DNA of 64,000 bases from contig OZ240248.1 of assembly GCA_965198235.1 (NCBI GenBank), positions 4,544,001 through 4,608,000 of the forward strand, in the 5' to 3' direction. The DNA comes from Candidatus Poribacteria bacterium (lineage in GTDB: Bacteria; Poribacteria; WGA-4E; WGA-3G). Positions 1 through 64,000 of the stretch are shown one piece after another. The position numbers and the translations under genes were made by a program. Below the pieces are notes generated by a model. That model saw only the letters and a program-made list of their open reading frames with translations, was not told the DNA's origin and did no database searches. The number at the start of each line of letters is the position of its first letter. Position 1 is the first letter of the stretch.

Positions 1-439
1 CTGCTCGGTGTGCAATAAAACAGGCACCGTCACGCGCTTTACCTAATGTGCCATCGACACTACGAGTGCCTTCGGGAAATATCAGCACAGCGTTACCAGT
101 TTGCAAAAGCGAAATAGTCCGCCGCAACGCCCCTAAGTCAGGGGCATCTCTATTTACAGGGTAGGCATTATAGGCTGAGATGAGTTTCCCTAAGCCGGGA
201 ATGTCGAATGCATTACTTCGCGCCATATAATGAATCTCGCGGTTGGCGGCAGAACCAACGACAACTGGGTCAAGAAAGCTGACGTGATTTGAGACGAGCA
301 GCACCCCGCCCTCTCTCGGAATATGGTGAACGCCTTGCGCTTCGAGATGTCCCATTGTTTTACAGAAAAGGCTTGTAAGTCGATGACCCCATCGATAGAC
401 CGCACGGGATGTCCAAAACTGATTATTGGTATACCACAT
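1..439 (-). CDS. plsC: 1-acyl-sn-glycerol-3-phosphate acyltransferase (3' part runs off window)
   Basis: Manual translation from ATG 439: MWYTNNQFW...VLLVSNHVSFLDP...VLIFPEGTRS; NHxxxxD and FPEGTR acyltransferase motifs; follows cmk as usual. Confidence 0.9.
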   Translation of the reverse strand, partial: MWYTNNQFWTSRAVYRWGHRLTSLFCKTMGHLEAQGVHHIPREGGVLLVSNHVSFLDPVVVGSAANREIHYMARSNAFDIPGLGKLISAYNAYPVNRDAPDLGALRRTISLLQTGNAVLIFPEGTRSVDGTLGKARDGACFIAHRA

Positions 440-448
440 AAAAAATAC

Positions 449-500
449 CGGGGTTGCAAACCCCTCCTACAAATATCGGGGTTACAAACCCCTCCTACAA
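449..500 (-). repeat. Tandem pair of GTAG-type REP-like palindromes (28-bp period)
   Basis: cggggttgcaaacccctcctacaa (449-472) and cggggttacaaacccctcctacaa (477-500); on the minus strand GTAG followed by a GGGGTT..AACCCC hairpin. Confidence 0.85.
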
Positions 501-1175
501 TTACTGCTCGTTTGCCCACACCTGTGCGACAATCAAATCAACCACTTCTTCAATCGTTTTATCGGTCGTATCAATAACAATCGCATCGTCAGCAGCACGC
601 AGCGGACTGTGTTCTCGCGTTATATCTTTTTCATCGCGCTCGCGAATCTCTGCTTCAACCGCTGCTAACGTTGCCTCTTCGTTTTGTGCTTGGAGGTCGG
701 CAAGTTTACGTTTTGCACGCTCCGTCATAGAAGCGTCAAGATAGAACTTAAAATCGGCGTTCGGAAAAACGATGGTCGTCAAATCTCTACCTTCAGCGAT
801 GATGCTTCCTTCGGCACCGATCCGCTGTTGATGGTTCACAATTTCACGACGAATCTCTGGGATTTTCGCGACATCTGCGACCAATCTGTTGACTGCTGGC
901 GTTCGGATCTGTTTGGACACATCTTCGGCATTGAGCAGAATCGTTCTACCGTTATCCGTGAATTCGATATGACACGCTTTCACGCGGTCGATGAGTTTCG
1001 GGCTATCCGCCGCAAGTCCTTCCTCTATCGCCAACAGTGTCACTGCTCGGTACATTGCCCCGGAATCGAGATAAAGCAGTCCGAGTTTTTCTGCGACCCG
1101 TCGAGCCACCGTGCTTTTCCCAGACCCGGCGGGTCCATCCATCGCAATCGTCACCTGAGATCCAGTTTCTTTCAT
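501..1175 (-). CDS. cmk: Cytidylate kinase
   Basis: IAMDGPAGSGKST P-loop, YLDSGAMYR, EGRD, RDEKD..R..SPL motifs. Confidence 0.97.
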   Translation of the reverse strand: MKETGSQVTIAMDGPAGSGKSTVARRVAEKLGLLYLDSGAMYRAVTLLAIEEGLAADSPKLIDRVKACHIEFTDNGRTILLNAEDVSKQIRTPAVNRLVADVAKIPEIRREIVNHQQRIGAEGSIIAEGRDLTTIVFPNADFKFYLDASMTERAKRKLADLQAQNEEATLAAVEAEIRERDEKDITREHSPLRAADDAIVIDTTDKTIEEVVDLIVAQVWANEQ

Positions 1176-2080
1176 GCGCCTCCTAATACTTTTCTGCGCT
1201 TTTCGACGATAACTTGTGCCTCCAGAAGTACACGTTCAATCTCGACAAGGTTATCGGTCTGAAGCATGGTCTTGAATTCAGCTAAGTTGTCAACGATGTC
1301 ATCAATGAGTGATAAAAGGACATCTCTGTTCTGGGTGAAAATGCCGGCCCACAGGTCTGGTGAACCCGCCGCGATACGGGTAGAATCCCGAAAGCCGGTC
1401 GCCGTAAAGTCCAATGCTTTATGATGCTCGATTTCCACATTCGCAACAGTATTGGCAAGCAAACTGGCAATGAGATGCGGTAGATGGCTTGCGGCACCGA
1501 TGAGCAGATCGTGGATTTCAGGAGAGAGGAGATGTGGGACTGCTCCGACAAATTCCCACAGATTTTTAACCCGTTGTAGGGAATCCGAATCAGTGTTTTC
1601 TGTGGGTGTCAAAATACAGGTGGCGTTTTCAAAAAGTGTCGCCCGCGCTGCGCTGACTCCGGTTTCGTGGGAGCCTGCCATCGGATGTGCACCTACAAAC
1701 GAAAGGACATCCGACTCCTGTTCCCTCAGCTGTGCCTCGACCGTCTGCACTAACACCGATTTCGTACTGCCCACGTCCGTCAACACCATGCGTTGCTGCT
1801 GCCCATCAACAACTTCAACGATACACTCGACTAACACTGGGACCAGCTCAACAGGGGTGCACAGGACGACAAGGTCGCTTCCGCGCAGCCCTTCCGCCAC
1901 CTCTGTCGTAACCGCATCAACCGCATCGTATTGGAGTGCTTTTTCAAGCCTGCCGATGTTGCGTCCCAATCCGACACGTTGACCTTGAAATCCATTCTTT
2001 TTCAGGGCGAGTCCAAGCGACCCTCCGATTAAACCGACACCCCATATTGTAATTCGACGAAGCTGTTGTATCTGTCCCAT
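1172..2080 (-). CDS. tyrA: Prephenate/arogenate dehydrogenase
   Basis: GVGLIGGS Rossmann, DVGSTK, HPMAGS, HD...SHLPH, GFRDSTRIA motifs. Confidence 0.95.
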   Translation of the reverse strand: MGQIQQLRRITIWGVGLIGGSLGLALKKNGFQGQRVGLGRNIGRLEKALQYDAVDAVTTEVAEGLRGSDLVVLCTPVELVPVLVECIVEVVDGQQQRMVLTDVGSTKSVLVQTVEAQLREQESDVLSFVGAHPMAGSHETGVSAARATLFENATCILTPTENTDSDSLQRVKNLWEFVGAVPHLLSPEIHDLLIGAASHLPHLIASLLANTVANVEIEHHKALDFTATGFRDSTRIAAGSPDLWAGIFTQNRDVLLSLIDDIVDNLAEFKTMLQTDNLVEIERVLLEAQVIVEKRRKVLGGA

Positions 2081-2203
2081 AGTTAAGTCTCGAAAACCTT
2101 CAATCTACGAAATATCGCGGCACACCTGATAGGTAGAAATCTTACTATATTCTAAGGGAATCCACGACTCTTTGTCAAGTGAAAATCGGTGGATGCAGTT
2201 TTT

Positions 2204-4114
2204 TCACCAGATAAAGCGATACATTGGCTTCTCCATGAAAATGCCGAGAAGTCCCCAGACACTCCCTACCAAGAATTCACCCAAAATCAGCCCTAAAAAG
2301 AACGGTGCGACCCGCCGAAACGTCCGCACACCACCGAAACGCAGAATCGCTAACTTGATGAAATAACTGATGAAAACCGAAAACCAGAAAAAGTTCACCG
2401 CCCACGTCCCGGAGATGGCATATCCAATCGGATACAGGGGCCACCAGAAAAAGCGGAGCCGAACCAAAGTAAGACCGAACGCGAACAGAAGCCCACAAAC
2501 CATCGCAATCAACGACGGAATGTTCACAGGCATCGGGTTCGTCAGCCAATTCTGGGTGCGGTTGAACACAGAACCCGACCAGACCTCTATCGCACCACTT
2601 TCATAACCGAGATGCAGCGCGCCCCAAAACGCTGCGAAAGGACTTAGTACCATCGCGAGGAGCATCGCGACGGCAATCCGCCGTGTAGAATTACGCGACC
2701 GTTCCGCCAATTTTAAGCCCTCTAACTGATGCGGCATCGTATTGCCCCGATACGCACGGTTGAAGCAGAATATCAGCGAAAACAGTGCCAGATTCTGTCC
2801 GCCGAGCCGTCGCATCCCAAACATTTTAGGGAGTAAGACATCGGGTCCCATAGAGCGTAAATCGTGAATCGGCGGACCCAGCTCGGCACGGACACGCGTA
2901 ATCACGGTCACCGTCGTTAGATGGATAGCAAAGACGAGCACCGCAACCCAGAAAGACATCCCCGCAACCCACCAAAAACCGGTGAGGAGCAGAAACCCAC
3001 AGATTAACCCTAACACCGCAGTGCGATAGGCCATCGGTTCGTTGGAGTCCGTTTTTCTGTTTCCATGCCATGCCTGCCTAAGGACATTCCGCAAATGGTC
3101 CCGTGCACTCCACAACGCCATGCCCAAGACACCGACACAAACCCCGAAGGATTGGTCAAAGATGAACGGGAACCCCGGAATCCGCTGCAATCCAGCGATA
3201 CTCCCGAAGATCATTTCAAACTTCCAGAAGATATAGAAAAACCAGAACGTAAACGAAAGGTCCAACGGGATAAAATACGCCATCCCGACAACGAAGGGAA
3301 AGAAAACGATTGGCGTCCAGCCAATCGCATTCCACGGTTTCGTCGTAAACAGTGGACGCAGATCATAGAACTCACCACCGAGTCCCGGAAAGTTTGGGAA
3401 TAGAAAATGCAGTCCGTTAACCACATCTATCCCACCCGCGAGGATGATGCCGACCCACAACGGTTTTGAGCGGAAGAAACGCACCGTTGTCATCTGATAC
3501 GGCAACTCAATAATCGGATAGCTGAGCCGTTCAACTTCAATCCACTGCCTTCTTAGCATAACGTTGATGCAAAACGTCGTGAACAGCAGAACGATGATAA
3601 ACCCGCTCCACGCAAGCACAGGTCGCCACCACAACTCAAGGTGCGGACGCAGATAGAGGCTGGACTCCCCTGTAAAATAGACAGTCAAATGGTTCTTATC
3701 CGTCAAGGCGAGCCAGTCTGGAAGATAGCGGTGGAAAAGCGTGCCCCACTCATTCTCCTCTGTCGCCAACCAACCGACCGTAGCGATATTCGTGATAATC
3801 ACCTCAAACAGGTCATGTCCACAGATAGCGGATGCTACAGAAAGCATTGCGTAGAGCGTCAGCAATTCGCCTTGGGTGAGTGCGGCGCGTGGTGCGAACC
3901 GATGAAGGATCGTATTGAGAGCTATCAGGATGACGAGTGCGAAGATGGTATTGAAAAAGAGGGACATCGTCGTCGGGAACCCTTGGTCCCAACGCAGCGA
4001 TGCGAAGACCCAATAGTTATTGAAGGGAATCAGCGCGAGCCCCAGCCAAATAATCCGCCAACGGATTTTCCGACGAGAAGGAGACGTAGAGAGGGCAGGC
4101 GAGTGTTGCTGCAT
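2204..4114 (-). CDS. Polytopic membrane protein, DUF6785/DUF6784-like (OPT-like putative transporter)
   Basis: 636 aa, many TM helices, RRQWIEVERLSYPI, RVRAELG and WWPLYPIGY motifs recalled from this family. Confidence 0.7.
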   Translation of the reverse strand: MQQHSPALSTSPSRRKIRWRIIWLGLALIPFNNYWVFASLRWDQGFPTTMSLFFNTIFALVILIALNTILHRFAPRAALTQGELLTLYAMLSVASAICGHDLFEVIITNIATVGWLATEENEWGTLFHRYLPDWLALTDKNHLTVYFTGESSLYLRPHLELWWRPVLAWSGFIIVLLFTTFCINVMLRRQWIEVERLSYPIIELPYQMTTVRFFRSKPLWVGIILAGGIDVVNGLHFLFPNFPGLGGEFYDLRPLFTTKPWNAIGWTPIVFFPFVVGMAYFIPLDLSFTFWFFYIFWKFEMIFGSIAGLQRIPGFPFIFDQSFGVCVGVLGMALWSARDHLRNVLRQAWHGNRKTDSNEPMAYRTAVLGLICGFLLLTGFWWVAGMSFWVAVLVFAIHLTTVTVITRVRAELGPPIHDLRSMGPDVLLPKMFGMRRLGGQNLALFSLIFCFNRAYRGNTMPHQLEGLKLAERSRNSTRRIAVAMLLAMVLSPFAAFWGALHLGYESGAIEVWSGSVFNRTQNWLTNPMPVNIPSLIAMVCGLLFAFGLTLVRLRFFWWPLYPIGYAISGTWAVNFFWFSVFISYFIKLAILRFGGVRTFRRVAPFFLGLILGEFLVGSVWGLLGIFMEKPMYRFIW

Positions 4115-4276
4115 AGAGAGCCCCAGTCAAGGTGTGTGTCGTTTTACCCATAAATCGCAACGCCATTATACCCCAGAATTGAACTGTACTCAAGATTTTT
4201 GTTTGCAAAATTAAAGCAGATTTGGTAAAATACCACCAAAACTAACCCTAAAGTAACCTTTTTCTTTCCCAAGCAA

Positions 4277-6448
4277 ATGAACGCTATAAAAGAGGCACAC
4301 TATAACCTCGGTATCGCTTATCTGGAGGCGGGGCAATACAACAGAGCAGTCCCTGAGTTTGAAGCAGCCATAAAGTTGGATGCGGATTTCATTGGGGCAC
4401 ACTGCGCGCTCTGCCGAGCGTATCTCGAACAGGACGAATTAGAGAAAGCAAGCACCTCGGTCACAGCGGCGTTAAAACTCGATGCCACCCACCAACCCGC
4501 GCTGCTGCTGTGTGACACCATAACACACGCATACTACGACAGGGGCAAAGAGTATCTCAACGCCGAACGTTATACAGAAGCCGTTTCCATATTCCAGAAA
4601 GCACTAACCCTTGTCGAAGACTTGGGACGTAGTTCACAGGTTTCCGACATTGAAAATAAGCATATCTATGCACATCTCGGTGCCGCTTACATTGGACTGA
4701 AGACATATCCGAAGGCAATCGATGCATTACAAAACGCGATAGCCTTAGATGCCGATCTCGTCGATGCGCACTACAACCTCGGCTATGCTTACGTCGAACA
4801 GGGGCACTATGACCAAGCGATACCGCACCTTGAACGTGCGATAGCCATCGCTCCGAATCTCAAACGCGCACACTATCACCTTGCGCGCTCACATCGGGAA
4901 TTAGGCAATTTGGAGGCGGCGACACATGCCGTTACAGAGACATTAAGGCTCGACCCCAATTATCAACGCGCGCATGAACTCGCGAACTCGATAAAACAGG
5001 CGCACTACAACAGAGGTATCACCTACCTCAACGATGAACGTTATAGTGAAGCCGTTACAGCCTTTCAGAATGCTATAGCCCTCGATTCCGATTTCACTAC
5101 TGCACACTACAATTTGGGGTTAACCTACCTGAAGATGGAAACCTACCGCCGTGCTGTAGATGCCCTTCAGAAGACGACAACTCTGGATCGTAACTATAAA
5201 GCCGCATATCACGCCCTTGCCCTTGCCTACCTCGGACAACAGGAACTCGGAAAGGCGAGAGATGCCGCGAGAGATGCGTTAGAACTGGACCCAAACTATC
5301 AACCCGCACGTTCGCTTTTGGAAGCGATTGATCCGAGCTTTACCCCCTCTGAGACACAATCTGCCACGCCTTCAGAACCAGCGCAACCTGTAAAGCAACA
5401 GCCAGCTGTGAAACCGAGACAGGAAACACATTATGAACTCGGTATCGCTTACAAGGACTCGAAAATGTATACAGAGGCGATTACGGAGTTCCAAAAGGTG
5501 ATAGATCTAGATCCTGATTTTACAGCGGCACACGCGAGTTTAGGCGAAGTCTACCTTGAAATGGGACGACTTGATGATGCCGAAAACGCAGCGAATGCGG
5601 CGTTAAAGATTGACGCTAACTCCCAACCTGCGCGCCAACTTTTGGACGATATTAGACGGGTACGGTCAACCCAATCTCCGCAACCAATTGGCACTTCCTC
5701 AAACGTAGCGGATGTAACAAAGCACCACGAACGTGGAGAAGCGTTCCTCAACAATAAGCAATATAACGAAGCCACCGCCGCATTCAAAAGAGCGATAAAG
5801 GCAGATCCGGATTTTGCAGATGCACACTATGGCTTAGGTGTGGCTTATCTGGAAATGGGAGCACTCGATGACGCTAAAACGGCAGCGGAAGAGGCATCAA
5901 GACTCAAAGCCGACCGTCAACTCGTACACGAACTTCTTATAGCGATAAAGGTTGTCGAAAGAAGTCTGCGCAGACGGAGACTTTGGAAAAAAAGACTGTC
6001 CTACGCCGTTGTCTTAGGTGTTATTGCAGTAGTTGCTTTTCTTGTATTCAACCATAAGCCACCGGTCCCTCCACCAGATCCTGATCTTTCGATCGCAGTC
6101 TCTTTAGAGGAACCTTCAGGGAACGGTTTCCTTGATGCTGGCGAGAAGGTTTGTCTCAGGTTAACTATCAGCAATAAGGGAGGTACAGCTCGCAATGTCG
6201 AACTTAGGTTTGAGCCACCATCTATAGCAGGATTGCGTTTTAGAAAACCCACACTGATTCCAGAATTAAAGAAAAATAGTATAGAAACTATTAGGATCCC
6301 TATTACAGCTAATAAGAAAGTGCAAGGACGCAACCAGGCCTTGGAAATCCAACTGTTCGGTGAGAATAGAACACTCCTCGCGACCAAAAACTTCTCTTTC
6401 AAGATTATACCGGCAACACCAGACCCAATACCGCCAAGGAGACGATAA
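4277..6448 (+). CDS. TPR-repeat protein with one TM helix and C-terminal beta-rich (Ig/CARDB-like) domain
   Basis: Many AHYNLG.AY...G...A TPR units; hydrophobic segment YAVVLGVIAVVAFLVF after a basic stretch; EPSGNGFLDAGE..LTISNKG. Confidence 0.85.
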   Translation: MNAIKEAHYNLGIAYLEAGQYNRAVPEFEAAIKLDADFIGAHCALCRAYLEQDELEKASTSVTAALKLDATHQPALLLCDTITHAYYDRGKEYLNAERYTEAVSIFQKALTLVEDLGRSSQVSDIENKHIYAHLGAAYIGLKTYPKAIDALQNAIALDADLVDAHYNLGYAYVEQGHYDQAIPHLERAIAIAPNLKRAHYHLARSHRELGNLEAATHAVTETLRLDPNYQRAHELANSIKQAHYNRGITYLNDERYSEAVTAFQNAIALDSDFTTAHYNLGLTYLKMETYRRAVDALQKTTTLDRNYKAAYHALALAYLGQQELGKARDAARDALELDPNYQPARSLLEAIDPSFTPSETQSATPSEPAQPVKQQPAVKPRQETHYELGIAYKDSKMYTEAITEFQKVIDLDPDFTAAHASLGEVYLEMGRLDDAENAANAALKIDANSQPARQLLDDIRRVRSTQSPQPIGTSSNVADVTKHHERGEAFLNNKQYNEATAAFKRAIKADPDFADAHYGLGVAYLEMGALDDAKTAAEEASRLKADRQLVHELLIAIKVVERSLRRRRLWKKRLSYAVVLGVIAVVAFLVFNHKPPVPPPDPDLSIAVSLEEPSGNGFLDAGEKVCLRLTISNKGGTARNVELRFEPPSIAGLRFRKPTLIPELKKNSIETIRIPITANKKVQGRNQALEIQLFGENRTLLATKNFSFKIIPATPDPIPPRRR

Positions 6449-8373
6449 TGAACGCTAAAATTTGGGGTATCATCGGTGGAGTTGCCTTGGTACTCGCCCT
6501 CCTATCACCCCTTGTATTAGGGAGTGCCCAAAAGGTAGAAAGGCTTTTTGAAGCCGCCGAAGCGTTGTACGAACGCTTGGATTATGAAGCGGCAATCGCA
6601 AAATATAAAGAGGCACTAAAGGAATCAAAAAAGTTCGGTGCGAAAACAGAGCGGATTGACAAGGATTTTACCACCCTCGCTAATCTTAAAATCGCGCGAT
6701 GCTACTACGAACTCGCTGAAGATAGCAGTGATATTGGACACTATCATAACGCACTTACACACATCAGAAAAGTCGTGCTGAAAGCACAAGTCCCTAAACA
6801 TCAGGAAGAACTCACTTATCTCTGGGCAGAAACCCTCTACAAAACCGGAGATATTGATCAAGCGAAGTCTAAATTCCTGCTGCTCATAGAAAAATTTCCA
6901 AATAGTCGCTGGGTGGAGAAAGCACTTTATACTATTGCGGAGATTAACTATCAACAGCAAGACTACGACACAGCACGAGAGACTTTTCAGAGATTCCTTG
7001 CTGAATTTCCACATTCTGAATTTAAGATGGATGTTGAACAGCGTATTATAAAAATTGATCTGTTGTCTGAAAGAAGAAAATCTTCTGAAGAGTCTGATGA
7101 CGATGATCACGACCCCTTTAAGCTTGATGCGGAACTACAAGCCGAAACAATGTACAACAATGCTCGTGCCTTAAAACAGCAGGGGAACGTTAATGCAGCA
7201 CTCCAACGATATATAGATTTTGTCACACAATATCCGGACAGCCAGTATGCTACCAAAGCTTATGTTGATATGGGCGATCTCTATTTCAAGATGCGGGATA
7301 GCAAGAATGCTCGAAACAGTTATGAGAAAGCCTTGGACCGCTTGGTAGAAGAAGATACTGAAGAAGAAAAAAAAGAAATTTACGAGAAATATCAAAGTAC
7401 TTATTTTATACCACAGTATATAAGTGACGATTCTAAGATTGAAGCCCTAACACCTAGAGAAGATAAGGCACTTGTTAAAGCCAATCTTCTTCGAGCACAA
7501 AGACTTTATGCCGAAGCCGCTCAGCAGTATGTATATTCCGCTAACACGAATCCATCTGTTGAAGATGTAGTGTACGCACTCTATTGGGCTGGTAGATGTT
7601 ACCACCACGCAGCCTTGACTGATGTAACATTTTTTAGTAAATCAGTTAATGCTTTCAGAAGACTCATCAACCATTATGCTGACAGTTCACATACAATTGA
7701 AGCCTATTACCACTTAACTCTGGTGTATATAGACTGGGCACAAACACCCGGATATGCATCTGAGTGGGAATCAGTAATCAAAACAGTTGAAGAAGCTAAC
7801 ATGAAATATACCGACAGCGACAATGCCTCCGATCAGCGACTCCTTGGTCGTATGGAGCCGTTCAAAAACAGGGCACTAATAAAGATAAAAAAGCAAGATC
7901 AAACGGAAGATGATTCTCAATCAGAACATGATTCTAAGACCACAGACAAAGAAACGAACTCCTCTAAAAACGATAGAGAAGAGAATCATAAGACCTTTAG
8001 GCAAACTAATGCAGATAGAGAAAAAACGAAAGAAAAACATTATGGACAAGGACTTACTTACCTCAACCAGAATCAATATGCCCAGGCGATCATCCAATTC
8101 CAAAATGCGATAGAACTTGATTCGCAATTTAAAGAAGCACACTGCAACTTGGCAGTTGCTTATATTGAGCAGGGATCATATGAACAGGCGATACCACCCC
8201 TTCAAGAGGCAACCCGTATTGACCCAGATTTCATAGAGGCGTATTTTAACCTCGGCATCGCTTATTTAAGACTTGGTAGATTTGAAGCCGCGAGAAATGC
8301 AGCGAACGCAGCGTTAAACATTAATCCAAATTATGAACCAGCACAAGATCTTTTAGATTCTATTGCAGACTAA
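6448..8373 (+). CDS. TPR-repeat protein with N-terminal signal/TM anchor (BamD/CpoB-like TPRs)
   Basis: N-terminal hydrophobic helix; FPNSRW/FPHSEF/YPDSQY TPR turns; start overlaps the upstream stop (TAATG). Confidence 0.85.
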   Translation: MNAKIWGIIGGVALVLALLSPLVLGSAQKVERLFEAAEALYERLDYEAAIAKYKEALKESKKFGAKTERIDKDFTTLANLKIARCYYELAEDSSDIGHYHNALTHIRKVVLKAQVPKHQEELTYLWAETLYKTGDIDQAKSKFLLLIEKFPNSRWVEKALYTIAEINYQQQDYDTARETFQRFLAEFPHSEFKMDVEQRIIKIDLLSERRKSSEESDDDDHDPFKLDAELQAETMYNNARALKQQGNVNAALQRYIDFVTQYPDSQYATKAYVDMGDLYFKMRDSKNARNSYEKALDRLVEEDTEEEKKEIYEKYQSTYFIPQYISDDSKIEALTPREDKALVKANLLRAQRLYAEAAQQYVYSANTNPSVEDVVYALYWAGRCYHHAALTDVTFFSKSVNAFRRLINHYADSSHTIEAYYHLTLVYIDWAQTPGYASEWESVIKTVEEANMKYTDSDNASDQRLLGRMEPFKNRALIKIKKQDQTEDDSQSEHDSKTTDKETNSSKNDREENHKTFRQTNADREKTKEKHYGQGLTYLNQNQYAQAIIQFQNAIELDSQFKEAHCNLAVAYIEQGSYEQAIPPLQEATRIDPDFIEAYFNLGIAYLRLGRFEAARNAANAALNINPNYEPAQDLLDSIAD

Positions 8374-8464
8374 AGAGTTTGACATAAAATTAATTGGGTG
8401 TCAAAATGTAGTATACGCGAATCCACATTTTTACAAAACAACTACTTAGAAGGAACCGTGCTAT

Positions 8465-10912
8465 ATGAAAAAGAAATACGTTCTACTCGTTGCCGTAGTA
8501 TTAAACACTACCCTCTTACTATCGGATATTTTCGCGCAAGACTATACAAAGTGGCATTTACCACCAGGGGCAAAAGCGCGTCTCGGCAAAGGCTGGATAA
8601 ATGACATAAAATTTTCACCTCACGGAGATCGGTTAGCTGTCGCAACAACCATTGGCGTTTGGATTTATGATATTCGCACTGGCAAAGAAGTTGATTTGAT
8701 AACGGATGTCTATACTGACGAGGCAAAACTAAAGTTATTCCCTGAATCTATGGGTGGAGCCAATGCTATTTCGTATTCCCCAGGTGGAATTATCCTTGCA
8801 GTGGCACACTGGGACAGGAAGATTAGATTGTGGGATGTCAGCAGCGACTATCGCAATTCAATGCCTACTTCTACTTCCCCAGAACCTCTATCTATTTTTG
8901 AAGGACACACAGGGGCTGTCTATGATATCGCATTCTCCCCGGATGGCAGTCTGCTTGCCAGTGGAAGTGCAGACAACACTATCCGAATCTGGAATGTCCA
9001 CGACGAAAAACTGATTTCAATTCTACCATATAGGGATTCTGTGTATACCGTGGCGTTCTCACCAGACAATCGACTATTGGCTGGTGGAAGTGGAGATGGT
9101 ACCATTCAAGTCTGGGATGCTGGTACAGGGGACCAAATCTACGAGTTTAAAGAACATAAAGACTCGGTTTGGGCAGTAGATTTTTCACCTGACAGAACCA
9201 GTCTTGCAAGTGCTAGCCTAGACGGTTCCGTCCGGCTGTGGAGTCTTGTTGCTGCTGGAGGAGAACTTCATGCACCAGCACAACATAATATGCCGGTATA
9301 CGCAGTGAAATTCTCTCCCAATGGAAGTTCCTTTGCCACAGGCAGCGCGGACAAATTGATCCAACTATGGGACACGAGCACAGCAGAACGTAATTCTTCC
9401 CTGACAGGACATAAAGATTTAGTGTCAGATGTGGATTTCTCCCCAGATGGGAACACTCTTGCCAGTGGTAGTGCAGATGGTACAATAGTGTTATGGGATA
9501 GAGTTGGTGCAAGGGCGAGAATTGAGATACCAGGACATACCGGTGGAGTCAAGGCTTTGGTGTACACAGAGGATAACCGTGTTCGCGCATGCGGTACTGG
9601 ATTAGATGGCAAACTCCGACTGTGGGACGCGGGCACAAGCAGCGAACTTTCTATACTCCGAGAACACACAGGCTTAACGCAAGCAGTTGCTTTTTCTAAA
9701 AATGGCAAAATACTTGCCAGTGGTGGGGACGAAGATGACACGATTTTCTTATCTGATGTTCCCAAGGTTCTTATGAATAGCAAAAGCTTAGATACAGAAA
9801 GTTTAATCTCTACACTATCAGGAAATACACATGGCATTACTGCGCTTGCATTCTCACCCGCTGACACCACACTCGCTAGTGGTGGCAAGGACGGGAGAAT
9901 TTACCTAATAAATATTGATACTCGACGAGGACTCAAAACACTCAGAGGTTCCCAGAGTACTGTTACCGCGTTGACATTCGTCCACGACGGTACTGTTCTT
10001 TTCAGTGGTGAAGAAAACGGAAGCGTGCGTCAGTGGAATGCACTGAGCGGGGAAGAAGATCGCGTTGCTGAACCTGATTCTAATCCTATCACCGCCTTAG
10101 CATTTTCTCGTAATGCTCGCTTTCTCGCAATCGGGAATGAGATAGGAACAATTTGGTTATTTGATGCTGTTGAAAAACATCGGAGAGAAATCACCACTCG
10201 TCACACCCGTAAGATAACTGCTCTCGTTTTTTCCAAAGACGACACCACACTCGTCAGTGGTAGTGAAGACGGCACCATCCTACTCTGGAATGTGTGGGGT
10301 CAACCATCTCAAACAGAAGAAATTCATAGACTAAAAAAGCATAAGGCAACACCACTCATTCAAAGTGCGCTTAATTCCACCGTTCATTTGAAAATAGGGA
10401 CAGGAGAAGGACAAGACTCACAAGGGAGCGGATTCTTCGTCCACCCGGGTTATGTTGCGACTAACTACCACGTTATTAAAGGTGCAGAGGCGGCTTATGT
10501 GAAATCCGTTGCAAATGATACAACATACACCGTTGAGGAAGTCACAGCGATAAATGAAAAACACGATCTCGCCATCATCAAGATTTCCAGTACTGAGCAT
10601 CCAGTCCTGGACCTCGGCAATAGCGATGACGTTCACATAGGTGAAACTATCTACACCATCGGTAATCCCAAAGGTTTGCAAGGGACAGTTTCAAGGGGCA
10701 TTATCAGTAGTATACGAGATTTTGGTGATAGAGGCGAACGTATCCAGATTGACGCACCAATTTCTCCCGGAAACAGCGGCGGTCCTGTCCTAAACGAAAA
10801 GGGTAAGGTAATAGGTGTGTCAGTTTCTGTACATCGAGATTTAGATGCCCAGAACCTCAATTTCGCAGTTCCATCAAATTATCTCAAGGAATTGCTCCGC
10901 AGAGTAGAGTGA
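8465..10912 (+). CDS. Secreted WD40-repeat protein with C-terminal trypsin-like serine protease domain
   Basis: Signal peptide; >10 GH..V..VAFSPDG..LASGS.D..I.LWD repeats; TNYHV, D, PGNSGGP catalytic triad motifs. Confidence 0.92.
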   Translation: MKKKYVLLVAVVLNTTLLLSDIFAQDYTKWHLPPGAKARLGKGWINDIKFSPHGDRLAVATTIGVWIYDIRTGKEVDLITDVYTDEAKLKLFPESMGGANAISYSPGGIILAVAHWDRKIRLWDVSSDYRNSMPTSTSPEPLSIFEGHTGAVYDIAFSPDGSLLASGSADNTIRIWNVHDEKLISILPYRDSVYTVAFSPDNRLLAGGSGDGTIQVWDAGTGDQIYEFKEHKDSVWAVDFSPDRTSLASASLDGSVRLWSLVAAGGELHAPAQHNMPVYAVKFSPNGSSFATGSADKLIQLWDTSTAERNSSLTGHKDLVSDVDFSPDGNTLASGSADGTIVLWDRVGARARIEIPGHTGGVKALVYTEDNRVRACGTGLDGKLRLWDAGTSSELSILREHTGLTQAVAFSKNGKILASGGDEDDTIFLSDVPKVLMNSKSLDTESLISTLSGNTHGITALAFSPADTTLASGGKDGRIYLINIDTRRGLKTLRGSQSTVTALTFVHDGTVLFSGEENGSVRQWNALSGEEDRVAEPDSNPITALAFSRNARFLAIGNEIGTIWLFDAVEKHRREITTRHTRKITALVFSKDDTTLVSGSEDGTILLWNVWGQPSQTEEIHRLKKHKATPLIQSALNSTVHLKIGTGEGQDSQGSGFFVHPGYVATNYHVIKGAEAAYVKSVANDTTYTVEEVTAINEKHDLAIIKISSTEHPVLDLGNSDDVHIGETIYTIGNPKGLQGTVSRGIISSIRDFGDRGERIQIDAPISPGNSGGPVLNEKGKVIGVSVSVHRDLDAQNLNFAVPSNYLKELLRRVE

Positions 10913-10926
10913 TACTCACCACGCGA

Positions 10927-10974
10927 AACAGCGGCATTGCGCGAATCTCATAACATCCGCGCGATGCCGCTGTT
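10927..10974. terminator. Long hairpin between convergent genes (probable terminator)
   Basis: aacagcggcattgcgcg / cgcgcgatgccgctgtt inverted repeat. Confidence 0.6.
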
Positions 10975-11009
10975 CAAGTAAACCTGCTATTCGTGTGGAT
11001 TCCTATTCA

Positions 11010-11780
11010 CTACTCCTTAATCACGAAGAATTTTTCCTCTTTAATCCGTTCTTCAGGGAAACGCGCGCGCGCCCAGATCGCCTTCGCATTCTCGATCATC
11101 TGTGGATGTCCGCACGCATAGGCGACCGCATTCGTATGATCGAAACCGAGTTGATCGCCGTACTTCCGAACCACATCTTCGGCACGTCCGCTCTCACCTT
11201 GCCACTCCGGATCCTCCCACGGACGACTTACCGTCGGGACGAATGTGAACCACTCTTCTTGTGCCGCGAGTTCATTGAGCTCATCCATGTAATACCCAAG
11301 CTCCCATGAACGACTCGCACCGACGATCGCTACGATCTGATGTGGACTCGCCTTGCCTTGTTCCTGTTCAATTTTTTGTGTCCGCGCAATACTAATATAC
11401 GGCGCAGCACCCGTGACAGTCCCTGCCATCACGTGGCGTGTCATCCCGTTCTCCGTGTCCAAGACAAATCTTCCGACGAGACGTTCCCGGAAAAACACGC
11501 TGTCGCCCAGTTTCAATTCCCAAAACAGCGGGGTCGTCACACCCTCCGGTACCAATTCCACGAAAACCTCCATAAACGGTTCGTGTGGTGAGGAAACTAT
11601 CGAATACGGACGTTGGACAATCTTTTCATCAACCTCAAAACCGATAGTGGCGTATTGCCCGGGTATGAACGGCAGCTGCTTATCAACACGGAATTTGAAC
11701 GCGGCTAAATCTTCAGAAAAGTCCTCGCGTTCAATCAATTCACCTTTACAATATTGCGATCTGGAGCGTCTTCTTTGCAT
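11010..11780 (-). CDS. fpr: Ferredoxin/flavodoxin--NADP+ reductase
   Basis: PGQY, RPYSIVS FAD motif, GTVTGAAPY, YACGHPQM, C-terminal EKF; start placed at ATG 11780. Confidence 0.85.
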   Translation of the reverse strand: MQRRRSRSQYCKGELIEREDFSEDLAAFKFRVDKQLPFIPGQYATIGFEVDEKIVQRPYSIVSSPHEPFMEVFVELVPEGVTTPLFWELKLGDSVFFRERLVGRFVLDTENGMTRHVMAGTVTGAAPYISIARTQKIEQEQGKASPHQIVAIVGASRSWELGYYMDELNELAAQEEWFTFVPTVSRPWEDPEWQGESGRAEDVVRKYGDQLGFDHTNAVAYACGHPQMIENAKAIWARARFPEERIKEEKFFVIKE

Positions 11781-11941
11781 AATTGTTCCCTTCAAATTTT
11801 CTATAACAAGCTTACCCCTTTCCAGTAACGGGTGGGGACCCCGGCGTTGCAAACTACACCGAACAGAAAATGATAGAATTTTGATGACCTTTTTAATATA
11901 TTATACTTAAAACGAAAATCAAGATCAAGTCTTTTTATTTT

Positions 11942-12088
11942 TGGGATGTTCTCACTGGGGATCTAATTGGCACACTCGACGCTGTTGAGAACGTTAATGC
12001 CTTAGCCCTTTCTCCAGATGGAAAAACATTCGCAAGCGGAAGTAACGATACCACAACCCTCCTCTGGGATTGGGAGAAACTCAAATAG
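11942..12088 (+). pseudogene. Orphan C-terminal WD40 fragment
   Basis: Translates WDVLTGDLIGTLDAVENVNALALSPDGKTFASGSNDTTTLLWDWEKLK*; no start codon or upstream coding continuation. Confidence 0.75.
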
Positions 12089-12095
12089 CCGGCGG

Positions 12096-12140
12096 CGGTC
12101 GGCTATCAGCTGACTGCTGATTGCTGACCGCTGACAGCCA
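12096..12140. repeat. Heptamer (GCTGAN N) tandem/inverted repeat
   Basis: gctgact gctgatt gctgacc gctgaca preceded by the partly complementary cggtcggctatcagc. Confidence 0.65.
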
Positions 12141-12143
12141 TGT

Positions 12144-13580
12144 CTACATCTCCGCCAACTTCTTCTGAAGCCACTGCGTCATCGGTGCTTGCCCCGGATC
12201 GCAGACCTCAATGAAATGTCCCGGTAGGGGTTGTCCGATCAACGCCTCGATATCCCGTCGCCGCTCGGCAACAATCGCAGGATGCGCACTCGCAACGTTT
12301 ACCTTTTCCTCTGGATCATTCCGTACATCAAAGAGTTCATCACCGTTCTCATCTTGATAGCCGACTGAAGTGCAGAAGTTCCAGTGATCATCACGCACAC
12401 TGACGCGACCGCGAGCGTTGCCCGTAATAAATCCTGCCCAACCCGTGATAACTCGTTCACGGAGTAACGCCTTTTCCTGCGTAACGAGTTTCCACATATC
12501 CTCGCCATCCGTCCAACCGCACGGAATGTCAAGCAGATTTAGGAGTGTCGGCATCAGATCGTGGTTCTGCACGAACGCAAAAATGTCCTTGTCATTCGGT
12601 CCCTCCGGATGCCGAACCATCAGGTTCAACTGCGTATTGAAGGGATGTAACTTGTTCGGTCCCTTCCCGAAACTCCCGTGGTCGCGGAGTTGTGTGCCGT
12701 GGTCGGACATCAGGACAATCAATGTGTCGTCTCGGATGTTCAGTTGCTCTATCTTGTCAAGTAACACGCCGACCCATTTATCGACAAACGTCACTTCGCC
12801 GAGGTAGAGTGCCTCAATTCGACGAAGTTCATCTTCCGTAGGTCCACCGCCTTCGTTCGCGCTGCCCGGCGTAATGAAATCCTTGCCCGAATAGTCGGGG
12901 AAATAGAGATCCGCGTAAGATTTAGGGGGATCCCACGGCTCATGCGGGTCGAAACTGTCCACCCAGAGGAAGAACGGATCGACGGTATGATTGTCCTGGA
13001 GCCAATCAGCTGCGGCACGGAAGACGCGGGCACAACTATAATCATCCTCCGATTGCCGATGCCGTTGCGACAACAAGTAGTTGACGAGTCCGGCATGTCG
13101 TTGCCAGTTAAGCGGTTCACGGACATGTTTCCGGAGTTGCTCCTCAATCAACCTCGGATCACCGCTGTGCCAGTTATCCGATTCCTGCCCGCGGATGAAA
13201 TCGAAATGCGCAAACCCGCGCGAGAAATTCATCGTCGGCTTGAACATGTGATACGTATCGGCAATCAGTGCAGTGAGATAGCCGCGCTCAAGTAGGACTT
13301 CAGCGATCGTATCCTGTTCGGGTGGAATCTTATGCCAACCGGGGGCATGATGCCAATGTCCGCGCCGGTCGAAATTATACTTCCACGGGAAACTCCGCAT
13401 TCCCGTAAAGTTGGCGCGGCGTACCTGAAGCGTCGGTTGCCCCTCACCAAATGCGCGTGTGAAACGGACGCTCTCCGATGCCAAGGCATCAAGGTTCGGG
13501 GTCTGCACGTGGCTATATTTCTTACCTTCACCGATGATGTCTGCGCGAAACGTGTCCAAACAGATACAGACAATGTTCAT
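12144..13580 (-). CDS. Sulfatase-like (alkaline phosphatase superfamily) hydrolase
   Basis: NIVCICLDTFRAD, FDPHEPWDPP, MSDHG, DLMPTLL, ELFDV..DPEE motifs. Confidence 0.88.
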   Translation of the reverse strand: MNIVCICLDTFRADIIGEGKKYSHVQTPNLDALASESVRFTRAFGEGQPTLQVRRANFTGMRSFPWKYNFDRRGHWHHAPGWHKIPPEQDTIAEVLLERGYLTALIADTYHMFKPTMNFSRGFAHFDFIRGQESDNWHSGDPRLIEEQLRKHVREPLNWQRHAGLVNYLLSQRHRQSEDDYSCARVFRAAADWLQDNHTVDPFFLWVDSFDPHEPWDPPKSYADLYFPDYSGKDFITPGSANEGGGPTEDELRRIEALYLGEVTFVDKWVGVLLDKIEQLNIRDDTLIVLMSDHGTQLRDHGSFGKGPNKLHPFNTQLNLMVRHPEGPNDKDIFAFVQNHDLMPTLLNLLDIPCGWTDGEDMWKLVTQEKALLRERVITGWAGFITGNARGRVSVRDDHWNFCTSVGYQDENGDELFDVRNDPEEKVNVASAHPAIVAERRRDIEALIGQPLPGHFIEVCDPGQAPMTQWLQKKLAEM

Positions 13581-13584
13581 AATA

Positions 13585-14298
13585 TTACGCCCCTCTCATC
13601 TCTTCAAGGATCATTTGGACAGCCTCCTCCGGATCCTCTGCCTCAATAATCGGTCTACCGACAACAATGTAATCCGCGCCTCGCCGAATCGCCTCTGCCG
13701 GTGTAGTGATACGCCGTTGGTCGTCGCTTTCTGCCCACTTTGGACGAATGCCCGGTGTCACAATCAAGAAGTTATCGCCACACGTTCTTCGGATCGGTTC
13801 AATTTCCAAGGGGGAAGCAACTACACCATCTAAACCCGCCTCCTGAGCTAACTGCGCCAGATAGACGACCTGATCTGTCAGTTGTCGTTCTGAGCCAAAG
13901 TCCCGTTGAAAGCCGGTTTCGTCAATGCTCGTTAGAATGGTCACACCGAGTAGCACAGGCGGCAGAATATCGCGTTCGACAGATACTTTGTATGCGCTCC
14001 TCCGTGCTGCCTCCATCATCTCAAGTCCACCGGCGGCGTGCATGTTAATCATGTGTGCGCCGTGTTTGGTCATCGTGCCGACATCGCGTGCTACCGTGTT
14101 CGGGATGTCGTGGAACTTCAGGTCAAGAAAGACTTTCTGTCCGCGCTCGTTCATCCATGGAAAAGCCTCAAGTCCAAGGACCCCGAACGCTTGAAAACCG
14201 AGCTTAACCCAAGGGACTCTGTTCATAAGCGTTTCAGATAACCAGTCAATCTCTTCACCATCATCCGTATCCAATGCGACGATCAATCTGTCTCTCAA
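13585..14298 (-). CDS. pyrF: Orotidine-5'-phosphate decarboxylase
   Basis: LIVALD, FLDLKFHDIPNTV, VTPGIRP, DDQRR, VVGRPI. Confidence 0.97.
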   Translation of the reverse strand: MRDRLIVALDTDDGEEIDWLSETLMNRVPWVKLGFQAFGVLGLEAFPWMNERGQKVFLDLKFHDIPNTVARDVGTMTKHGAHMINMHAAGGLEMMEAARRSAYKVSVERDILPPVLLGVTILTSIDETGFQRDFGSERQLTDQVVYLAQLAQEAGLDGVVASPLEIEPIRRTCGDNFLIVTPGIRPKWAESDDQRRITTPAEAIRRGADYIVVGRPIIEAEDPEEAVQMILEEMRGA

Positions 14299-14711
14299 TT
14301 TTCGGCCTCCGTGTTCGTGTTAGGGACCCGTTGGGCTCTACACTTTTCAATGCGCGCAGCCAGTTCCGGAATTTGTGTATGGTCATATCTTTCAATAAGC
14401 ATGATAGCAAATTCCATCAATGGCGCGAAAATGTGATGTTCGTTTTCACGCACGACATCAGTTAATTCACCCAGCAGAACTACAAGGTGTTCATAGTCGT
14501 CTTCGGTCAAAGCGGTGATGTTGTCATCTTTGTACGCGTCAACCGCATGAATTAAAACTTCTAAGGCTGCTGCAGGCGATTGCGAATTGCTATGCTTGTC
14601 CTGCTTCAATTCTACTCGCGATACGCTATGTGTACAATGCTCAAGTGCCGATCTAGCGTTCGGATATTTCTGTGCGAAGTCCTTCAGTGGTTTGTATGGA
14701 CCCGTATGCAT
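14295..14711 (-). CDS. Hypothetical protein resembling fused HigB N-terminus and HigA N-terminal fragment
   Basis: KPLKDFAQKYPNARSALEH (HigB-like start); EDDYEHLV..L.EL.D.V.ENEHH..A.LME...LIERY (HigA-like N-domain); similarity by eye. Confidence 0.5.
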   Translation of the reverse strand: MHTGPYKPLKDFAQKYPNARSALEHCTHSVSRVELKQDKHSNSQSPAAALEVLIHAVDAYKDDNITALTEDDYEHLVVLLGELTDVVRENEHHIFAPLMEFAIMLIERYDHTQIPELAARIEKCRAQRVPNTNTEAEN

Positions 14712-14732
14712 TCGTTTCCCCTACGTTCTCTC

Positions 14733-16241
14733 CTACAATATCGTTGCAATTGGCTTCCTTAAAACTTCATCAACGATTCGCAGCGTCTCTCGGCGCGCGT
14801 CATCAATTTGCGTCTGGCGAGCATCAATATGCGCCGCAATCTCATTCAGTTGTTCCGCAAAGTTGTCTATCATCCGACGCACCTCTGCAGGCGACGTGCC
14901 ACCGAGGCTCTGATTATTCTGAATCGCCAATTTTGCATCAAGCACCTGTTTCAGCTGCGAAATTGGGACATCAACCTCTCGCTGTTTTAAGAGTTTCTGT
15001 GTTAATTCCCAATCGGCGAACGTTTTTCCGCGCTGCACGAGTTCCCCGACAAGCCATCCTACAATCTCATGGCACTCCCGAAAACTGATTTGACGCTCCT
15101 TAACGAGATAATTTGCCAACTCCGTTGCCGTTGCGAAGTTCGCATTCGCCAATTCAGCCATCCGTTCCGTTTTAAAATCCGTCGTTTTGAGAAGTTCTGG
15201 TAGCAGACCGAGGCACGCTTTCACAATATCGAACGCCTCCCACAGCGGCGGCTTATCCTCCTGAAAATCGCGATTGTAGCCCATCGGTAAGCCCTTAAGA
15301 TTCGTCAACAGGTCGAGCAATGCACCATAGACGCGCCCTGTGCGACCTCGTGTCAGTTCCGCAATGTCGGGATTCTTCTTCTGCGGCATGATGGAGCTTC
15401 CGAAACTATAGGCATCGTTAAGCACCGCCACTCCAAATTCATAAGTCGTCCAATAGACGATTTCTTCGCTGATTCGCGAGAGATTCGCCATTACAAGCGA
15501 CAACGCAAAGAGCGTCTCTGCAATAAAATCTCGGCTGCTGATGACATCAAGAGCGTGTTCGTGTGGCGCGTCGAAACCGAGCAGTGTCGTCGTCAGGTGC
15601 CGATCAATTGGGAATGTCGTGCCAGCCAAAGCGCACGCGCCGAGAGGGTTCGTATTGGCGAGTGCATACGCAGATTGCAGACGTTTCTGATCCCGCAGAA
15701 ACATACTCACATAAGCCGTCGCCCAGAAACCGAGGCTAATCGGTTGTGCGTGTTGGGTATGCGTGTAGCCGGGCATGACGGCATCCGTATGCGCTTTCGC
15801 AATATGTAGGAATGCCTCACAGAGTTCGGAGAGACCGCGCTGGACGTTGAGAATTTCATCCCGAATGTAGAGGTGCGCATCGACAAGTACCTGATCGTTA
15901 CGAGAACGAGCGGTGTGGAGTTTACCGCCGAATTCGCGTCCAGCGTTCTCAATCAGATACGATTCGACGTTCATGTGTACGTCCTCTTTATTTGGATCGA
16001 GCGTAAAATCGCCGTTCTGAAAATCCGCCTCTGCCTTTCGGAGCCAGTGTAAAATCTCGCGGAGGTCAGCATCGGAGATAATCCTTTGCCGAGCGAGCAT
16101 AATCGCATGCGCTTGGCTTCCCCAAATATCGTATCCGATGAGGCGCGTATCGACTTCAATGGAGTGCGTGAAGGCTATTGTCTCTGTGGTGAGGCTTGTG
16201 CTGAAACGTCCACCCCAGAGGGTTTTTTGTGGCTTTCCCAT
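14733..16241 (-). CDS. argH: Argininosuccinate lyase
   Basis: LWGGRF, EDVH, HTARSRNDQ, PGYTH.QHAQP, GSSIMPQKKNPD. Confidence 0.98.
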   Translation of the reverse strand: MGKPQKTLWGGRFSTSLTTETIAFTHSIEVDTRLIGYDIWGSQAHAIMLARQRIISDADLREILHWLRKAEADFQNGDFTLDPNKEDVHMNVESYLIENAGREFGGKLHTARSRNDQVLVDAHLYIRDEILNVQRGLSELCEAFLHIAKAHTDAVMPGYTHTQHAQPISLGFWATAYVSMFLRDQKRLQSAYALANTNPLGACALAGTTFPIDRHLTTTLLGFDAPHEHALDVISSRDFIAETLFALSLVMANLSRISEEIVYWTTYEFGVAVLNDAYSFGSSIMPQKKNPDIAELTRGRTGRVYGALLDLLTNLKGLPMGYNRDFQEDKPPLWEAFDIVKACLGLLPELLKTTDFKTERMAELANANFATATELANYLVKERQISFRECHEIVGWLVGELVQRGKTFADWELTQKLLKQREVDVPISQLKQVLDAKLAIQNNQSLGGTSPAEVRRMIDNFAEQLNEIAAHIDARQTQIDDARRETLRIVDEVLRKPIATIL

Positions 16242-16255
16242 ATTCCGTCAACTGC

Positions 16256-16684
16256 CTACTCTTCAGGATAATCTTCGGGTTTTGGTGGTGGCGGTTCGTT
16301 GAAGGGTTGATTGTTCGCAGCTGCTTCGGCTCGCCGCTTCTCCCATGCGAAATACTGACGGAATTCGGCAATCGTTTCCGCTCTCCCTTGTGCCTTACCT
16401 TCAGCAATACCTTCGGCTCTCGTTTTTTCCATCAGACTTGTCAATCTAATCATGATTTCACCTACTATCTCAAATGTACCTACAATCCCAACAATCATAG
16501 GTAGTATCGCCGTAGAAACATGCCGCATTGTAACAAACACTGTTTCCATCGTTTCTTGTGCTTTACCGCTCTGATACCGCCATACGACGACAGCATAGAT
16601 AATCGTTGCGACAAACAGCGTGAAAATCTCCACGCTTATCCAATCCTGCCGCGTCGATAAGAGCGGGGATCTCTGTTTCCCCAC
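16256..16684 (-). CDS. Small membrane protein (2 TM) with AEG-repeat helix and Pro-rich tail
   Basis: Two hydrophobic segments, RAEGIAEGKAQGRAE, NEPPPPKP; GTG start. Confidence 0.65.
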   Translation of the reverse strand: MGKQRSPLLSTRQDWISVEIFTLFVATIIYAVVVWRYQSGKAQETMETVFVTMRHVSTAILPMIVGIVGTFEIVGEIMIRLTSLMEKTRAEGIAEGKAQGRAETIAEFRQYFAWEKRRAEAAANNQPFNEPPPPKPEDYPEE

Positions 16685-16770
16685 TCAAAAAAACTCCTTT
16701 AACGCTCTCTATTGTATAGGATTTCAATCGAGAAGCCAAGACAGACAGTAGCCCTCTCAATCCCCCCACA

Positions 16771-17625
16771 TCATACAATATTCGGGGGTCTACGCGGTGC
16801 CGTTGGTTGGATAATCTTGCGTTGATCCGGTGTCAAACGTGCCAATAACTCCTTCGAATGCGGATAATCAAAACGCTCACGGACATATCTCGGAGAATAG
16901 CGATAGACGATCGACCGACGATACCCCTCATTCGTCCGTTCTGCTGACCCGTGTGTAATCGCGTCTGTGAACATCACCACATCTCCTGCCTTGAGATAGA
17001 TCTCCTTCGTCCCAAAAGCTGTCCCTGCGGGTTTACCGCTCACACCGTCGTAAACCAAGCCTTTCCCATCGACCTTCAAACGCGGGTGAACCTCTGTGCA
17101 TTTATGACTCCCTGGCACCAATACTGGCGCGCCATCGCCCGGTCCAATATCGTCCAGTGCCATCAGGACGTTAATCTGTCCTACCATCCATTCGCCGGTG
17201 TTCTCCTGTCGGAATGTCAGGTAACTCAGCGGGACATGTCCACCACAATGGATATGAATGAAACCGCCGGGACCGCGGACGTTAAGGAAATTCTCGTGGA
17301 TAGAAAGCCCGTTGACTTCGTGGACGTATTTTCGTACCAGACCGATCCATGACGGATGGTCGATGAGTTTCTGAAAAACGTCCCCACCCTCAATGATATT
17401 CTGGAAATTCACGCCGTTTTCGATGTTGTAGGTATGCGTTTCGATGTTCCCGAGCCAGCGTGGGATCCGTCTGTCCTCGGTTTCTTCCTCCCAAGGATCT
17501 TCAACGTAAGCCCACTGCGCATCGATCCACTCGTTCATTTCATCCAGATCGGGTTTTGAAATCGCATTCTCCAAAATCAGATAGCCTTGTAGGTCGAACA
17601 GATAATCTTTTAACTCTTGGTCCAT
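16771..17625 (-). CDS. Phytanoyl-CoA dioxygenase (PhyH) family 2OG-Fe(II) oxygenase
   Basis: YLFDLQGYL, DG...VPGSHK, KAGDV..F....HGS, RR motifs; start set at MDQELK after GGAG. Confidence 0.88.
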   Translation of the reverse strand: MDQELKDYLFDLQGYLILENAISKPDLDEMNEWIDAQWAYVEDPWEEETEDRRIPRWLGNIETHTYNIENGVNFQNIIEGGDVFQKLIDHPSWIGLVRKYVHEVNGLSIHENFLNVRGPGGFIHIHCGGHVPLSYLTFRQENTGEWMVGQINVLMALDDIGPGDGAPVLVPGSHKCTEVHPRLKVDGKGLVYDGVSGKPAGTAFGTKEIYLKAGDVVMFTDAITHGSAERTNEGYRRSIVYRYSPRYVRERFDYPHSKELLARLTPDQRKIIQPTAPRRPPNIV

Positions 17626-17785
17626 GTTCCGTCTCCTTAGCCAGCAGGCGTAGTTTATGGCGATTAAGAATTTAATCGAGTCATCTGAACGTGCTATAAA
17701 TAGCACTACTACGAGCAAAGCAGTTTGTAGTGGGGAAACCCATCATCGCCGCTCATCGGTTCAGATTACCCAAATCATTCTAAAA

Positions 17786-18589
17786 CTACAAATATGCATC
17801 CAATTCTGCCTCGGTCGGTGTCGGCGTAGAGATACCTTCTTCAGGGACTTCTACTTTCGCTGTCCACGCAATGGCGTTAAGAATGAATTTACGGAGATGG
17901 TCATCCCCCCAATTCCGATGGAGATGTCCGCCGGTAAACCCGAATCCACGTCCCCCATCTGGACGCTCTACACACCACGCCAGATGCTGTGGCTCACCGT
18001 TGGCTACCGATGCGCGCACATGCGGGTTTCCGCTATGCGGTCCGTCGGGTCTCTCAAGGGTCGAGGCAGGTGCAATTGCACTCAACACCGGTGTCACGCC
18101 CTGCATATTTTCACGAAACCGCATGTGATAATACCACTCATCCTCCAACGAAAACGGCTCTATCCCGCGTGTTATGGGGTGTTCAGGAAATCCGGTAAAC
18201 GTCGCCGTCCAGTATGGATTCACCGAAAGGTGGGTCTCAAAGTAGCCGCCGATCCAATCCAAGAAACAATCTCCCGGTTCACCCTTCGGAACTTCGATAG
18301 CATAGTGCAACATCGCAAGTCCGATACCTTGTGTTATTAGTCCAGAGATCTGTTCAAGGTGTGGAATGCTAAGATGCCGCGCGCCACCGTCCGAGTAAAC
18401 AATAATGGCATCTGTATCGGTGAAAGTTGTCGGATTTTCGGGCCACCCTTGAGTAACCACGACTTCCACACCGTCCATAGTCTTATTCAACTGTTCCGCG
18501 AGATAGGCACATCCAGCGGGATGTTCATGCGAACCACCGCCATGACTTGCACTTCCGGCTACCATAACAATTCGAGATGTCTTTGCCAT
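17786..18589 (-). CDS. ThuA-like (class I GATase-like fold) protein
   Basis: SHG.G.HEH.AG, HPITRG, DEWYY, ERPDGGRGFGFTGGH.H.NW. Confidence 0.85.
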   Translation of the reverse strand: MAKTSRIVMVAGSASHGGGSHEHPAGCAYLAEQLNKTMDGVEVVVTQGWPENPTTFTDTDAIIVYSDGGARHLSIPHLEQISGLITQGIGLAMLHYAIEVPKGEPGDCFLDWIGGYFETHLSVNPYWTATFTGFPEHPITRGIEPFSLEDEWYYHMRFRENMQGVTPVLSAIAPASTLERPDGPHSGNPHVRASVANGEPQHLAWCVERPDGGRGFGFTGGHLHRNWGDDHLRKFILNAIAWTAKVEVPEEGISTPTPTEAELDAYL

Positions 18590-18675
18590 ATTTCTAACGC
18601 CTTCCTTTGCAATATCTATCAGTTTAGCACATCCTATGACTTTCTGCCAACCCCCAACGAGTGTCTACCAAATTG

Positions 18676-18860
18676 TCACCATTCTCTACTTACGCCATAA
18701 GCATCAAAAGCACTATCTACACCGATTATTGGAATTTTTTCATCAAGGGCTTGAGCGATGATCAAGCGATCAAACGGATCCCGGTGATGGAAAGGTAACG
18801 TAGTCAACTGTATGAGGTAATAAACCAAAGCAGGGTATGTGTATCCAGCAGGTATCTCAC
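18676..18860 (-). pseudogene. Truncated VapC/PIN-domain toxin
   Basis: C-terminal LPFHHRDPFDRLIIAQA...D.AFDAYGV..W is PIN-like; N-terminal LLDT catalytic strand missing. Confidence 0.75.
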
Positions 18861-19534
18861 CACATATACTCCCTAAATTCCGGGAGTTCAGCGTCAAAAT
18901 CGTCAGCGATCTTGATAAGTCCTTTGAGGGTTCCTGCTTGACGCGGTGGTTGCAACGTCTTTAGGCCCTCCCCATAAAACAACTCGTGGTACTTCACATA
19001 CATCTTATCTAGCAATTTAAAGCAGTCCTTGAATTCCTTGAACATTGGCGCAGTTTTCACTTCGTGCTTTTCCAAATAGGCAAGTCGTTCATCAGCAAAC
19101 GCTTCGCACGCTTCTAACGCCGATGTCAGTTGTGCTATATCTTCGGTGATCATTTGTGGACAAATATGCGCGTCCATAACGTCCGTGCATGAAGCAGCGT
19201 TCGTTACATTATTCAGATCTGAACGGACAGAATCAAAGTAGGTGCGGGATAACTCTTGGGGATTTTCAGCAATCTCATGGAGCAATCCTACAAAGGAAAT
19301 AGACTTTTTATAAGGTTTAATTTGCCGATAAAGCCTCGCAAGCGCATGATTCAGATACGAGCGCTCAAGATATCCATAGTGGAAGTCTTGGGTACGTTGA
19401 TGTCCATGAATGATAATTCGGATCTCCCAGAATACTCTGGCATCCTGAAGCAGGAGCCGAATCTCTGGTTCAATAGCCTCCATCCATTCACGCCACTTCT
19501 GAAGCTTCGGACTCGTTAATTTTTTTTCACTCAT
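18857..19534 (-). CDS. AbiU2/HEPN-like helical protein with DUF2281/VapB-like antitoxin tail
   Basis: SISF..LL.EI...P..LSR core; tail PRQAGTLKGLIKIADDFDAELPEFREYM typical of antitoxins paired with PIN toxins; similarity by eye. Confidence 0.55.
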   Translation of the reverse strand: MSEKKLTSPKLQKWREWMEAIEPEIRLLLQDARVFWEIRIIIHGHQRTQDFHYGYLERSYLNHALARLYRQIKPYKKSISFVGLLHEIAENPQELSRTYFDSVRSDLNNVTNAASCTDVMDAHICPQMITEDIAQLTSALEACEAFADERLAYLEKHEVKTAPMFKEFKDCFKLLDKMYVKYHELFYGEGLKTLQPPRQAGTLKGLIKIADDFDAELPEFREYMW

Positions 19535-19736
19535 AAGTCAATTCTCCTCAAACGAAAGTGCACGGTTGTAGCGAAGAACTTACCAAATTTGAGTACTGCG
19601 GGCTAAAACATGCCTTCACCATTCTGCTAAGATTATACACGTTCTCGTAGTGGATGTCAATTTTTTAATACTTGACAATCCCAGAAAGAAGCCTTAAAAT
19701 ACTCCCAAACTCAATATGAAATAAAGGAGCACTGCA

Positions 19737-20594
19737 ATGGAGAAATTTCCGATCGTTGATACGCACGTTCACCTATGGCACCCGGAACAGTTGAGATACC
19801 CCTGGCTGACGGAAGTCCTAGTCCTAAACAGACCTTATCTCCTAAAAGATTACAACGACGCGTCCAGCGAATTGGACATCGAATCCATCGTCTTTGTCCA
19901 GTGCGATACACACCCCGATGACGGTTTGAAAGAAACAGCGTGGGTTACCGATCTCGCAACGACAGTAGAGCCACGGATTCAGGGCATTGTTGCATGGGCA
20001 CCGCTCGAAGAGGGAGAACAGGTGGCACCTTTCGTTGAAAAATTGGCAGAGAACCCACTCGTCAAAGGTATACGCCGCCTCATCCAATCCGAAAACGTTG
20101 ACTTTTGCATCCAACCCGACTTTGTGAGCGGTGTTAAAACACTCTCCCGCTACGGATTGAGCTTCGATATCTGTATCTTCCACCCACAACTCGCCAATGC
20201 CATTCGGCTCGTGGAACAGTGTCCGCACGTCCAATTCATCTTAGACCACATCGGTAAACCCGACATCAAGAACCAACACTTTGATCCATGGAAACAGGAA
20301 ATCCAAACACTTGCGATGTTCCCGAATGTCCATTGTAAAATATCAGGTTTGGTAACGGAGGCTGATCTCAAAGCATGGACACCTGCCGATCTACAACCGT
20401 ATATTGAACACGTTATTACCTGTTTCGGCTTTGATCGCGTTATATACGGTAGCGATTGGCCCGTCTCCACACAAGCCTCAGATTATCTGCGATGGGTACA
20501 GACATTGAGAGAGGCTGTATCCGGCTGCTCATCCGAGGAGTTAGGTAACCTCTTCCGCAACAACGCCATTAGATTCTATAGACTTGCCGAATAA
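19737..20594 (+). CDS. Amidohydrolase_2 family (L-fuconolactonase-like)
   Basis: IVDTHVHLW, KGIRR, LDHIGKP, CKISGL, YGSDWPV. Confidence 0.9.
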   Translation: MEKFPIVDTHVHLWHPEQLRYPWLTEVLVLNRPYLLKDYNDASSELDIESIVFVQCDTHPDDGLKETAWVTDLATTVEPRIQGIVAWAPLEEGEQVAPFVEKLAENPLVKGIRRLIQSENVDFCIQPDFVSGVKTLSRYGLSFDICIFHPQLANAIRLVEQCPHVQFILDHIGKPDIKNQHFDPWKQEIQTLAMFPNVHCKISGLVTEADLKAWTPADLQPYIEHVITCFGFDRVIYGSDWPVSTQASDYLRWVQTLREAVSGCSSEELGNLFRNNAIRFYRLAE

Positions 20595-20598
20595 AAAG

Positions 20599-20633
20599 AG
20601 AAGGGAAGGATGCCTCGTACACCCTTCCCTTCT
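20599..20633. terminator. Probable bidirectional terminator
   Basis: agaagggaagg / ccttcccttct stem flanked by A-rich and T-rich runs between convergent genes. Confidence 0.65.
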
Positions 20634-20696
20634 TTCACTTTTCTATCCTCTCGTCATCTTTAGTAACGTGAGTCCGATTTAAGCATTTATTCGACT

Positions 20697-20722
20697 CGGA
20701 GCGGTTACAAACCGCTCCTACC
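20697..20722 (-). repeat. GTAG-type REP-like palindrome
   Basis: Minus strand ggtaggagcggtttgtaaccgctccg. Confidence 0.75.
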
Positions 20723-20747
20723 GGATTTGGGAACTCGCCTGACTTTC

Positions 20748-22931
20748 TTAACCTCCGGCTTTAACCTCTCGCCGACGCGGATGCAGCACAAACTCGGTAT
20801 ACCCGTTTGGTAACTCACACCCTTTAAAAACCAAGTCCAAAGCCGCTTGGAATGCGACGCTCTGATCGTAGTTCGGCGACATATCCCGATAATTCGGGTC
20901 ACCGGCGTTCTGTTCGTCAACGATCTTCGCCATCCGTTGGAACGTCTCCGTCACTTGCTCCCTTGTGACGATCCCGTGGCGCAACCAATTTGCGATATGT
21001 TGACTCGAAATCCGCAGTGTCGCTCGATCCTCCATCAACCCGACGTTGTTAATATCCGGTATCTTCGAGCAGCCAATTCCTTGGTCAACCCATCGGACGA
21101 CGTATCCCAAGATACCTTGCGCGTTGTTGTCTAATTCGCGCTGAATCTCATCGGGTTGCAACTGGTGATCCTTCAACAGAGGTGGTGTTAGTAAATCCGC
21201 CAAACTCGCACGCTGTCTCGCCGACAATTCCTTTATCCGGTTTGCAACGTCAACCCGGTGGTAATGCATCGCATGAAGCGTTGCGGCTGTCGGCGATGGC
21301 ACCCACGCCGTTGTCGCACCCGCCAACGGGTGATTCACCTTCGTTTCAATCATCTCTGCCATCTGGTCAGGTTTCGTCCACATCCCCTTCCCAATTTGTG
21401 CAGTGCCGAGCAACACGGTTTCAATCCCTATATCAACGTTCCAATCCTCATAAGCGAGCATCCAGGGTTCGTTGCGGATGTCCATTTTGGGAATCATGGC
21501 TCCCGCTTCCATACTCGTATGGATTTCATCGCCGGTCCTATCCAAAAACCCGGTGTTAATAAAGACGAGACGCTCCTGTGCCACCCGAATCGCCTCTTTG
21601 AGATTGACGGTCGTCCGCCGTTCCTCATCCATAATCCCGATTTTAATAGCATTGGTCGGAAGCCCAAGTGCAGACTCTATCCATTCAAACAGCCGAATCG
21701 TCATCTCCACTTCTTCGGGTCCGTGGAACTTCGGCTTGACGATGTAAATACTACCTGTTTTGCTATTGGTGCGGGGACCCTTGCCCTGCAGGTCATGCAT
21801 TGCGGCGAAACTCGTTATCATGGCATCGAGAATGCCTTCCGGGATCTCCTCACCTTCTGCTGTCGTGACGGCATCCGTGTACATGTGGAGTCCAACGTTC
21901 CGAATCAGGAGCAGGCTCCTGCCCGGTAACGTCAACGTCCCTCCATCGGGTGCGGTAAACGTCTTATCGGGTGCAAGGCGACGGGTAAGCATTTCGCCGT
22001 TTTTCTCGAACGTTGTCTCCAATGTTCCCTTCATGATACCGTTCCAATTGCTATAGACGCGCACCTTGTCTGCCGCATCCACTGCCGCGACGGAATCCTC
22101 GCAATCTTGAATCGTCGTGATTGCCGACTCAAGGATAACATCGACAACACCGGCAGGATGTGCCTTTCCAACGGGGTGTTCTCGGTCTATCTGTATTTCA
22201 ATGTGTAACCCGTGGTTTCGGAGCAGAATAGCACTCAGTCCACCATTGCTCTGCGTAAAACCTACAAATTTGGTCGGATCGGCTAAACCGACTTCGCTAC
22301 CATCACTGAGTGTTGCGCGTAACTGCTGCTCGCCATGAACGGTTATGAGGGAAAATCCCGTAACGTCAGAGAAACTTCCAGTTTCAAGTCCGGTCATTTC
22401 ATCTAAAAACTTTTCAGTGTCCGCGATGACTTTCGCACCTCGGATCGGGTTATAGGCAGTCCCTCGTGTAGCCCCATCCGATTCGTCGATGACATCGGTG
22501 CCGTAGAGTGCATCGTAGAGGCTTCCCCAACGAGCGTTCGCTGCGTTTAGGGCATAGCGGGCGTTATCGGTCGGGACAACCAATTGTGGACCTGAGATGA
22601 GCGAAATCTCTGTGTCAACGTCTTCAGTAATCACAGTAAAATCTCGTCCTTCGGGGAGCAGATAGCCTATATCCGTCAGAAATGCCGAATACGCCTCACC
22701 GTCCAACGGTTCATCTTTGCGTGCCAGATGCCACGCGTCAATCTGCTGTTGGAGCGTATCCCGTTTCTCCAAGAGTGCCTTGTTTTCTGGTGCGAACGCC
22801 GCAACGATGTCACCGAACGCTTTCCAGAAGGCATCTGCCTCTACCCCCGTGCCGGGAGCGATCTCATCTCTTACTAATGCGTACAAATCTTCATCTATCC
22901 TGAGATTACCGATTTCAATCCGGTTTCCCAT
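20748..22931 (-). CDS. glcB: Malate synthase G
   Basis: [62 protein letters not shown]; start at MGNRIE. Confidence 0.97.
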
Positions 22932-23082
22932 ACTCTTTTCTCCATTCCAAGGTGCTGTTAAGGTGTTGGATATCCGTTTGCCGATGCTTCGTTGCACCGG
23001 CAAACAATTCCGCCTGAATTGTCAAATATCATAACAATATATCTGTAGTCTGTCAATTGTTTTTTTTATAAATTATGGCTTT

Positions 23083-23871
23083 TTAGTTTTTGGTTATCTT
23101 CTTGATGGGGGATTTTCGCCGATCCTTCCGCCGCAATTTAAACACATCGCTTGTCTGTTCAATGTGTTTAACACGATCCAGGAAGTGCAAGCGCATGGGG
23201 GCCGCAGATTTATAATGCGGGTTATCCACAAAAACATCTGGTTCGCCTAACAATTCGCTGATGAGACCTTTTGTCCAACCACGTTCAGAGATGAGCCGTG
23301 CCTGGGTGATTTTTTCTTTCTCACGCACTGCCTTGCCTGCTGCAGCTTTCTGCTGCTTTTCGGTTTGCCACAACATTTTGAAATCGTCTGAACGTTCGAC
23401 TTTGCGAACATCGGATTTTAGATAAATTGGATAGGTTAAGCACCCTCCTAAAAAGGGCATAGAGAAAGACTCACACGACAAGAATCTATCTACGCGTTCG
23501 GGTGTCCAATGTCCACGCCTCGACAATTCTTCGTGCGAAAAGTGGGTGTCGGGATGTTCTTCTATTTCTATATTCCAAATCTCGCAAAATCTTCTTCGCA
23601 TTGAGACCTTGTGGAAATTCTCAAGCATCAATTTTTTTTCTGCTTTCTCAATATCATTGTAACGAAATAGCCGAACCGTATTTAAATCCTTTACTGTAAT
23701 CACAGTAACATCACCTACCGTTCTCCTTAATTTTCTTCTTTCGACTTCAAAATCAAGGAGTCGTGATTCAGAGAGAATCGTGCCACGTTTTCCGAGTTGG
23801 GATTTGGTGATGTATCCATCTTTTCTGATCGTAAAATTACGCGCGGGTCTCCGATGTTTTTGCTGTTTCAT
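23083..23871 (-). CDS. Basic hypothetical protein with about three degenerate repeats (XPA-C-like putative DNA-binding units)
   Basis: ITKSQL.KRG / HEELSRRGHWT / ITQARLISERGWTKGLI..LLGEPD...NPHY...PMRL; Lys/Arg rich. Confidence 0.6.
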   Translation of the reverse strand: MKQQKHRRPARNFTIRKDGYITKSQLGKRGTILSESRLLDFEVERRKLRRTVGDVTVITVKDLNTVRLFRYNDIEKAEKKLMLENFHKVSMRRRFCEIWNIEIEEHPDTHFSHEELSRRGHWTPERVDRFLSCESFSMPFLGGCLTYPIYLKSDVRKVERSDDFKMLWQTEKQQKAAAGKAVREKEKITQARLISERGWTKGLISELLGEPDVFVDNPHYKSAAPMRLHFLDRVKHIEQTSDVFKLRRKDRRKSPIKKITKN

Positions 23872-23993
23872 GCTGAATACCTCCGGGCAGTTTTGTGTCG
23901 TGCTCAGGACGGTTTCAATATCAGATTATACGACACTTTTAGGCAATTGCCAACTCCTTTTTGACCGAAGCACCCACACCCTTCTCATGCGAC

Positions 23994-24022
23994 TTGCAAA
24001 AATATAGAACTTGTGTTAAGAT
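23994..24022 (+). promoter_or_regulatory. Sigma70-type promoter for thiC
   Basis: TTGCAA-17 nt-TAAGAT with a TG just upstream of the -10. Confidence 0.6.
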
Positions 24023-24144
24023 GTTAAGCGGAGTAGAGACTTCATCTTTCTCACTGAAGCGAAACACAATACGGACGGTGTGAAAAGCCGCGCCGCAGAA
24101 TGACTGCAACAGATGCGCAGACAATTAACATAAATGCAAACTGA

Positions 24145-26115
<1,971 letters not shown>

Positions 26116-26190
26116 CACCGCGAGCCATTCCCAATCAGCGAATTTACACAATTTTGCGTAATTCTTGTCGTATGAATAAGGAACAACATA

Positions 26191-26931
26191 ATGAAAGCGT
26201 TAAGTATTGGATTGGGTATACTTCTCTTCACCTCCTCTGTTTGGGCTGGTACATTTGTGGAAACTTTTGATGAGGATGTTTTAGCGGATTGGCAGGCACT
26301 TAACGCGCATGATGCTGCACTCGGTTCGTGGGAAGTCGTTGATGGTGAACTTGAGATGATAAACCCTGGAGGGGGTATCCGTTTACTTACGACGGGTGAT
26401 GAAACATGGCAAGATTACAGTATCGAGGTTAATGTCAAACCTCTTGAAAAACGCGGCCCCGGAAATATCAGTATTGTCGCACGAGTTGAAGGAAGCCGGG
26501 TAGTTTGGTGTACGATTAGTGATCTTTTCTTAAACGATCCTGAATCAAAAGCGATGTGTAGCAGTCGTGACTTTGCTGGAAACATAGGTCAATTGCTGTC
26601 TATGAAAGCTCATCGGCTTTTAAAATTGAATAAATGGTCTAAACTCAAGTTGAGCGTTAGAGGAGATCACTTCATTTTTTTGATAAATGGAAAGAAAATT
26701 ATGGAAACAGGAGATCCTTTTATCCTTCTACATGATGGTGAAGAACTCATGATAAAAACAAAAGACCTCGCGTCCCACCCGACAGGCGGTGCCGGTTTCG
26801 GTCTCGCGAATTATACAGCGAGATTCGATAATATCACCATCACCGGTGAGAGTATCCCAAACAAGGGTGGATTATCGGTATCACCTCAATCAAAACTCGC
26901 AACGACTTGGGGACAGTTGAAGCAGTTTTAG
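26191..26931 (+). CDS. Secreted ConA-like/DUF1080-type protein with KLATTWGQLK tail
   Basis: Signal peptide; GDETWQDYSIEV..., ARFDNITITG; C-terminal SVSPQSKLATTWGQLK. Confidence 0.75.
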   Translation: MKALSIGLGILLFTSSVWAGTFVETFDEDVLADWQALNAHDAALGSWEVVDGELEMINPGGGIRLLTTGDETWQDYSIEVNVKPLEKRGPGNISIVARVEGSRVVWCTISDLFLNDPESKAMCSSRDFAGNIGQLLSMKAHRLLKLNKWSKLKLSVRGDHFIFLINGKKIMETGDPFILLHDGEELMIKTKDLASHPTGGAGFGLANYTARFDNITITGESIPNKGGLSVSPQSKLATTWGQLKQF

Positions 26932-26934
26932 ACA

Positions 26935-27158
26935 TTAGCATTCACGGGCGGGGAGGCGTTTCTGCCTCAGGAATCGATTAAGTTGATCATGATTCCATTT
27001 CGGGGTATGTGCTGCGAAGTACGTCTGCGTGAGGTCATGGAAATTTGCTAACAGAAATTGGCAATAATCCACTAATAACGGTTGCTTCCTTTCAGAAGGG
27101 GTTAAGGTTTTCATAATGTCAGAGTATGACACAATTTTAAATTATTGTGTAAGTCCTA
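26935..27158 (-). mobile_element. IS701-family transposase 5' remnant with one terminal repeat
   Basis: ORF 27114-26935 DYCQFLL....TQTYFAAH..KWNHDQLNRFLR resembles the IS701 N-terminus; end TAGGACTTACACA at 27158-27146. Confidence 0.65.
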
Positions 27159-27224
27159 AATTTAAAGGGATAATGTGGGGTGTCCATTGTCTGAATCCGG
27201 ATTTACAGGATTATGTAGCCGGAA

Positions 27225-27251
27225 GTCGGGATTCGGAGATACCTCCTACAA
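27225..27251 (-). repeat. GTAG-type REP-like element
   Basis: Minus strand ttgtaggaggtatctccgaatcccgac; shares the ttGTAGGAGG head with the 449-500 copies. Confidence 0.6.
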
Positions 27252-27356
27252 GGCGAATCTACGTTAAGACCGCACAAATCCTTAAGCACGCTCGAATTAA
27301 TCCAAAACCTGCCTGAAACGAAGTGGAAGGCAGTCCAGGAGCTCATAGTTAAAAAA

Positions 27357-28436
27357 ATGAAAATCGGAATTATTGGTTGTGGCACAATCAGCGGTGCCTA
27401 TTTTGAAGGGGCGCGAAAAACCGACATCTTAGAAATCAAAGCCTGTACTGACCTCCGAATGGAAGCCGCACAGGCGCAAGCCGAGAAATACAACTGCCAC
27501 GCAGTCACCGTCGACGAATTGCTCGCAGATCCAGAGATAGAACTCGTCGTAAATCTTACCATCCCGCGGGCACACGTGGATGTTGGCTTGCAAGTTTTGG
27601 ATGCGGATAAACACGTCTACAGCGAAAAACCGCTCGGTGTAGACATCGAAAGCGGAAAGCAGCTTATTGACACCGCCGCTGAAAAAGGACTCCGTGTCGG
27701 ATCGGCACCCGATACCTTCCTCGGTGCAGGAATCCAGACCTCGCGGCAGACGTTAGATGCAGGGAAAATCGGGAGACCCATTGCGGGGAGTGCGTTTATG
27801 TGTGGGCACGGACCTGAAAGCTGGCATCCGAATCCCGTCTTCTTTTATGACATCGGCGGCGGTCCAATGCTGGATATGGGACCTTACTACGTGACTGCGC
27901 TCGTCAATATTCTCGGTCCCGTCAAGCGCGTTGCCGCGATTACGACGAAGGCATTTGAGGAGCGAATCGCAACCGGTGACGCGTTGCAAGGTATCAGAAT
28001 CCCTGTCAAGACCACAACGCATCTCACAGGCACGATGGAGTTTGAGAATGGGACGATTGTCACGACAATCATGAGTTTTGATATGTGGCGACAGAGTTTG
28101 CCCTGCATCGAAATCTACGGCGAAACCGGTTCAATGCAGGTGCCTGACCCGAACGGATTTGGTGGTCCCGTAAATGTGTGTCCAGCAGGTGGTGATTGGG
28201 AAGAAGAGGAAATCGCTTTCCCGAACAACGCTCGAATGATCGGTGTCATTGACATGGTATCCGCAATCCGTTCAGGACGCACACACCGTGCAAACGGTGC
28301 GTTGGCATACCATGTGCTTGAGGTGATGCTCGCCTTCGACAAATCCTCTGAAACCGGCGAACACGTCGTTATCGAAAGCACGACGGAACGTCCTGATCCT
28401 GTTCCATTCGGTTTGCAGGAATGGGAAATTGACTAA
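27357..28436 (+). CDS. Gfo/Idh/MocA family oxidoreductase
   Basis: KIGIIGCGTIS, VNLT.P..H, KHVYSEKP, GGGPMLDMGPYY. Confidence 0.92.
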   Translation: MKIGIIGCGTISGAYFEGARKTDILEIKACTDLRMEAAQAQAEKYNCHAVTVDELLADPEIELVVNLTIPRAHVDVGLQVLDADKHVYSEKPLGVDIESGKQLIDTAAEKGLRVGSAPDTFLGAGIQTSRQTLDAGKIGRPIAGSAFMCGHGPESWHPNPVFFYDIGGGPMLDMGPYYVTALVNILGPVKRVAAITTKAFEERIATGDALQGIRIPVKTTTHLTGTMEFENGTIVTTIMSFDMWRQSLPCIEIYGETGSMQVPDPNGFGGPVNVCPAGGDWEEEEIAFPNNARMIGVIDMVSAIRSGRTHRANGALAYHVLEVMLAFDKSSETGEHVVIESTTERPDPVPFGLQEWEID

Positions 28437-28463
28437 ACTATATCGATCCGACTCTCCAACCCC

Positions 28464-28493
28464 GGTAGGTACGGTTTCCGAACCGCACCTACC
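28464..28493. repeat. GTAG-type palindrome (REP-like, possible terminator between convergent genes)
   Basis: ggtaggtacggtt tccg aaccgcacctacc. Confidence 0.7.
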
Positions 28494-28535
28494 ATTTTGG
28501 GGATGGGTTGTGTTAGGGCACACGGAGTGTGACTG

Positions 28536-29369
28536 CTACTTTGCCTTAAGCGCACCCCATGTCGTTGTCAATTTGCCTGCAACATCAACGATCAGAATAT
28601 CTTTGGCATTCATGACTGTTTTTACCTCTGCTGCTGTTAACGCGCGATCGTATACCGCCAATTCGTCAAGCAGACCTTTGTAGAGATTTGCGCCGCCGTT
28701 TGTGTCCGGACGACCGCCAATTTCAATGTTGTTGTCGTTCCAGACCATCACGGGACCGTTCTTTGGTACATCTTTCTCACCCTCAAGTTTTCCATCAAGG
28801 TAGATCTGGATCTTCTCTCCGTCAAAGGTACCGACGACGTGATACCAAGTCTTGGGTTTTAGACCTAAATTAGGCAGCGAAAGTGTGGTATCAACATCGG
28901 CACCGTTAAAAGGTCCCATCTTCTTCTGTCCGGAATTGATATACCAATACAATCCTTCACCGCTACCGAGCCCAAATTCAACGTTATCGTCACTTGTACC
29001 CGATTTGTCGTAAAAGATGTTTCCATAGACGTGTCCATCGCCGAGACCGACTTTTGATATTTCAAAAGGATGTATCCAAACAGCAACAGTCAGATGTTCC
29101 ACGTAAACTTCGCTCTGACCACCGGGATCGATTATCAGTGCGGGACCCTCCGAAAATTCGATTGCACTCCCCACCTTACCTTTGGCAACGAACTTCGCGC
29201 TATCGTGAAGTTCCGCTTCAAACCCTTTCGGACCGACATCCTTAGCAACCTTACCTTTTCCCTCATTAAACGGCATGTAAAAGTGTAAGCCTTTTGTCAC
29301 TTGAGCGGTTGCATCGAAAGTTAAAACACAAAATGCAAAAACCGCGAGCATCCAGAAGTATCTTCTCAT
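28536..29369 (-). CDS. Secreted LamG-like jellyroll protein with KLTTTWGALK tail
   Basis: Signal peptide from MRRYFW; WYHVVGTFDG..IYLDG, IGG, G.LDELAVYDRAL. Confidence 0.88.
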   Translation of the reverse strand: MRRYFWMLAVFAFCVLTFDATAQVTKGLHFYMPFNEGKGKVAKDVGPKGFEAELHDSAKFVAKGKVGSAIEFSEGPALIIDPGGQSEVYVEHLTVAVWIHPFEISKVGLGDGHVYGNIFYDKSGTSDDNVEFGLGSGEGLYWYINSGQKKMGPFNGADVDTTLSLPNLGLKPKTWYHVVGTFDGEKIQIYLDGKLEGEKDVPKNGPVMVWNDNNIEIGGRPDTNGGANLYKGLLDELAVYDRALTAAEVKTVMNAKDILIVDVAGKLTTTWGALKAK

Positions 29370-29579
29370 TTTGTCGACTCCTTTTCTATTTCTCATCGCC
29401 TGTTTCAAAATTAGCAAAATATCGTGATAAACGTTTGCTATTTTAATAGTTATGCCAGTCTTTATCAAGAAAAAACCGGCGCGTTCCAATCTCCCATGCA
29501 GATATGGAAGCCGAAAATCGAAAATTAAATTTTCACTCATCTGAAACCGATTTGCAAACCTAACGTTTTATACTTTATA

Positions 29580-29608
29580 CATGTATGCATGTTTGCATGT
29601 GCACATGT
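29580..29608 (+). promoter_or_regulatory. Array of four CATGT boxes at exact 8-bp spacing (putative RHH operator)
   Basis: CATGT at 29580, 29588, 29596 and 29604, immediately upstream of the GGAGG of the RHH gene. Confidence 0.6.
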
Positions 29609-29625
29609 ATGGAGGCATACATCAT

Positions 29626-29865
29626 ATGAAAACCGTAGCAATTCTGTCGGACGCGGGTGGAGTTGCCGTTGAAACAACACCAAAATCGACTGTAGCGGTC
29701 CCGCCATCCCGTCAGGGCAAAAAGATGATTTCTGGACATTTCGACAAGGACGTACATCGGCAGTTGAAGATGCTCGCGATTGAGAAGGATACGAGTATTC
29801 AAGACCTACTGAGCGAGGCACTGAATGCGCTATTTGAACGGAACAACAAGCCACCGATAGCGTAA
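29626..29865 (+). CDS. Ribbon-helix-helix protein (ParG/CopG-like)
   Basis: PPSRQGKKMISGHFDKDVHRQLKMLAIEKDTSIQDLLSEALNALF; SD GGAGG at 29611. Confidence 0.85.
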   Translation: MKTVAILSDAGGVAVETTPKSTVAVPPSRQGKKMISGHFDKDVHRQLKMLAIEKDTSIQDLLSEALNALFERNNKPPIA

Positions 29866-29886
29866 GGCAAATTTCGGGAGGATACC

Positions 29887-30084
29887 ATGATTTCAAATAC
29901 GGATTGGAGAATTTTAGAGCAAACGAACCGGATGCTGGCATTGAGTTGGGAGGCACTCAGACGGGCGCGCGCAAGTGGAGATACACACGCAATCAAGATG
30001 GCTGAAATGAGTTATTTTCAGGCATTGCAAGGTGTGATCGTAGCGACACAAAACGCCGTCGCTCAGAATGCGGTATCACAGTAA
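29887..30084 (+). CDS. Small helical hypothetical protein (65 aa)
   Basis: GGGAGG SD before ATG; co-oriented 21 bp after the RHH gene. Confidence 0.6.
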   Translation: MISNTDWRILEQTNRMLALSWEALRRARASGDTHAIKMAEMSYFQALQGVIVATQNAVAQNAVSQ

Positions 30085-30195
30085 AGGGGCGTAGTCGTCT
30101 TCGGGATTTTTGTATACTGTTTTAAAGTTGCGATCAGGGGAACTACATAATTGTTGTTCCCCTATACTTTCTGTTGTTGATGAAAAACGGCTTAA

Positions 30196-30287
30196 AATCC
30201 GCGTCCTCCGCGTCATCCGTGTAATTCGAGATTCAGACGATGAAAACGGCACCCAATTCTACCATCCTAAAATCCTGATTCAGACAC
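30196..30287. repeat. ATCC-rich 9-mer repeats ending in GATTCAGAC (two units)
   Basis: atccgcgtc ctccgcgtc atccgtgta..gattcagac and atcctaaaatcctgattcagaca; reverse-complement relatives near 27188 and 34484, and a related copy near 48658. Confidence 0.55.
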
Positions 30288-30329
30288 TTAATCTTTAGTA
30301 CAATAGATTAACGCGCTTATTGTGGCCGC

Positions 30330-31397
30330 TTACACCTTCTTAATTCCTATTCTTTTCTCTATTTTCTCCGCCAAAATCTTGAAATCTTGGCGTGCAGTAT
30401 TAGCAGCGGCTGCGTGACTGCCGAAGGCACCATCTGCTGTGGTGAGATGAAAAATCGGTTTACGTTTTTCTTGTGCCATAGGAATGAGACTACGGTAGTG
30501 CTTAAGGGTGGCGAGGGAATTTTCGAGATCCTTTTTCGGAGTCGCAGCATAGGGACCTATTCGATTTCCTAGGAGATTCCGAGCGTATTCTTTAGGCATC
30601 CGATTAACCCATTTATCGTAAGCTTTAACAGGGCGTTCTAAACGCACCCCGTGTTGCTGCATTATGTACCCGATAGGTTTCATACCCCCTTTTGGAAGGG
30701 GAAAATTTGGCACATTCTTGTTATCTTGTTTGCGTTGCCAATCCGACCAGTTGTCCCGCCTGCGTTGCCAATCCTCTCGCCACCGCTCGAGGGTTGGACC
30801 CAGGTTTTGCAGCCCACGGAGCGAAAATAGATCTGTTCCAAGCGGAACCACAACGTAATCGCTTGCAATCAATGCTGAGCGGTTGATAGCACCCAAATTG
30901 GGACCAACATCAGCTAAAATAATTGAGGCATTCATTTCCGTAGCACTTTGCTGCATAATAGTTGAAAATGCCGTTAGTATTCTGAAGGACCTGTGAAGAC
31001 TGGTGGATCCCATGGCGTTTGGCCATTCATTAGATAGGGTGTCCTCAAATTCTGCGAGTGCTAAGTCGCCCGGAATCAATCTTAGGTCACTCCGCCCGAA
31101 GTCCAATTGCCATAAAATTGATTGTAGATACGGCAAGTGCAGATCACCAACTTCTATTAGCGGTTTCACACATTGGAAGATTGTGCTTCTAGAAGCAGAA
31201 ACAGCATTACTTTCGTCCCAGAGGCTTTCCAAACGTTCCTCGTCCAAAAACGCAGCGGTAAGATTGGCCTGCGGGTCAAGATCGCAGGCAAGCACTCGAT
31301 GTCCGAGGTCGTGTAGCATCCATGCAAGATGGTAGACGAGCGATGTCTTACCAACACCACCTTTGTTGTTGAAGAAAGTTAGAACTGGGACAGGCAT
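30330..31397 (-). CDS. ParA/Soj-family ATPase (long variant)
   Basis: FFNNKGGVGKT deviant Walker A, DLDPQANLT, DVGPNLGAINR. Confidence 0.9.
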   Translation of the reverse strand: MPVPVLTFFNNKGGVGKTSLVYHLAWMLHDLGHRVLACDLDPQANLTAAFLDEERLESLWDESNAVSASRSTIFQCVKPLIEVGDLHLPYLQSILWQLDFGRSDLRLIPGDLALAEFEDTLSNEWPNAMGSTSLHRSFRILTAFSTIMQQSATEMNASIILADVGPNLGAINRSALIASDYVVVPLGTDLFSLRGLQNLGPTLERWREDWQRRRDNWSDWQRKQDNKNVPNFPLPKGGMKPIGYIMQQHGVRLERPVKAYDKWVNRMPKEYARNLLGNRIGPYAATPKKDLENSLATLKHYRSLIPMAQEKRKPIFHLTTADGAFGSHAAAANTARQDFKILAEKIEKRIGIKKV

Positions 31398-31411
31398 TGT
31401 CAGAGAATCTC

Positions 31412-32629
31412 CTACTTTTGTGCTGATTTTATGGTTACTTTCACGAAATTATCAAGAATTTCAAATTCTGGTTCAGGATGCCCTGCCTTTTGCAGCAGAT
31501 TTCTAGTTATCTGTATTCCGCTGCCAAACTTCTGGACATAACCAAGGACTCTCATCGCTTCTGCCAGATTTGGATTGCGATAATCAATCAAATGGGGCTT
31601 ACCAAAATTTTCTGCTGTTATCGCGCCAAAAGCACCGCCGGGGCTTAAAACTTCAACATGGTCACTGAACCAGTAAACATGAACGGGGGCGTTGGTCCCT
31701 TCATAAGTTCTATGCATAACAGCGTTCCGGATGATTTGTTGCAACGCTGGAATAGGATAGAGCTCTGTACGTTGTTCGATAGAGCTACTCGTAAAATCAA
31801 CTGCCGTGCGGTTATGTGCTATCAGTTTATTATCCAGACGGTGGAGAATGTCAGGGATCGTCCCTCTGATCCCCTCGCTGTCAAGAATGTCGTTATCGTC
31901 TATCAGCTGAATATTATCAATTCTGAGAAATTGCACATAAGCTCCTGGAAGAAAATCCTGTGGGTTTTTGCCGAGTACCAAAATTCCCATCACAGTCGCG
32001 AATGGCTCATCAACTGAAGCAATCATCTTTGTTACTGCTAGTCGTTCTTCAAGCGTACGTTCATTGGCTTCTAATATATCAGGGTCAAAGGCTTGTGGCA
32101 GATATTCGTGCTCAAATTGGGTGAGATGGAGATCAGATAAATCTGATATAGGAATCGGTTGAATATCGAAAAAAGCATCTTTATGCCGACGCTTTTCAGT
32201 GAGAATCCTTTCATCCTGCGAGGTAGCGATACCTCGGCGAGGTCCAGTGCGAATGCAGATAGTACCCTTGAAGCGAACTGGCGGTGAGTCGGTTGGTTGC
32301 ACTTTAACTACTGCCACTTCTTTATCTTGTAGCACGCGCTTTTCTACCGTCAAGGAGGGCGGCGGCACGATATTCCCGTCTGTTTTCATGTCCGCCAATT
32401 GCCGAAGCAATTCGTCTGTAACTGGCAAACCCACAATAGTTTTGTCTTTTCTCACTCCAACGAAAATGAAGCCAGGTTTTTCGTGACGGGGCAAATCATT
32501 GGCAAAAGCGCAGATGGCTTCCCGGATCTCTTTCGGAGCATCACCAGACAAAGATTCCTTGAACTCGATGCGATCAGATTCATCAGCGTCAATGATTTGT
32601 AGCAACTCTACATCTGTAAATTGTCGCAT
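31412..32629 (-). CDS. Schlafen/AlbA_2 domain + HATPase_c_4-like protein
   Basis: ESDRIEFKES...ICAFAN....G.IFVGV (AlbA_2); NAVMHRTY, SPGG, YRNPNLAEAM..LGYVQKFGSGI; start at MRQFTD. Confidence 0.85.
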   Translation of the reverse strand: MRQFTDVELLQIIDADESDRIEFKESLSGDAPKEIREAICAFANDLPRHEKPGFIFVGVRKDKTIVGLPVTDELLRQLADMKTDGNIVPPPSLTVEKRVLQDKEVAVVKVQPTDSPPVRFKGTICIRTGPRRGIATSQDERILTEKRRHKDAFFDIQPIPISDLSDLHLTQFEHEYLPQAFDPDILEANERTLEERLAVTKMIASVDEPFATVMGILVLGKNPQDFLPGAYVQFLRIDNIQLIDDNDILDSEGIRGTIPDILHRLDNKLIAHNRTAVDFTSSSIEQRTELYPIPALQQIIRNAVMHRTYEGTNAPVHVYWFSDHVEVLSPGGAFGAITAENFGKPHLIDYRNPNLAEAMRVLGYVQKFGSGIQITRNLLQKAGHPEPEFEILDNFVKVTIKSAQK

Positions 32630-32753
32630 TTTGATTCCCGTCGTTTTGATGCTTGTTAGCCATTGTATTTTCCATAACAACCAATTATCGTGGATACGAC
32701 AAGTATACCATGGATGGCCGGATTTATCAAGGCAATTTTTATACTACGAAAAA

Positions 32754-34445
32754 TCAATATAGCACATGCACTCGATTCTTTCCACGGACGGTTTCGTCTG
32801 ACATCGCGATCGGGACCTCAACGACAACGATCAGCGCGCCCTCCGTACTTATCGCGAGTGTGTCGTAGGGAAGCTGCCCCTCTGTGCGGTAGGTGTACAG
32901 ATACTTCGCCAAGCCGTTACCCTCTGCTGTCAGATCAAACACTGACACCCCATGGAGGCTCTCATTCGGGTCTTGTGCTCGCTTGGAAACCGACAGTACG
33001 GCATAACGATCCTCCGCGTCAATGCGTAAACCTTGTGGCATATTCTCAAGTTTCCACTGCCAGATTTTTTCGCCACGCCACGAATAGGCGAACAGTGTCA
33101 TCCCGTTGGGATGTCCTGCTGAGGGCTTTTGTGCGCCTTTCCGGAGATGATACGGGATGTACGTGTCCCCTGTAACGAAGAGTGCTGCGGCATCCGTCGC
33201 GCCGATCATGCCAGTAGTTGCGATGATAGGGATGCCACTTACCTCCAGCGGAGTCGCCAGGTTTTCCTGCCATATCGGTTCCGCCTGATTCACATCAAAG
33301 ATGAATGCGCGTCCATCGTCCGTTGTCACGTTGATGAACTTACCATCGGGAGACATGCTGACCCCTCGCCAGAAGGTGACTTGCGGGAAATACTCGCGCA
33401 GTGGTTGAATATCCATGTGCCACTTTTCTGTTCCATCTTCTGCGTTGAGAACAGAGAGCTTTCCATTGCCAGCATCGTTTTCATCCGTTGCACTTCCTTG
33501 CAGGTTATGCCCACTATCTGTTAGAAGCGCGAGTGTTTTTCCATCAGCACTTACGTCAAACCAGCGCATCACCTTCGGCACCGCGCCCTCACGAGTCCAT
33601 TTCCAGATAACATTTCCCGTTTTTCCATTGAATCTATAGAGTTGGGATTTCTTAAGTGGCGTGTTATCCTCTGTCCACGAGTGCACGCTCGCCACTAAAA
33701 GGTCTCCGTTCGCCAACGTTCGCATACACGATGGACCGGGGTAGCTTACCCACGCGTAGACGCTATCGGGATTACTCAGCGTAGAGGTTTCAATATCATC
33801 GGCGGTGCGATACTTCCAACGAAGTGTCGGTTTATCGGTTGTCAGGTCGTAGCAGTAGATAAATCCATCTGCCGCTTGTTCGCCAATATAGAGTTGCGTA
33901 TTACCGCGACTGAACGCCATCTGCTTCACGTAGCCTTCCGAGATACGAGTTTTCCAGAGAATTTCACCTGTCAACGGTTGGAGTACCGCGAGATGTCCAC
34001 TGTCGGTTGCAATCGCTAATTTAGGCGTATTTCCATGCCCTAAGGCAAGTGCTGTGGGTTTCGCGGGCTGACGAAGGTTTTCCATCAACGACAAAAGCCC
34101 ATCTAACTCAACGGTCCGGATGAGATACGGCTCAGGCTTCAGCGGTGAAGTCGCTGTCGTTTCGCTATCATTCAAGTGAAATTGGTAATTTTGGTTCGGT
34201 TGCCATGCAAATTGGAACAAAACGCGATTTGCATCAAGCCTTTGGATTGCGGGTATTTCGGTTAATTCGTGCGTTGTGCCGCTCGTCTCGAATGCAATGT
34301 TGATTTCGCCTGCAACGTCGTTTTTGTGTTTCGTTTCAAACACTACGCCTGTCCGGACCCAAGTGACGTTCATATCTGCCGTCGTGACGTTAAGCGGTAA
34401 GGTGATGAGCAGCCAAAGTAGACTCAAGAATTGAATTCTCTTCAT
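32754..34445 (-). CDS. Secreted PQQ-like beta-propeller protein (third gene of B12-riboswitch operon)
   Basis: Signal peptide; repeated TG..LWK/DG...W blade motifs. Confidence 0.8.
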   Translation of the reverse strand: MKRIQFLSLLWLLITLPLNVTTADMNVTWVRTGVVFETKHKNDVAGEINIAFETSGTTHELTEIPAIQRLDANRVLFQFAWQPNQNYQFHLNDSETTATSPLKPEPYLIRTVELDGLLSLMENLRQPAKPTALALGHGNTPKLAIATDSGHLAVLQPLTGEILWKTRISEGYVKQMAFSRGNTQLYIGEQAADGFIYCYDLTTDKPTLRWKYRTADDIETSTLSNPDSVYAWVSYPGPSCMRTLANGDLLVASVHSWTEDNTPLKKSQLYRFNGKTGNVIWKWTREGAVPKVMRWFDVSADGKTLALLTDSGHNLQGSATDENDAGNGKLSVLNAEDGTEKWHMDIQPLREYFPQVTFWRGVSMSPDGKFINVTTDDGRAFIFDVNQAEPIWQENLATPLEVSGIPIIATTGMIGATDAAALFVTGDTYIPYHLRKGAQKPSAGHPNGMTLFAYSWRGEKIWQWKLENMPQGLRIDAEDRYAVLSVSKRAQDPNESLHGVSVFDLTAEGNGLAKYLYTYRTEGQLPYDTLAISTEGALIVVVEVPIAMSDETVRGKNRVHVLY

Positions 34446-34540
34446 TCTGATATTCCTTGTGTTTGTATTGTAAGTTTTCTGCGTTGTCTAAATCACGGAT
34501 TTTGTGTATCGCCGATGTAGTTGAAGACAGGGACGATGGT

Positions 34541-36514
34541 TTAATCTGCCACGCGCCATAAACCTCTCCCCAACCGCGCACCGAGAAGTACGCCGATAAA
34601 TGTATAGATGAACCCCTCTATCAAAATTCGGAGAACGATATACCAATCGGCGTAGAAAAGCCGATAGAACAGTATAGAAAGTTGAAAATCGACATAAACG
34701 GAGAGCGCGTCGCAGATGCCCAATACGACTGCCCACGCCAGTAAGCTGCGACTCCGCACCAGTAAGAATCCTGTTTCCAGTAAGAGTACACTTGTGCCGG
34801 TGTAGACGATCGCCATCGGTGTGAAAAGCCCGAACGTTACGCCTCCCAAAAGCAAACGTACCGCAGAAACAAGCAAGATTACGCCACTCCCTTTCGCGCG
34901 TTTTTGATTGGTAGCCTCCGCGTTTCTTGGATCTCCGCCGATGTAAATAAGTAACGCTGTCAGCAAGGCGTAGTAGAGCGTCTCGTTGATTAAGCCAGTC
35001 AGCAATACAGAGACCGGACCTAAGAGGGCACGGACTAAATTAAGAAACAATGTTGATGGAACCATCACTGCCACAAAAACCGTTGTGCTGAACAGGGCAA
35101 TCACAATTAGATGTTTCGTTGTGAAACCTGCGAAAAGTCGCTCGTGGAACCGCAGGACAATTGCGAAACCGATGCAACTGCTGATGATTGCTAATAGACT
35201 CACGAGCAATGCTTGTTGATTTGGAACGCCCAGGTGCAACGGACGTTGTTGGCGAAGAATCGTCGCGTCACTTCCCCAAACCTTTACCGTAATGTCCCGT
35301 TGGTATTCTCCAGGGATTGCCTGTTCTGGCTTACCTTGCTTTAAATATATCGGGTGAAAATAGATAGGCAAAGGAATTTCTGTAACCGTGCCACCCGGCA
35401 GGCTCGCAAACGCTACGCTTCGATTCGTCCCCCCGTTCGTTGTCTCTGGAGGTGCGAGAAAGGGGATAGTTGTGGGAGGGCTTTGTAAGCCCGATTTCAT
35501 ATCCGTGTTGGTTGATGACACAACCACATGGATCGTTTCTTTACCTTGGTTGCGGAGTTGGACTGTCTGATAAGTTGTGGGCTCGAATGCATTGGTCTGT
35601 GGCGTTCGGAGCCAACTGAATAACGGTCGTGGGTAGTAGATGGTATCCTCTCGCTGCTTCGGGTCCGCCGTACCCGTTGCGTCTGTAGGCATCTGAATTG
35701 ATTCTATGGAGAGGTGTTCAGCGATCTCAGAGATAGTTGCTATCCGCAGTTGCACGGTTGCTTGTTGTTCCCATGCCTGCCCTGCATCTGTTGTGAAGCG
35801 GATAATCCCTGAAATCTCCTGTGTGTCCGATCGGTTTGCTATGGATGTTTTCAAAACTAATTCACGGTACCACACCTCCGATGCGATACCAAGTCTACTG
35901 GTGGTAGAGAGGCAAGTTCTCGCATCCATTGTTTCACTCTTCCAATCTGCTGGAAAGCGGACCGCTGTTACGGTTGATGGTAGACAAAGTTCCAAATCAA
36001 AGGTCGTTGGTACATTCCCGTTTGTAACGAGGACCATAGCAGTCATTTCACTTTCATGCAAAACAAGTGCTTTCTGATCGTTTCCTGATGCATTTCCTAA
36101 ATCCGATTCAATTGCGGCACCATAGGGAATAGCGATCTCTAAATTCCCCTGTGTGTATGTCCGAGGCGCGGTCACGCTTTGAACGGTAACATTCCCGGTG
36201 GTTAAGGTCGCCTCAAACCTATAGGTCTCCCCTTCGTCCCATTCAAAATAAAGGGATTCTGTCTGACGGGGTGGCACAGGAAAGTTGAGTTGTGCGACCA
36301 TCACATCATCAAGATTAAAGGCACTTAGGTGTCGTATCGGTACTGTCGTTCCAAATTGCACCTTTGCCCCCAATGAAAAAAACGTCACCTGCCATGAGAT
36401 CGGCTCTTCTTTGGGGGTTGAGGCGCAACTAAGCAAAGAAACGAGCAGTGGCAAGACCCATAAGACCTGCTCTATTGTAGATTGATATGGTGTTCGATTC
36501 AGAGCGTGTGTCAT
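34541..36514 (-). CDS. Membrane protein: large extracytoplasmic region + C-terminal ECF S-component-like TM domain
   Basis: Lipobox-like LLVSLLSC; about 6-7 C-terminal TMs with FTTKHLIVIALFS and ending G.LLGARL. Confidence 0.7.
   Translation of the reverse strand: MTHALNRTPYQSTIEQVLWVLPLLVSLLSCASTPKEEPISWQVTFFSLGAKVQFGTTVPIRHLSAFNLDDVMVAQLNFPVPPRQTESLYFEWDEGETYRFEATLTTGNVTVQSVTAPRTYTQGNLEIAIPYGAAIESDLGNASGNDQKALVLHESEMTAMVLVTNGNVPTTFDLELCLPSTVTAVRFPADWKSETMDARTCLSTTSRLGIASEVWYRELVLKTSIANRSDTQEISGIIRFTTDAGQAWEQQATVQLRIATISEIAEHLSIESIQMPTDATGTADPKQREDTIYYPRPLFSWLRTPQTNAFEPTTYQTVQLRNQGKETIHVVVSSTNTDMKSGLQSPPTTIPFLAPPETTNGGTNRSVAFASLPGGTVTEIPLPIYFHPIYLKQGKPEQAIPGEYQRDITVKVWGSDATILRQQRPLHLGVPNQQALLVSLLAIISSCIGFAIVLRFHERLFAGFTTKHLIVIALFSTTVFVAVMVPSTLFLNLVRALLGPVSVLLTGLINETLYYALLTALLIYIGGDPRNAEATNQKRAKGSGVILLVSAVRLLLGGVTFGLFTPMAIVYTGTSVLLLETGFLLVRSRSLLAWAVVLGICDALSVYVDFQLSILFYRLFYADWYIVLRILIEGFIYTFIGVLLGARLGRGLWRVAD
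35468..35498 (+). repeat. REP-like palindrome inside CDS
   Basis: agttgtgggagggctttgtaagcccgatttc, identical to intergenic 38703-38733. Confidence 0.85.
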
Positions 36515-36611
36515 GCAATTTCATAAAAGGACTGAATTATTGCGAATACATGGAACTTGTAAAAGGCGAGATGTTTTTGCTGGAGTGTTTCCCTCGCCTA
36601 TGAATGCTAAG

Positions 36612-37346
36612 TTAGAGCCCATGACCGATCAGCACCAGATCAAGGATATTAACCACTTTGTCTCCATTGACATCGGCAAGTATTCCGGCACCCTCGTCAC
36701 CGAGAAAACGACCTGCGATTATCATATCTTTCATGTTGACGAACCCGTCATTGTTGATGTCTTCGCGTCGCGGGATAATCCTTGCAAACCCCAAAATAGA
36801 GCCGGCGGGTCCAACGTGATAGGTTCGCAGGAGAGATGCATCTGCTACGTCCATGACGTGAACGAAATCCTGTCCGCCGCCCGACCAGTCGGGTTGGGTG
36901 ATATAGAGATTTCCATCTGGGGCAAAAGTCAGTCCTCCACTGACAGGAGTATCTGCATCGTTACTGAAATTAGCGATCGTATCGTCTTTATCCCGAATCC
37001 AGTCTCGCGCTGCGATATCATAGACAAGCAACCCAGGATTTTGCCAACTGCCTTGGATAAACAACTGTTTTTCTGAGCTGAAATGGAGTATTTCATTGTC
37101 AACAGCCCGTCTCTCATTCGATTCCTCCAGATTGATGAGTGAGAGTGAAGCGGTGATGCCCAAGTCGGGTTGTGTCAGGGCATTTATGACGACTGTTAGG
37201 TTCTGAACCTCTGTCTGTCCAAAAGCAGGACTAACGAGGTGTGTCAAAAGGATTGCCCCTACTATTAGGAACGAATAACATGAGAAGTGCCGCCGAGAGA
37301 CTTTTCTAGACGCGCTTGCAAGCGGTGCCGCTACAACTTTGTTCAT
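36612..37346 (-). CDS. Secreted partial beta-propeller + dockerin-like double EF-hand protein (first gene after B12 riboswitch)
   Basis: GGAGGT SD; signal peptide; GLTFAPDGNLYI blade; EDINNDGFVNMKDM and ADVNGDKVVNILDLV. Confidence 0.75.
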   Translation of the reverse strand: MNKVVAAPLASASRKVSRRHFSCYSFLIVGAILLTHLVSPAFGQTEVQNLTVVINALTQPDLGITASLSLINLEESNERRAVDNEILHFSSEKQLFIQGSWQNPGLLVYDIAARDWIRDKDDTIANFSNDADTPVSGGLTFAPDGNLYITQPDWSGGGQDFVHVMDVADASLLRTYHVGPAGSILGFARIIPRREDINNDGFVNMKDMIIAGRFLGDEGAGILADVNGDKVVNILDLVLIGHGL

Positions 37347-37366
37347 TAAAACCTCCGTAATGAAAC

Positions 37367-37399
37367 AAAAAACCCCTGCTTTCATCGGAAAGACAGGGG
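37367..37399 (-). terminator. Intrinsic terminator (riboswitch expression platform)
   Basis: Minus strand cccctgtctttc-cgat-gaaagcagggg-tttttt. Confidence 0.85.
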
Positions 37400-37545
37400 A
37401 GGAAGCGGCACTCTGTGTGAGGCGTATCCTGTAAGTGTGTAGAAGAATTTCATACCTTATATCGGTATTTCTTTTTTCATCTGATCTGACAGGATACTGT
37501 GCTCTGTTCCACCGCTTTCCCGCGAAAGCAGATGCGTGAAACATG

Positions 37546-37756
37546 ATTCAGGCAGGTCTCCTGACTTCCGATCATTTAGCGTAGTTACAAGCCAAAACTC
37601 GCACTACAGAGTTCCGCTGAACCTTCCCATCAGTTATCTGACAGTGGTTTTTCAACGGATAATTGCCTTTGATAGAGGCTGATCGTTCACAGTGGCGGGG
37701 CCGTGGCGGATTCTCACCGCGCTTCCCTATTCTCCGTAATTCGGCACCTGAACCGT
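37546..37756 (-). ncRNA. Cobalamin (AdoCbl-type) riboswitch
   Basis: Minus strand aggtgcc...aatagggaagcgcggtgagaatccgccacggccccgccactgtg...ccactg...gggaagg...aagtcaggagacctgcc (B12 box). Confidence 0.95.
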
Positions 37757-37974
37757 TAGTTTATTCAATTGTAATACATATATTATATCACGTTGCACTA
37801 TCTTTTGCAAATATTTTTTTCCAATGGGTGTGTAAATATTTCGGCAGCGGGTTGTCAGAAATAGGCTTCTTCGGTCTTAGGCAAATACGGGGCACAAACT
37901 AACAGTTTCTGCTACAGGGTAGCCCTTGTCATAATTGCGTGTCAAAAACTTTACACACCCTTTCCAATAAAAAT

Positions 37975-38003
37975 TTGACAATATAAAACAGATGTGGTAT
38001 TAT
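37975..38003 (+). promoter_or_regulatory. Sigma70 promoter of leader-hisI-trpE-trpG
   Basis: TTGACA-17 nt-TATTAT with TGn extension. Confidence 0.8.
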
Positions 38004-38068
38004 TAATATTAAGCGTGGATACATCCAAAAATTTGGCAGTTATCAACCATTGTTGAGAAGCGAAAAGA

Positions 38069-38170
38069 ATGACACTTTTACGTTCACACTCCAGCTTGCA
38101 TAGCATATCTAACCATTGGCATTGGTGGCGGTCCAATGGCTTGTGGGGGAGTGTGCGTTCAAACGGATAA
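38069..38170 (+). CDS. Attenuator leader peptide (33 aa, His/Trp-rich)
   Basis: MTLLRSHSSLHSISNHWHWWRSNGLWGSVRSNG*; 4 His + 4 Trp with an HWHWW cluster; too short for the ORF track. Confidence 0.85.
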   Translation: MTLLRSHSSLHSISNHWHWWRSNGLWGSVRSNG

Positions 38171-38220
38171 CTGAGATAGAGACTGAAAATCGTCATTTTT
38201 TATTTTTAAGTCCTGTTGAA

Positions 38221-38262
38221 GCCTTATGCACACCGATCCCGGTAGCATAGGGTATTTTTTTT
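38221..38262 (+). terminator. Attenuator terminator
   Basis: gccttatgc...gcatagggt followed by a + T8, about 53 nt before the hisI start. Confidence 0.85.
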
Positions 38263-38315
38263 GCAAAGTTCGCAGATTGCCAAAATTTGCTGTTGAAAAT
38301 GAAGAGGAGAACTCA

Positions 38316-38696
38316 ATGAAAATTCTATCGGAACTTAAGTATGACCGCGATGGTTTAGTCGCTGCAGTCATTCAAGATGAAACAAACAACGAAATCCTAA
38401 TGGTAGGCTATATGAACGCTGAGGCGATAAGTGAAACGCTGAGTACAGGGCGCGTCTGCTTCTGGAGTCGTTCCCGTCAAAAGTTGTGGATAAAGGGGGA
38501 GACTTCAGGGCATACACAGACGGTTAAATCTATCGCAGTAGATTGTGACGGTGATGCCCTGCTTATAAAGGTTGAGCAGAAGGTAGCGGCGTGCCATACG
38601 GGTTATCGCTCCTGCTTCTTTCGAGAAGTTTCCCCCGACGGAGAATCAACGCATGTAGTAGGTGAAAAGATTTTCGATGCAGATGCCGTCTATTAG
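38316..38696 (+). CDS. hisI: Phosphoribosyl-AMP cyclohydrolase
   Basis: WSRSRQKLWIKGETSG, DCDGD, ACHTGYRSCF; GAGGAG SD. Confidence 0.96.
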   Translation: MKILSELKYDRDGLVAAVIQDETNNEILMVGYMNAEAISETLSTGRVCFWSRSRQKLWIKGETSGHTQTVKSIAVDCDGDALLIKVEQKVAACHTGYRSCFFREVSPDGESTHVVGEKIFDADAVY

Positions 38697-38702
38697 ACTC
38701 CA

Positions 38703-38733
38703 AGTTGTGGGAGGGCTTTGTAAGCCCGATTTC
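38703..38733 (+). repeat. REP-like palindrome (intergenic hisI-trpE)
   Basis: Identical to 35468-35498; gggctt-tgt-aagccc stem. Confidence 0.85.
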
Positions 38734-38910
38734 GTATCTTGGCATCCGCTCGGGAATTGCTTGAGTAAGTTCATCTATGGTCTCGATTTTAAGGATAACG
38801 AAAATAGAGTACCGGCAGTTGTAGACGCCTTTTTCAACCCTGTCTCTTGCAATGTCCGGTGCTATAGAACAGAGAATTTTGATGCTAAGGATATGAAAAA
38901 GGAGCTACTA

Positions 38911-40413
38911 ATGTATTATCCCACGTTGGAAGATTTTCGCGAGGAAGCGAAATCAGGAAACACAATACCGGTATACCGATCGATTATGGCGGATATGGAG
39001 ACACCGGTGTCTGCTTTTTACAAGTTGATGCCAGGTAATTATGCGTTCTTGCTCGAAAGCGTTGAAGGTGGTGAAACCCTTGCGCGTTACTCTTTTTTGG
39101 GGACTCAACCCTCGGTGCTTTTCCATAGTAAAGGGCATCAGGTTACGATTGAGTATTTGGAAAAAGGCGAAACCGTAGTTCAGGAATATGAAGATCCGTT
39201 GAATGCTCTTGAGGAATTGATGCAGAATTACCGGCCTGTTGACACTGAAGAGTTACCAAAATTCCACGGCGGTGCAGTTGGTTATATGAGTTATGACATG
39301 GTGCGCTTCGTTGAGGAATTGCCAGATAATACCGAAGATGAACTGCAGCTTCCGGATTGCTTTTTCATGATTGCCGAGACGATTTTGATATTCGATCATG
39401 TGAACCACCAGATCAAGGTTGTGGCGAACGCGCATATTGATGGAGATGTAGATGGAGCTTATACGGATGCTCTTGCGAAAATTGAGGCATTGGTCGAGAA
39501 ACTTACCGCTGCTTCCGAAGCGCATTTACGCAGGGATAGTGGCGAGCATCAGGAGCGGTATGATAAAATCATATCCAGTCCGCAATCAAATTTCACGAAA
39601 TCCGATTACGAAGCCGCGGTCAGGCGCGCCAAGGAATACATAGCTGCAGGCGACATCATCCAGGTTGTGCCTTCCCAGCGGTTTAGTTGTCCGGTGTCCG
39701 TAGACTCGTTCGAGATATATCGGGCATTGCGAATGGTCAATCCATCACCGTATATGTATTACTTGAAGTTTGATGGTTTTGACATTGTAGGGGCATCACC
39801 CGAAATGATGGTTAGGGTAGAGGACGGAATCGTCCAAACGCGCCCGATTGCGGGCACACTTCCGCGCGGCACAACCGCTGAGGAGGACCGGGAGTTGGAG
39901 CAGAAACTTCTCTCCGATCCGAAGGAACGGGCAGAGCACGTCATGCTCGTTGATTTAGGACGGAACGACCTCGGTCGGGTCTGTGAATATCACACCGTTG
40001 AGGTGACTGACTTTATGATAGTCGAGCGTTTCTCACACGTGATGCACATCGTTTCACATGTCATTGGACGATTACGCGAAGATCTCACGGCTTTTGATGT
40101 TCTGCGCGCGTGCCTTCCCGCTGGGACACTCTCTGGTGCCCCGAAGATACGCGCAATGGAAATCATTGATGAACTCGAGCCGACACGTCGGAGTACGTAC
40201 GGCGGAACGGTGGGTTATTTCAGTTTTTCCGGCAGTGCAGACACGGCGATTACTATCCGAACCGCGGTTATCAAAGATAGCACCGCTTATGTGCAAGCTG
40301 GTGGTGGTATCGTTGCGGATTCAGTACCTGAAACTGAGTATTACGAAACCGTGAGTAAAGCGCGAGCAATGCTTAGTGCTATTGCATTGGCAGAACAAGG
40401 TTTCTTATTGTAA
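38911..40413 (+). CDS. trpE: Anthranilate synthase component I
   Basis: [52 protein letters not shown]; AAGGAG SD before ATG 38911. Confidence 0.95.
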
Positions 40414-40418
40414 AAGAC

Positions 40419-40531
40419 TTGGGTGGAAGGACGAAAGGGGAAGGAAGACCCTCGGATGGAAGGCTGAAAGAAAGGACAGATGGGTGCCCAGTCTTCCACC
40501 CGTCCAGTTTTCTCTCCCAATCTTCCATTCC
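40419..40531. repeat. GGAAGG / CTTCCA inverted repeat cluster
   Basis: Purine-rich tggaagg units followed by complementary tcttcca units between trpE and trpG. Confidence 0.5.
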
Positions 40532-40546
40532 ATTAAGGAGGAAAAG

Positions 40547-41110
40547 ATGGTTTTAATGATTGATAACTATGACTCCTTTACCTATAATTTGGTGCAGTAT
40601 TTGGGTGAACTCGGTGCTGACTTGGAGGTTCATCGGAGTCGAAAAATAGGATTGGATGCATTAGATGAACTGAATCCTGAACGGATTGTTATTTCACCCG
40701 GTCCTTGCACGCCGAAAGAAGCGGGTATATCTAACGATGTGATAAAGCACTTCGCTGGCAAAGTTCCGATTTTAGGCGTCTGCCTTGGTCATCAGTGCAT
40801 CGGGGACGCGTTCGGTGGTGAAGTCGTTAAAGCAGATCGATTGATGCACGGTAAAACCTCAATGATCGTACATAATGAGGTTGAGCTTTTCGAGGGGTTG
40901 GATAACCCATTCGAAGCCACGCGCTACCATTCGCTTATCGTAAAAAGAGAGACGCTGCCGGATTGCCTTGAGGTTACCGCTTGGACGGATCAGGATGAAA
41001 TCATGGGGCTTCGGCATAGAACCTTGCCTATCTGGGGTGTGCAGTTCCATCCAGAGTCGATTTTGACGGCTGCTGGAAAGAGTTTACTCTCCAACTTTCT
41101 GGCATTGTAA
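40547..41110 (+). CDS. trpG: Anthranilate/aminodeoxychorismate synthase glutamine amidotransferase component II
   Basis: [36 protein letters not shown]; AAGGAGG SD. Confidence 0.93.
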
Positions 41111-41156
41111 ATGTGGTTTGAAAAGCAGAAAGGTTTAATATGACAAAACAGGTGAA

Positions 41157-41987
41157 TTAGCGCGTTGATTTTAGCCACTTCTGCACTCGCGCAAGTTTAT
41201 CGGGTGGAATGTGTGAGGTGTTCGCGTCTGTGGGGAATGTGCTGTTCGCTACCTCTTCTTTATACCGGCAGATTGCTTCAAAAGTCAGCTGACTGTAATC
41301 TTGATAGCGTTTGGCGTGTTTGAGTGGGGGACCTATGCCTAATATATCGTTGATAACGAGTACTTGCCCGTCACAGAATCGTCCTGCGCCAATACCGATG
41401 GTCGGAATATTAAGCTTATCCGTTATGATTTGACTTACCTCTTCAGTGATTTTCTCAAGGACGATGAGTTTCGCGCCAGCGGCTGCGAGTGCTTCTGCCG
41501 CTTCAATGAGTCGTTTCGCTCTGGCAAAAGTTTTTCCGTGGGTTGATGCCTTGGTGCCGTGGATTTGCGGATTGTGTCCGATGTGCGCACAGGTATCTAT
41601 ACCGTGTTCGGTGAGTGCGGTAACAATGGGGACCTTTTCTGGACCACCTTCCAATTTAACACCGTCTGCTCCATCAGATATAAAGAGTTTCGCATTTGTG
41701 ACGGCTTGCGTCACATCGCGATCTGCGGCGTATGGCATATCAACGAGGAGGTAAGCGTCTGTCACACCTCGGCGTACTGCTTTGAGGTGGTGACGCATAT
41801 CTGCCATCGTCACCTCCGTCTCGTTTTTGTAGCCGAGAACGTTGGTTCCAACGCTGTCGCCAACGAAGACGATATCGATGCCCGCCTCGTCTTGCAAACA
41901 AGCGGTAGGATAGTCGTAACAGGTCAACACAGTAATCGGTTGCTGTTCCTGTTTTTTGGTGTGCAGATAAGCGATGTTTTTCTTCAC
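41157..41987 (-). CDS. panB: 3-methyl-2-oxobutanoate hydroxymethyltransferase
   Basis: LTCYDY, VGDSVG, DMPY, VKLEGG, IGIGAG..CDGQVLV. Confidence 0.96.
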   Translation of the reverse strand: MKKNIAYLHTKKQEQQPITVLTCYDYPTACLQDEAGIDIVFVGDSVGTNVLGYKNETEVTMADMRHHLKAVRRGVTDAYLLVDMPYAADRDVTQAVTNAKLFISDGADGVKLEGGPEKVPIVTALTEHGIDTCAHIGHNPQIHGTKASTHGKTFARAKRLIEAAEALAAAGAKLIVLEKITEEVSQIITDKLNIPTIGIGAGRFCDGQVLVINDILGIGPPLKHAKRYQDYSQLTFEAICRYKEEVANSTFPTDANTSHIPPDKLARVQKWLKSTR

Positions 41988-42008
41988 TTTTTAAATTATT
42001 AACTTCTG

Positions 42009-42209
42009 TTAACCATCAACTCGTGCTTTAACATCTATAATGGAGTCGAGTTGATGGTTAAACTGCTCCAAATGTAAAGCAAAGACAAATTATGCCATTT
42101 AAGGAAACCTAATTTCATTCCGCAGTGGTTTTCGTTTTTTTAAGCTATTGAATTTGTTAACCATCAACTCGTGCTTTAATATTTATAACGGAGTCGAGCT
42201 GATGGTTAA
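42009..42209. repeat. Duplicated 53-bp palindrome (42009-42061, 42157-42209)
   Basis: TTAACCATCAACTCG-23 nt-CGAG(T/C)TGATGGTTAA in both copies. Confidence 0.85.
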
Positions 42210-42210
42210 A

Positions 42211-42363
42211 CCGTTCCACTTCGTTTCACGGTGGTTTTCGGCTAAATCCAACCATCTCTGGGTTATGATGGGTTCTCCTACCCTCTTAAAAACCGTCCAC
42301 CTCCCCGGGCACATCGGAATTAACCAGACACCATCGTGGAACGTAGTGGAACGATGCCCAGAT
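42211..42363. repeat. MITE-like element with imperfect terminal inverted repeats; related copy at 44788-44852
   Basis: ccgttccacttcgtttcacggtggttttcgg...ctgggttat recurs at 44797-44852; 42316-42363 is a reverse-complement relative. Confidence 0.7.
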
Positions 42364-43239
42364 TCAACTAATTAAAAATTCTGCTACGGTTTCTCCAATA
42401 GTGGCGAGGCTATCGGCAACAGCGATTCCGGCATCTTTGAGTGCTCGAATTTTATCAGCGGCTGTGCCTTGTCCACCGGAGATAATCGCACCCGCATGTC
42501 CCATCCGCTTTCCGGGTGGCGCGGTCTGCCCAGCAATAAAACCGACAACAGGTTTCGTCATTTCGTTTTTCACAAACTGCGCTGCTTTTTCCTCAGCCGT
42601 TCCACCGATTTCACCTATTAAGACGATGGCGTGTGTGTCGTCGTCCGCTTCAAAAAGCTTGAGGACATCAATGAAGTTTGTCCCAATCACCGGATCGCCA
42701 CCAATGCCGACACAGGTGGACTGCCCAATACCGAGTCGCTTCAGTTGATATGCGGCTTCGTAAGTCAAGGTACCGCTTCGGGAGACGATCCCAACGTTGC
42801 CGGGTGTATAGGCAAACTCAGGCATAACGCCGATTTTGCATTCACCGGGTGTGATGACACCAGGACAGTTCGGTCCGATTAATCGGGTCGATTTTCCTTG
42901 AAGGAACGCCTTTGCTTTGACCATATCGAGAACAGGAATGTGTTCGGAGATGCAGACAATCAGTTCGACACCTGCTTCTGCCGCTTCCATGACGGAGTCT
43001 GCCGCGTTGAAACGGGCGGGGACGAAAATCAGCGAGGTATCCGCTCCTGTTGCTGCAACCCCATCTGCCACAGTGTCATACACAGGGATGCCATTCACAT
43101 CAGACCCACCTCTGCCGGGGACAGCACCCGCAACAATCTGGCTGCCGTAAGCCGCGCACTGTTCTGTGTGAAAGCGTCCAGAACGACCTGTGATGCCTTG
43201 AACGAGTACTTTTGTATTTTTGTTAACGAGTATACTCAT
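42364..43239 (-). CDS. sucD: Succinyl-CoA synthetase alpha subunit
   Basis: MSILVN...[35 protein letters not shown]. Confidence 0.97.
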
Positions 43240-43335
43240 GTTTTTTTTAAATATACCGATTTTCCAGATGTTGCCCCAATCCGGTGATCGAGGCAACAAG
43301 GTGTTTTTGCTTGGGTGTTTCCAACGTGTTTTGGT

Positions 43336-44772
43336 TTAATAAGCGCGAGCAAAGACAGCAACTTCTTTCGCAGATTTACCGCAGATAATACATTCGCCAT
43401 CTCCACCGGGTTGTTCCATCGGGAGGCATCGGATAGTCGCCTGTGTATCTTCTCTGGCTTGCTCCTCACAGGCTGCATCGCCACACCAGCGTGCGTATGC
43501 AAATCCATCTTCGATAACCTCTTTAAAGGCGTCATAGGTGGTAGGTTTAAAGGTATTCGTATCGCGGAAGTCTATTGCCCGTTTGAGCATATCCGCCTGA
43601 ATGGTGTCAAGCATCTGCTTCACCGTCTCGGCAGCATCGTCAATCGGCACAAATGTTTTGCCTTCCTTACCGGGTCTATCACGTCGTGCAAGAACAATCT
43701 GCTGTTTGCTCAAATCACGGGGACCGATCTCTATGCGTAACGGCACGCCTCTGAGTTCCCATTCGTTGAATCGCCAACCGAGTGAGTGATCGTGTCTATC
43801 GTCAACGTGGTAGCGAACACTGCCCAAGGTTTCGCAGATGCCGTCAACGGCTTGCATGACGGCTTGTTTATCGCTGTCGTTATTTTTAGGAACGATTGGC
43901 ACAATGACGAGTTGAGTGGGTGCGAGTCTTGGTGGTAGAACTAACCCTTGGTCGTCCCCGTGTGTCATGATAATCGCACCGATCATTCGAGTGCTCACCC
44001 CCCAGCTGGTTGTCCAGCAGTGCTGCTGTTTCTGGTTTGCATCGAGATACTGAATATCAAAGGCTTTGGCGAAGTTCTGCCCTAAGTCGTGTGAAGTGCC
44101 AGTTTGGAGGGCGCGTTTATCACCCATCATTGCTTCGATGGTATAGGAGGTTAGCGCGCCGGGAAACCTTTCACTTTCACTTTTACGTCCAGGGATGACG
44201 GGTATCGCAGCTTCATTGATTGCAAAATCGGCGTAGAGGTCCAGGATGCGTAGGGTCTCTTCTTCAGCCTCCTCATGCGTTGCGTGAGCGGTATGTCCTT
44301 CTTGCCAGAAGAATTCCATCGTCCTTAGAAAGAGACGAGTACGCAATTCCCATCGGACTACGTTCGCCCATTGATTGATAAGTACTGGTAGATCTCGGTA
44401 GGACTGAATCCACTGGCTGTACATGTAACCGATAATGGTTTCAGATGTCGGTCGCACCACAAGCGGGTCTTCCAGTTTCTTTCCACCGCCGTGGGTGACA
44501 ACAGCGAGTTCTGGTTTAAAGCCCTTGACGTGTTCCGCTTCTTTTTCAATGAAACTCATCGGAATGAAGAGCGGGAAGGCGGCATTTTGGTGTCCCGTTT
44601 CTTTGAACCGGGTATCCAATTGTTCTTTGACGTTTTCCCAGAGCGCGTAGCCGTAAGGACGGACTACCATACATCCGCGCACAGGGGCGTAGTCAGCCAT
44701 CTCTGCTTGACGGATGACCTGAGTATACCATTTTGCGTAGTCTTCACTACGGGGAACTATTTTATCAAACAT
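43336..44772 (-). CDS. proS: Prolyl-tRNA synthetase (archaeal/eukaryote-like type)
   Basis: VRPTSET, QWANVVRWE, FLRT.EF.WQEGH, C-terminal Zn-binding CIICG and FARAY. Confidence 0.96.
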   Translation of the reverse strand: MFDKIVPRSEDYAKWYTQVIRQAEMADYAPVRGCMVVRPYGYALWENVKEQLDTRFKETGHQNAAFPLFIPMSFIEKEAEHVKGFKPELAVVTHGGGKKLEDPLVVRPTSETIIGYMYSQWIQSYRDLPVLINQWANVVRWELRTRLFLRTMEFFWQEGHTAHATHEEAEEETLRILDLYADFAINEAAIPVIPGRKSESERFPGALTSYTIEAMMGDKRALQTGTSHDLGQNFAKAFDIQYLDANQKQQHCWTTSWGVSTRMIGAIIMTHGDDQGLVLPPRLAPTQLVIVPIVPKNNDSDKQAVMQAVDGICETLGSVRYHVDDRHDHSLGWRFNEWELRGVPLRIEIGPRDLSKQQIVLARRDRPGKEGKTFVPIDDAAETVKQMLDTIQADMLKRAIDFRDTNTFKPTTYDAFKEVIEDGFAYARWCGDAACEEQAREDTQATIRCLPMEQPGGDGECIICGKSAKEVAVFARAY

Positions 44773-44868
44773 TTTTTTAACTATTAGATCTGGTCACCGT
44801 TCCACTTCATTTCACGGTGGTTTTCGGTTAATTCCAATCGCCTCTGGGTTATATAGTTTAAAGAATCG

Positions 44869-46059
44869 TTAAAAATCTGTTAAAGCAATGATGCCCGGTA
44901 GAGACTTACCTTCTAAAAACTCTAAGGAGGCACCGCCTCCAGTTGAGATATGCGTCATTCGATCCGCGACACCGGCTTGTTGTATCGCCGCGACACAGTC
45001 TCCACCGCCAATAATGCTCACTGATTCTGAATCTGCAATCTGTTTTGCAATCGAAACTGTGCCTTGTGCGAACTTCTCAAATTCATAGACCCCTAAAGGT
45101 CCATTCCACACCACAGTTTCTGCTGTTTCAATCTGCTTACCAAACGCCGATACGGTTTCGGGACCGATATCCAATCCTTGCCAACCCTCCGGGATATTTC
45201 CTTTGTCCACAATCTGTGATTCGGTTTCAGGGTCAAAGGCTTTTCCCACGACATGGTCCAGCGGTAGTAGGACGGAATCCGAGAAGCCTTCTCTTTCGGA
45301 CAACGATTTTGCAACATCAAGTTTTTCAGTTTCGACAATTGAGTTGCCAATACTAAATCCCATCGCCGACAGAAATGTATATGCCATACCTCCACCGATG
45401 AGAAGTTTATCAACCTTTCCAAGGAGGTTCTCGATCAGCGTGATTTTGTCGGATATTTTCGCACCACCGAGGATAGCGACATAGGGACGTGCAGGATCTT
45501 CAAGGGTGGTGCTGAGATAATAGATTTCGCGTGCCATCAAGAGTCCAACGACACACGGGCTGAGATAGTGGGTTACTCCCTCCGTTGATGCGTGGGCACG
45601 ATGTGCTGTACCAAATGCGTCATTCACATAAATATCCGCGAGTGAGGCAAGTTGCGCAGCGAATGCCGTGTCGTTCGCAGTTTCCTCGGCATAGAATCGG
45701 ACATTCTCAAGGAGTAGAACTTCTCCGTTACGCATTGACGCAACGGCACTTTGCACCGACTCACCGATGCAATCGTTGACATGTGCCACACGTGTACCGA
45801 GTTTGCGGCTAAGAGCTACGGCGATTGGTTCAGTCGAAAGCGTTTTCCGGTCAGTTGCCGAACCTACCTCGGGCCTACCTAAATGTGTTACAAGGATAAT
45901 TTTGGCATCAGCGTTGATGAGTGCTAAGAGTGTCGGCAAAGCGGCGGTGATACGGGTTTCGTCTGTAATCCTCCCATCTTTCATCGGGACATTGAAATCC
46001 ACCCGTAAGAGAACGCGTTTCCCACTAACGTCTATATCCTTTAATTCGAGTTTTTCCAT
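44869..46059 (-). CDS. pgk: Phosphoglycerate kinase
   Basis: RVDFNVP, HLGRP, LLENVRF, NDAFGTAHRAHAS, STGGGASLE. Confidence 0.98.
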   Translation of the reverse strand: MEKLELKDIDVSGKRVLLRVDFNVPMKDGRITDETRITAALPTLLALINADAKIILVTHLGRPEVGSATDRKTLSTEPIAVALSRKLGTRVAHVNDCIGESVQSAVASMRNGEVLLLENVRFYAEETANDTAFAAQLASLADIYVNDAFGTAHRAHASTEGVTHYLSPCVVGLLMAREIYYLSTTLEDPARPYVAILGGAKISDKITLIENLLGKVDKLLIGGGMAYTFLSAMGFSIGNSIVETEKLDVAKSLSEREGFSDSVLLPLDHVVGKAFDPETESQIVDKGNIPEGWQGLDIGPETVSAFGKQIETAETVVWNGPLGVYEFEKFAQGTVSIAKQIADSESVSIIGGGDCVAAIQQAGVADRMTHISTGGGASLEFLEGKSLPGIIALTDF

Positions 46060-46179
46060 ATTTTTAACAATTGGGTTTCTGCACGGTTTTGTCCGCCCCC
46101 TCCGAGTAACGGATGGGGACTTCTGTCCAAAACCGGTTTTCTATCAATTCGGACGGTTATGTCGCTAATTGCCTTATTT

Positions 46180-47364
46180 TTATGCGGGGTTCGCCGCCTC
46201 TACTGCCAGTTGTGCGGCTTCAGAGAGCCCTTCTGCTTGTTGAACGTTCAAATCCGATTCGGCAATGATCTGTTTTCCAAGCTCCACGTTTGTCCCTTCT
46301 AACCGAACCACAAGCGGGACACTGAGTTCGACCTGTTTTGCGGCTTCGAGGATGCCGTTTGCGATTGTGTCGCATTTCATGATGCCGCCAAAGATGTTAA
46401 CGAGAACAGCCTTCACGTTTTCGTCTGCGAGGATGAGACGGAACGCGTGTGCAACTGCTTCTACAGATGCGCCACCACCGACATCAAGGAAGTTTGCCGG
46501 TTCGCCGCCGTTCTGTTTGATGATGTCCATTGTTGCCATAGCGAGTCCTGCGCCGTTCACCATGCAACCGATATCGCCATCAAGACGGATGTAACTTAAA
46601 CCTGATTCGCTTGCTTCTAATTCACTCGGATCTTCTTCGTATGGATCACGCATCTCAGCTATATCGGGATGTCGCCAGAGTGAGTTGTCATCAAGGTTTA
46701 CCTTGGAATCGAGGGCGACAATGTCTAATTCGTCATCCGTTTTTACAATTGCCAGGGGATTAATCTCTACCAACGAACAGTCGCATTCAGTAAACGCATC
46801 ATAAAGCGACAAAATCAATTTGGTGGCGTTCGGGATAACAGAGCGGTAGTTTATATCGGTGATGAGTTTGTATGCGAACTCCCGCGCTTGAAACTCAGTT
46901 AATCCGAAGGCTGGGTGAACCTTCGCCTTAATAATCTTTTCAGGGGTTTGTGCCGCAACCTCCTCAATGTTAACACCCCCCTCTTCGCTTCCGATTAAGG
47001 TGAGTCGTGACGTTTCCCGATCGAGCAATATGGCGAGGTAGAACTCTTTCTCTATTTCTGCGGCTTCAGCGATTAGCACTTTATGAACACGCTTCCCTTC
47101 AGGACCGGTCTGGGGTGTCACCAGTTGCATCCCGAGAATAGCGTCGGCGTGTTGTTTAACTTCGGCGGGTGAATTTGCGAGTTTGACTCCGCCACCCTTT
47201 CCACGCCCACCAGCATGGATCTGTGCCTTGATAACGTATGTGGAACAACTGAGTTTCTCTGCGATCACTTCGGCTTCCTCTGGCGTTTCGGCGACCTTAC
47301 CGGGTAGCGTATTGACACCATAGGATTCTAAGATTTGTCTGGCTTGATATTCGTGGATGTTCAT
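46180..47364 (-). CDS. sucC: Succinyl-CoA synthetase beta subunit
   Basis: [45 protein letters not shown]. Confidence 0.98.
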
Positions 47365-47614
47365 CTTTTGTATAGTTTTCGGTGAAGCTCCTTTGGCACT
47401 TGTAATTACTGGTATTTTTTGTGAGTGTGTTTCAGACTCATGTATTTAGAAATTATACTATACTTGAGAGAAAATTGCAAGTTTTTCAGGTTTGTTGGTA
47501 TTACTGGATACTTTCAATATTTCTTTTAAGCAAGAGTTGATTCCACACCAATTTTGTGTTATACTATTTGCGGTAGTTTCAACCTCATGGAGAATAGAGA
47601 AGGGGAGTAATTCT

Positions 47615-48598
47615 ATGAAGCAGCAAATCAACAGCGTGAAACGCATAATATCGCGAACTGCCCAAACATCTGCAACAGAATTGCTAAATGCGTCTTCAAA
47701 AGTAGAGCATGTTGGGCGTGGAACAATCTTAGAGGCCTCAAACATAGTAAAATCGCAAGTTAGCAGAACTTGCGGTCTAGTTAAAGATAAACTGTCAGAT
47801 CTGAACTTGAAGCAGGTGGAATGGGTCGTGCCAGCGACAGTTGTGGGAAATTTGAATGCCGCAGTACCTTGTATGTTAAAAGACCTTCCACGAGTTGCCA
47901 AATCCCTTGCGATCAGGGCGGGTGGCATAGCTCCAGACAAACTATTCAACCGGATACCTGTTGGTGTGAAATTGACGGAAGAGAGCATTGTGGAGTTTCT
48001 AAGAATTCACGATGTGAGTCATCGTATTTCAATCAAGAATGCACCGACAAAAGCAGGCGACATTGACAACGTCATTTTTGAGATTGCTTCGAGGAACCGT
48101 GTACGTGGATCGAATAACATGACTCGCACCGAATTTCAGAGTGCTCGGTTCAGCAATACTATCGCGGGCATAAAATGTGGCTTTAAAACTGCTGTAGGCA
48201 CTGCAGCCAAAGGGGCACTATTCGGTGCCTTATTAGAGCTGCCTATAACTTGCATTGAGAACGCGTTGCACGTCAGAAACAACCGAAAATCAGTGAAAGA
48301 TGCCCGTGCAGATGCAGCAAGAGACATTGGCATAAGTGCTGGATTTGCAGGTGCGGCTGCAGGTGCTTTCACAGGTTTGAGTTTACTTGGTGTGACATTG
48401 GGCCCTGCTGCTATACCTTTGGCTATTGTTGGCGGTGCTGTGTACACTTGGTCAGCGGCAGACAGAATTTGGAAAGCGTTAGATGATACAACGCAGAAGA
48501 AGTTGATGAATTCTAATCCAATGCTGTTCCTAACATCGGTTGCTTGCCTTGAGGACGGACACCAAGATAGGTCTGCGTTGAAGATGTTGCCTGAATAG
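47615..48598 (+). CDS. Hypothetical protein with HNH-like core and C-terminal Gly/Ala-rich hydrophobic helices
   Basis: DVSHRISIKNAP..AGD..NVIFE....NR.RG; C-terminal GAAAGAFTGLSLLGVTLGPAAIPLAIVGG; GGGGAG SD. Confidence 0.55.
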   Translation: MKQQINSVKRIISRTAQTSATELLNASSKVEHVGRGTILEASNIVKSQVSRTCGLVKDKLSDLNLKQVEWVVPATVVGNLNAAVPCMLKDLPRVAKSLAIRAGGIAPDKLFNRIPVGVKLTEESIVEFLRIHDVSHRISIKNAPTKAGDIDNVIFEIASRNRVRGSNNMTRTEFQSARFSNTIAGIKCGFKTAVGTAAKGALFGALLELPITCIENALHVRNNRKSVKDARADAARDIGISAGFAGAAAGAFTGLSLLGVTLGPAAIPLAIVGGAVYTWSAADRIWKALDDTTQKKLMNSNPMLFLTSVACLEDGHQDRSALKMLPE

Positions 48599-48763
48599 AT
48601 TAGTTTCGTAGGCGAGATTTCTAACTTCCTACTTTCTCTAATTTGGTTTTTCTGTAGATCCGAGATTCAGAAAACATAAAGATGTCGTCCTAATTCAGGG
48701 CCCAGCGTCCTCAAGGTACTAAGTAGGATTTGCATGGTTTTTTGAGAGACAGGATATACGACA

Positions 48764-50353
48764 TCAGTCTGAGGGACGTTCCTGCATTACAGGAATTACG
48801 TAACTCCGAATTGTTAATCCGTCTAATATTTCTGTCTCCACGCGCGGTTCCCGCATGTTGCGATGGTCGAACACTACATAATATCCTTCTTCTGCGCTTT
48901 CTAATTTAGCGTACGCTGCAAGTTGTGCTTTACCTACCTGATAGCGGGAATCTCCCCCCCAGATTTTTGTCTCAACGATATATTTTCGATGGCTATGATG
49001 GATGAGAAGATCCATTCTGCCACGACCTGTTTGTACCTCAAGGTACATAGTTCCGCCCACAATTTGGACGAACTGCTCAAGATACGCAAAGAGAAGGAGC
49101 TGTCCGACATATTCTTGGGGAGTATCCGGGACTTGTAAAATTTTGAAGCCTGCACGGGCGATAAAGTCGCGGAAATTATCAAGGAGCACTGTCATCTGAA
49201 TCTGACCATCCGGTGTGAGATAATCCTGAAATCCTGCGCGATTGTCTTCTGGTAAATACTCCCGCTCCAGTCCATTCACTATCGGTTTGAATGCATGCAT
49301 GATGCAATAGTGATAAATTGGGTTGATAATTTCACACATACCGTCAGCCCCTTCCGCAATGACACCGTAAGTGGCGAGTTCATTGATCCGCTCATTGTAA
49401 AGGTTAAATCTTACACCTTCATCATAGGAGGCAATTTTCATGAGGAGTGCCTCAAACCGCCGGTCCCTACGGATATTTGCCACCAGATGTTCAATGTTCG
49501 TGTTTCGTCCACGAAGGAGCTGCGCGTGTGCTTTTGAAAAGGGATCCATTGTAATCGGTTCGCTTTTTGGAATGTCTAATTCCTCGGTAAGAATTTGCGC
49601 GAAGCGATTGACAAGTACAGGTTGTCCAGCAGTTTGTTTGTGAATAGCTTCAATAGTGTCAGGTGCGAAGGGTTGTCCAACTTCATCGGTATATTGTGAA
49701 AATAGTTCTCGCACCTGTTCAAGTGTAAAATTGGGCAGTTTGAATTCGTCTTGTATATTAAAGGGAGAGATGGAGCGATCGTAGTTCAGTTGTGTGATGC
49801 TTTTGACTCCGACGATGCTGATGCTATGTGGGCATCGCGTTCTTCCAGAGAGATAGATGTGACGAAGCGAATGTAGAAATCCTCTGATCGCGTCTTGGGG
49901 GATGCCATCAAACTCATCAATAATCATAACAAGCCGTTGCTCTTTCAATAGACCCCCAAGGTCTTCAAAAAACTTTCGCATTGAAATGTGTTCGGTTATC
50001 TCCGCACTTGCTAAAAAACGGTTGAGCCTATCGCCGGGATTCTCTTGGCGTTTTTGGAAGACGCTTTGAATTTGTTTACATATTTCTTCGCAGAGGGATG
50101 GATAAAAAATGGTGGTATCACTGTCCACGTATCCTTCAAAATTAAGCTGTATTGGGAAATAGGTGCTTCCTTGGTCTTCAAGCACATTGAGTGCATTTCG
50201 GAAGAATGTGGTTTTGCCCGTCTGACGTGGCGCAAAGAGGACAATGTACCTTCCCTTTTTTAAGCGATTCACAAAATCTGAGAGTTCATCTGTCCGTGCG
50301 ACGACGTAGTTATCCTCGGGATATACGGGACCCCTTGTTTCAAACCATTTCAT
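48764..50353 (-). CDS. AAA-like ATPase with C-terminal PD-(D/E)XK nuclease domain
   Basis: APRQTGKT, IIDEFD, SPFNI, GRMDLLI...IVETK. Confidence 0.85.
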   Translation of the reverse strand: MKWFETRGPVYPEDNYVVARTDELSDFVNRLKKGRYIVLFAPRQTGKTTFFRNALNVLEDQGSTYFPIQLNFEGYVDSDTTIFYPSLCEEICKQIQSVFQKRQENPGDRLNRFLASAEITEHISMRKFFEDLGGLLKEQRLVMIIDEFDGIPQDAIRGFLHSLRHIYLSGRTRCPHSISIVGVKSITQLNYDRSISPFNIQDEFKLPNFTLEQVRELFSQYTDEVGQPFAPDTIEAIHKQTAGQPVLVNRFAQILTEELDIPKSEPITMDPFSKAHAQLLRGRNTNIEHLVANIRRDRRFEALLMKIASYDEGVRFNLYNERINELATYGVIAEGADGMCEIINPIYHYCIMHAFKPIVNGLEREYLPEDNRAGFQDYLTPDGQIQMTVLLDNFRDFIARAGFKILQVPDTPQEYVGQLLLFAYLEQFVQIVGGTMYLEVQTGRGRMDLLIHHSHRKYIVETKIWGGDSRYQVGKAQLAAYAKLESAEEGYYVVFDHRNMREPRVETEILDGLTIRSYVIPVMQERPSD

Positions 50354-50544
50354 CTTTCTATCCTCCTTGAAGCAACTGAGGAAATTATATCATATTGTGG
50401 TGTGGAAGTCTATAAGAAACAGAAGTCAGTGTTTTGATTTCTACTCGTTTTAGAGGGAGTCGAGGTCGGAGGTTGCTCCTGCAGCCGGAGGAACTTGATC
50501 AGAGAATCAGAAGGACGAGTGGATTAAATGGCCTACTTATAGAA

Positions 50545-51066
50545 CTATAAGACACAATCTTCTTTTTTTAGAACGGATTTGCTGTCTTCAAGGCGGTTGA
50601 GTAAGGTAAGAATAGTTTCCTGAAAGACAGGATGCACAAGATCCGGTGCGATCTCCGCTAACGGGACCAATACGAAACCGCGAAGATGCATCTCCGGATG
50701 CGGAACGACGAGTTTCTCTGTCTGAACGCACAAATCTCCATAGATTAATATGTCCAAGTCAATCTCTCTTGGACCCCAGTGGATGCGATGTTTTCTACCA
50801 ATAGCGGTCTCGATGTCTTTTAAGGCATGCAGCAAGGAGAGGGGAGAAAGGGAGGTTTGAATGGCGGCGACACCGTTCAGGAATTGTGCTTGTGCCTCAT
50901 ATCCTACTGGTTCGGTTTTGTAAATGGAGGAAACTTCTTTTAAGGTGATTCCCTCCGTTTTTGATAGGGTACGGATGGCATTCTGGATATGTGCAAGTCG
51001 GTCGCCGATGTTGCTTCCGAAGCCGATATAGACTACGTGTATGGAGTTTAGGGTTGATAACAACAT
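50545..51066 (-). CDS. folK: 2-amino-4-hydroxy-6-hydroxymethyldihydropteridine diphosphokinase
   Basis: [35 protein letters not shown]; start uncertain (51066 or 51111). Confidence 0.95.
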
Positions 51067-51103
51067 GGCTGAACCCGGGCGATTTGTGAATGCCATAAAC
51101 TGG

Positions 51104-51340
51104 TTAAGCACTCACTAAAAGTTCCTCAAGGTTCCTCCCGATCGTTGGATGTGGAAGCGGTTTATTTTCTTTCTGTGCGTGTATCAATAGTTCGTCAACA
51201 ATTTCGCATAGCTGACGGTAAACTTCTACCTCATTATCACCATGGCAGCACGGGCCGATGATTCCCGGACAATATCCGATGAAACATTCATCCTCGTCTG
51301 ACCATTCGACGATCTTGATATATTTCGCACTGTCGCTCAT
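51104..51340 (-). CDS. hicB: HicB-like antitoxin
   Basis: [15 protein letters not shown]...CHG...LP.P; coupled to hicA by ATGA overlap. Confidence 0.8.
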
Positions 51341-51531
51341 CTTTGAGATTCCTCAATTTTTAATTTAACCTGTTTCTCTTGGTAAGGTTTAGCGTCATCA
51401 CCGAGGTTCCCAGAAATGACAGCTATTGGACCTTTAGGATGTTCATAAGTTCTGTGGCTCCCTTTTCCACCTATATTGATAAATCCTGCTTTTCTCAAGT
51501 CCGCAATGAGTTGTCGTATTTTTCTGGGCAT
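51337..51531 (-). CDS. hicA: HicA-family mRNA interferase toxin
   Basis: L.KAGF....GKGSHR.Y.HP, DAKPYQ. Confidence 0.88.
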   Translation of the reverse strand: MPRKIRQLIADLRKAGFINIGGKGSHRTYEHPKGPIAVISGNLGDDAKPYQEKQVKLKIEESQR

Positions 51532-51566
51532 AGAATTTACTGGGGCGGAAAGTTTGCTATATCCTA

Positions 51567-52805
51567 CTAATCTGAGAATTTGCGGATGGCGATTGAGGTA
51601 TTGTGTCCACCGAAACCGAATGCGTTAGAGAGTGCGACCTCAATCGTCGCATCTCGACTTTCGTTTGGGACATAGTCCAAGTCGCAAGCTTCGTCCGGCA
51701 TATCGGAGTTGATAGTCGGTGGCAGGAAGCCTTTTTCCATCCCGCCTAAGCAGGCAATGAGTTCTACGGCTCCAGCCGCGCCGAGCAAATGGCCGATCAT
51801 GGATTTGGTGGAGCTGACAGGAATTTTGTACGCATGTTCGCCGAAGAGAGTTTTAATGGCGTTCGTTTCGGCGACATCGCCAATCGGTGTCGAGGTGCCG
51901 TGGGCACTGATATAGTCGATGGCATCCAGCGGCAATTCCGCATCTCGGAGTGCAAATTCCATCGCTTTCACTGCTCCCTCACCGTTTTCGGGCGGGCTTA
52001 CCATATCGTGTGCATCTGAGGTCATTCCGTAGCCGACTATTTCCCCATAGATATAGGCACCGCGCTTTTTAGCGTGTGATAGCGATTCGAGAATTAACAC
52101 ACCTGCACCGTCTCCCATGACAAAGCCGTCCCGGTCCTTAGTAAACGGGCGCGAGGCGCGTTCAGGTTCATGATTTCGCGCGGACATAGCGCGCATTGAA
52201 CAGAACCCAGCGAAAGCTAAGGGCGTAATCGCCGATTCCGTACCACCCGTAAACATCACATCTGCATCGCCGCGTTGAATGATACGAAACGAGTCCCCCA
52301 TAGAATGGTTTGCGCTCGCACACGCGGTGACGGACGTGGAATTGGGGCCTTTGAGGTTAAAACGGATTGAAATCTGCCCTGCCGCCATGTTAATAATCAT
52401 GTGCGGTACAAGGAATGGACTGACGCGTTTAGCACCCTTTTCAGCAAGGATTTTTGCGTTGTCTTCAAGGACACCGATGCCACCGATTCCAGAACCCATT
52501 TGGACCCCTGCCCGGTAAGCATCAACTTTATCGAGTTCCAAACCTGAATCTTCATGCGCCATAATTGAGGCGGCAAGCGCGTACTGAATGAACAGCGGTA
52601 GCCTGGACGCAGCCCGTCTGTCCATATACTGTTCCGCTTGGAAATTCTTAACCTCTCCGGCGATTTGGGTGCGATGCTCAGAGGCATCAAAATAGGTTAA
52701 AGGTCCGATTCCGTTTTTACCGATAGCAAGCGCATCCCAATATTCTTCTTTCGTATTGCCAATTGCATTGACAACACCGATTCCTGTAATAACTACACGC
52801 TCCAC
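51567..52805 (-). CDS. fabF: 3-oxoacyl-ACP synthase II
   Basis: [38 protein letters not shown]. Confidence 0.97.
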
Positions 52806-52835
52806 GAGACCGATCCTTTTTTATTGAAGTTGCAG

Positions 52836-52863
52836 GCGCGCTTGGTAAAACTACCAAGCGCGC
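52836..52863 (-). terminator. Hairpin downstream of acpP (terminator or stabiliser)
   Basis: gcgcgcttggta-aaac-taccaagcgcgc, perfect 12-bp stem. Confidence 0.6.
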
Positions 52864-52917
52864 ACTAAAGAGGGTTGATAGCATTTCGCCATGCACCCTC
52901 CAACGATATACCTTAAC

Positions 52918-53151
52918 CTACACGTGTTCGTCTAGGTAACTCAGGGCATCTTGAACAGTCTGGATTTTCTCCGCATCACTGTCTGGAATTTCGATATCGA
53001 ATTCCTCTTCAAGTGCCATGACCAGTTCAACGGTATCAAGTGAATCAGCTCCCAGGTCTTCCATAAAAGAGGCATCTGGGGTGACATTATCTTCTTCAAC
53101 ACCGAGTTGTTTCGCAATAATTTCGATGAGGCGTTCTTGGTTTGTTGCCAT
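52918..53151 (-). CDS. acpP: Acyl carrier protein
   Basis: [20 protein letters not shown]. Confidence 0.98.
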
Positions 53152-53388
53152 AAGTGTTTCTCTGATCTCCTATAAAATGTTTGTCCGCAAAATCGGTGTT
53201 GCGGCTAAAAATTTGTTCTTGTCTTATAGTACAATTAGTGCCTCGACTAACTCTATAATCCGGGTTTACAAAGAACCTCTATATCAAGGCATCGGTACAG
53301 TTATGGGCATTGTGAACAGTGCCCTATGGGCGAGTCAACTCGCCGCCCTTTTTATTCGTGCCCTTGGAAAACGCCAAGTGCACTTGAG

Positions 53389-54165
53389 TTACATCACCAT
53401 GCCACCGTCAACCTGAAGTGTTTGACCAGTGATATAGCGCGCAGCATCTGATGCTAAAAAACAGACAGCGTCTGCCACATCCTCTGGATGCCCAAACTCC
53501 CGTAGTGGGATCAATTCAAGCAGTTGTTTCTGATTCTCTTCCGATATTTGTGCCGTCATATCTGTCGTGATAAAGCCAGGGGCGATAGCGTTTACAGTGA
53601 TACCGCGGGAACCGACCTCTTTCGCGGTAGCCTTTGTCAAACCGATAATGCCAGCTTTCGCGGCGGCATAACTCGCTTGTCCTGCGTTTCCTATAAGTCC
53701 AATAACTGATGAAATGTTGATGATTCGTCCACTTTTCTGACGTATCATGGGACGGAGGACTGCACGGGTGCAGTACATCGTACCGGTCAAATTTGTCTGT
53801 AAAACGGCGTCCCAGTCCTCATCTTTGAGGCGCATGAGCAACATATCACGGGTGATCCCGGCATTGTTCACGAGAATGTCGATTTGTGAAAATTGCGAAA
53901 TCGTCTTTTCGATAAGAGTTTCAATATCCGTCTTTTGAGAGATGTCAGCAGCCATTGAGAGTACGGTATAGCCTTTTCCCCGCAACGTATCAGCGATCTG
54001 TCCGACTGCCTCGGCGGAACGAGAGCAAAGAACGACATTGGCACCGGCTTCACAGAGTCTGTGTGCGATCGCTGCACCAATACCACGCGACGCGCCTGTA
54101 ACGATTGCCGTTTTGCCACTCAGCAGATCTGCTCGAAGGGCACTTTGCCCCGTTGTCCCACTCAT
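53389..54165 (-). CDS. fabG: 3-oxoacyl-ACP reductase
   Basis: TGASRGIG, NNAGITRD, YAAAK, PGFI.TDMT. Confidence 0.96.
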   Translation of the reverse strand: MSGTTGQSALRADLLSGKTAIVTGASRGIGAAIAHRLCEAGANVVLCSRSAEAVGQIADTLRGKGYTVLSMAADISQKTDIETLIEKTISQFSQIDILVNNAGITRDMLLMRLKDEDWDAVLQTNLTGTMYCTRAVLRPMIRQKSGRIINISSVIGLIGNAGQASYAAAKAGIIGLTKATAKEVGSRGITVNAIAPGFITTDMTAQISEENQKQLLELIPLREFGHPEDVADAVCFLASDAARYITGQTLQVDGGMVM

Positions 54166-54168
54166 TTT

Positions 54169-55107
54169 TTATCCACCATTTCCGTGTTCATCTGTCACAA
54201 GAGATAGCGTCTCAACATCTTCAACGTTCGTGACACGACTCTCTGGCAGGGTCCGTTTCACTAAACCGGACAAAACTTTTCCCGGGCCGACCTCTACAAA
54301 ATGGGTGATACCGGTTTTTTCAATAGTCCGTAGTGTTTTTTCCCATTGGACAGGTCGTGTTATCTGTTGAAATAGGAGATGCCTGATATGATCTGCATCC
54401 GTAGCGAACTCACCCGTTACGTTCATCGCAATCTCGACTTGCGGCGGCTGCATCGCCACCGATTCGAGTGGGGATGCGAACTTCTGTTGTGCGGGTGCCA
54501 TCAGTGGCGAGTGGAACGCACCACTTACTGGCAACGGACGACACCGTCTCGCACCAATTTCAGCTTTAGCAAGTTCAAGGACGTAGTTAACCGCATCAAT
54601 TTCTCCAGAGATTACCAGTTGTCCGGGGCAGTTGTAATTGGCGATGTTCACAACACCGTCAGCCGTGTCACAAAGTTCTTGCAGCTGCTCGGTTTCCATC
54701 CCGAGAATTGCCGCCATTGCGCCCTGTTGCATTTTCCCTGCATCCGCCATGAAACTCGCTCGTGCGTGTACCAAGTTCAGTGCATCTGCGAAGTCGATCA
54801 CCCCTGCCGCCACGAGTGCGGAATACTCTCCCAAACTGTGTCCGGCGACCGCGCTCGGCACCACACCGCATTCCTTTAGGACTTGCAACGCTGCTACGCT
54901 ACAGGTTAAAATCGCCAGTTGTGTGTTTTCAGTCTGCTTTAAGTCTGCTGACGGTCCCTCGAAACAGAGCTGCCGCAATTCTCGTCCGAGGACTGTATCT
55001 GCCTCCTGAAAAACGGCATCGGCGGCTGGATAAGTCTGTGCCAGTTCTGCTCCCATGCCTACCTGTTGTGAACCTTGTCCTGGAAAAATGAATGCCAGTT
55101 GTGTCAT
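54169..55107 (-). CDS. fabD: Malonyl-CoA:ACP transacylase
   Basis: FPGQGSQ, GHSLGEY, VSGAFHS, EVGPG. Confidence 0.97.
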   Translation of the reverse strand: MTQLAFIFPGQGSQQVGMGAELAQTYPAADAVFQEADTVLGRELRQLCFEGPSADLKQTENTQLAILTCSVAALQVLKECGVVPSAVAGHSLGEYSALVAAGVIDFADALNLVHARASFMADAGKMQQGAMAAILGMETEQLQELCDTADGVVNIANYNCPGQLVISGEIDAVNYVLELAKAEIGARRCRPLPVSGAFHSPLMAPAQQKFASPLESVAMQPPQVEIAMNVTGEFATDADHIRHLLFQQITRPVQWEKTLRTIEKTGITHFVEVGPGKVLSGLVKRTLPESRVTNVEDVETLSLVTDEHGNGG

Positions 55108-55143
55108 TTTCTTCTGAAGTGTAGCACAGTGTTGGGTGCTCAA

Positions 55144-56139
55144 CTATAATCGTAGGAGCGTGCTTCCCCATGTCAAGCCTGCGCCAAAAGTCACAAACAG
55201 AAGTAGATCGCCTGGCTTTGCGCGGCCCTCGCGAATCGCCTCATCTAACGCGATGATTACCGTTGCTGCGGAGGTATTACCGTATTTATCGACGTTAATA
55301 TAGACCTTCTCTCGCGGCATGCCGAGTCTATCACCGACTGCCTCAATGATGCGTAGGTTGGCTTGATGTGGGATTAACAGATCAATCTCATCAACGCTGA
55401 CGTTTGCCTGACGTAGCACACGGTGAGCAGCTTCCGGCATAAGGCGGACACCCAATTTGAAAACTTCTCGCCCATTCATCTGAAGTTTGTCTAACTTCTG
55501 GTCGATTGCCTCTTGAGTGATCGGCATCCTGGAGCCACCTGCGGGAATACCGAGGAGATCAATATCAGCGTAATCTCCATCAGACCCGATATAAGATGCG
55601 AGGATGCCTTTTGGTTCATCTGTGGCTTGGACAACGGCGGCACCTGCACCATCTCCAAAGAGGACACATGTATTTCTATCGTTCCAATCAACGATATTGT
55701 TAAAAATTTCGCCACCGATGACAAGAATAGTGTTGTATCGTCCAGATCTGATCATTCCATCAGCTAAATCCAGTCCGTAAAGGAAGCCGGCACACGCAGC
55801 GGATAGATCCATTGCGGCGGCGTTCTTTGCACCGATACCTTTCTGAACATAGCACGCTGTTGAGGGAAAAAACCTATCGGGCGTCACGGTAGCGACGAGA
55901 ATCATCTCAATATCAAGTGGATCAATGTGCGCGTTTTTGATAGCCCACCGTGCAGCATGTATACAAAGATCAGAGGTTGCTACATCGTCTTCAGCGATGC
56001 GCCGCTCAGCGATCCCGGTTCGTTGGCGAATCCATTCGTCGCTTGTATTGACCAGTTTCTCAAGGTCAAAATTGGTGACAACCCGGTCGGGGAGGTAGGA
56101 CCCTGTCCCTGTAATGGTTGCATGTCGAAGTTGCGTCAT
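55144..56139 (-). CDS. fabH: 3-oxoacyl-ACP synthase III
   Basis: AACAGF, FGDGAGA, PHQANLRI, GNTSAA, FGAGLTWG. Confidence 0.97.
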   Translation of the reverse strand: MTQLRHATITGTGSYLPDRVVTNFDLEKLVNTSDEWIRQRTGIAERRIAEDDVATSDLCIHAARWAIKNAHIDPLDIEMILVATVTPDRFFPSTACYVQKGIGAKNAAAMDLSAACAGFLYGLDLADGMIRSGRYNTILVIGGEIFNNIVDWNDRNTCVLFGDGAGAAVVQATDEPKGILASYIGSDGDYADIDLLGIPAGGSRMPITQEAIDQKLDKLQMNGREVFKLGVRLMPEAAHRVLRQANVSVDEIDLLIPHQANLRIIEAVGDRLGMPREKVYINVDKYGNTSAATVIIALDEAIREGRAKPGDLLLFVTFGAGLTWGSTLLRL

Positions 56140-56259
56140 TATGTTTCTCTTAAAGTTTTTGGCGTTCTAAGGCACCGTTGCAGGTTTCCTATATTGAAAT
56201 GGACGTGCCAAAACTTGCTGTAAAAAATCTACGCTCGTTGGTTTCTAACGAGCCTTTAT

Positions 56260-56445
56260 CTACGCTTCGTCCGCAGATTTTAATACGGGCCGTCCATTGT
56301 AATGCCCACATTCGGAACAGACTCGGTGAGAAATAATCGTCTCCCCGCAGTATGAACAGACACTTGTGGCTTTGTCGTGGAGCGCGTTATGGCTCCGCCG
56401 CATTCTTTTTTTTGATTTTGACGTTCTCCGTTTTGGATGCGCCAT
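56260..56445 (-). CDS. rpmF: 50S ribosomal protein L32 (Zn-binding type)
   Basis: MAHPKRRTSKSK..MRRSH, CxxC...CxxCG.Y.G. Confidence 0.97.
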   Translation of the reverse strand: MAHPKRRTSKSKKRMRRSHNALHDKATSVCSYCGETIISHRVCSECGHYNGRPVLKSADEA

Positions 56446-56505
56446 GGGTTGTCTCCTTTGTCTTACAAAATCACGATTCGCGAACCATACTTACAATTTA
56501 AGTAT

Positions 56506-57093
56506 TTATTCTGATTTCAACTGTTTTCCAGTATTTTTGAGAGAACCGACTTCGGAAAACGCGCTTGCAAGCTGCGCGCTAAGGGAGTTAGAGGCGTGAA
56601 CTGATGTCTCATCGGTGATTTCACAGGAGCATTCTGTGGTGTTGAGATCCGTTCCACATTCTGGACATAAACCTTTGCATGTTTCGGAACAGAGTGACCA
56701 TGCCGGTATTTCAAGAACGAATGCCCGCCGTACATCTTCTGAAATATCTAAAGTTTCTCCGTCATAGCATCGTTCATCATCTGCATCGGATTCCGACGAT
56801 TCATTACCGATAGAGAATAGCAAGCCAAGTGTTGTTGTTATGTCCACCTCAAACGGGTTGATACAGCGTCGACACTCCACCGAAATAGTCGTATCGACAT
56901 CGGCTGTCACATAGATATTGTCACCACCTTGGCGAAAGAGACCGACTCTGCATGACAATGGCTTAATAAATTTTGCCTCCTCGTAAGTCAAACCGAGGGG
57001 CTCAGACGGCACAAGTGCTTCGTATTCTTTGAAGTCCTCGTGTCGAAGGTCTTTCACGTTGAACACTAAAGTATCGCTTATGCCTTCCTTCAT
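56506..57093 (-). CDS. yceD: DUF177/YceD family protein
   Basis: ECRRC, LCSETCKGLCPECG.DLN...C.C; directly upstream of rpmF. Confidence 0.9.
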   Translation of the reverse strand: MKEGISDTLVFNVKDLRHEDFKEYEALVPSEPLGLTYEEAKFIKPLSCRVGLFRQGGDNIYVTADVDTTISVECRRCINPFEVDITTTLGLLFSIGNESSESDADDERCYDGETLDISEDVRRAFVLEIPAWSLCSETCKGLCPECGTDLNTTECSCEITDETSVHASNSLSAQLASAFSEVGSLKNTGKQLKSE

Positions 57094-57213
57094 ATTCAAT
57101 TTTACCTCAAGAGCCTATTAGACACTTTCTTCAAATTTACCTTGCCGTGATGGCCAAACACCGAGGGTGAGTGGGACGCATCTCCGGTTCTACATTCTAA
57201 ATCTCGGCAGAAC

Positions 57214-58536
57214 TTAAAAATCGACTTCTTCTTCGATTCTAATAAGTTGTGCTTCGTCTTTTACATCTTCGAGTGTGTAAATCTGCGCGAGCGCGGCTTT
57301 CATGTTTTTTTCTTGTGCTTTGTGCGTCAACATCACCAACGATACTGTCTCCATGCCGTGCGGATCCTTTTGGATGACAGACGCGATGCTAATCTGCCAG
57401 TTCCCCAGAATAGTTCCGATTTTCGCCAGAACGCCGGGTCGGTCGGCAACCACAAAACGGATGTAATACCGCGTCTCAATATCATCAATAGGACATATGC
57501 CGACTTCCGCCTGTGCCCCTGCGAGCCATGCTTGTGAAATCGGGGTGCTTATGCCTTGTTGCACAGATTTCGCGGCATCAATGATGTCAGCGACAACAGC
57601 ACTCGCCGTTGGCATCTCACCAGCACCCTGTCCATAAAAGAGGGTCGGACCGACTGCATCACCGATCACACAAACAGCGTTGAATGCACCACCGACGTTC
57701 GCTAACAAACTCCGCTCTGGCACGAGTGTCGGATGTACACGCGCCTCCACACGATTTCCGTCGGTTAGTTTCGCGATTGCGAGCAGCTTAATGACGTAAC
57801 CGAGTTCGCGAGCGTATTGAATCTCTTTTTGGGTGATACCTGTAATACCTTCAACATGGAATTGCGATAGTGAGATATTGCTCCGATAGGCGAGGGCGAT
57901 CAGGAGAATGAGTTTTTGTGCAGCATCAATTCCTTCAACGTCAAGCGTTGGGTCGGCTTCGGCGTACCCCTTGTCCTGCGCGACTTTGAGCACATCTGAA
58001 AAGTCTACAGCGCGCTCGTGCATTTCGGTCAAAATGTAGTTACACGTACCGTTCACAATACCATAAAGGGAGTGGATCTGGTTGCCAGCGAAACTTTCTT
58101 GTAGGGTTTTAATGATCGGAATACCACCCGCCGTGCTTGCCTCGAAGTTGAGACTCACTTGGTGTTCTGAAGCCAGTTGGAACAACTCGCCACCATGTTC
58201 GGCAAGAAGGGCTTTGTTTGCTGTGACGACGTGTTTACCATTTTGGAGTGCGCGTCTAATGACGGAGTGTGCTGTTGTGACACCGCCGATAAGTTCAACA
58301 ACAATATCGATATCTGGATTGTCAACGACTTCTGCGGGGTCCGTTGTTAAACAATCCATAGGAAGCTCAACACCTTGCCGCGTCGCGGGTAACGTCCGTT
58401 TTACTATTTTTTTTAGGCACAATTCCGTGCCACTATTTTTGGCAATGAGGGAATTCTGATTCATCAGGATTTTGGAAACGCCAGTGCCGACAGTACCCCA
58501 TCCTAAAATGCCAACATTAATACACGACTTGTCCAC
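57214..58536 (-). CDS. hom: Homoserine dehydrogenase with ACT domain
   Basis: [37 protein letters not shown]. Confidence 0.96.
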
Positions 58537-58616
58537 TACTGCAACCCCCTCCTTTCTTTACTATTTATCGCGCGGCTTGTATACACCACTTACAAGACGA
58601 TATTACATATCAGAGA

Positions 58617-58690
58617 TCGGGGCGACTGGATTCGAACCAGCGACCTCTTGAACCCCATTCAAGCGCGCTTCCGGGCTGCGCCACGCCCCG
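58617..58690 (-). tRNA. tRNA-Pro (anticodon GGG), CCA not encoded
   Basis: cggggcgtggcgcagcccggaagcgcg cttga atGGGgt tcaag aggtcgctggttcgaatccagtcgccccga. Confidence 0.96.
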
Positions 58691-58713
58691 TTAACAGAAT
58701 CAATTTCCTTTTA

Positions 58714-58743
58714 ATTGTATCACAAGTCATCGTGTAATGTCAA
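58714..58743 (-). promoter_or_regulatory. tRNA-Pro promoter
   Basis: Minus strand TTGACA-18 nt-TACAAT. Confidence 0.7.
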
Positions 58744-58783
58744 GTGATAGACCCAAGTCTAAAGACTTGGGCTTCTGCAATCA

Positions 58784-59998
58784 TTAAGCAGAAGCATTTG
58801 TGGAATTCAGAATCGGATGGTTAGATTCAACGGAGCCGCCTACGATCTTGTTAAACAAAACAATAGGTCTTACAACTCCTAACCCAAAGGAAGCTATCCC
58901 TTCCTTAAGAATGTTCATAGCAGCGTTCTCGTCGCGGTCCAGGTGTGTATGACAACTTGGACACGTCCAGTGACGATCTGATAGCGTGAGATTTTCATTT
59001 TTATCTCCACACACACAACAGCACTTTGTGGTGGGAGACCACCGATTGATTTTCAGCACAGAGCGGATACGCTTGTGACTCTGGTGTTTGAGTTTCTGAT
59101 AGAACTCACCAAAACCAAGGTCAGATACCTGTTTGCCAAAGAGTGCTTTCATGCCGCGAAGGTTCAAATCTTCAAAGAACAGGATGTCAAACTGACGACA
59201 AAGTTCTATCGCAAGTTTCCAATGGTGGTCTGCTCTCTGATTCGCAGTCTTCTTATGGATACGTGCAACGTTCTTGCGTTCGCGTTCGAGATTCTGAGAA
59301 CCTTTGACCTTGCGAGAATACGCCTTTTGTGCTGTCGCCAACTTTTCAGCATTCTGTTTGTAGAACATCGGAGAGATATATCTATGACCATCACTGCCGA
59401 TCAAGAAGTCTTTAATACCAAAATCAAACCCTTCAGCTTGACCCGTCTTGGGTTCAATTTTAATTTCGGTATAGTCTTCTGTCAGGGTGATATACATATC
59501 TCCGAGTGCGTCCCTCGTTACATGAACTTCAATGATGATGCCTTTGATTTCACGGTGCAGAGCAAACCGATACCAACGACCGTTGAGTCGGATTTTATAC
59601 GTCGGGTGGTTCCTCTCGTGTTTTTGCGCGTCCAGCACTTTTTCTATTTTGACCTGTTCACCGCGAAACGTCATCCCTTTGTGTTTCTGACAGGACTTGA
59701 ATTTCGGGTGACCTCTACCGAGCGTTTTTATTTCTTTGAAACTCTGGGTTTCCAGACGCTTGAGAACATTTTGCAACGCCCATGAGTAGGGAATATTCCA
59801 ATGCTGGTATTTTTCAAGACGCTTCAGTTTCGTCAAATGCTTCGACATTTTGGAATACGACACGCCTTTCCCATAGCGGCGGTAATATCGCATAGACAGC
59901 GCAAGGAAGTGATTCTTGACAACGCCAGAGATATTGCACTCGTCGTGCAGGTGACACAATGTCTTATCCTTGAAAAGTTTGTGTTTTGTGTTTCGCAT
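58784..59998 (-). CDS. tnpB: TnpB RNA-guided endonuclease (catalytic motifs intact)
   Basis: GFDFGIK (RuvC-I), FEDL (RuvC-II), CCVCG/CPSC Zn finger, DRDENAA (RuvC-III). Confidence 0.93.
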   Translation of the reverse strand: MRNTKHKLFKDKTLCHLHDECNISGVVKNHFLALSMRYYRRYGKGVSYSKMSKHLTKLKRLEKYQHWNIPYSWALQNVLKRLETQSFKEIKTLGRGHPKFKSCQKHKGMTFRGEQVKIEKVLDAQKHERNHPTYKIRLNGRWYRFALHREIKGIIIEVHVTRDALGDMYITLTEDYTEIKIEPKTGQAEGFDFGIKDFLIGSDGHRYISPMFYKQNAEKLATAQKAYSRKVKGSQNLERERKNVARIHKKTANQRADHHWKLAIELCRQFDILFFEDLNLRGMKALFGKQVSDLGFGEFYQKLKHQSHKRIRSVLKINRWSPTTKCCCVCGDKNENLTLSDRHWTCPSCHTHLDRDENAAMNILKEGIASFGLGVVRPIVLFNKIVGGSVESNHPILNSTNASA

Positions 59999-60010
59999 GG
60001 TATCTCACAG

Positions 60011-60090
60011 ATCACAGAGTTTTACCCCGTTCAAGTGGGTAGGCAGACACGTAACCTTGCGATTACGCTTGAACTGTCTGCCACTGTGAT
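60011..60090 (-). ncRNA. Structured, pseudoknotted 5'UTR RNA of tnpB (unassigned family)
   Basis: Four stems plus a 7-bp GUUCAAG/CUUGAAC pseudoknot, between a promoter and the tnpB start. Confidence 0.7.
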
Positions 60091-60097
60091 ACTCTTA

Positions 60098-60126
60098 ATT
60101 ATACCACATTTTTGGCTAAAAGTCAA
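60098..60126 (-). promoter_or_regulatory. Sigma70 promoter of tnpB
   Basis: Minus strand TTGACT-17 nt-TATAAT with TGn. Confidence 0.8.
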
Positions 60127-60199
60127 GTCTTTTTTCAACAGAGACCCACGGTCTCATTCACAAGGGACAGACTGTATCCCAAACCTAAAGGATTGGGTT

Positions 60200-60860
60200 T
60201 TAGTCTCGGAAGGTTAGATAAAAGAGGGGAGATTCGTGTTGTGTGCCATCAGAACAGGTGAACATCGTTTTGATACCGAAATCATATCCTGCAGCTTTAC
60301 CCGTCTTGGGTATAATTTCGGTTGCGACGTGGTCTGTTGTGACAGACATATAGAAATCTCCAAGCGCATCTGCTTTGACAGTCACTCTCTTGATATTACC
60401 AAGTATCGGGCGAGACAAGTTGAAGCGATACTGTTTGTCCATGATCCGAACCTTATCGCCATAGATACCAAAACCTGATTCGCCTTCTTCAGGATCGGCA
60501 AACGTGAAACCTGACTGGCACATCGTGAACGAATACGGCTTCCGCCATGACCGAAACTTCGGCGGACGTTTGGCAAGTTTGTTAAAGAAACGCTGGTAGC
60601 CTTGGTCCAATCGTTTGAGGATTTCACGCGCAGACCACGTGTTCAGTTCTCGCCAGTGGGCAAACATTTCAGGATGCGAGTTCTTTAGCACGGTAAACTC
60701 ACGCGACATTTCACAAAAGGACATATACGGCAGTCCGAGAGAGTACCGGGTGCGTTGCCAACCGAGAAAATAGTTCCATATTGTGTGTGCTATCCACGTC
60801 TTACGTCTCAAATTACGCAGACGGGGCGTTATTTTCTATAACGCAGGTTTTTATGTTCGC
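60200..60860 (-). pseudogene. tnpB: Second tnpB, degenerate 5' end and truncated just after RuvC-I
   Basis: WNYFL, RLDQGYQRFF....PPKF, GYDFGIK...SDG then stop at the left end of the downstream element; own left-end hairpin cccactcctttaggtttggg at about 60943-60962. Confidence 0.85.
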
Positions 60861-60966
60861 CTACTCTTAAGAAGAGTATCATATCAGATTTTCCAAATCG
60901 TGTCAAGGATTTTTTGACCTTGCACGAAACACGTGGGTTGGACCCAAACCTAAAGGAGTGGGATTG

Positions 60967-61758
60967 TTAGTGAGTCTTCAGATTTCTGAGACTGATGCCT
61001 AAACTTTCAAACGGATCGCGTTCGTAGCAGGTGTCCTGTTCGATAATATACCACTCAACCTCTGCGTAGATACAAGCGTTCAGAATCGCTGTCCAATTAA
61101 GGTTGCCTTCACCGATTTCTGCGAAGCGTTGTGTAGAGCCTTGCATCGCCATATCCTTGAGATGGATGATGTCGGCGCGTCCTTTTAACTGGCGAATCCA
61201 CGCGGCTGGGTCGCCACCACCGTGCTGAATCCAGTAGGTATCCAGTTCACTCTTGAAGTAATTCGGATCGCTTTCCGCATACAAGATCTCTAACCCAGTA
61301 CGTCCGTTATAGCGTTCCAATTCGAAACTATGGTTATGATAGGAGAAAGTCAAGCCTCCTTCAGCAAGGCGCGCCGCGACTTCCGATGCCTCCCTCGCAA
61401 ATCTGGCATACCCTTCAGCAGTCCGGTATTCACTGGGAAGTCCACCGATTGCGGCATGCTTGCATCCCCACAATTGATGTTCGTCAATAACAGATTGTGG
61501 TTCGTCACGCATCCGTTCGTAACTTGTATGTGTCGCAATGATGCTGATGCCTTCACCGTCAGCAATGTTTTTCAATGCGGCGGGTTCAATTGGACCCAGT
61601 GCGGAACATTGCACCGCCTCATATCCGAGTTGCCGAACCTTTTTCATCGTTTCGGCGATATCAGTTTCGGTTTTGGTAAATTCCCGAACAGTATAAAGCT
61701 GCGCGGCGATTTGCTGCGCTGACAGTGATGAATGTCCTTGGGCGTTTTGTGTTGCCAT
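60967..61758 (-). CDS. Sugar phosphate isomerase/epimerase (xylose isomerase-like TIM barrel)
   Basis: AQLYTVR, YHNH.FE, ELDTYW, HLKD, GEGNL.W, IEQD; GGAG SD. Confidence 0.9.
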   Translation of the reverse strand: MATQNAQGHSSLSAQQIAAQLYTVREFTKTETDIAETMKKVRQLGYEAVQCSALGPIEPAALKNIADGEGISIIATHTSYERMRDEPQSVIDEHQLWGCKHAAIGGLPSEYRTAEGYARFAREASEVAARLAEGGLTFSYHNHSFELERYNGRTGLEILYAESDPNYFKSELDTYWIQHGGGDPAAWIRQLKGRADIIHLKDMAMQGSTQRFAEIGEGNLNWTAILNACIYAEVEWYIIEQDTCYERDPFESLGISLRNLKTH

Positions 61759-61923
61759 AGTCACTCCTTTTATCTGGCATGTACGATTTGTTGGGTGATA
61801 GTATATCAAAAAAGAGCATAGCGGTCAACTTAATGTAAGGAGCAATTAGAAGGATTTCATAGCAACGCACGATGTTAGAAAATTGATTTGCACATAAAAA
61901 ACGGTTTTGGTAAACTTTTAAAT

Positions 61924-62274
61924 ATGATGAATTCTTTTTTCTTCGGCGGTAACAGACCAGGTTCCTTTCGACTTTTCCGCCTACTCCTTCATTTCCCAAA
62001 TTTCGTCAAACTGGCGTGGCGGTTGTTTGTCGATGAACGCGTCCCTATCTATCGGAAGGCGATTCTCATCCTTACCGAATTACTGGCAGTTGTCTTCGCT
62101 GTTGCCTACTTGGTAAATCCGCTTGATTTCGATTTTATCCCTATCTTTGGTAAGATCGACGATCTTCTCGTTGGGGCGTTCGTGATTCTGGTGCCCGGTG
62201 CTTGGCTATTTATTCGACTGTCTCCGGAACATATCGTTCGTGAACATGTAGAACGGATTTCACGTGGGGAATGA
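61924..62274 (+). CDS. YkvA/DUF1232 family membrane protein
   Basis: WRLFVDERVP..RK, AYLVNPLD..FIPIFGKIDD. Confidence 0.88.
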   Translation: MMNSFFFGGNRPGSFRLFRLLLHFPNFVKLAWRLFVDERVPIYRKAILILTELLAVVFAVAYLVNPLDFDFIPIFGKIDDLLVGAFVILVPGAWLFIRLSPEHIVREHVERISRGE

Positions 62275-62457
62275 ATAGAACTTGCTTGACACAACGCATT
62301 TTTTCAGACACATCACATTTTTCCCAACTTTTTTGCAACTTTATTATCCAATAGGTGTGTCTTTAGGATGTAAACAGAAAAAATCAAGAAAAATAGACGG
62401 TTCCGATCACTTCCGGGATCGGACCTAACATTAAATTACACTGGGAGGTTTTATATC

Positions 62458-64000
62458 ATGTCCAGACTCAGCACCACACTGCGTACCACTGTACGGGTAA
62501 TTTTGGTCTTAGCAGTACTCATTGTCGCGGCGGGGGTTATCATTGACCGGGATGCAAATGAGTTCACGCTACAAACTGCCGTCGGGCAGACGAACGATAC
62601 ACTTCAAACATCAGAAGATTTCCTGCACTTGGAACGTGCAAATCGAGCATTTATTGATTTGGTGGCGCGGACGCGTCCTGCTGTTGTCCAAATTACAACA
62701 AAAACAGAACGAAATAGAAGCACAACCTCGCAAAGACAGCAGATGTCCCCTGAGCAAGAAGAGCAATTTAGAGACTTTTTTGGAGATGAGCTCTTCAGAC
62801 GTTTCTTTCGAGAGCAAGTGCCGCGCCAGCAGCAAGTGCCGCGCCAACTACTCCCGGATCCGGAGCCTGCTACAGGTATTGGGTCGGGTGTGATTGTTAG
62901 TGATGACGGCTATGTTTTGACGAATAACCATGTCATTGAAGGTACTGATGAAATTACAGTCACCTTGGCAAGTGGTCATGCGTATGAAGCGGAATTGATC
63001 GGTAGCGATCCAGCACTTCGTAATGGTGGTGGTAGTGATTTGGCGGTTGTTAAAATTGAAGCAAAAGACCTTCCTGTGCTCCCGTTTGGGGATTCGGATG
63101 CACTTGAGGTCGGCGAGTGGGTTATTGCAATCGGAACACCGCTTAACTTATCGCAAACCGTGACGCGCGGTATTGTTAGTGCGAAGGGTAGAGATAAGGT
63201 TGGCAATATCCCGTTCAGTAGTTTCATTCAAACAGATTCCCCGATTAATCGCGGTAACAGCGGGGGTGCTCTGATTAACATCCGTGGGGAATTAGTCGGA
63301 ATTAACACCTTAATTGCCACCGGTGGTTTTTCCATGGGAAATATCGGTCTCGGTTTTGCGATTCCGAGTAACACCGCACGACACAACATGGTACAGCTTA
63401 TTGAGCATGGTGAGGTGGAACGCGGCTGGCTCGGAATCAAAATGCACGTTGTTGATCGAGATTTAGCAGAAAAACTGAACCTTGAAATTCCGCGTGGGGT
63501 GCTCGTCGAGACGGTCGGAATGAATAGTCCTGCTCAAAAAGCAGGAATCCAAAGAGGGGATGTTATCGTCTCTTTTGATGGTCAAGAAATCCGAGATTGG
63601 AATCATCTCAGGCATGTTGTCGGTGCAACAGGGGTAGGCAAATCTGTTGATGTCGTCGTGTTACGGAAGGGCGGCGAAGAAAAGCAGCTAACTGTTAGGT
63701 TGGGTAAACGCACCGAAGAAGCCAGGGCAACACTCGATGAGTATGAGAAAAAAGGTTCTCAATCTGCGGAGACAGAGGCCTTTGCCGGCATTCGAGTCCA
63801 AAATCTGACCCCTGCGATTGCTGAGCGTTACGGTTACTCGTCAGATGAAAAAGGCGTAATTGTAACACAGGTTGAACGCCGGAGCAATGCAGAGAAAAAA
63901 GGTATCGTCCCCGGATCTCTCATTCAAGAAATGGAGTGGACATCAATTGACGACCTTGAGACATATTCCCGTCTTGCTGAGCGACTCACAAACGAAAAGA
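62458..64000 (+). CDS. DegP/HtrA (Do-family) serine protease with PDZ domains (3' end runs off window)
   Basis: GGAGG SD; N-terminal TM; GSGVIV...LTNNHV, IQTD.PINRGNSGG, RGWLGI PDZ. Confidence 0.93.
   Translation, partial: MSRLSTTLRTTVRVILVLAVLIVAAGVIIDRDANEFTLQTAVGQTNDTLQTSEDFLHLERANRAFIDLVARTRPAVVQITTKTERNRSTTSQRQQMSPEQEEQFRDFFGDELFRRFFREQVPRQQQVPRQLLPDPEPATGIGSGVIVSDDGYVLTNNHVIEGTDEITVTLASGHAYEAELIGSDPALRNGGGSDLAVVKIEAKDLPVLPFGDSDALEVGEWVIAIGTPLNLSQTVTRGIVSAKGRDKVGNIPFSSFIQTDSPINRGNSGGALINIRGELVGINTLIATGGFSMGNIGLGFAIPSNTARHNMVQLIEHGEVERGWLGIKMHVVDRDLAEKLNLEIPRGVLVETVGMNSPAQKAGIQRGDVIVSFDGQEIRDWNHLRHVVGATGVGKSVDVVVLRKGGEEKQLTVRLGKRTEEARATLDEYEKKGSQSAETEAFAGIRVQNLTPAIAERYGYSSDEKGVIVTQVERRSNAEKKGIVPGSLIQEMEWTSIDDLETYSRLAERLTNEK

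Follow-up and report, generated by a model that had tools for sequence, protein, structure and literature searches.

A cobalamin riboswitch precedes genes for a putative stalked ECF S-component and propeller partners in Candidatus Poribacteria

In this study, we analyzed a 64,000-nucleotide stretch of DNA from a Candidatus Poribacteria bacterium (the window) and found, behind a cobalamin riboswitch, three genes that probably encode the substrate-specific part of a cobamide (vitamin B12) importer, an ABC transporter of the ECF type. The central protein, g2, appears to be an ECF-transporter subunit of a hitherto undescribed type, with a large stalk that faces outward, and no published description of this system was found. 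An earlier note on this DNA had interpreted the three co-oriented genes after the riboswitch as a candidate cobamide capture and uptake system. The genes g1, g2 and g3 all lie on the (-) strand, and this interpretation was supported by the present analysis.

The Rfam model RF00174 matched the window at 37534-37766 (-) over its full length (model positions 1-189 of 189) with 93.4 bits (E 6.3e-22), against a gathering score of 31.5 bits. This cobalamin riboswitch aptamer, previously placed at 37546-37756, was the sole RF00174 match in the genome in a whole-genome covariance search. About 16 nt upstream of the aptamer, a consensus scan alone indicated a sigma-70-like promoter (TTGCAA-17-TATAAT, 10/12 matches) at 37782-37811 (-). 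An intrinsic terminator had been proposed at 37367-37399 (-), and both sequence reading and the MFE fold confirmed it. It consists of a bulged 11-pair hairpin, CCCCTG(T)CTTTC-CGAT-GAAAG-CAGGGG (37399-37373), which is followed by TTTTTTGTTT and appeared in the MFE fold with a z of -3.98. A simple terminator scan did not list this hairpin, probably because of its bulge. The hairpin and U-run sit between the aptamer and g1 as a likely expression platform. The best explanation of this leader is a predicted control in which B12 would repress the putative g1-g3 operon through a transcription-terminating riboswitch.

An aptamer homologue detected by blastn occurred together with g1, g2 and g3 in 77 of 80 poribacterial loci; the other three lack it because their contigs end before it. 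Outside Poribacteria, 22 distant loci could be assessed, each with 2 kb or more of sequence upstream. The riboswitch preceded the gene string in just 4 of them and was absent from 18. The linkage of homologues to the riboswitch was thus found in Poribacteria and in few distant loci, which makes the substrate outside Poribacteria less certain.

The g2 gene (34541-36514 (-)) encodes 657 aa and matched no family in Pfam and NCBIfam profile searches. Residues 1-30 (36425-36514 (-)) read as a signal sequence with the lipobox-like LLSC (Cys30) that had been noticed before, and a relaxed lipobox was present in 37 of 106 members of the g2 family. In the predicted structure, residues 31-432 (35219-36424 (-)) form an extracytoplasmic stalk of four beta-sandwich domains, which resembled pilins, cohesins and macroglobulin domains in structure comparison. 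A cohesin/pilin-like fold is predicted for domain 2 (about residues 120-261), to which cohesin structures aligned with Z 10-11.5, among many other beta-sandwiches. One PDB profile match to g2 was 2zf9 ScaE (E 0.0066), and there was no Pfam cohesin match in the g2 family. The C-terminal hydrophobic helices, also described earlier, occupy residues 433-656. According to the predicted structure and structural alignments, residues 433-462 (35129-35218 (-)) form an extra transmembrane (TM) helix joining the stalk to the S-component core. Residues 463-657 (34544-35128 (-)) form the predicted six-helix ECF S-component core, which carries the motif LYRLFYADWY, conserved in the family alignment.

The model of the TM domain (pLDDT 93.5) shows that the predicted C-terminal domain of g2 has an ECF S-component fold, as the earlier note had suspected. 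ECF S-components accounted for all top 13 matches in a wide search with this domain; they span the whole domain and score well above unrelated helical proteins. The best structural match was 5edl (Z 13.6-14.0, rmsd 3.0, 170 aligned, 18% identity), which was also the Foldseek top match (E 6.8e-3). Other S-components scored lower, including RibU (Z 11.9), NikM2 (Z 10.2), BtuM (Z 9.2), CbiM (Z 8.4), and the CbrT chain 6fnp_E on the core (Z 6.4, rmsd 4.5, 128 aligned). Alignments started at model residue 11 for NikM2 (4m5c) and at residue 39 for 5edl, and those of NikM2 and CbiM take in the extra N-terminal helix. PF09819 was the sole Pfam family approached by any g2 family member, with sub-threshold matches in 4 of 18 members (15.4-18.1 bits, cut-off 25.2); the g2 of the window did not match it. 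By sequence, g2 retrieved unrelated PDB chains alone at E up to 1, and no sequence similarity to CbrT or BtuM was detected. The S-component fold proposed through BtuM and CbrT was found, with 5edl, accompanied by sub-threshold PF09819 matches, as the closest S-component in place of those two. That BtuM and CbrT are not the closest S-components counts against the B12-import reading.

The g1 gene (36612-37346 (-), 244 aa) begins with ATG at 37346 behind the ribosome-binding site GGAGG at 37356-37352. Profile searches and orthologue comparison point to a secreted BtuG-like (YncE/DUF5074-type) propeller remnant with a C-terminal type I dockerin. Dockerin_1 (PF00404) matched residues 195-240 with 24.5 bits against a cut-off of 22.9, and the dockerin is present in full-length orthologues. 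Relative to these, an in-frame deletion of about 621 nt (207 codons), with its junction at 37073-37076 (-), has removed about 207 residues of g1 (orthologue positions 56-258); most of the propeller is gone and the reading frame is kept. An RNA-library contig (X1 record 7, 36593-37534) spans the junction with 0 mismatches. The dockerin described before was thus found again, and the partial propeller is explained by the deletion, which rules out a complete seven-bladed propeller for this g1. Judged from its sequence, the g1 of the window is probably inactive, and this broken gene was also counted against the B12-import reading.

The profile of full-length g1 orthologues matched BtuG (8blw_B, E 4.3e-13; 8p97_B, 1.9e-5; 3dsm_A, 4.3e-5), in line with the earlier pointer to BtuG. 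In an excerpt of PMC10404256, 8blw is BtuB1G1, 8p97 is BtuB3G3 with cyanocobalamin, and 3dsm is apo-BtuG2. DUF5074 matched the orthologue family below threshold, and a lipobox was found in 0 of 36 orthologues. The third gene, g3 (32754-34445 (-)), encodes a predicted secreted PQQ/BamB-like beta-propeller of 563 aa. PQQ_2 (PF13360) matched it with 43.1 bits against a cut-off of 27.6, as expected from its earlier description as a PQQ-type propeller, and its PDB profile matches were PQQ-like propellers and BamB. Its N-terminal domain of about 90 aa is common to g2. A g3-type propeller adjoins the S gene in most distant relatives, across phyla.

The S gene of other phyla adjoins a fused EcfAA' ATPase and EcfT, and the neighbourhood survey bore out a link to ECF genes: an ECF ATPase and/or a CbiQ-type T gene was in the S-gene string in 10 of 11 annotated distant loci. 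TonB-dependent receptors, CobN, CbiZ or BtuR were often neighbours as well. In locus L083, the order is riboswitch, TonB-dependent receptor, EcfAA', propeller and S; in L095, it is riboswitch, TonB-dependent receptor, S and ABC ATPase, with BtuR upstream. In L100, CbiZ is a neighbour of the S gene. In L088, L096, L100 and L101, the S gene adjoins CobN and ChlI/ChlD-like genes whose scores exceed the NCBIfam cobaltochelatase cut-offs; these genes fit cobalt or another tetrapyrrole equally with B12. Heme, siderophore and B12 receptor models gave the cluster-linked receptors similar scores, none of which reached the cut-off. An outer-membrane receptor is not encoded in the putative g1-g3 operon, and tblastn of the genome with the cluster-linked receptors gave plug-length matches only, a further point against the B12-import reading. 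The earlier statement that no ECF A/T subunits are adjacent held within the window, and the genome has one EcfT (CbiQ) and one fused EcfAA', both away from g1-g3. This EcfAA' is 38.6% identical to a cluster-linked EcfAA'. Genomes bearing the g2 family have exactly one EcfT, with a single exception that has two. BioY, ECF_trnsprt and CbiM (PF01891) profiles found no match in the genome.

We also examined the B12 metabolism of the host. CbiC, CbiB and CobS were not found in the genome by profile searches, nor were CobN, CbiZ and BtuR by tblastn, and FecCD gave one weak match (28.5 bits). The genome has MetH, a PduO-type adenosyltransferase and a B12-binding radical SAM enzyme, and its MetE-like genes are all short. 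In every one of 30 loci, the gene immediately upstream of EcfAA' is a B12-radical-SAM gene. Since MetH and the B12-radical-SAM enzyme are present and synthesis or salvage genes were not found, cobamide import is the best reading. The g2 family occurs in 55 of 61 genomes of the phylum; CobS was found in 0 of these 55 versus 4 of the 6 without the family, an anti-correlation that amounts to about one event because it coincides with a single clade split. These results suggest that B12 uptake through g2 is most likely in this sponge symbiont without detected B12 synthesis.

In the proposed mechanism, g2 would be the S-component, with a six-helix core, a linking helix, and a probably lipid-anchored stalk reaching into the periplasm. 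The single EcfT and single fused EcfAA' encoded elsewhere would energize it; we infer that g2 uses these distant genes. A cobamide would be captured outside the membrane by g3 and handed to the S-component, probably in a role like that of BtuF toward BtuCD. Full-length g1 orthologues would probably add an extra first capture step, and their dockerin may bind domain 2 of the stalk, which is cohesin-like. Contacts among the g1, g2 and g3 proteins would follow this scheme.

In B12 producers, cobalt transporters are often under the control of B12 riboswitches, and such control would also fit import of cobalt, or of a cobalt/nickel chelate, instead of a corrinoid. The stalk and propeller would then be metal or metallophore receptors comparable to NikK/NikL, or to CbiN aiding NikM/CbiM. 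The cobaltochelatase-passing neighbours, the sub-threshold matches to PF09819 ("ABC_cobalt") and the NikM2 and CbiM alignments that include the extra helix are consistent with this. However, corrin-ring, cobalt-chelatase and nucleotide-loop genes were not found in the genome, so B12-regulated cobalt import would serve nothing. CbiM and NikM bind metal with a free N-terminal amine, whereas the N-terminal end of the g2 core is fused to a stalk of about 430 residues. The g1 family matches BtuG, a corrinoid binder. The name of PF09819 comes from annotation and not from a tested cobalt function, and its solved member, 5edl, is presumably a vitamin-type S-component. We therefore consider cobalt import quite unlikely. 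Import of tetrapyrroles in general (heme, metal-free corrinoid precursors, cobinamide), with adjacent CobN-like proteins inserting or removing metal and the poribacterial member as a B12-regulated special case, seems unlikely as well. It agrees with the indiscriminate scores of the linked receptors, the 18 riboswitch-free distant loci, and CobN-like HmuS and BtuS, heme dechelatases encoded in receptor operons according to portions of PMC12583661 and PMC6460266. Riboswitch control in poribacterial, L095 and L083-type loci, CbiZ and BtuR beside the S gene, and the BtuG match of g1 orthologues argue for a cobamide instead, and the tetrapyrrole proposal bears less on this window than on the family at large.

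Another explanation is that a B12-sparing nutrient, such as methionine or a precursor, is imported and the system made under B12 scarcity, as in metE or nrdDG control. B12 elements precede B12-independent isozymes in a part of PMC545781, and the genome depends on MetH with only short MetE-like genes. The BtuG-like partner, the CobN, CbiZ, BtuR and receptor neighbours in other phyla and the B12-radical-SAM gene beside EcfAA' argue against this, no methionine-related neighbours were seen, and we regard it as very improbable. Dockerin proteins are common in Poribacteria, and the stalk has domains similar to pilins, cohesins and macroglobulin domains; both would fit a B12-regulated envelope or adhesion assembly of Ig-like stalk, dockerin and propellers, in which the membrane domain merely looks like an S-component. 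The whole-domain S-component matches clearly above unrelated helical proteins, the consistent adjacency of EcfAA' and EcfT to the family, and the one EcfT per family-bearing genome (bar the genome with two) make such a non-importer highly unlikely.

We compared the proposed cobamide importer with known systems. BtuF-BtuCD of E. coli, a type II ABC importer, has the same proposed logic: a soluble periplasmic binder serves an ABC importer in the inner membrane, and in loci such as L083 a TonB-dependent receptor would act before them. However, the folds are unrelated, and the putative g1-g3 operon has no Peripla_BP_2 or BtuC-type gene. BtuG of Bacteroides, which the g1 orthologues match by sequence profile, is a propeller capturing corrinoids ahead of a transporter. 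It is a lipoprotein that forms a lid on a TonB-dependent transporter of the outer membrane, whereas the g1 orthologues end in a dockerin, lack a lipobox and are encoded together with an ECF S-component of the inner membrane. The metal transporters CbiMNQO and NikMNQO (PDB 5x3x, 4m5c) resemble the proposed g2 system in belonging to group I of the ECF systems, in the extra N-terminal helix of the S-component and in accessory extracytoplasmic parts, and CbiMNQO is often under B12 riboswitch control (excerpt of PMC13119186). In contrast, the g2 N-terminus is fused to the stalk and not free for metal binding, and its host, in which corrin-ring genes were not found, would need no cobalt for corrin synthesis. 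A CbiM/NikM-type metal S-component was rejected for g2, with PF01891 unmatched anywhere in the genome.

BtuM (PDB 8ovv), which serves B12 uptake in Gram-negative bacteria, has the S-component fold seen in g2. It is a solitary S-component-like transporter that acts without an ECF module and binds cobalt by a cysteine. The dedicated EcfAA'T genes of the g2 family ruled out g2 as a BtuM, and the similarity in fold is only Z 9.2. The closest structure, 5edl, which we take to be YkoE of Bacillus subtilis with a presumably thiamine-related substrate, has neither an ectodomain nor a propeller partner, unlike g2. ECF-CbrT of Lactobacillus delbrueckii (PDB 6fnp), for cobalamin and cobinamide, resembles the g2 proposal as an ECF-type ABC importer whose S-component carries a cobamide. 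CbrT comes from a Gram-positive bacterium and is a bare six-helix S-component that uses a shared (group II) module, whereas g2 has an extra helix, a stalk of about 400 residues and a dedicated propeller partner, and the members of its family in other phyla come with fused AA' and T genes of their own.

A full-length cobalamin riboswitch lies on the minus strand at 37534-37766 of the window (contig C1 of the source genome, G000:C1:4544001-4608000; the genome spans 5.17 Mb in 2 contigs and is 96.3% complete). It scored 93.4 bits with Rfam against a gathering score of 31.5 and covered model positions 1-189 of 189. It was the only cobalamin riboswitch detected when the whole genome was searched. 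Just 5' of it on the same strand, a consensus scan located a promoter-like site, TTGCAA-17-TATAAT (37810-37782). A bulged GC-rich hairpin with a U-run, read in the sequence as a minus-strand terminator (37399-37367), was also present in the MFE fold. Directly 3' of the terminator hairpin come GGAGG and the ATG of the first gene, g1, at 37346 (minus strand). The riboswitch, terminator and three following genes described in an earlier note were thereby confirmed, with small shifts in coordinates. The closest proteins and loci to those of the window carried Candidatus Poribacteria labels, and an aptamer homologue was detected upstream in 77 of 80 poribacterial loci by blastn, the 3 misses being truncated contigs.

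The three genes are all on the minus strand. g1 (36612-37346, 244 aa) scores above the Pfam cut-off for a type I dockerin, g2 (34541-36514, 657 aa) matched no Pfam or NCBIfam model, and g3 (32754-34445, 563 aa) encodes a PQQ_2/BamB-like propeller. The PDB matches of the g3 family profile were PQQ-like propellers and BamB. The gaps g1-g2 and g2-g3 measure 97 and 95 nt; according to the scan, neither contains a terminator-like site on the minus strand. The next gene, g4 (31412-32680, minus strand; AlbA_2/Schlafen and HATPase_c_4), is followed by a ParA-like ATPase gene (30330-31397, minus strand), and many related loci have a g4 homologue downstream of g3. We treated g4 as a unit separate from the operon because it has its own promoter-like site and an unrelated function.

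Clustered at 50% identity, the g2 family comprised 346 representatives at E<=0.001 in an exhaustive profile search, of which 247 reached E<=1e-10. The AlphaFold2 model of g2, made from a 106-member alignment (pLDDT 89.5, pTM 0.82), starts with a helix at the N-terminus, continues with four beta-sandwich domains spanning about residues 40-430, and ends in a helical membrane domain (433-656). Foldseek with the whole model gave generic Ig-like matches only (integrin legs, macroglobulins). Since this was uninformative on the membrane domain, residues 425-657 were modelled alone (pLDDT 93.5) and compared with about 48,000 PDB representatives. All of the top 13 structural matches were ECF S-components, the type of protein that this domain was said to resemble in the earlier note. 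The best was 5edl (Z 13.6, rmsd 3.0, 170 residues aligned), which was also the sole notable Foldseek match of the membrane domain. Further S-component matches were RibU (Z 11.9), 4hzu_S (Z 11.8) and BtuM (Z 9.2); NikM2 matched at Z 10.2 in an alignment that begins at the extra first helix, and CbiM (Z 8.4) and CbrT (Z 6.4) ranked below the top 13. Helix 433-462 is an addition; through it the chain passes from outside the membrane to the cytoplasmic side, where the six-helix core begins. A Pfam check of 18 family members gave PF09819 at 15-18 bits in 4 of them; the model's own cut-off of 25.2 thus leaves the family outside PF09819.

In the stalk formed by the beta-sandwich domains, domain 2 (about residues 120-261) resembles modules of pilins, macroglobulins and cohesins, the last scoring Z 10-11.5. 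Against PDB sequences, the g2 family profile yielded one borderline cohesin match (E 0.0066) and nothing significant beyond it; we regard the cohesin-like nature of domain 2 as a lead only. A lipobox-like motif, LLSC in the g2 of the window, occurs in 37 of 106 family members. An ESM Atlas search gave only weak leads (score 0.75-0.76).

The earlier note had called g1 a partial propeller with a dockerin-like part. Both the incompleteness and the dockerin held, and the former was traced to an in-frame deletion relative to full-length orthologues. Proteins related to g1 run to about 415-425 aa; residues 38-92 of the window's g1 align with residues 1-55 of an orthologue, and 89-244 with 259-414. 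DNA comparison placed the deletion, about 621 nt or 207 codons, at window 37073-37076; a short repeated stretch of the FS(S/A)E type flanks it. An ORF of at least 380 aa occupies the place of g1 in 77 of 80 related loci, so that the lineage of the window may be losing the operon's first capture component. A 942-nt contig from RNA-library run X1 spans the deletion junction with 0 mismatches, so the deleted form exists in nature, in a sample perhaps not independent of the assembly. When 36 full-length orthologues were combined into a profile and compared with the PDB, it matched 8blw_B (E 4.3e-13), 8p97_B (1.9e-5) and 3dsm_A (4.3e-5), as well as 8ptf and 8ptd (E 6e-13). According to PMC10404256, 8BLW is BtuB1G1, 8P97 is BtuB3G3 with cyanocobalamin, and 3DSM is apo-BtuG2. 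The match to BtuG is the most direct link to corrinoid capture, and it concerns the operon type, not the remnant in this genome.

The g2 family extends beyond Poribacteria. Its sources included Desulfarculus baarsii DSM 2075, Desulfatibacillum aliphaticivorans, Planctomycetota, Deferribacteres, Anaeromusa and one Euryarchaeota MAG, and every family entry seen was named 'hypothetical protein'. Among the 80 best metagenome loci, 11 had 'human-gut-metagenome' in their record names. We annotated 11 representative metagenome loci. In 10 of them an ECF ATPase and/or a CbiQ-type T gene stood in the same string as the g2-family (S) gene, the exception being L131, a Poribacteria-like locus. The ATPase was usually a fused double-ABC protein of 500-600 aa. 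A g3-type propeller was a recurrent neighbour of the S gene in the annotated loci, and TonB-dependent receptors neighboured it in L083, L095, L096, L101, L105 and L110. Other neighbours were CobN (L088, L096, L100), ChlI/ChlD-like proteins (L100, L101), CbiZ (L100), BtuR (L095) and a Peripla_BP_2 protein (L105). A g3 homologue was present in 133 of 160 loci fetched, most misses being short contigs, and the window's g3 shares 31% identity over 514 residues with the propeller of L088. An N-terminal domain of about 90 aa is common to g2 and g3; its 169 matches in these loci all fell in the g2 and g3 families and none elsewhere. Co-variation of this domain between S protein and propeller appeared strong in the raw counts (82 both, 44 neither, 7 discordant) but was dropped as an argument, because the counts reduce to a few lineages that show both kinds of discordance.

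The riboswitch was also sought at distant loci, by scanning 33 metagenome loci with Rfam. In 22 of these the sequence ahead of the S gene is 2 kb or longer, and a co-oriented riboswitch preceded the gene string in 4 of the 22 (L114, L131, L095 and L083). L114 and L131 are Poribacteria-like. The order in L095 is riboswitch, TonB-dependent receptor, S gene and ABC ATPase, and in L083 riboswitch, TonB-dependent receptor, fused ATPase EcfAA', propeller and S gene. As a separate observation, L105 carries a cobalamin riboswitch of 105 bits at 17094-17266 (+), 6 kb downstream and beyond the ECF cluster. Behind it come two small ORFs and a gene for methylmalonyl-CoA mutase, an unusual target.

In the window's own genome the candidate ECF motor is encoded elsewhere. 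A single CbiQ-family gene (EcfT) was found at C1:3616612-3617541 and a single fused EcfAA' at C1:3750776-3752371. This EcfAA' is above the NCBIfam ECF ATPase cut-offs and shares 38.6% identity over 554 residues with the cluster-linked ATPase of L096. BioY, ECF_trnsprt and CbiM S-components were not found in the genome, which leaves g2 as the sole S-component candidate of the kinds tested. Of 61 sampled genomes of the phylum, 55 have the g2 family; they comprise all genomes of four families (f1-f4) and none of the 6 others. All 55 carry a CbiQ gene, and 54 an EcfAA' match at E<=1e-60; the one miss, G043, is 90% complete. The AA' and T genes adjoin in most genera and are separated in the genus of the window. 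We also compared the surroundings of EcfAA' in loci L164 and L165-L194. In 30 of 30 poribacterial loci examined, all from f1, the gene immediately upstream of EcfAA' encodes a B12-binding radical SAM protein, and in 11 of these 30 EcfT follows EcfAA' directly. In the window's genome the radical SAM gene (B12-binding, Radical_SAM and DUF4070) overlaps the start of EcfAA' (G000:C1:3748810-3752371). In 8 genomes of the same genus (L166-L175), 1-3 stop codons were flagged inside the EcfAA' matches; the open frames are near full length, and the stops probably reflect alignments that extend past the overlapping start of the gene.

The genome encodes MetH, a PduO-type adenosyltransferase and a B12-radical-SAM enzyme. 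CbiC, CobD/CbiB and CobS were not found in it, and tblastn with cluster-derived CobN, CbiZ, BtuR, ChlI/D and BtuF-like queries gave no match. The FecCD match was weak (28.5 bits). For TonB-dependent receptors, tblastn with the cluster-linked proteins gave plug-length matches only, and the ORF recovered in this search (C1:846260-847243) is just 328 aa. Across the phylum sample, CobS was present in 0 of 55 family-bearing genomes versus 4 of 6 others, a split that counts as about one event because it follows one clade boundary. Poribacteria appear to be B12-auxotrophic. Since the genome needs B12, lacks the making and remodelling genes searched for, and has its sole cobalamin riboswitch ahead of a transporter subunit, we favour a cobamide as the substrate. 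The CobN proteins of L088, L096 and L100 score above the NCBIfam cobaltochelatase cut-offs, and for these members cobalt or another tetrapyrrole is therefore possible. CobN-like heme dechelatases encoded in receptor operons are on record (PMC12583661, PMC6460266).

These results support the interpretation in the earlier note, and they suggest that the operon of the window probably serves riboswitch-repressed cobamide import by an ECF transporter of new architecture. A considerably more doubtful reading goes further. In it the stalk would hold the PQQ-like propeller and, via a dockerin-cohesin-like contact, the BtuG-like propeller. Propellers and stalk would together form a periplasmic relay, serving the ECF importer as BtuF serves BtuCD. 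On this reading, no ECF transporter before it would combine an integral extracytoplasmic receptor with a soluble binding partner of its own, and the family would be a major inner-membrane uptake route for cobamides or tetrapyrroles. No description of the g2 family or operon was found in the open-access full texts searched.

Few microbes make B12 and most require it, so the way in which cells acquire it shapes communities, among them the microbiomes of sponges and the gut. The known inner-membrane routes are BtuFCD, ECF-CbrT, BtuM and BacA, to which the g2 family would add a further one if the proposal is true; Poribacteria would then have a defined dependence on B12-producing neighbours. Textbook ECF transporters work without a binding protein, unlike classical ABC importers. 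The proposed architecture would blur this line and tie BtuG-type capture to an inner-membrane system. Because the family occurs in the cultured D. baarsii DSM 2075 and D. aliphaticivorans, the idea is directly testable.

Parts of the region were found in four metatranscriptome runs of one sponge study. Run X1 covered 28 of 30 bins. In run X2, a contig at 36450-36889 bridges g1 and g2; it comes from a related strain, as its 18 differences and 1 gap indicate. Such contigs record presence in RNA libraries and are no measure of a transcript, its ends or its level, and a contig over two genes was not accepted as proof of a single transcript. Contig depth was highest over the aptamer; depth is one figure per contig in which related strains are summed, and it was not used to read attenuation or expression. 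Contigs of three runs have a 38-nt insertion relative to the window at 38174-38176, a strain variation just upstream of an ORF (38226-38696) with a PRA-CH (HisI-type) domain.

Elsewhere in the window, the 656-aa ORF at 24145-26115 (+) may, judged by eye, encode ThiC; the Rfam scan at gathering threshold reported no TPP riboswitch in the window. A tRNA gene lies at 58617-58690 (minus strand, 58.8 bits). Two secreted lectin-like proteins with 3keto-disac_hyd and Laminin_G_3 domains, at 26191-26931 (+) and 28536-29540 (-), end in the near-identical motif KL(A/T)TTWG(Q/A)LK, which could serve as a C-terminal signal for sorting or anchoring that is specific to the lineage.

Follow-up and report, generated by a model that had tools for sequence, protein, structure and literature searches.

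A conserved pseudoknotted RNA leader with a doubled closing strand precedes tnpB and other mobile-element genes in Candidatus Poribacteria

The leader of an intact tnpB gene in a Candidatus Poribacteria genome is a compact pseudoknotted RNA that has been kept by compensatory change, recurs in many genomes of the phylum, and stands in front of several unrelated kinds of mobile-element gene. We found it in a 64,000-nucleotide stretch of contig OZ240248.1, which we refer to as the window. The RNA folds as a three-way junction whose closing helix, P1, can form in two registers, one of which pairs the 5' end of the RNA with bases next to the start codon. Control of translation by the choice of register is the most likely reading of these data, and we tentatively propose, at slightly less than even confidence, that the leader is a cis-acting translational switch controlling mobile-element genes.

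The fold of the leader in the window was real and far above chance. Read on the minus strand, the sequence agreed in every detail with the four helices and the 7-nt bulge-loop complementarity that an earlier note on this DNA had described: a junction of P1, P2-P3 and P4 (Table 1), in which the bulge GUUCAAG is the exact complement of CUUGAAC in the P4 loop and forms a pseudoknot of 7 bp. RNAfold recovered P1-P4 at -34.3 kcal/mol, compared to -24.66 +/- 2.98 for shuffled sequences (z -3.23), and none of 200 shuffles was as stable. The promoter was found directly before the fold, with the -35 element TTGACT at 60126-60121 and the -10 element TATAAT at 60103-60098. The fold begins about 7 bases past the -10 element, the predicted transcription start is at approximately 60092-60090, and the ATG at 59998 follows 12 nt past P1. 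The RNA fills the whole 5' untranslated region, as had been claimed. In metatranscriptomes (four runs of one study), both the leader and tnpB are represented by contigs: a 483-nt contig corresponds to 59580-60062, and another, 60054-60198, crosses the promoter. Contigs of this kind say nothing about a start, end, level or cut, and they sum paralogous copies.

Table 1. Features of the element and its leader in the window (positions are those of the window)
Feature	Position	Strand	Basis or comment
TTAT target or transposon-adjacent motif, immediately 5' of the left end	60218-60221	-	aligned copies have TTAT or TTTAT
tnpB-only IS200/IS605-type element, complete, 1474 bp, right end ...GGGUCUAUCAC	58744-60217	-	flank comparison
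Left-end subterminal hairpin CCCAAUCC-UUUA-GGUUUGGG	60178-60197	-	counterpart of the right-end hairpin
GC-rich hairpin GAGACC-GUG-GGUCUC then UGUU, upstream of the promoter	60141-60155	-	kept in most copies
Sigma-70-type promoter TTGACT-17-TATAAT with TG extension, 11 of 12 matches	60098-60126	-	promoter scan
Leader core	60011-60090	-	RNAfold, covariation, RNAalifold, covariance-model match of 96.7 bits, E 4.7e-25
P1, AUCACAG / CUGUGAU	60090-60084 / 60017-60011	-	
P2, GGCAGACA / UGUCUGCC	60082-60075 / 60049-60042	-	
Pseudoknot 5' strand GUUCAAG, the P2/P3 bulge	60068-60074	-	covariation
P3, loop GCAA	60067-60061 / 60056-60050	-	
P4, UACCC / GGGUA	60041-60037 / 60027-60023	-	
Pseudoknot 3' strand CUUGAAC, in the P4 loop	60029-60035	-	covariation
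Distal copy of the P1 3' strand (CUGUGAGAU), alternative helix P1' with the RNA 5' end	60002-60010	-	covariation
tnpB, 404 aa, intact, no upstream Shine-Dalgarno sequence	58784-59998	-	Pfam PF07282 and PF01385
Right-end hairpin CCCAAGUC-UUUA-GACUUGGG plus UCUAUCAC	58744-58771	-	conserved to ...TATCAC, flanks diverge beyond
Flank that would template the omega RNA guide	58724-58743	-	role inferred from established TnpB biology

The leader is part of the left end of a mobile element. We set the limits of this element where the flanks of its copies in the genome cease to be alike (13 left flanks and 19 right flanks). From the outside inward, the left end holds the subterminal hairpin, the GC-rich hairpin, the promoter, the leader and tnpB. 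The subterminal hairpin is presumed to be a TnpA site in single-stranded DNA, and a similar hairpin at the right end (58771-58752 for the hairpin proper) is expected to be the 3' end of the guide-RNA scaffold; the 3' region of the element folds with a z of -2.54. The GC-rich hairpin may block read-through from outside, and a terminator scan did not call it. A promoter-like site for tRNA-Pro falls at the same place as the flank expected to supply the guide. The gene is intact, as had been claimed: in addition to the two Pfam domains, its product matched the solved ISDra2 TnpB chains (E 5e-47). Because the leader is inside the left end, 5' of tnpB and behind its own promoter, it is not the guide RNA, and the separation from the 3'-end guide made in the earlier note holds.

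The leader was missing from elements that carry tnpA. In three tnpA-tnpB elements of the genome, a left-end hairpin of this type is present and the promoter is followed directly by tnpA, with no leader. A subterminal hairpin of the IS200/IS605 kind would be expected on every element that TnpA mobilizes, and the leader does not share this distribution. Thus, the fold is not required in cis for TnpA-dependent transposition.

The leader is repeated throughout the genome and its helices covary. The earlier note had recognized the leader RNA and missed that it is part of a repeated mobile-element left end with 26 copies in the genome. The genome has 26 occurrences, at 67-100% identity, of the 145 bases that precede the ATG, and a covariance model built from 23 distinct copies found the same 26 sites, including a single one in the window. 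That single match, together with inspection of the sequence, also bears out the claimed absence of the fold from the leader of the neighboring tnpB remnant. We had considered a second leader family before this remnant, which lies upstream, and dropped it because the remnant's leader is unique in the genome.

Across the 23 distinct copies, 96.3% of 730 pair cells were standard pairs, compared to 82.3% when columns were shuffled and 26-41% when the partners were slid by 1-3 columns. The covariation score was 0.380, in contrast to 0.123 for shuffles and 0.04-0.07 for slid partners, and 18 of 33 pairs had changed on both sides, which is the covariation among homologues for which the earlier note had called. 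RNAalifold, given the alignment alone, returned the same four helices. The pseudoknot was the most variable and best compensated helix of the leader: 95% of its cells were paired in the 23 copies, and six of its seven pairs had changes on both sides. Among 153 parsed copies from many genomes, all seven pairs were present in 146, using 50 different sequences, whereas only 4.8% of shuffled partners reached 7/7. G-U pairs were rare in the pseudoknot (6 of 1071 pairs). P3 had U-G pairs in 9 of 23 copies at one position and in 5 of 23 at another; since a U-G pair is a C-A mismatch on the opposite strand, the sense strand is the one that folds. P2, P4, the junction bases, the bulge-flanking A23 and C31, and the opposite G48-U49 were near-invariant in sequence. 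The promoter is also conserved, with a consensus from 151 copies of TTGAC...TGTGGTATAAT, ending 14 nt before P2.

The leader was better conserved than the proteins encoded downstream. Nineteen of the 26 genome copies are followed by an open frame of at least 360 aa, and the TnpB subfamilies that these represent are 24-57% identical to each other. The leader in the window and that at C1:4636322 are 87% identical and their TnpB proteins are 37% identical, indicating that the leader is either better kept than the protein or swapped between elements as a module.

The leader family was found in Candidatus Poribacteria and is common in part of that phylum. The covariance model matched in 24 of 24 other sampled genomes of the same genus and in none of 16 sampled genomes from other families of the same order. 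In a phylum-wide draw, 92 of 151 Candidatus Poribacteria genomes had a match, with approximately 1,190 matches overall; by family, these were 86 of 99 genomes in one (f1), 5 of 26 in another (f3), and 0 of 25 in the other seven. An exact pattern, scanned across prokaryotes with one genome for each species, gave at least 112 stretches, and among the 80 matches listed, 79 were from Candidatus or uncultured Poribacteria and one from an 'uncultured bacterium'. Viral contigs added two subtype-1 copies and three copies of a second subtype (described below), and metagenome contigs added seven of the second subtype. With queries that were all built from Poribacteria sequences, we did not find the leader outside of the phylum.

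Most, but not all, leaders precede tnpB. We examined gene context in 187 loci, chosen by their match to the leader sequence, model or pattern. These contained 154 distinct subtype-1 copies, of which 146 were followed by a TnpB-like frame on the same strand. Of the other eight, three had no downstream sequence in the locus, two were internally deleted elements consisting of leader and right end, and three were outside any insertion sequence, with their own promoter, before small unrelated open reading frames.

A second subtype of the leader has the same architecture and a wider range of genes. Subtype 2, in which P2 is GGUAGAGA/UCUCUACC, was revealed by low-scoring matches in a sister genus. 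In 11 sequences, 91.9% of cells were paired with a covariation score of 0.403 versus 0.160, and 98.7% of the pseudoknot was paired. Subtype 2 preceded tnpB in 4 of 11 cases. Elsewhere it preceded a small basic open reading frame and then an IS1595-type DDE transposase, a DDE_Tnp_4 transposase, an N6/N4 DNA methylase, or a gene pair with a ParE-like toxin domain, and on two of the three viral contigs the gene behind it encoded a GIY-YIG nuclease that scored above the Pfam cut-off. The listing of downstream genes called for in the earlier note thus consists mostly of tnpB, with DDE transposases, GIY-YIG nucleases, the methylase and the ParE-like pair. The exceptions were the small unknown open reading frames and one encoding a 3-keto-disaccharide hydrolase-like domain, which follows a metagenome copy (L209) that is interrupted in its 3' half. 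A promoter-like site was directly upstream in every case inspected. Based on this constant promoter and the variety of genes, we conclude that the leader is a portable module, mostly of mobile-element genes, that is neither a TnpB guide nor specific to TnpB.

The 3' strand of P1 is doubled in tandem. In the window, the sequence CUGUGA-U-CUGUGA (60017-60005) provides two partners for the 5' end of the RNA, a feature that was missed in the first reading, and the distal copy ends 3 nt before the ATG. The alternative helix, P1', was paired in 85% of cells in the 23 copies, and both copies of the 3' strand covaried with the 5' strand; for example, the P1 pair 11-83 was CG in 10, AU in 7 and GC in 4 copies, and the P1' pair 11-90 was CG in 9, AU in 7 and GC in 4. 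At least two partners of at least 5 bp were present in 152 of 153 subtype-1 copies, with an offset of 7 or 8 nt in 111 of the 152. Of the 103 copies that have at least two partners and an open reading frame of at least 300 aa, 47 have a distal partner whose end is 2-6 nt upstream of the start codon. Subtype 2, with quite different P1 sequences, had tandem partners in 10 of 11 copies. The distal partner included or abutted an AUG in 9 of these 10, and in all four tnpB-linked copies the AUG concerned was the start codon of tnpB.

By predicted folding, the two registers are of similar energy across the family, and the tnpB messages almost never have a Shine-Dalgarno sequence. Minimum-energy folds, made with ViennaRNA and therefore ignoring the pseudoknot, placed 67 of 100 copies in the proximal register, 28 in the distal register and 5 in others. 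A 4-nt Shine-Dalgarno core was present at -20 to -4 in 4 of 103 subtype-1 tnpB leaders, in contrast to 276 of 519 crude control open reading frames of the genome. The neighboring hom gene has AAGGAGG. We also considered that the P1 strands might mimic the extended anti-Shine-Dalgarno region of 16S rRNA and dropped the idea by eye, with matches of at most 4 bp.

We believe that the doubled strand is the expression platform of a translational switch. The RNA begins within a few bases of the predicted transcription start, and the 7-bp bulge-loop pseudoknot ties the two arms of the junction side by side. P1 can form in two registers because its 3' strand is doubled. With the proximal strand as partner, P1 closes the junction and the bases around the translation start stay unpaired. 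With P1' formed instead, the RNA 5' end pairs just before the start codon or, in subtype 2, with the start codon itself, and the start would be hidden. The conserved pseudoknotted core would decide the register, for example if docking fits only one length of the P4-P1 linker, and the trigger could be a ligand, a protein, Mg2+ or temperature. The leader would most likely set the level of translation of TnpB, or of another mobile-element protein, from an mRNA that has no Shine-Dalgarno sequence, and the logic would be that of a translational riboswitch. Translational control had been one of the roles suggested in the earlier note, and it is the one favored by the P1/P1' registers, the placement of the start codon and the scarcity of Shine-Dalgarno sequences.

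Several observations do not fit the switch easily. The 67 of 100 copies predicted to be open indicate that the distal register may be rarely populated. At the non-tnpB loci L200, L203-L205, L191 and L194, the Shine-Dalgarno sequence and AUG of the main gene are approximately 20-140 nt past the distal copy, so that a direct block is impossible there and at most a short upstream open reading frame could be affected. In addition, the near-invariance of P2 and P4 suggests a specific partner that is outside of the switch model.

A more far-reaching reading, which we consider unlikely, involves a host signal. The core might be the aptamer of a new riboswitch class, or a dock for a dedicated factor, through which unrelated selfish genes would read the same signal: TnpB, DDE transposases, GIY-YIG homing nucleases, a restriction-modification-type methylase and a toxin-antitoxin pair. 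The module would spread as a cassette of promoter plus leader and act through the register-shifting closing helix. The leader does combine a candidate sensor domain with mutually exclusive helices over expression signals, as riboswitches generally do; the downstream genes examined were mostly those of mobile elements rather than the metabolic or transport genes that usually betray a small-molecule ligand, and any ligand would be hypothetical.

A doubtful alternative to the switch is that the leader acts on the transcript rather than on its translation. A structure at the very 5' end could protect the message from decay that depends on that end, or could make RNA polymerase resistant to Rho or to termination, much as the HK022 put RNA is an element in the nascent RNA that makes RNA polymerase termination-resistant. 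A poorly translated tnpB message would then be completed and its 3'-end guide RNA delivered. Several features are consistent with this role: the fold always begins within a few nucleotides of where transcription is predicted to start, and the first bases are paired in either register; the tnpB messages have no Shine-Dalgarno sequence and are presumably exposed to Rho; the leader serves many unrelated mobile genes; and elements in which tnpA comes first do without it. Such a role leaves the doubled 3' strand, and a distal copy that tracks the start codon, unexplained. A plain hairpin would suffice for 5' protection, and there was no likeness to a family in Rfam.

It is quite improbable that the leader is a self-cleaving ribozyme related to pistol by circular permutation, and any cleavage would be hypothetical. 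The two RNAs are similar in being compact, in having a conserved G-U step on the opposite strand and in the company of phage or mobile-element genes. G48 and U49 were invariant in 23 of 23 copies, and subtype 1 has UUAAA past the pseudoknot hairpin and AGCGU past the pseudoknot strand, motifs that an env25 pistol sequence presumably shares. As given in the accessible parts of two papers on pistol (PMC4604425, PMC6154101), the topology of the pseudoknot is the same: in pistol, a hairpin loop pairs with the strand that joins two stacked helices at their left shoulders (PMC4604425), and in the leader the P2/P3 bulge pairs, with covariation, with the P4 loop. The same portions of PMC4604425 report phage and mobile-element nucleases near bacterial self-cleaving ribozymes, which the genes behind the leader resemble.

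The details argue against this relationship. No Rfam ribozyme model matched at E up to 10. The strands come in a permuted order: in pistol the hairpin is 5' of P2-P3 and the termini are at the hairpin and the 3' strand of P2, whereas in the leader it follows P2-P3 on the 3' side and the whole is closed by an additional helix, P1. The G-U step of pistol, its cleavage site, is an unpaired junction of strictly 2 nt on the right shoulders. In the leader G48 and U49 are opposite C31 (CG in 22 of 23 copies) and A23 (AU in 23 of 23), pairing that would leave no free 2-nt junction; pairs as invariant as these carry no signal in either direction. A23 alone precedes the pseudoknot strand; position 24, whose partner is position 69, was U in 18 of 23 copies and G in 4. 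The conserved purine-32/G33 and the G33-C41 pair with G40, called essential in the accessible text of sources that include PMC6154101, have no counterpart in the leader, and UUAAA is missing from subtype 2. The pieces left by such a cut would still be joined by P1, P2 and the pseudoknot, approximately 21 bp, and a ribozyme needs no place at the very 5' end of a primary transcript. We have not filed the leader as a pistol ribozyme.

Autoregulation by TnpB, which the earlier note had also raised, is very improbable. The leader could be a TnpB-binding site, a mimic of the guide scaffold or a partner of the guide RNA, and its position in the tnpB 5' untranslated region, with same-strand tnpB behind nearly all subtype-1 copies, is what one would expect. 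However, leaders that are 75-87% identical precede TnpB subfamilies as divergent as those described above, with visibly different 3' scaffolds, and the leader also precedes genes other than tnpB. By eye, there was no complementarity to the right end that varied along with the leader. For an antisense partner, another suggestion in the earlier note, the analysis gave no evidence in either direction. We also considered complementarity of the P4 loop to DNA past the right end, and rejected it because the match falls in flanking sequence that differs in every copy. The remaining alternative, a structure that TnpA would use in single-stranded DNA of the left end during peel-and-paste transposition, is scarcely credible and largely refuted: the fold is inside the left end, its sense strand folds with DNA parameters (z -3.46) and its pseudoknot is almost all Watson-Crick, but tnpA-tnpB elements share the left-end hairpin and lack the fold, the genes that carry the fold include DDE transposases, GIY-YIG nucleases and a methylase, none of which uses TnpA, G-U pairs are frequent in P3, and a promoter is always directly before the fold.

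As far as could be checked, the leader family is new. A search of Rfam 15 across positions 58000-61500 of the window, at E up to 10, gave only tRNA and a chance-level S774 match located elsewhere, and seven other leader loci gave nothing at E up to 1. At the gathering score, the whole window gave only a cobalamin riboswitch and tRNA, and 18 leader-bearing loci (144 kb) gave nothing. Thus, the Rfam search suggested in the earlier note did not assign the leader to a characterized family. The RAGATH-18 and uup models, which we tried individually, had no match in this genome. Literature on tnpB leaders, riboswitches and pseudoknots dealt with the 3' guide RNA, IStrons and TldR, and the papers found described no structured 5' leader of tnpB, and the available portions of a paper on TnpB diversity mention upstream features in other senses only. 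The main caveat to novelty is a 'Poribacteria-1' motif that was reportedly among 224 motifs in a 2017 study. The term is absent from the main text of PMC5737381, and a full-text literature search did not return it. If that motif is included in Rfam 15, the leader does not match it; otherwise the two may be the same. With that caveat, the new parts are the fold, the register-shifting doubled strand and the sharing among unrelated mobile elements, again as far as could be checked.

TnpB, from which Cas12 descends, serves as a tool for genome editing, and to our knowledge the natural control of its expression is largely uncharacterized. The abundance of the leader (approximately 1,190 matches in 92 genomes) and its covariation make it a ready subject for work on structure and function, and a closing strand doubled in tandem is an unusual way to build an RNA switch, and one that is easy to test. 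One RNA module joins IS200/IS605 elements with unrelated transposases, homing nucleases, a methylase and a toxin pair, which points to a shared point of control, or a shared host factor, acting on mobile DNA in this uncultured phylum of sponge symbionts. Ligand binding by the core would make it a new riboswitch class, and cleavage would make it a permuted ribozyme. If the sensor reading is true, no sensor RNA devoted to mobile elements, and no regulator of TnpB expression, was known before this one.

Cis-acting structured leaders with alternative helices are a well-known kind of regulator, and the leader described here is similar to, and distinct from, several known RNAs. The omega RNA (reRNA) derives from the right end and the tnpB 3' end, and its guide is a copy of flanking DNA. 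The same element encodes both RNAs, and the omega RNA is likewise structured and has a pseudoknot, but the leader is at the 5' end, behind an internal promoter and without flank sequence. The leader of IS200 tnpA is a simple stem-loop that hides the ribosome binding site and keeps translation low. In Salmonella, according to the accessible part of one report, the IS200 tnpA 5' untranslated region is processed into regulatory RNAs (PMC5435999). Both leaders are structured 5' untranslated regions in the same insertion sequence family, but that of tnpB is a pseudoknotted junction that is missing when tnpA is present and is common to unrelated genes. The purine and THF riboswitches have a three-way junction, a P1-based platform and a long-range loop contact. 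The likeness to these is in the P1-closed junction, the parallel arms held by tertiary pairing, the conserved core, and a P1 strand that joins a mutually exclusive helix at the translation start. In contrast to these riboswitches, with which it has no sequence or model match, the leader has a 7-bp bulge-to-loop contact, precedes genes of mobile elements rather than of metabolism or transport, and uses a tandem copy of the P1 strand as its platform.

The intact tnpB-only element is preceded on the same strand by the remnant of an older tnpB element. The similarity of the remnant's frame to TnpB ends at TTAT, where the intact element starts, and the DNA past the right end of the intact element is not tnpB, indicating that the old copy has lost its 3' part. 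The leader of the remnant occurs only once in the genome. By eye, it contains a hairpin with a 3' strand that is likewise duplicated (AGACGU-A-AGACGU).

The right end of the intact element adjoins a promoter-like site of tRNA-Pro(GGG), and the flank presumed to template the guide (the part of the omega RNA expected to be copied from beyond the right end) is therefore the tRNA promoter. Besides tRNA, a cobalamin riboswitch was the sole Rfam match at the gathering score in the whole window.

Features of the window (all coordinates are window positions)
Feature	Position	Strand	Basis or remark
Remnant of older tnpB element	60200-60975	-	
Left-end hairpin of remnant	about 60960-60940	-	
Promoter of remnant, TTGACA-17-TATGAT	60906-60878	-	promoter scan
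Promoter-like site, TTGACA-18-TACAAT	58714-58743	-	promoter scan; adjoins right end of intact element
tRNA-Pro(GGG)	58617-58690	-	23 nt downstream of promoter-like site
Cobalamin riboswitch aptamer	37534-37766	-	RF00174, 93.4 bits

Another copy in the same genome (L002, C1:2106876) seems to be a twin of the window's element that became disabled recently. Its leader and promoter are 99.2% identical to those of the window over 130 aligned bases, the ATG start codon has become CTG, and there is no long frame behind its leader. In this copy and in those at C1:2575449 (L009), C1:5121041, and C1:79612, a short inserted palindrome, about 42-75 nt long, splits the left end just 5' of the -35 box; it looks like a miniature inverted-repeat element with the same target spot in these copies.

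In two genomes of the sister genus (loci L191 and L194), the diverged subtype-2 leader is followed by a very basic ORF of 42-56 aa (MARKCGTRARSAKTGRYVKK...) with its own Shine-Dalgarno sequence and no Pfam family. In L191, this ORF is upstream of an IS1595-type transposase.

The window's genome contains three more Y1-transposase genes (PF01797; C1:3853757, C1:606918, and C1:1898775). Short palindromes such as GCACTCC-AGCG-GAGTGC recur in the flanks of these genes. Because IS hairpins are absent at all three, these loci look like REP-associated tyrosine transposases together with their REP arrays.
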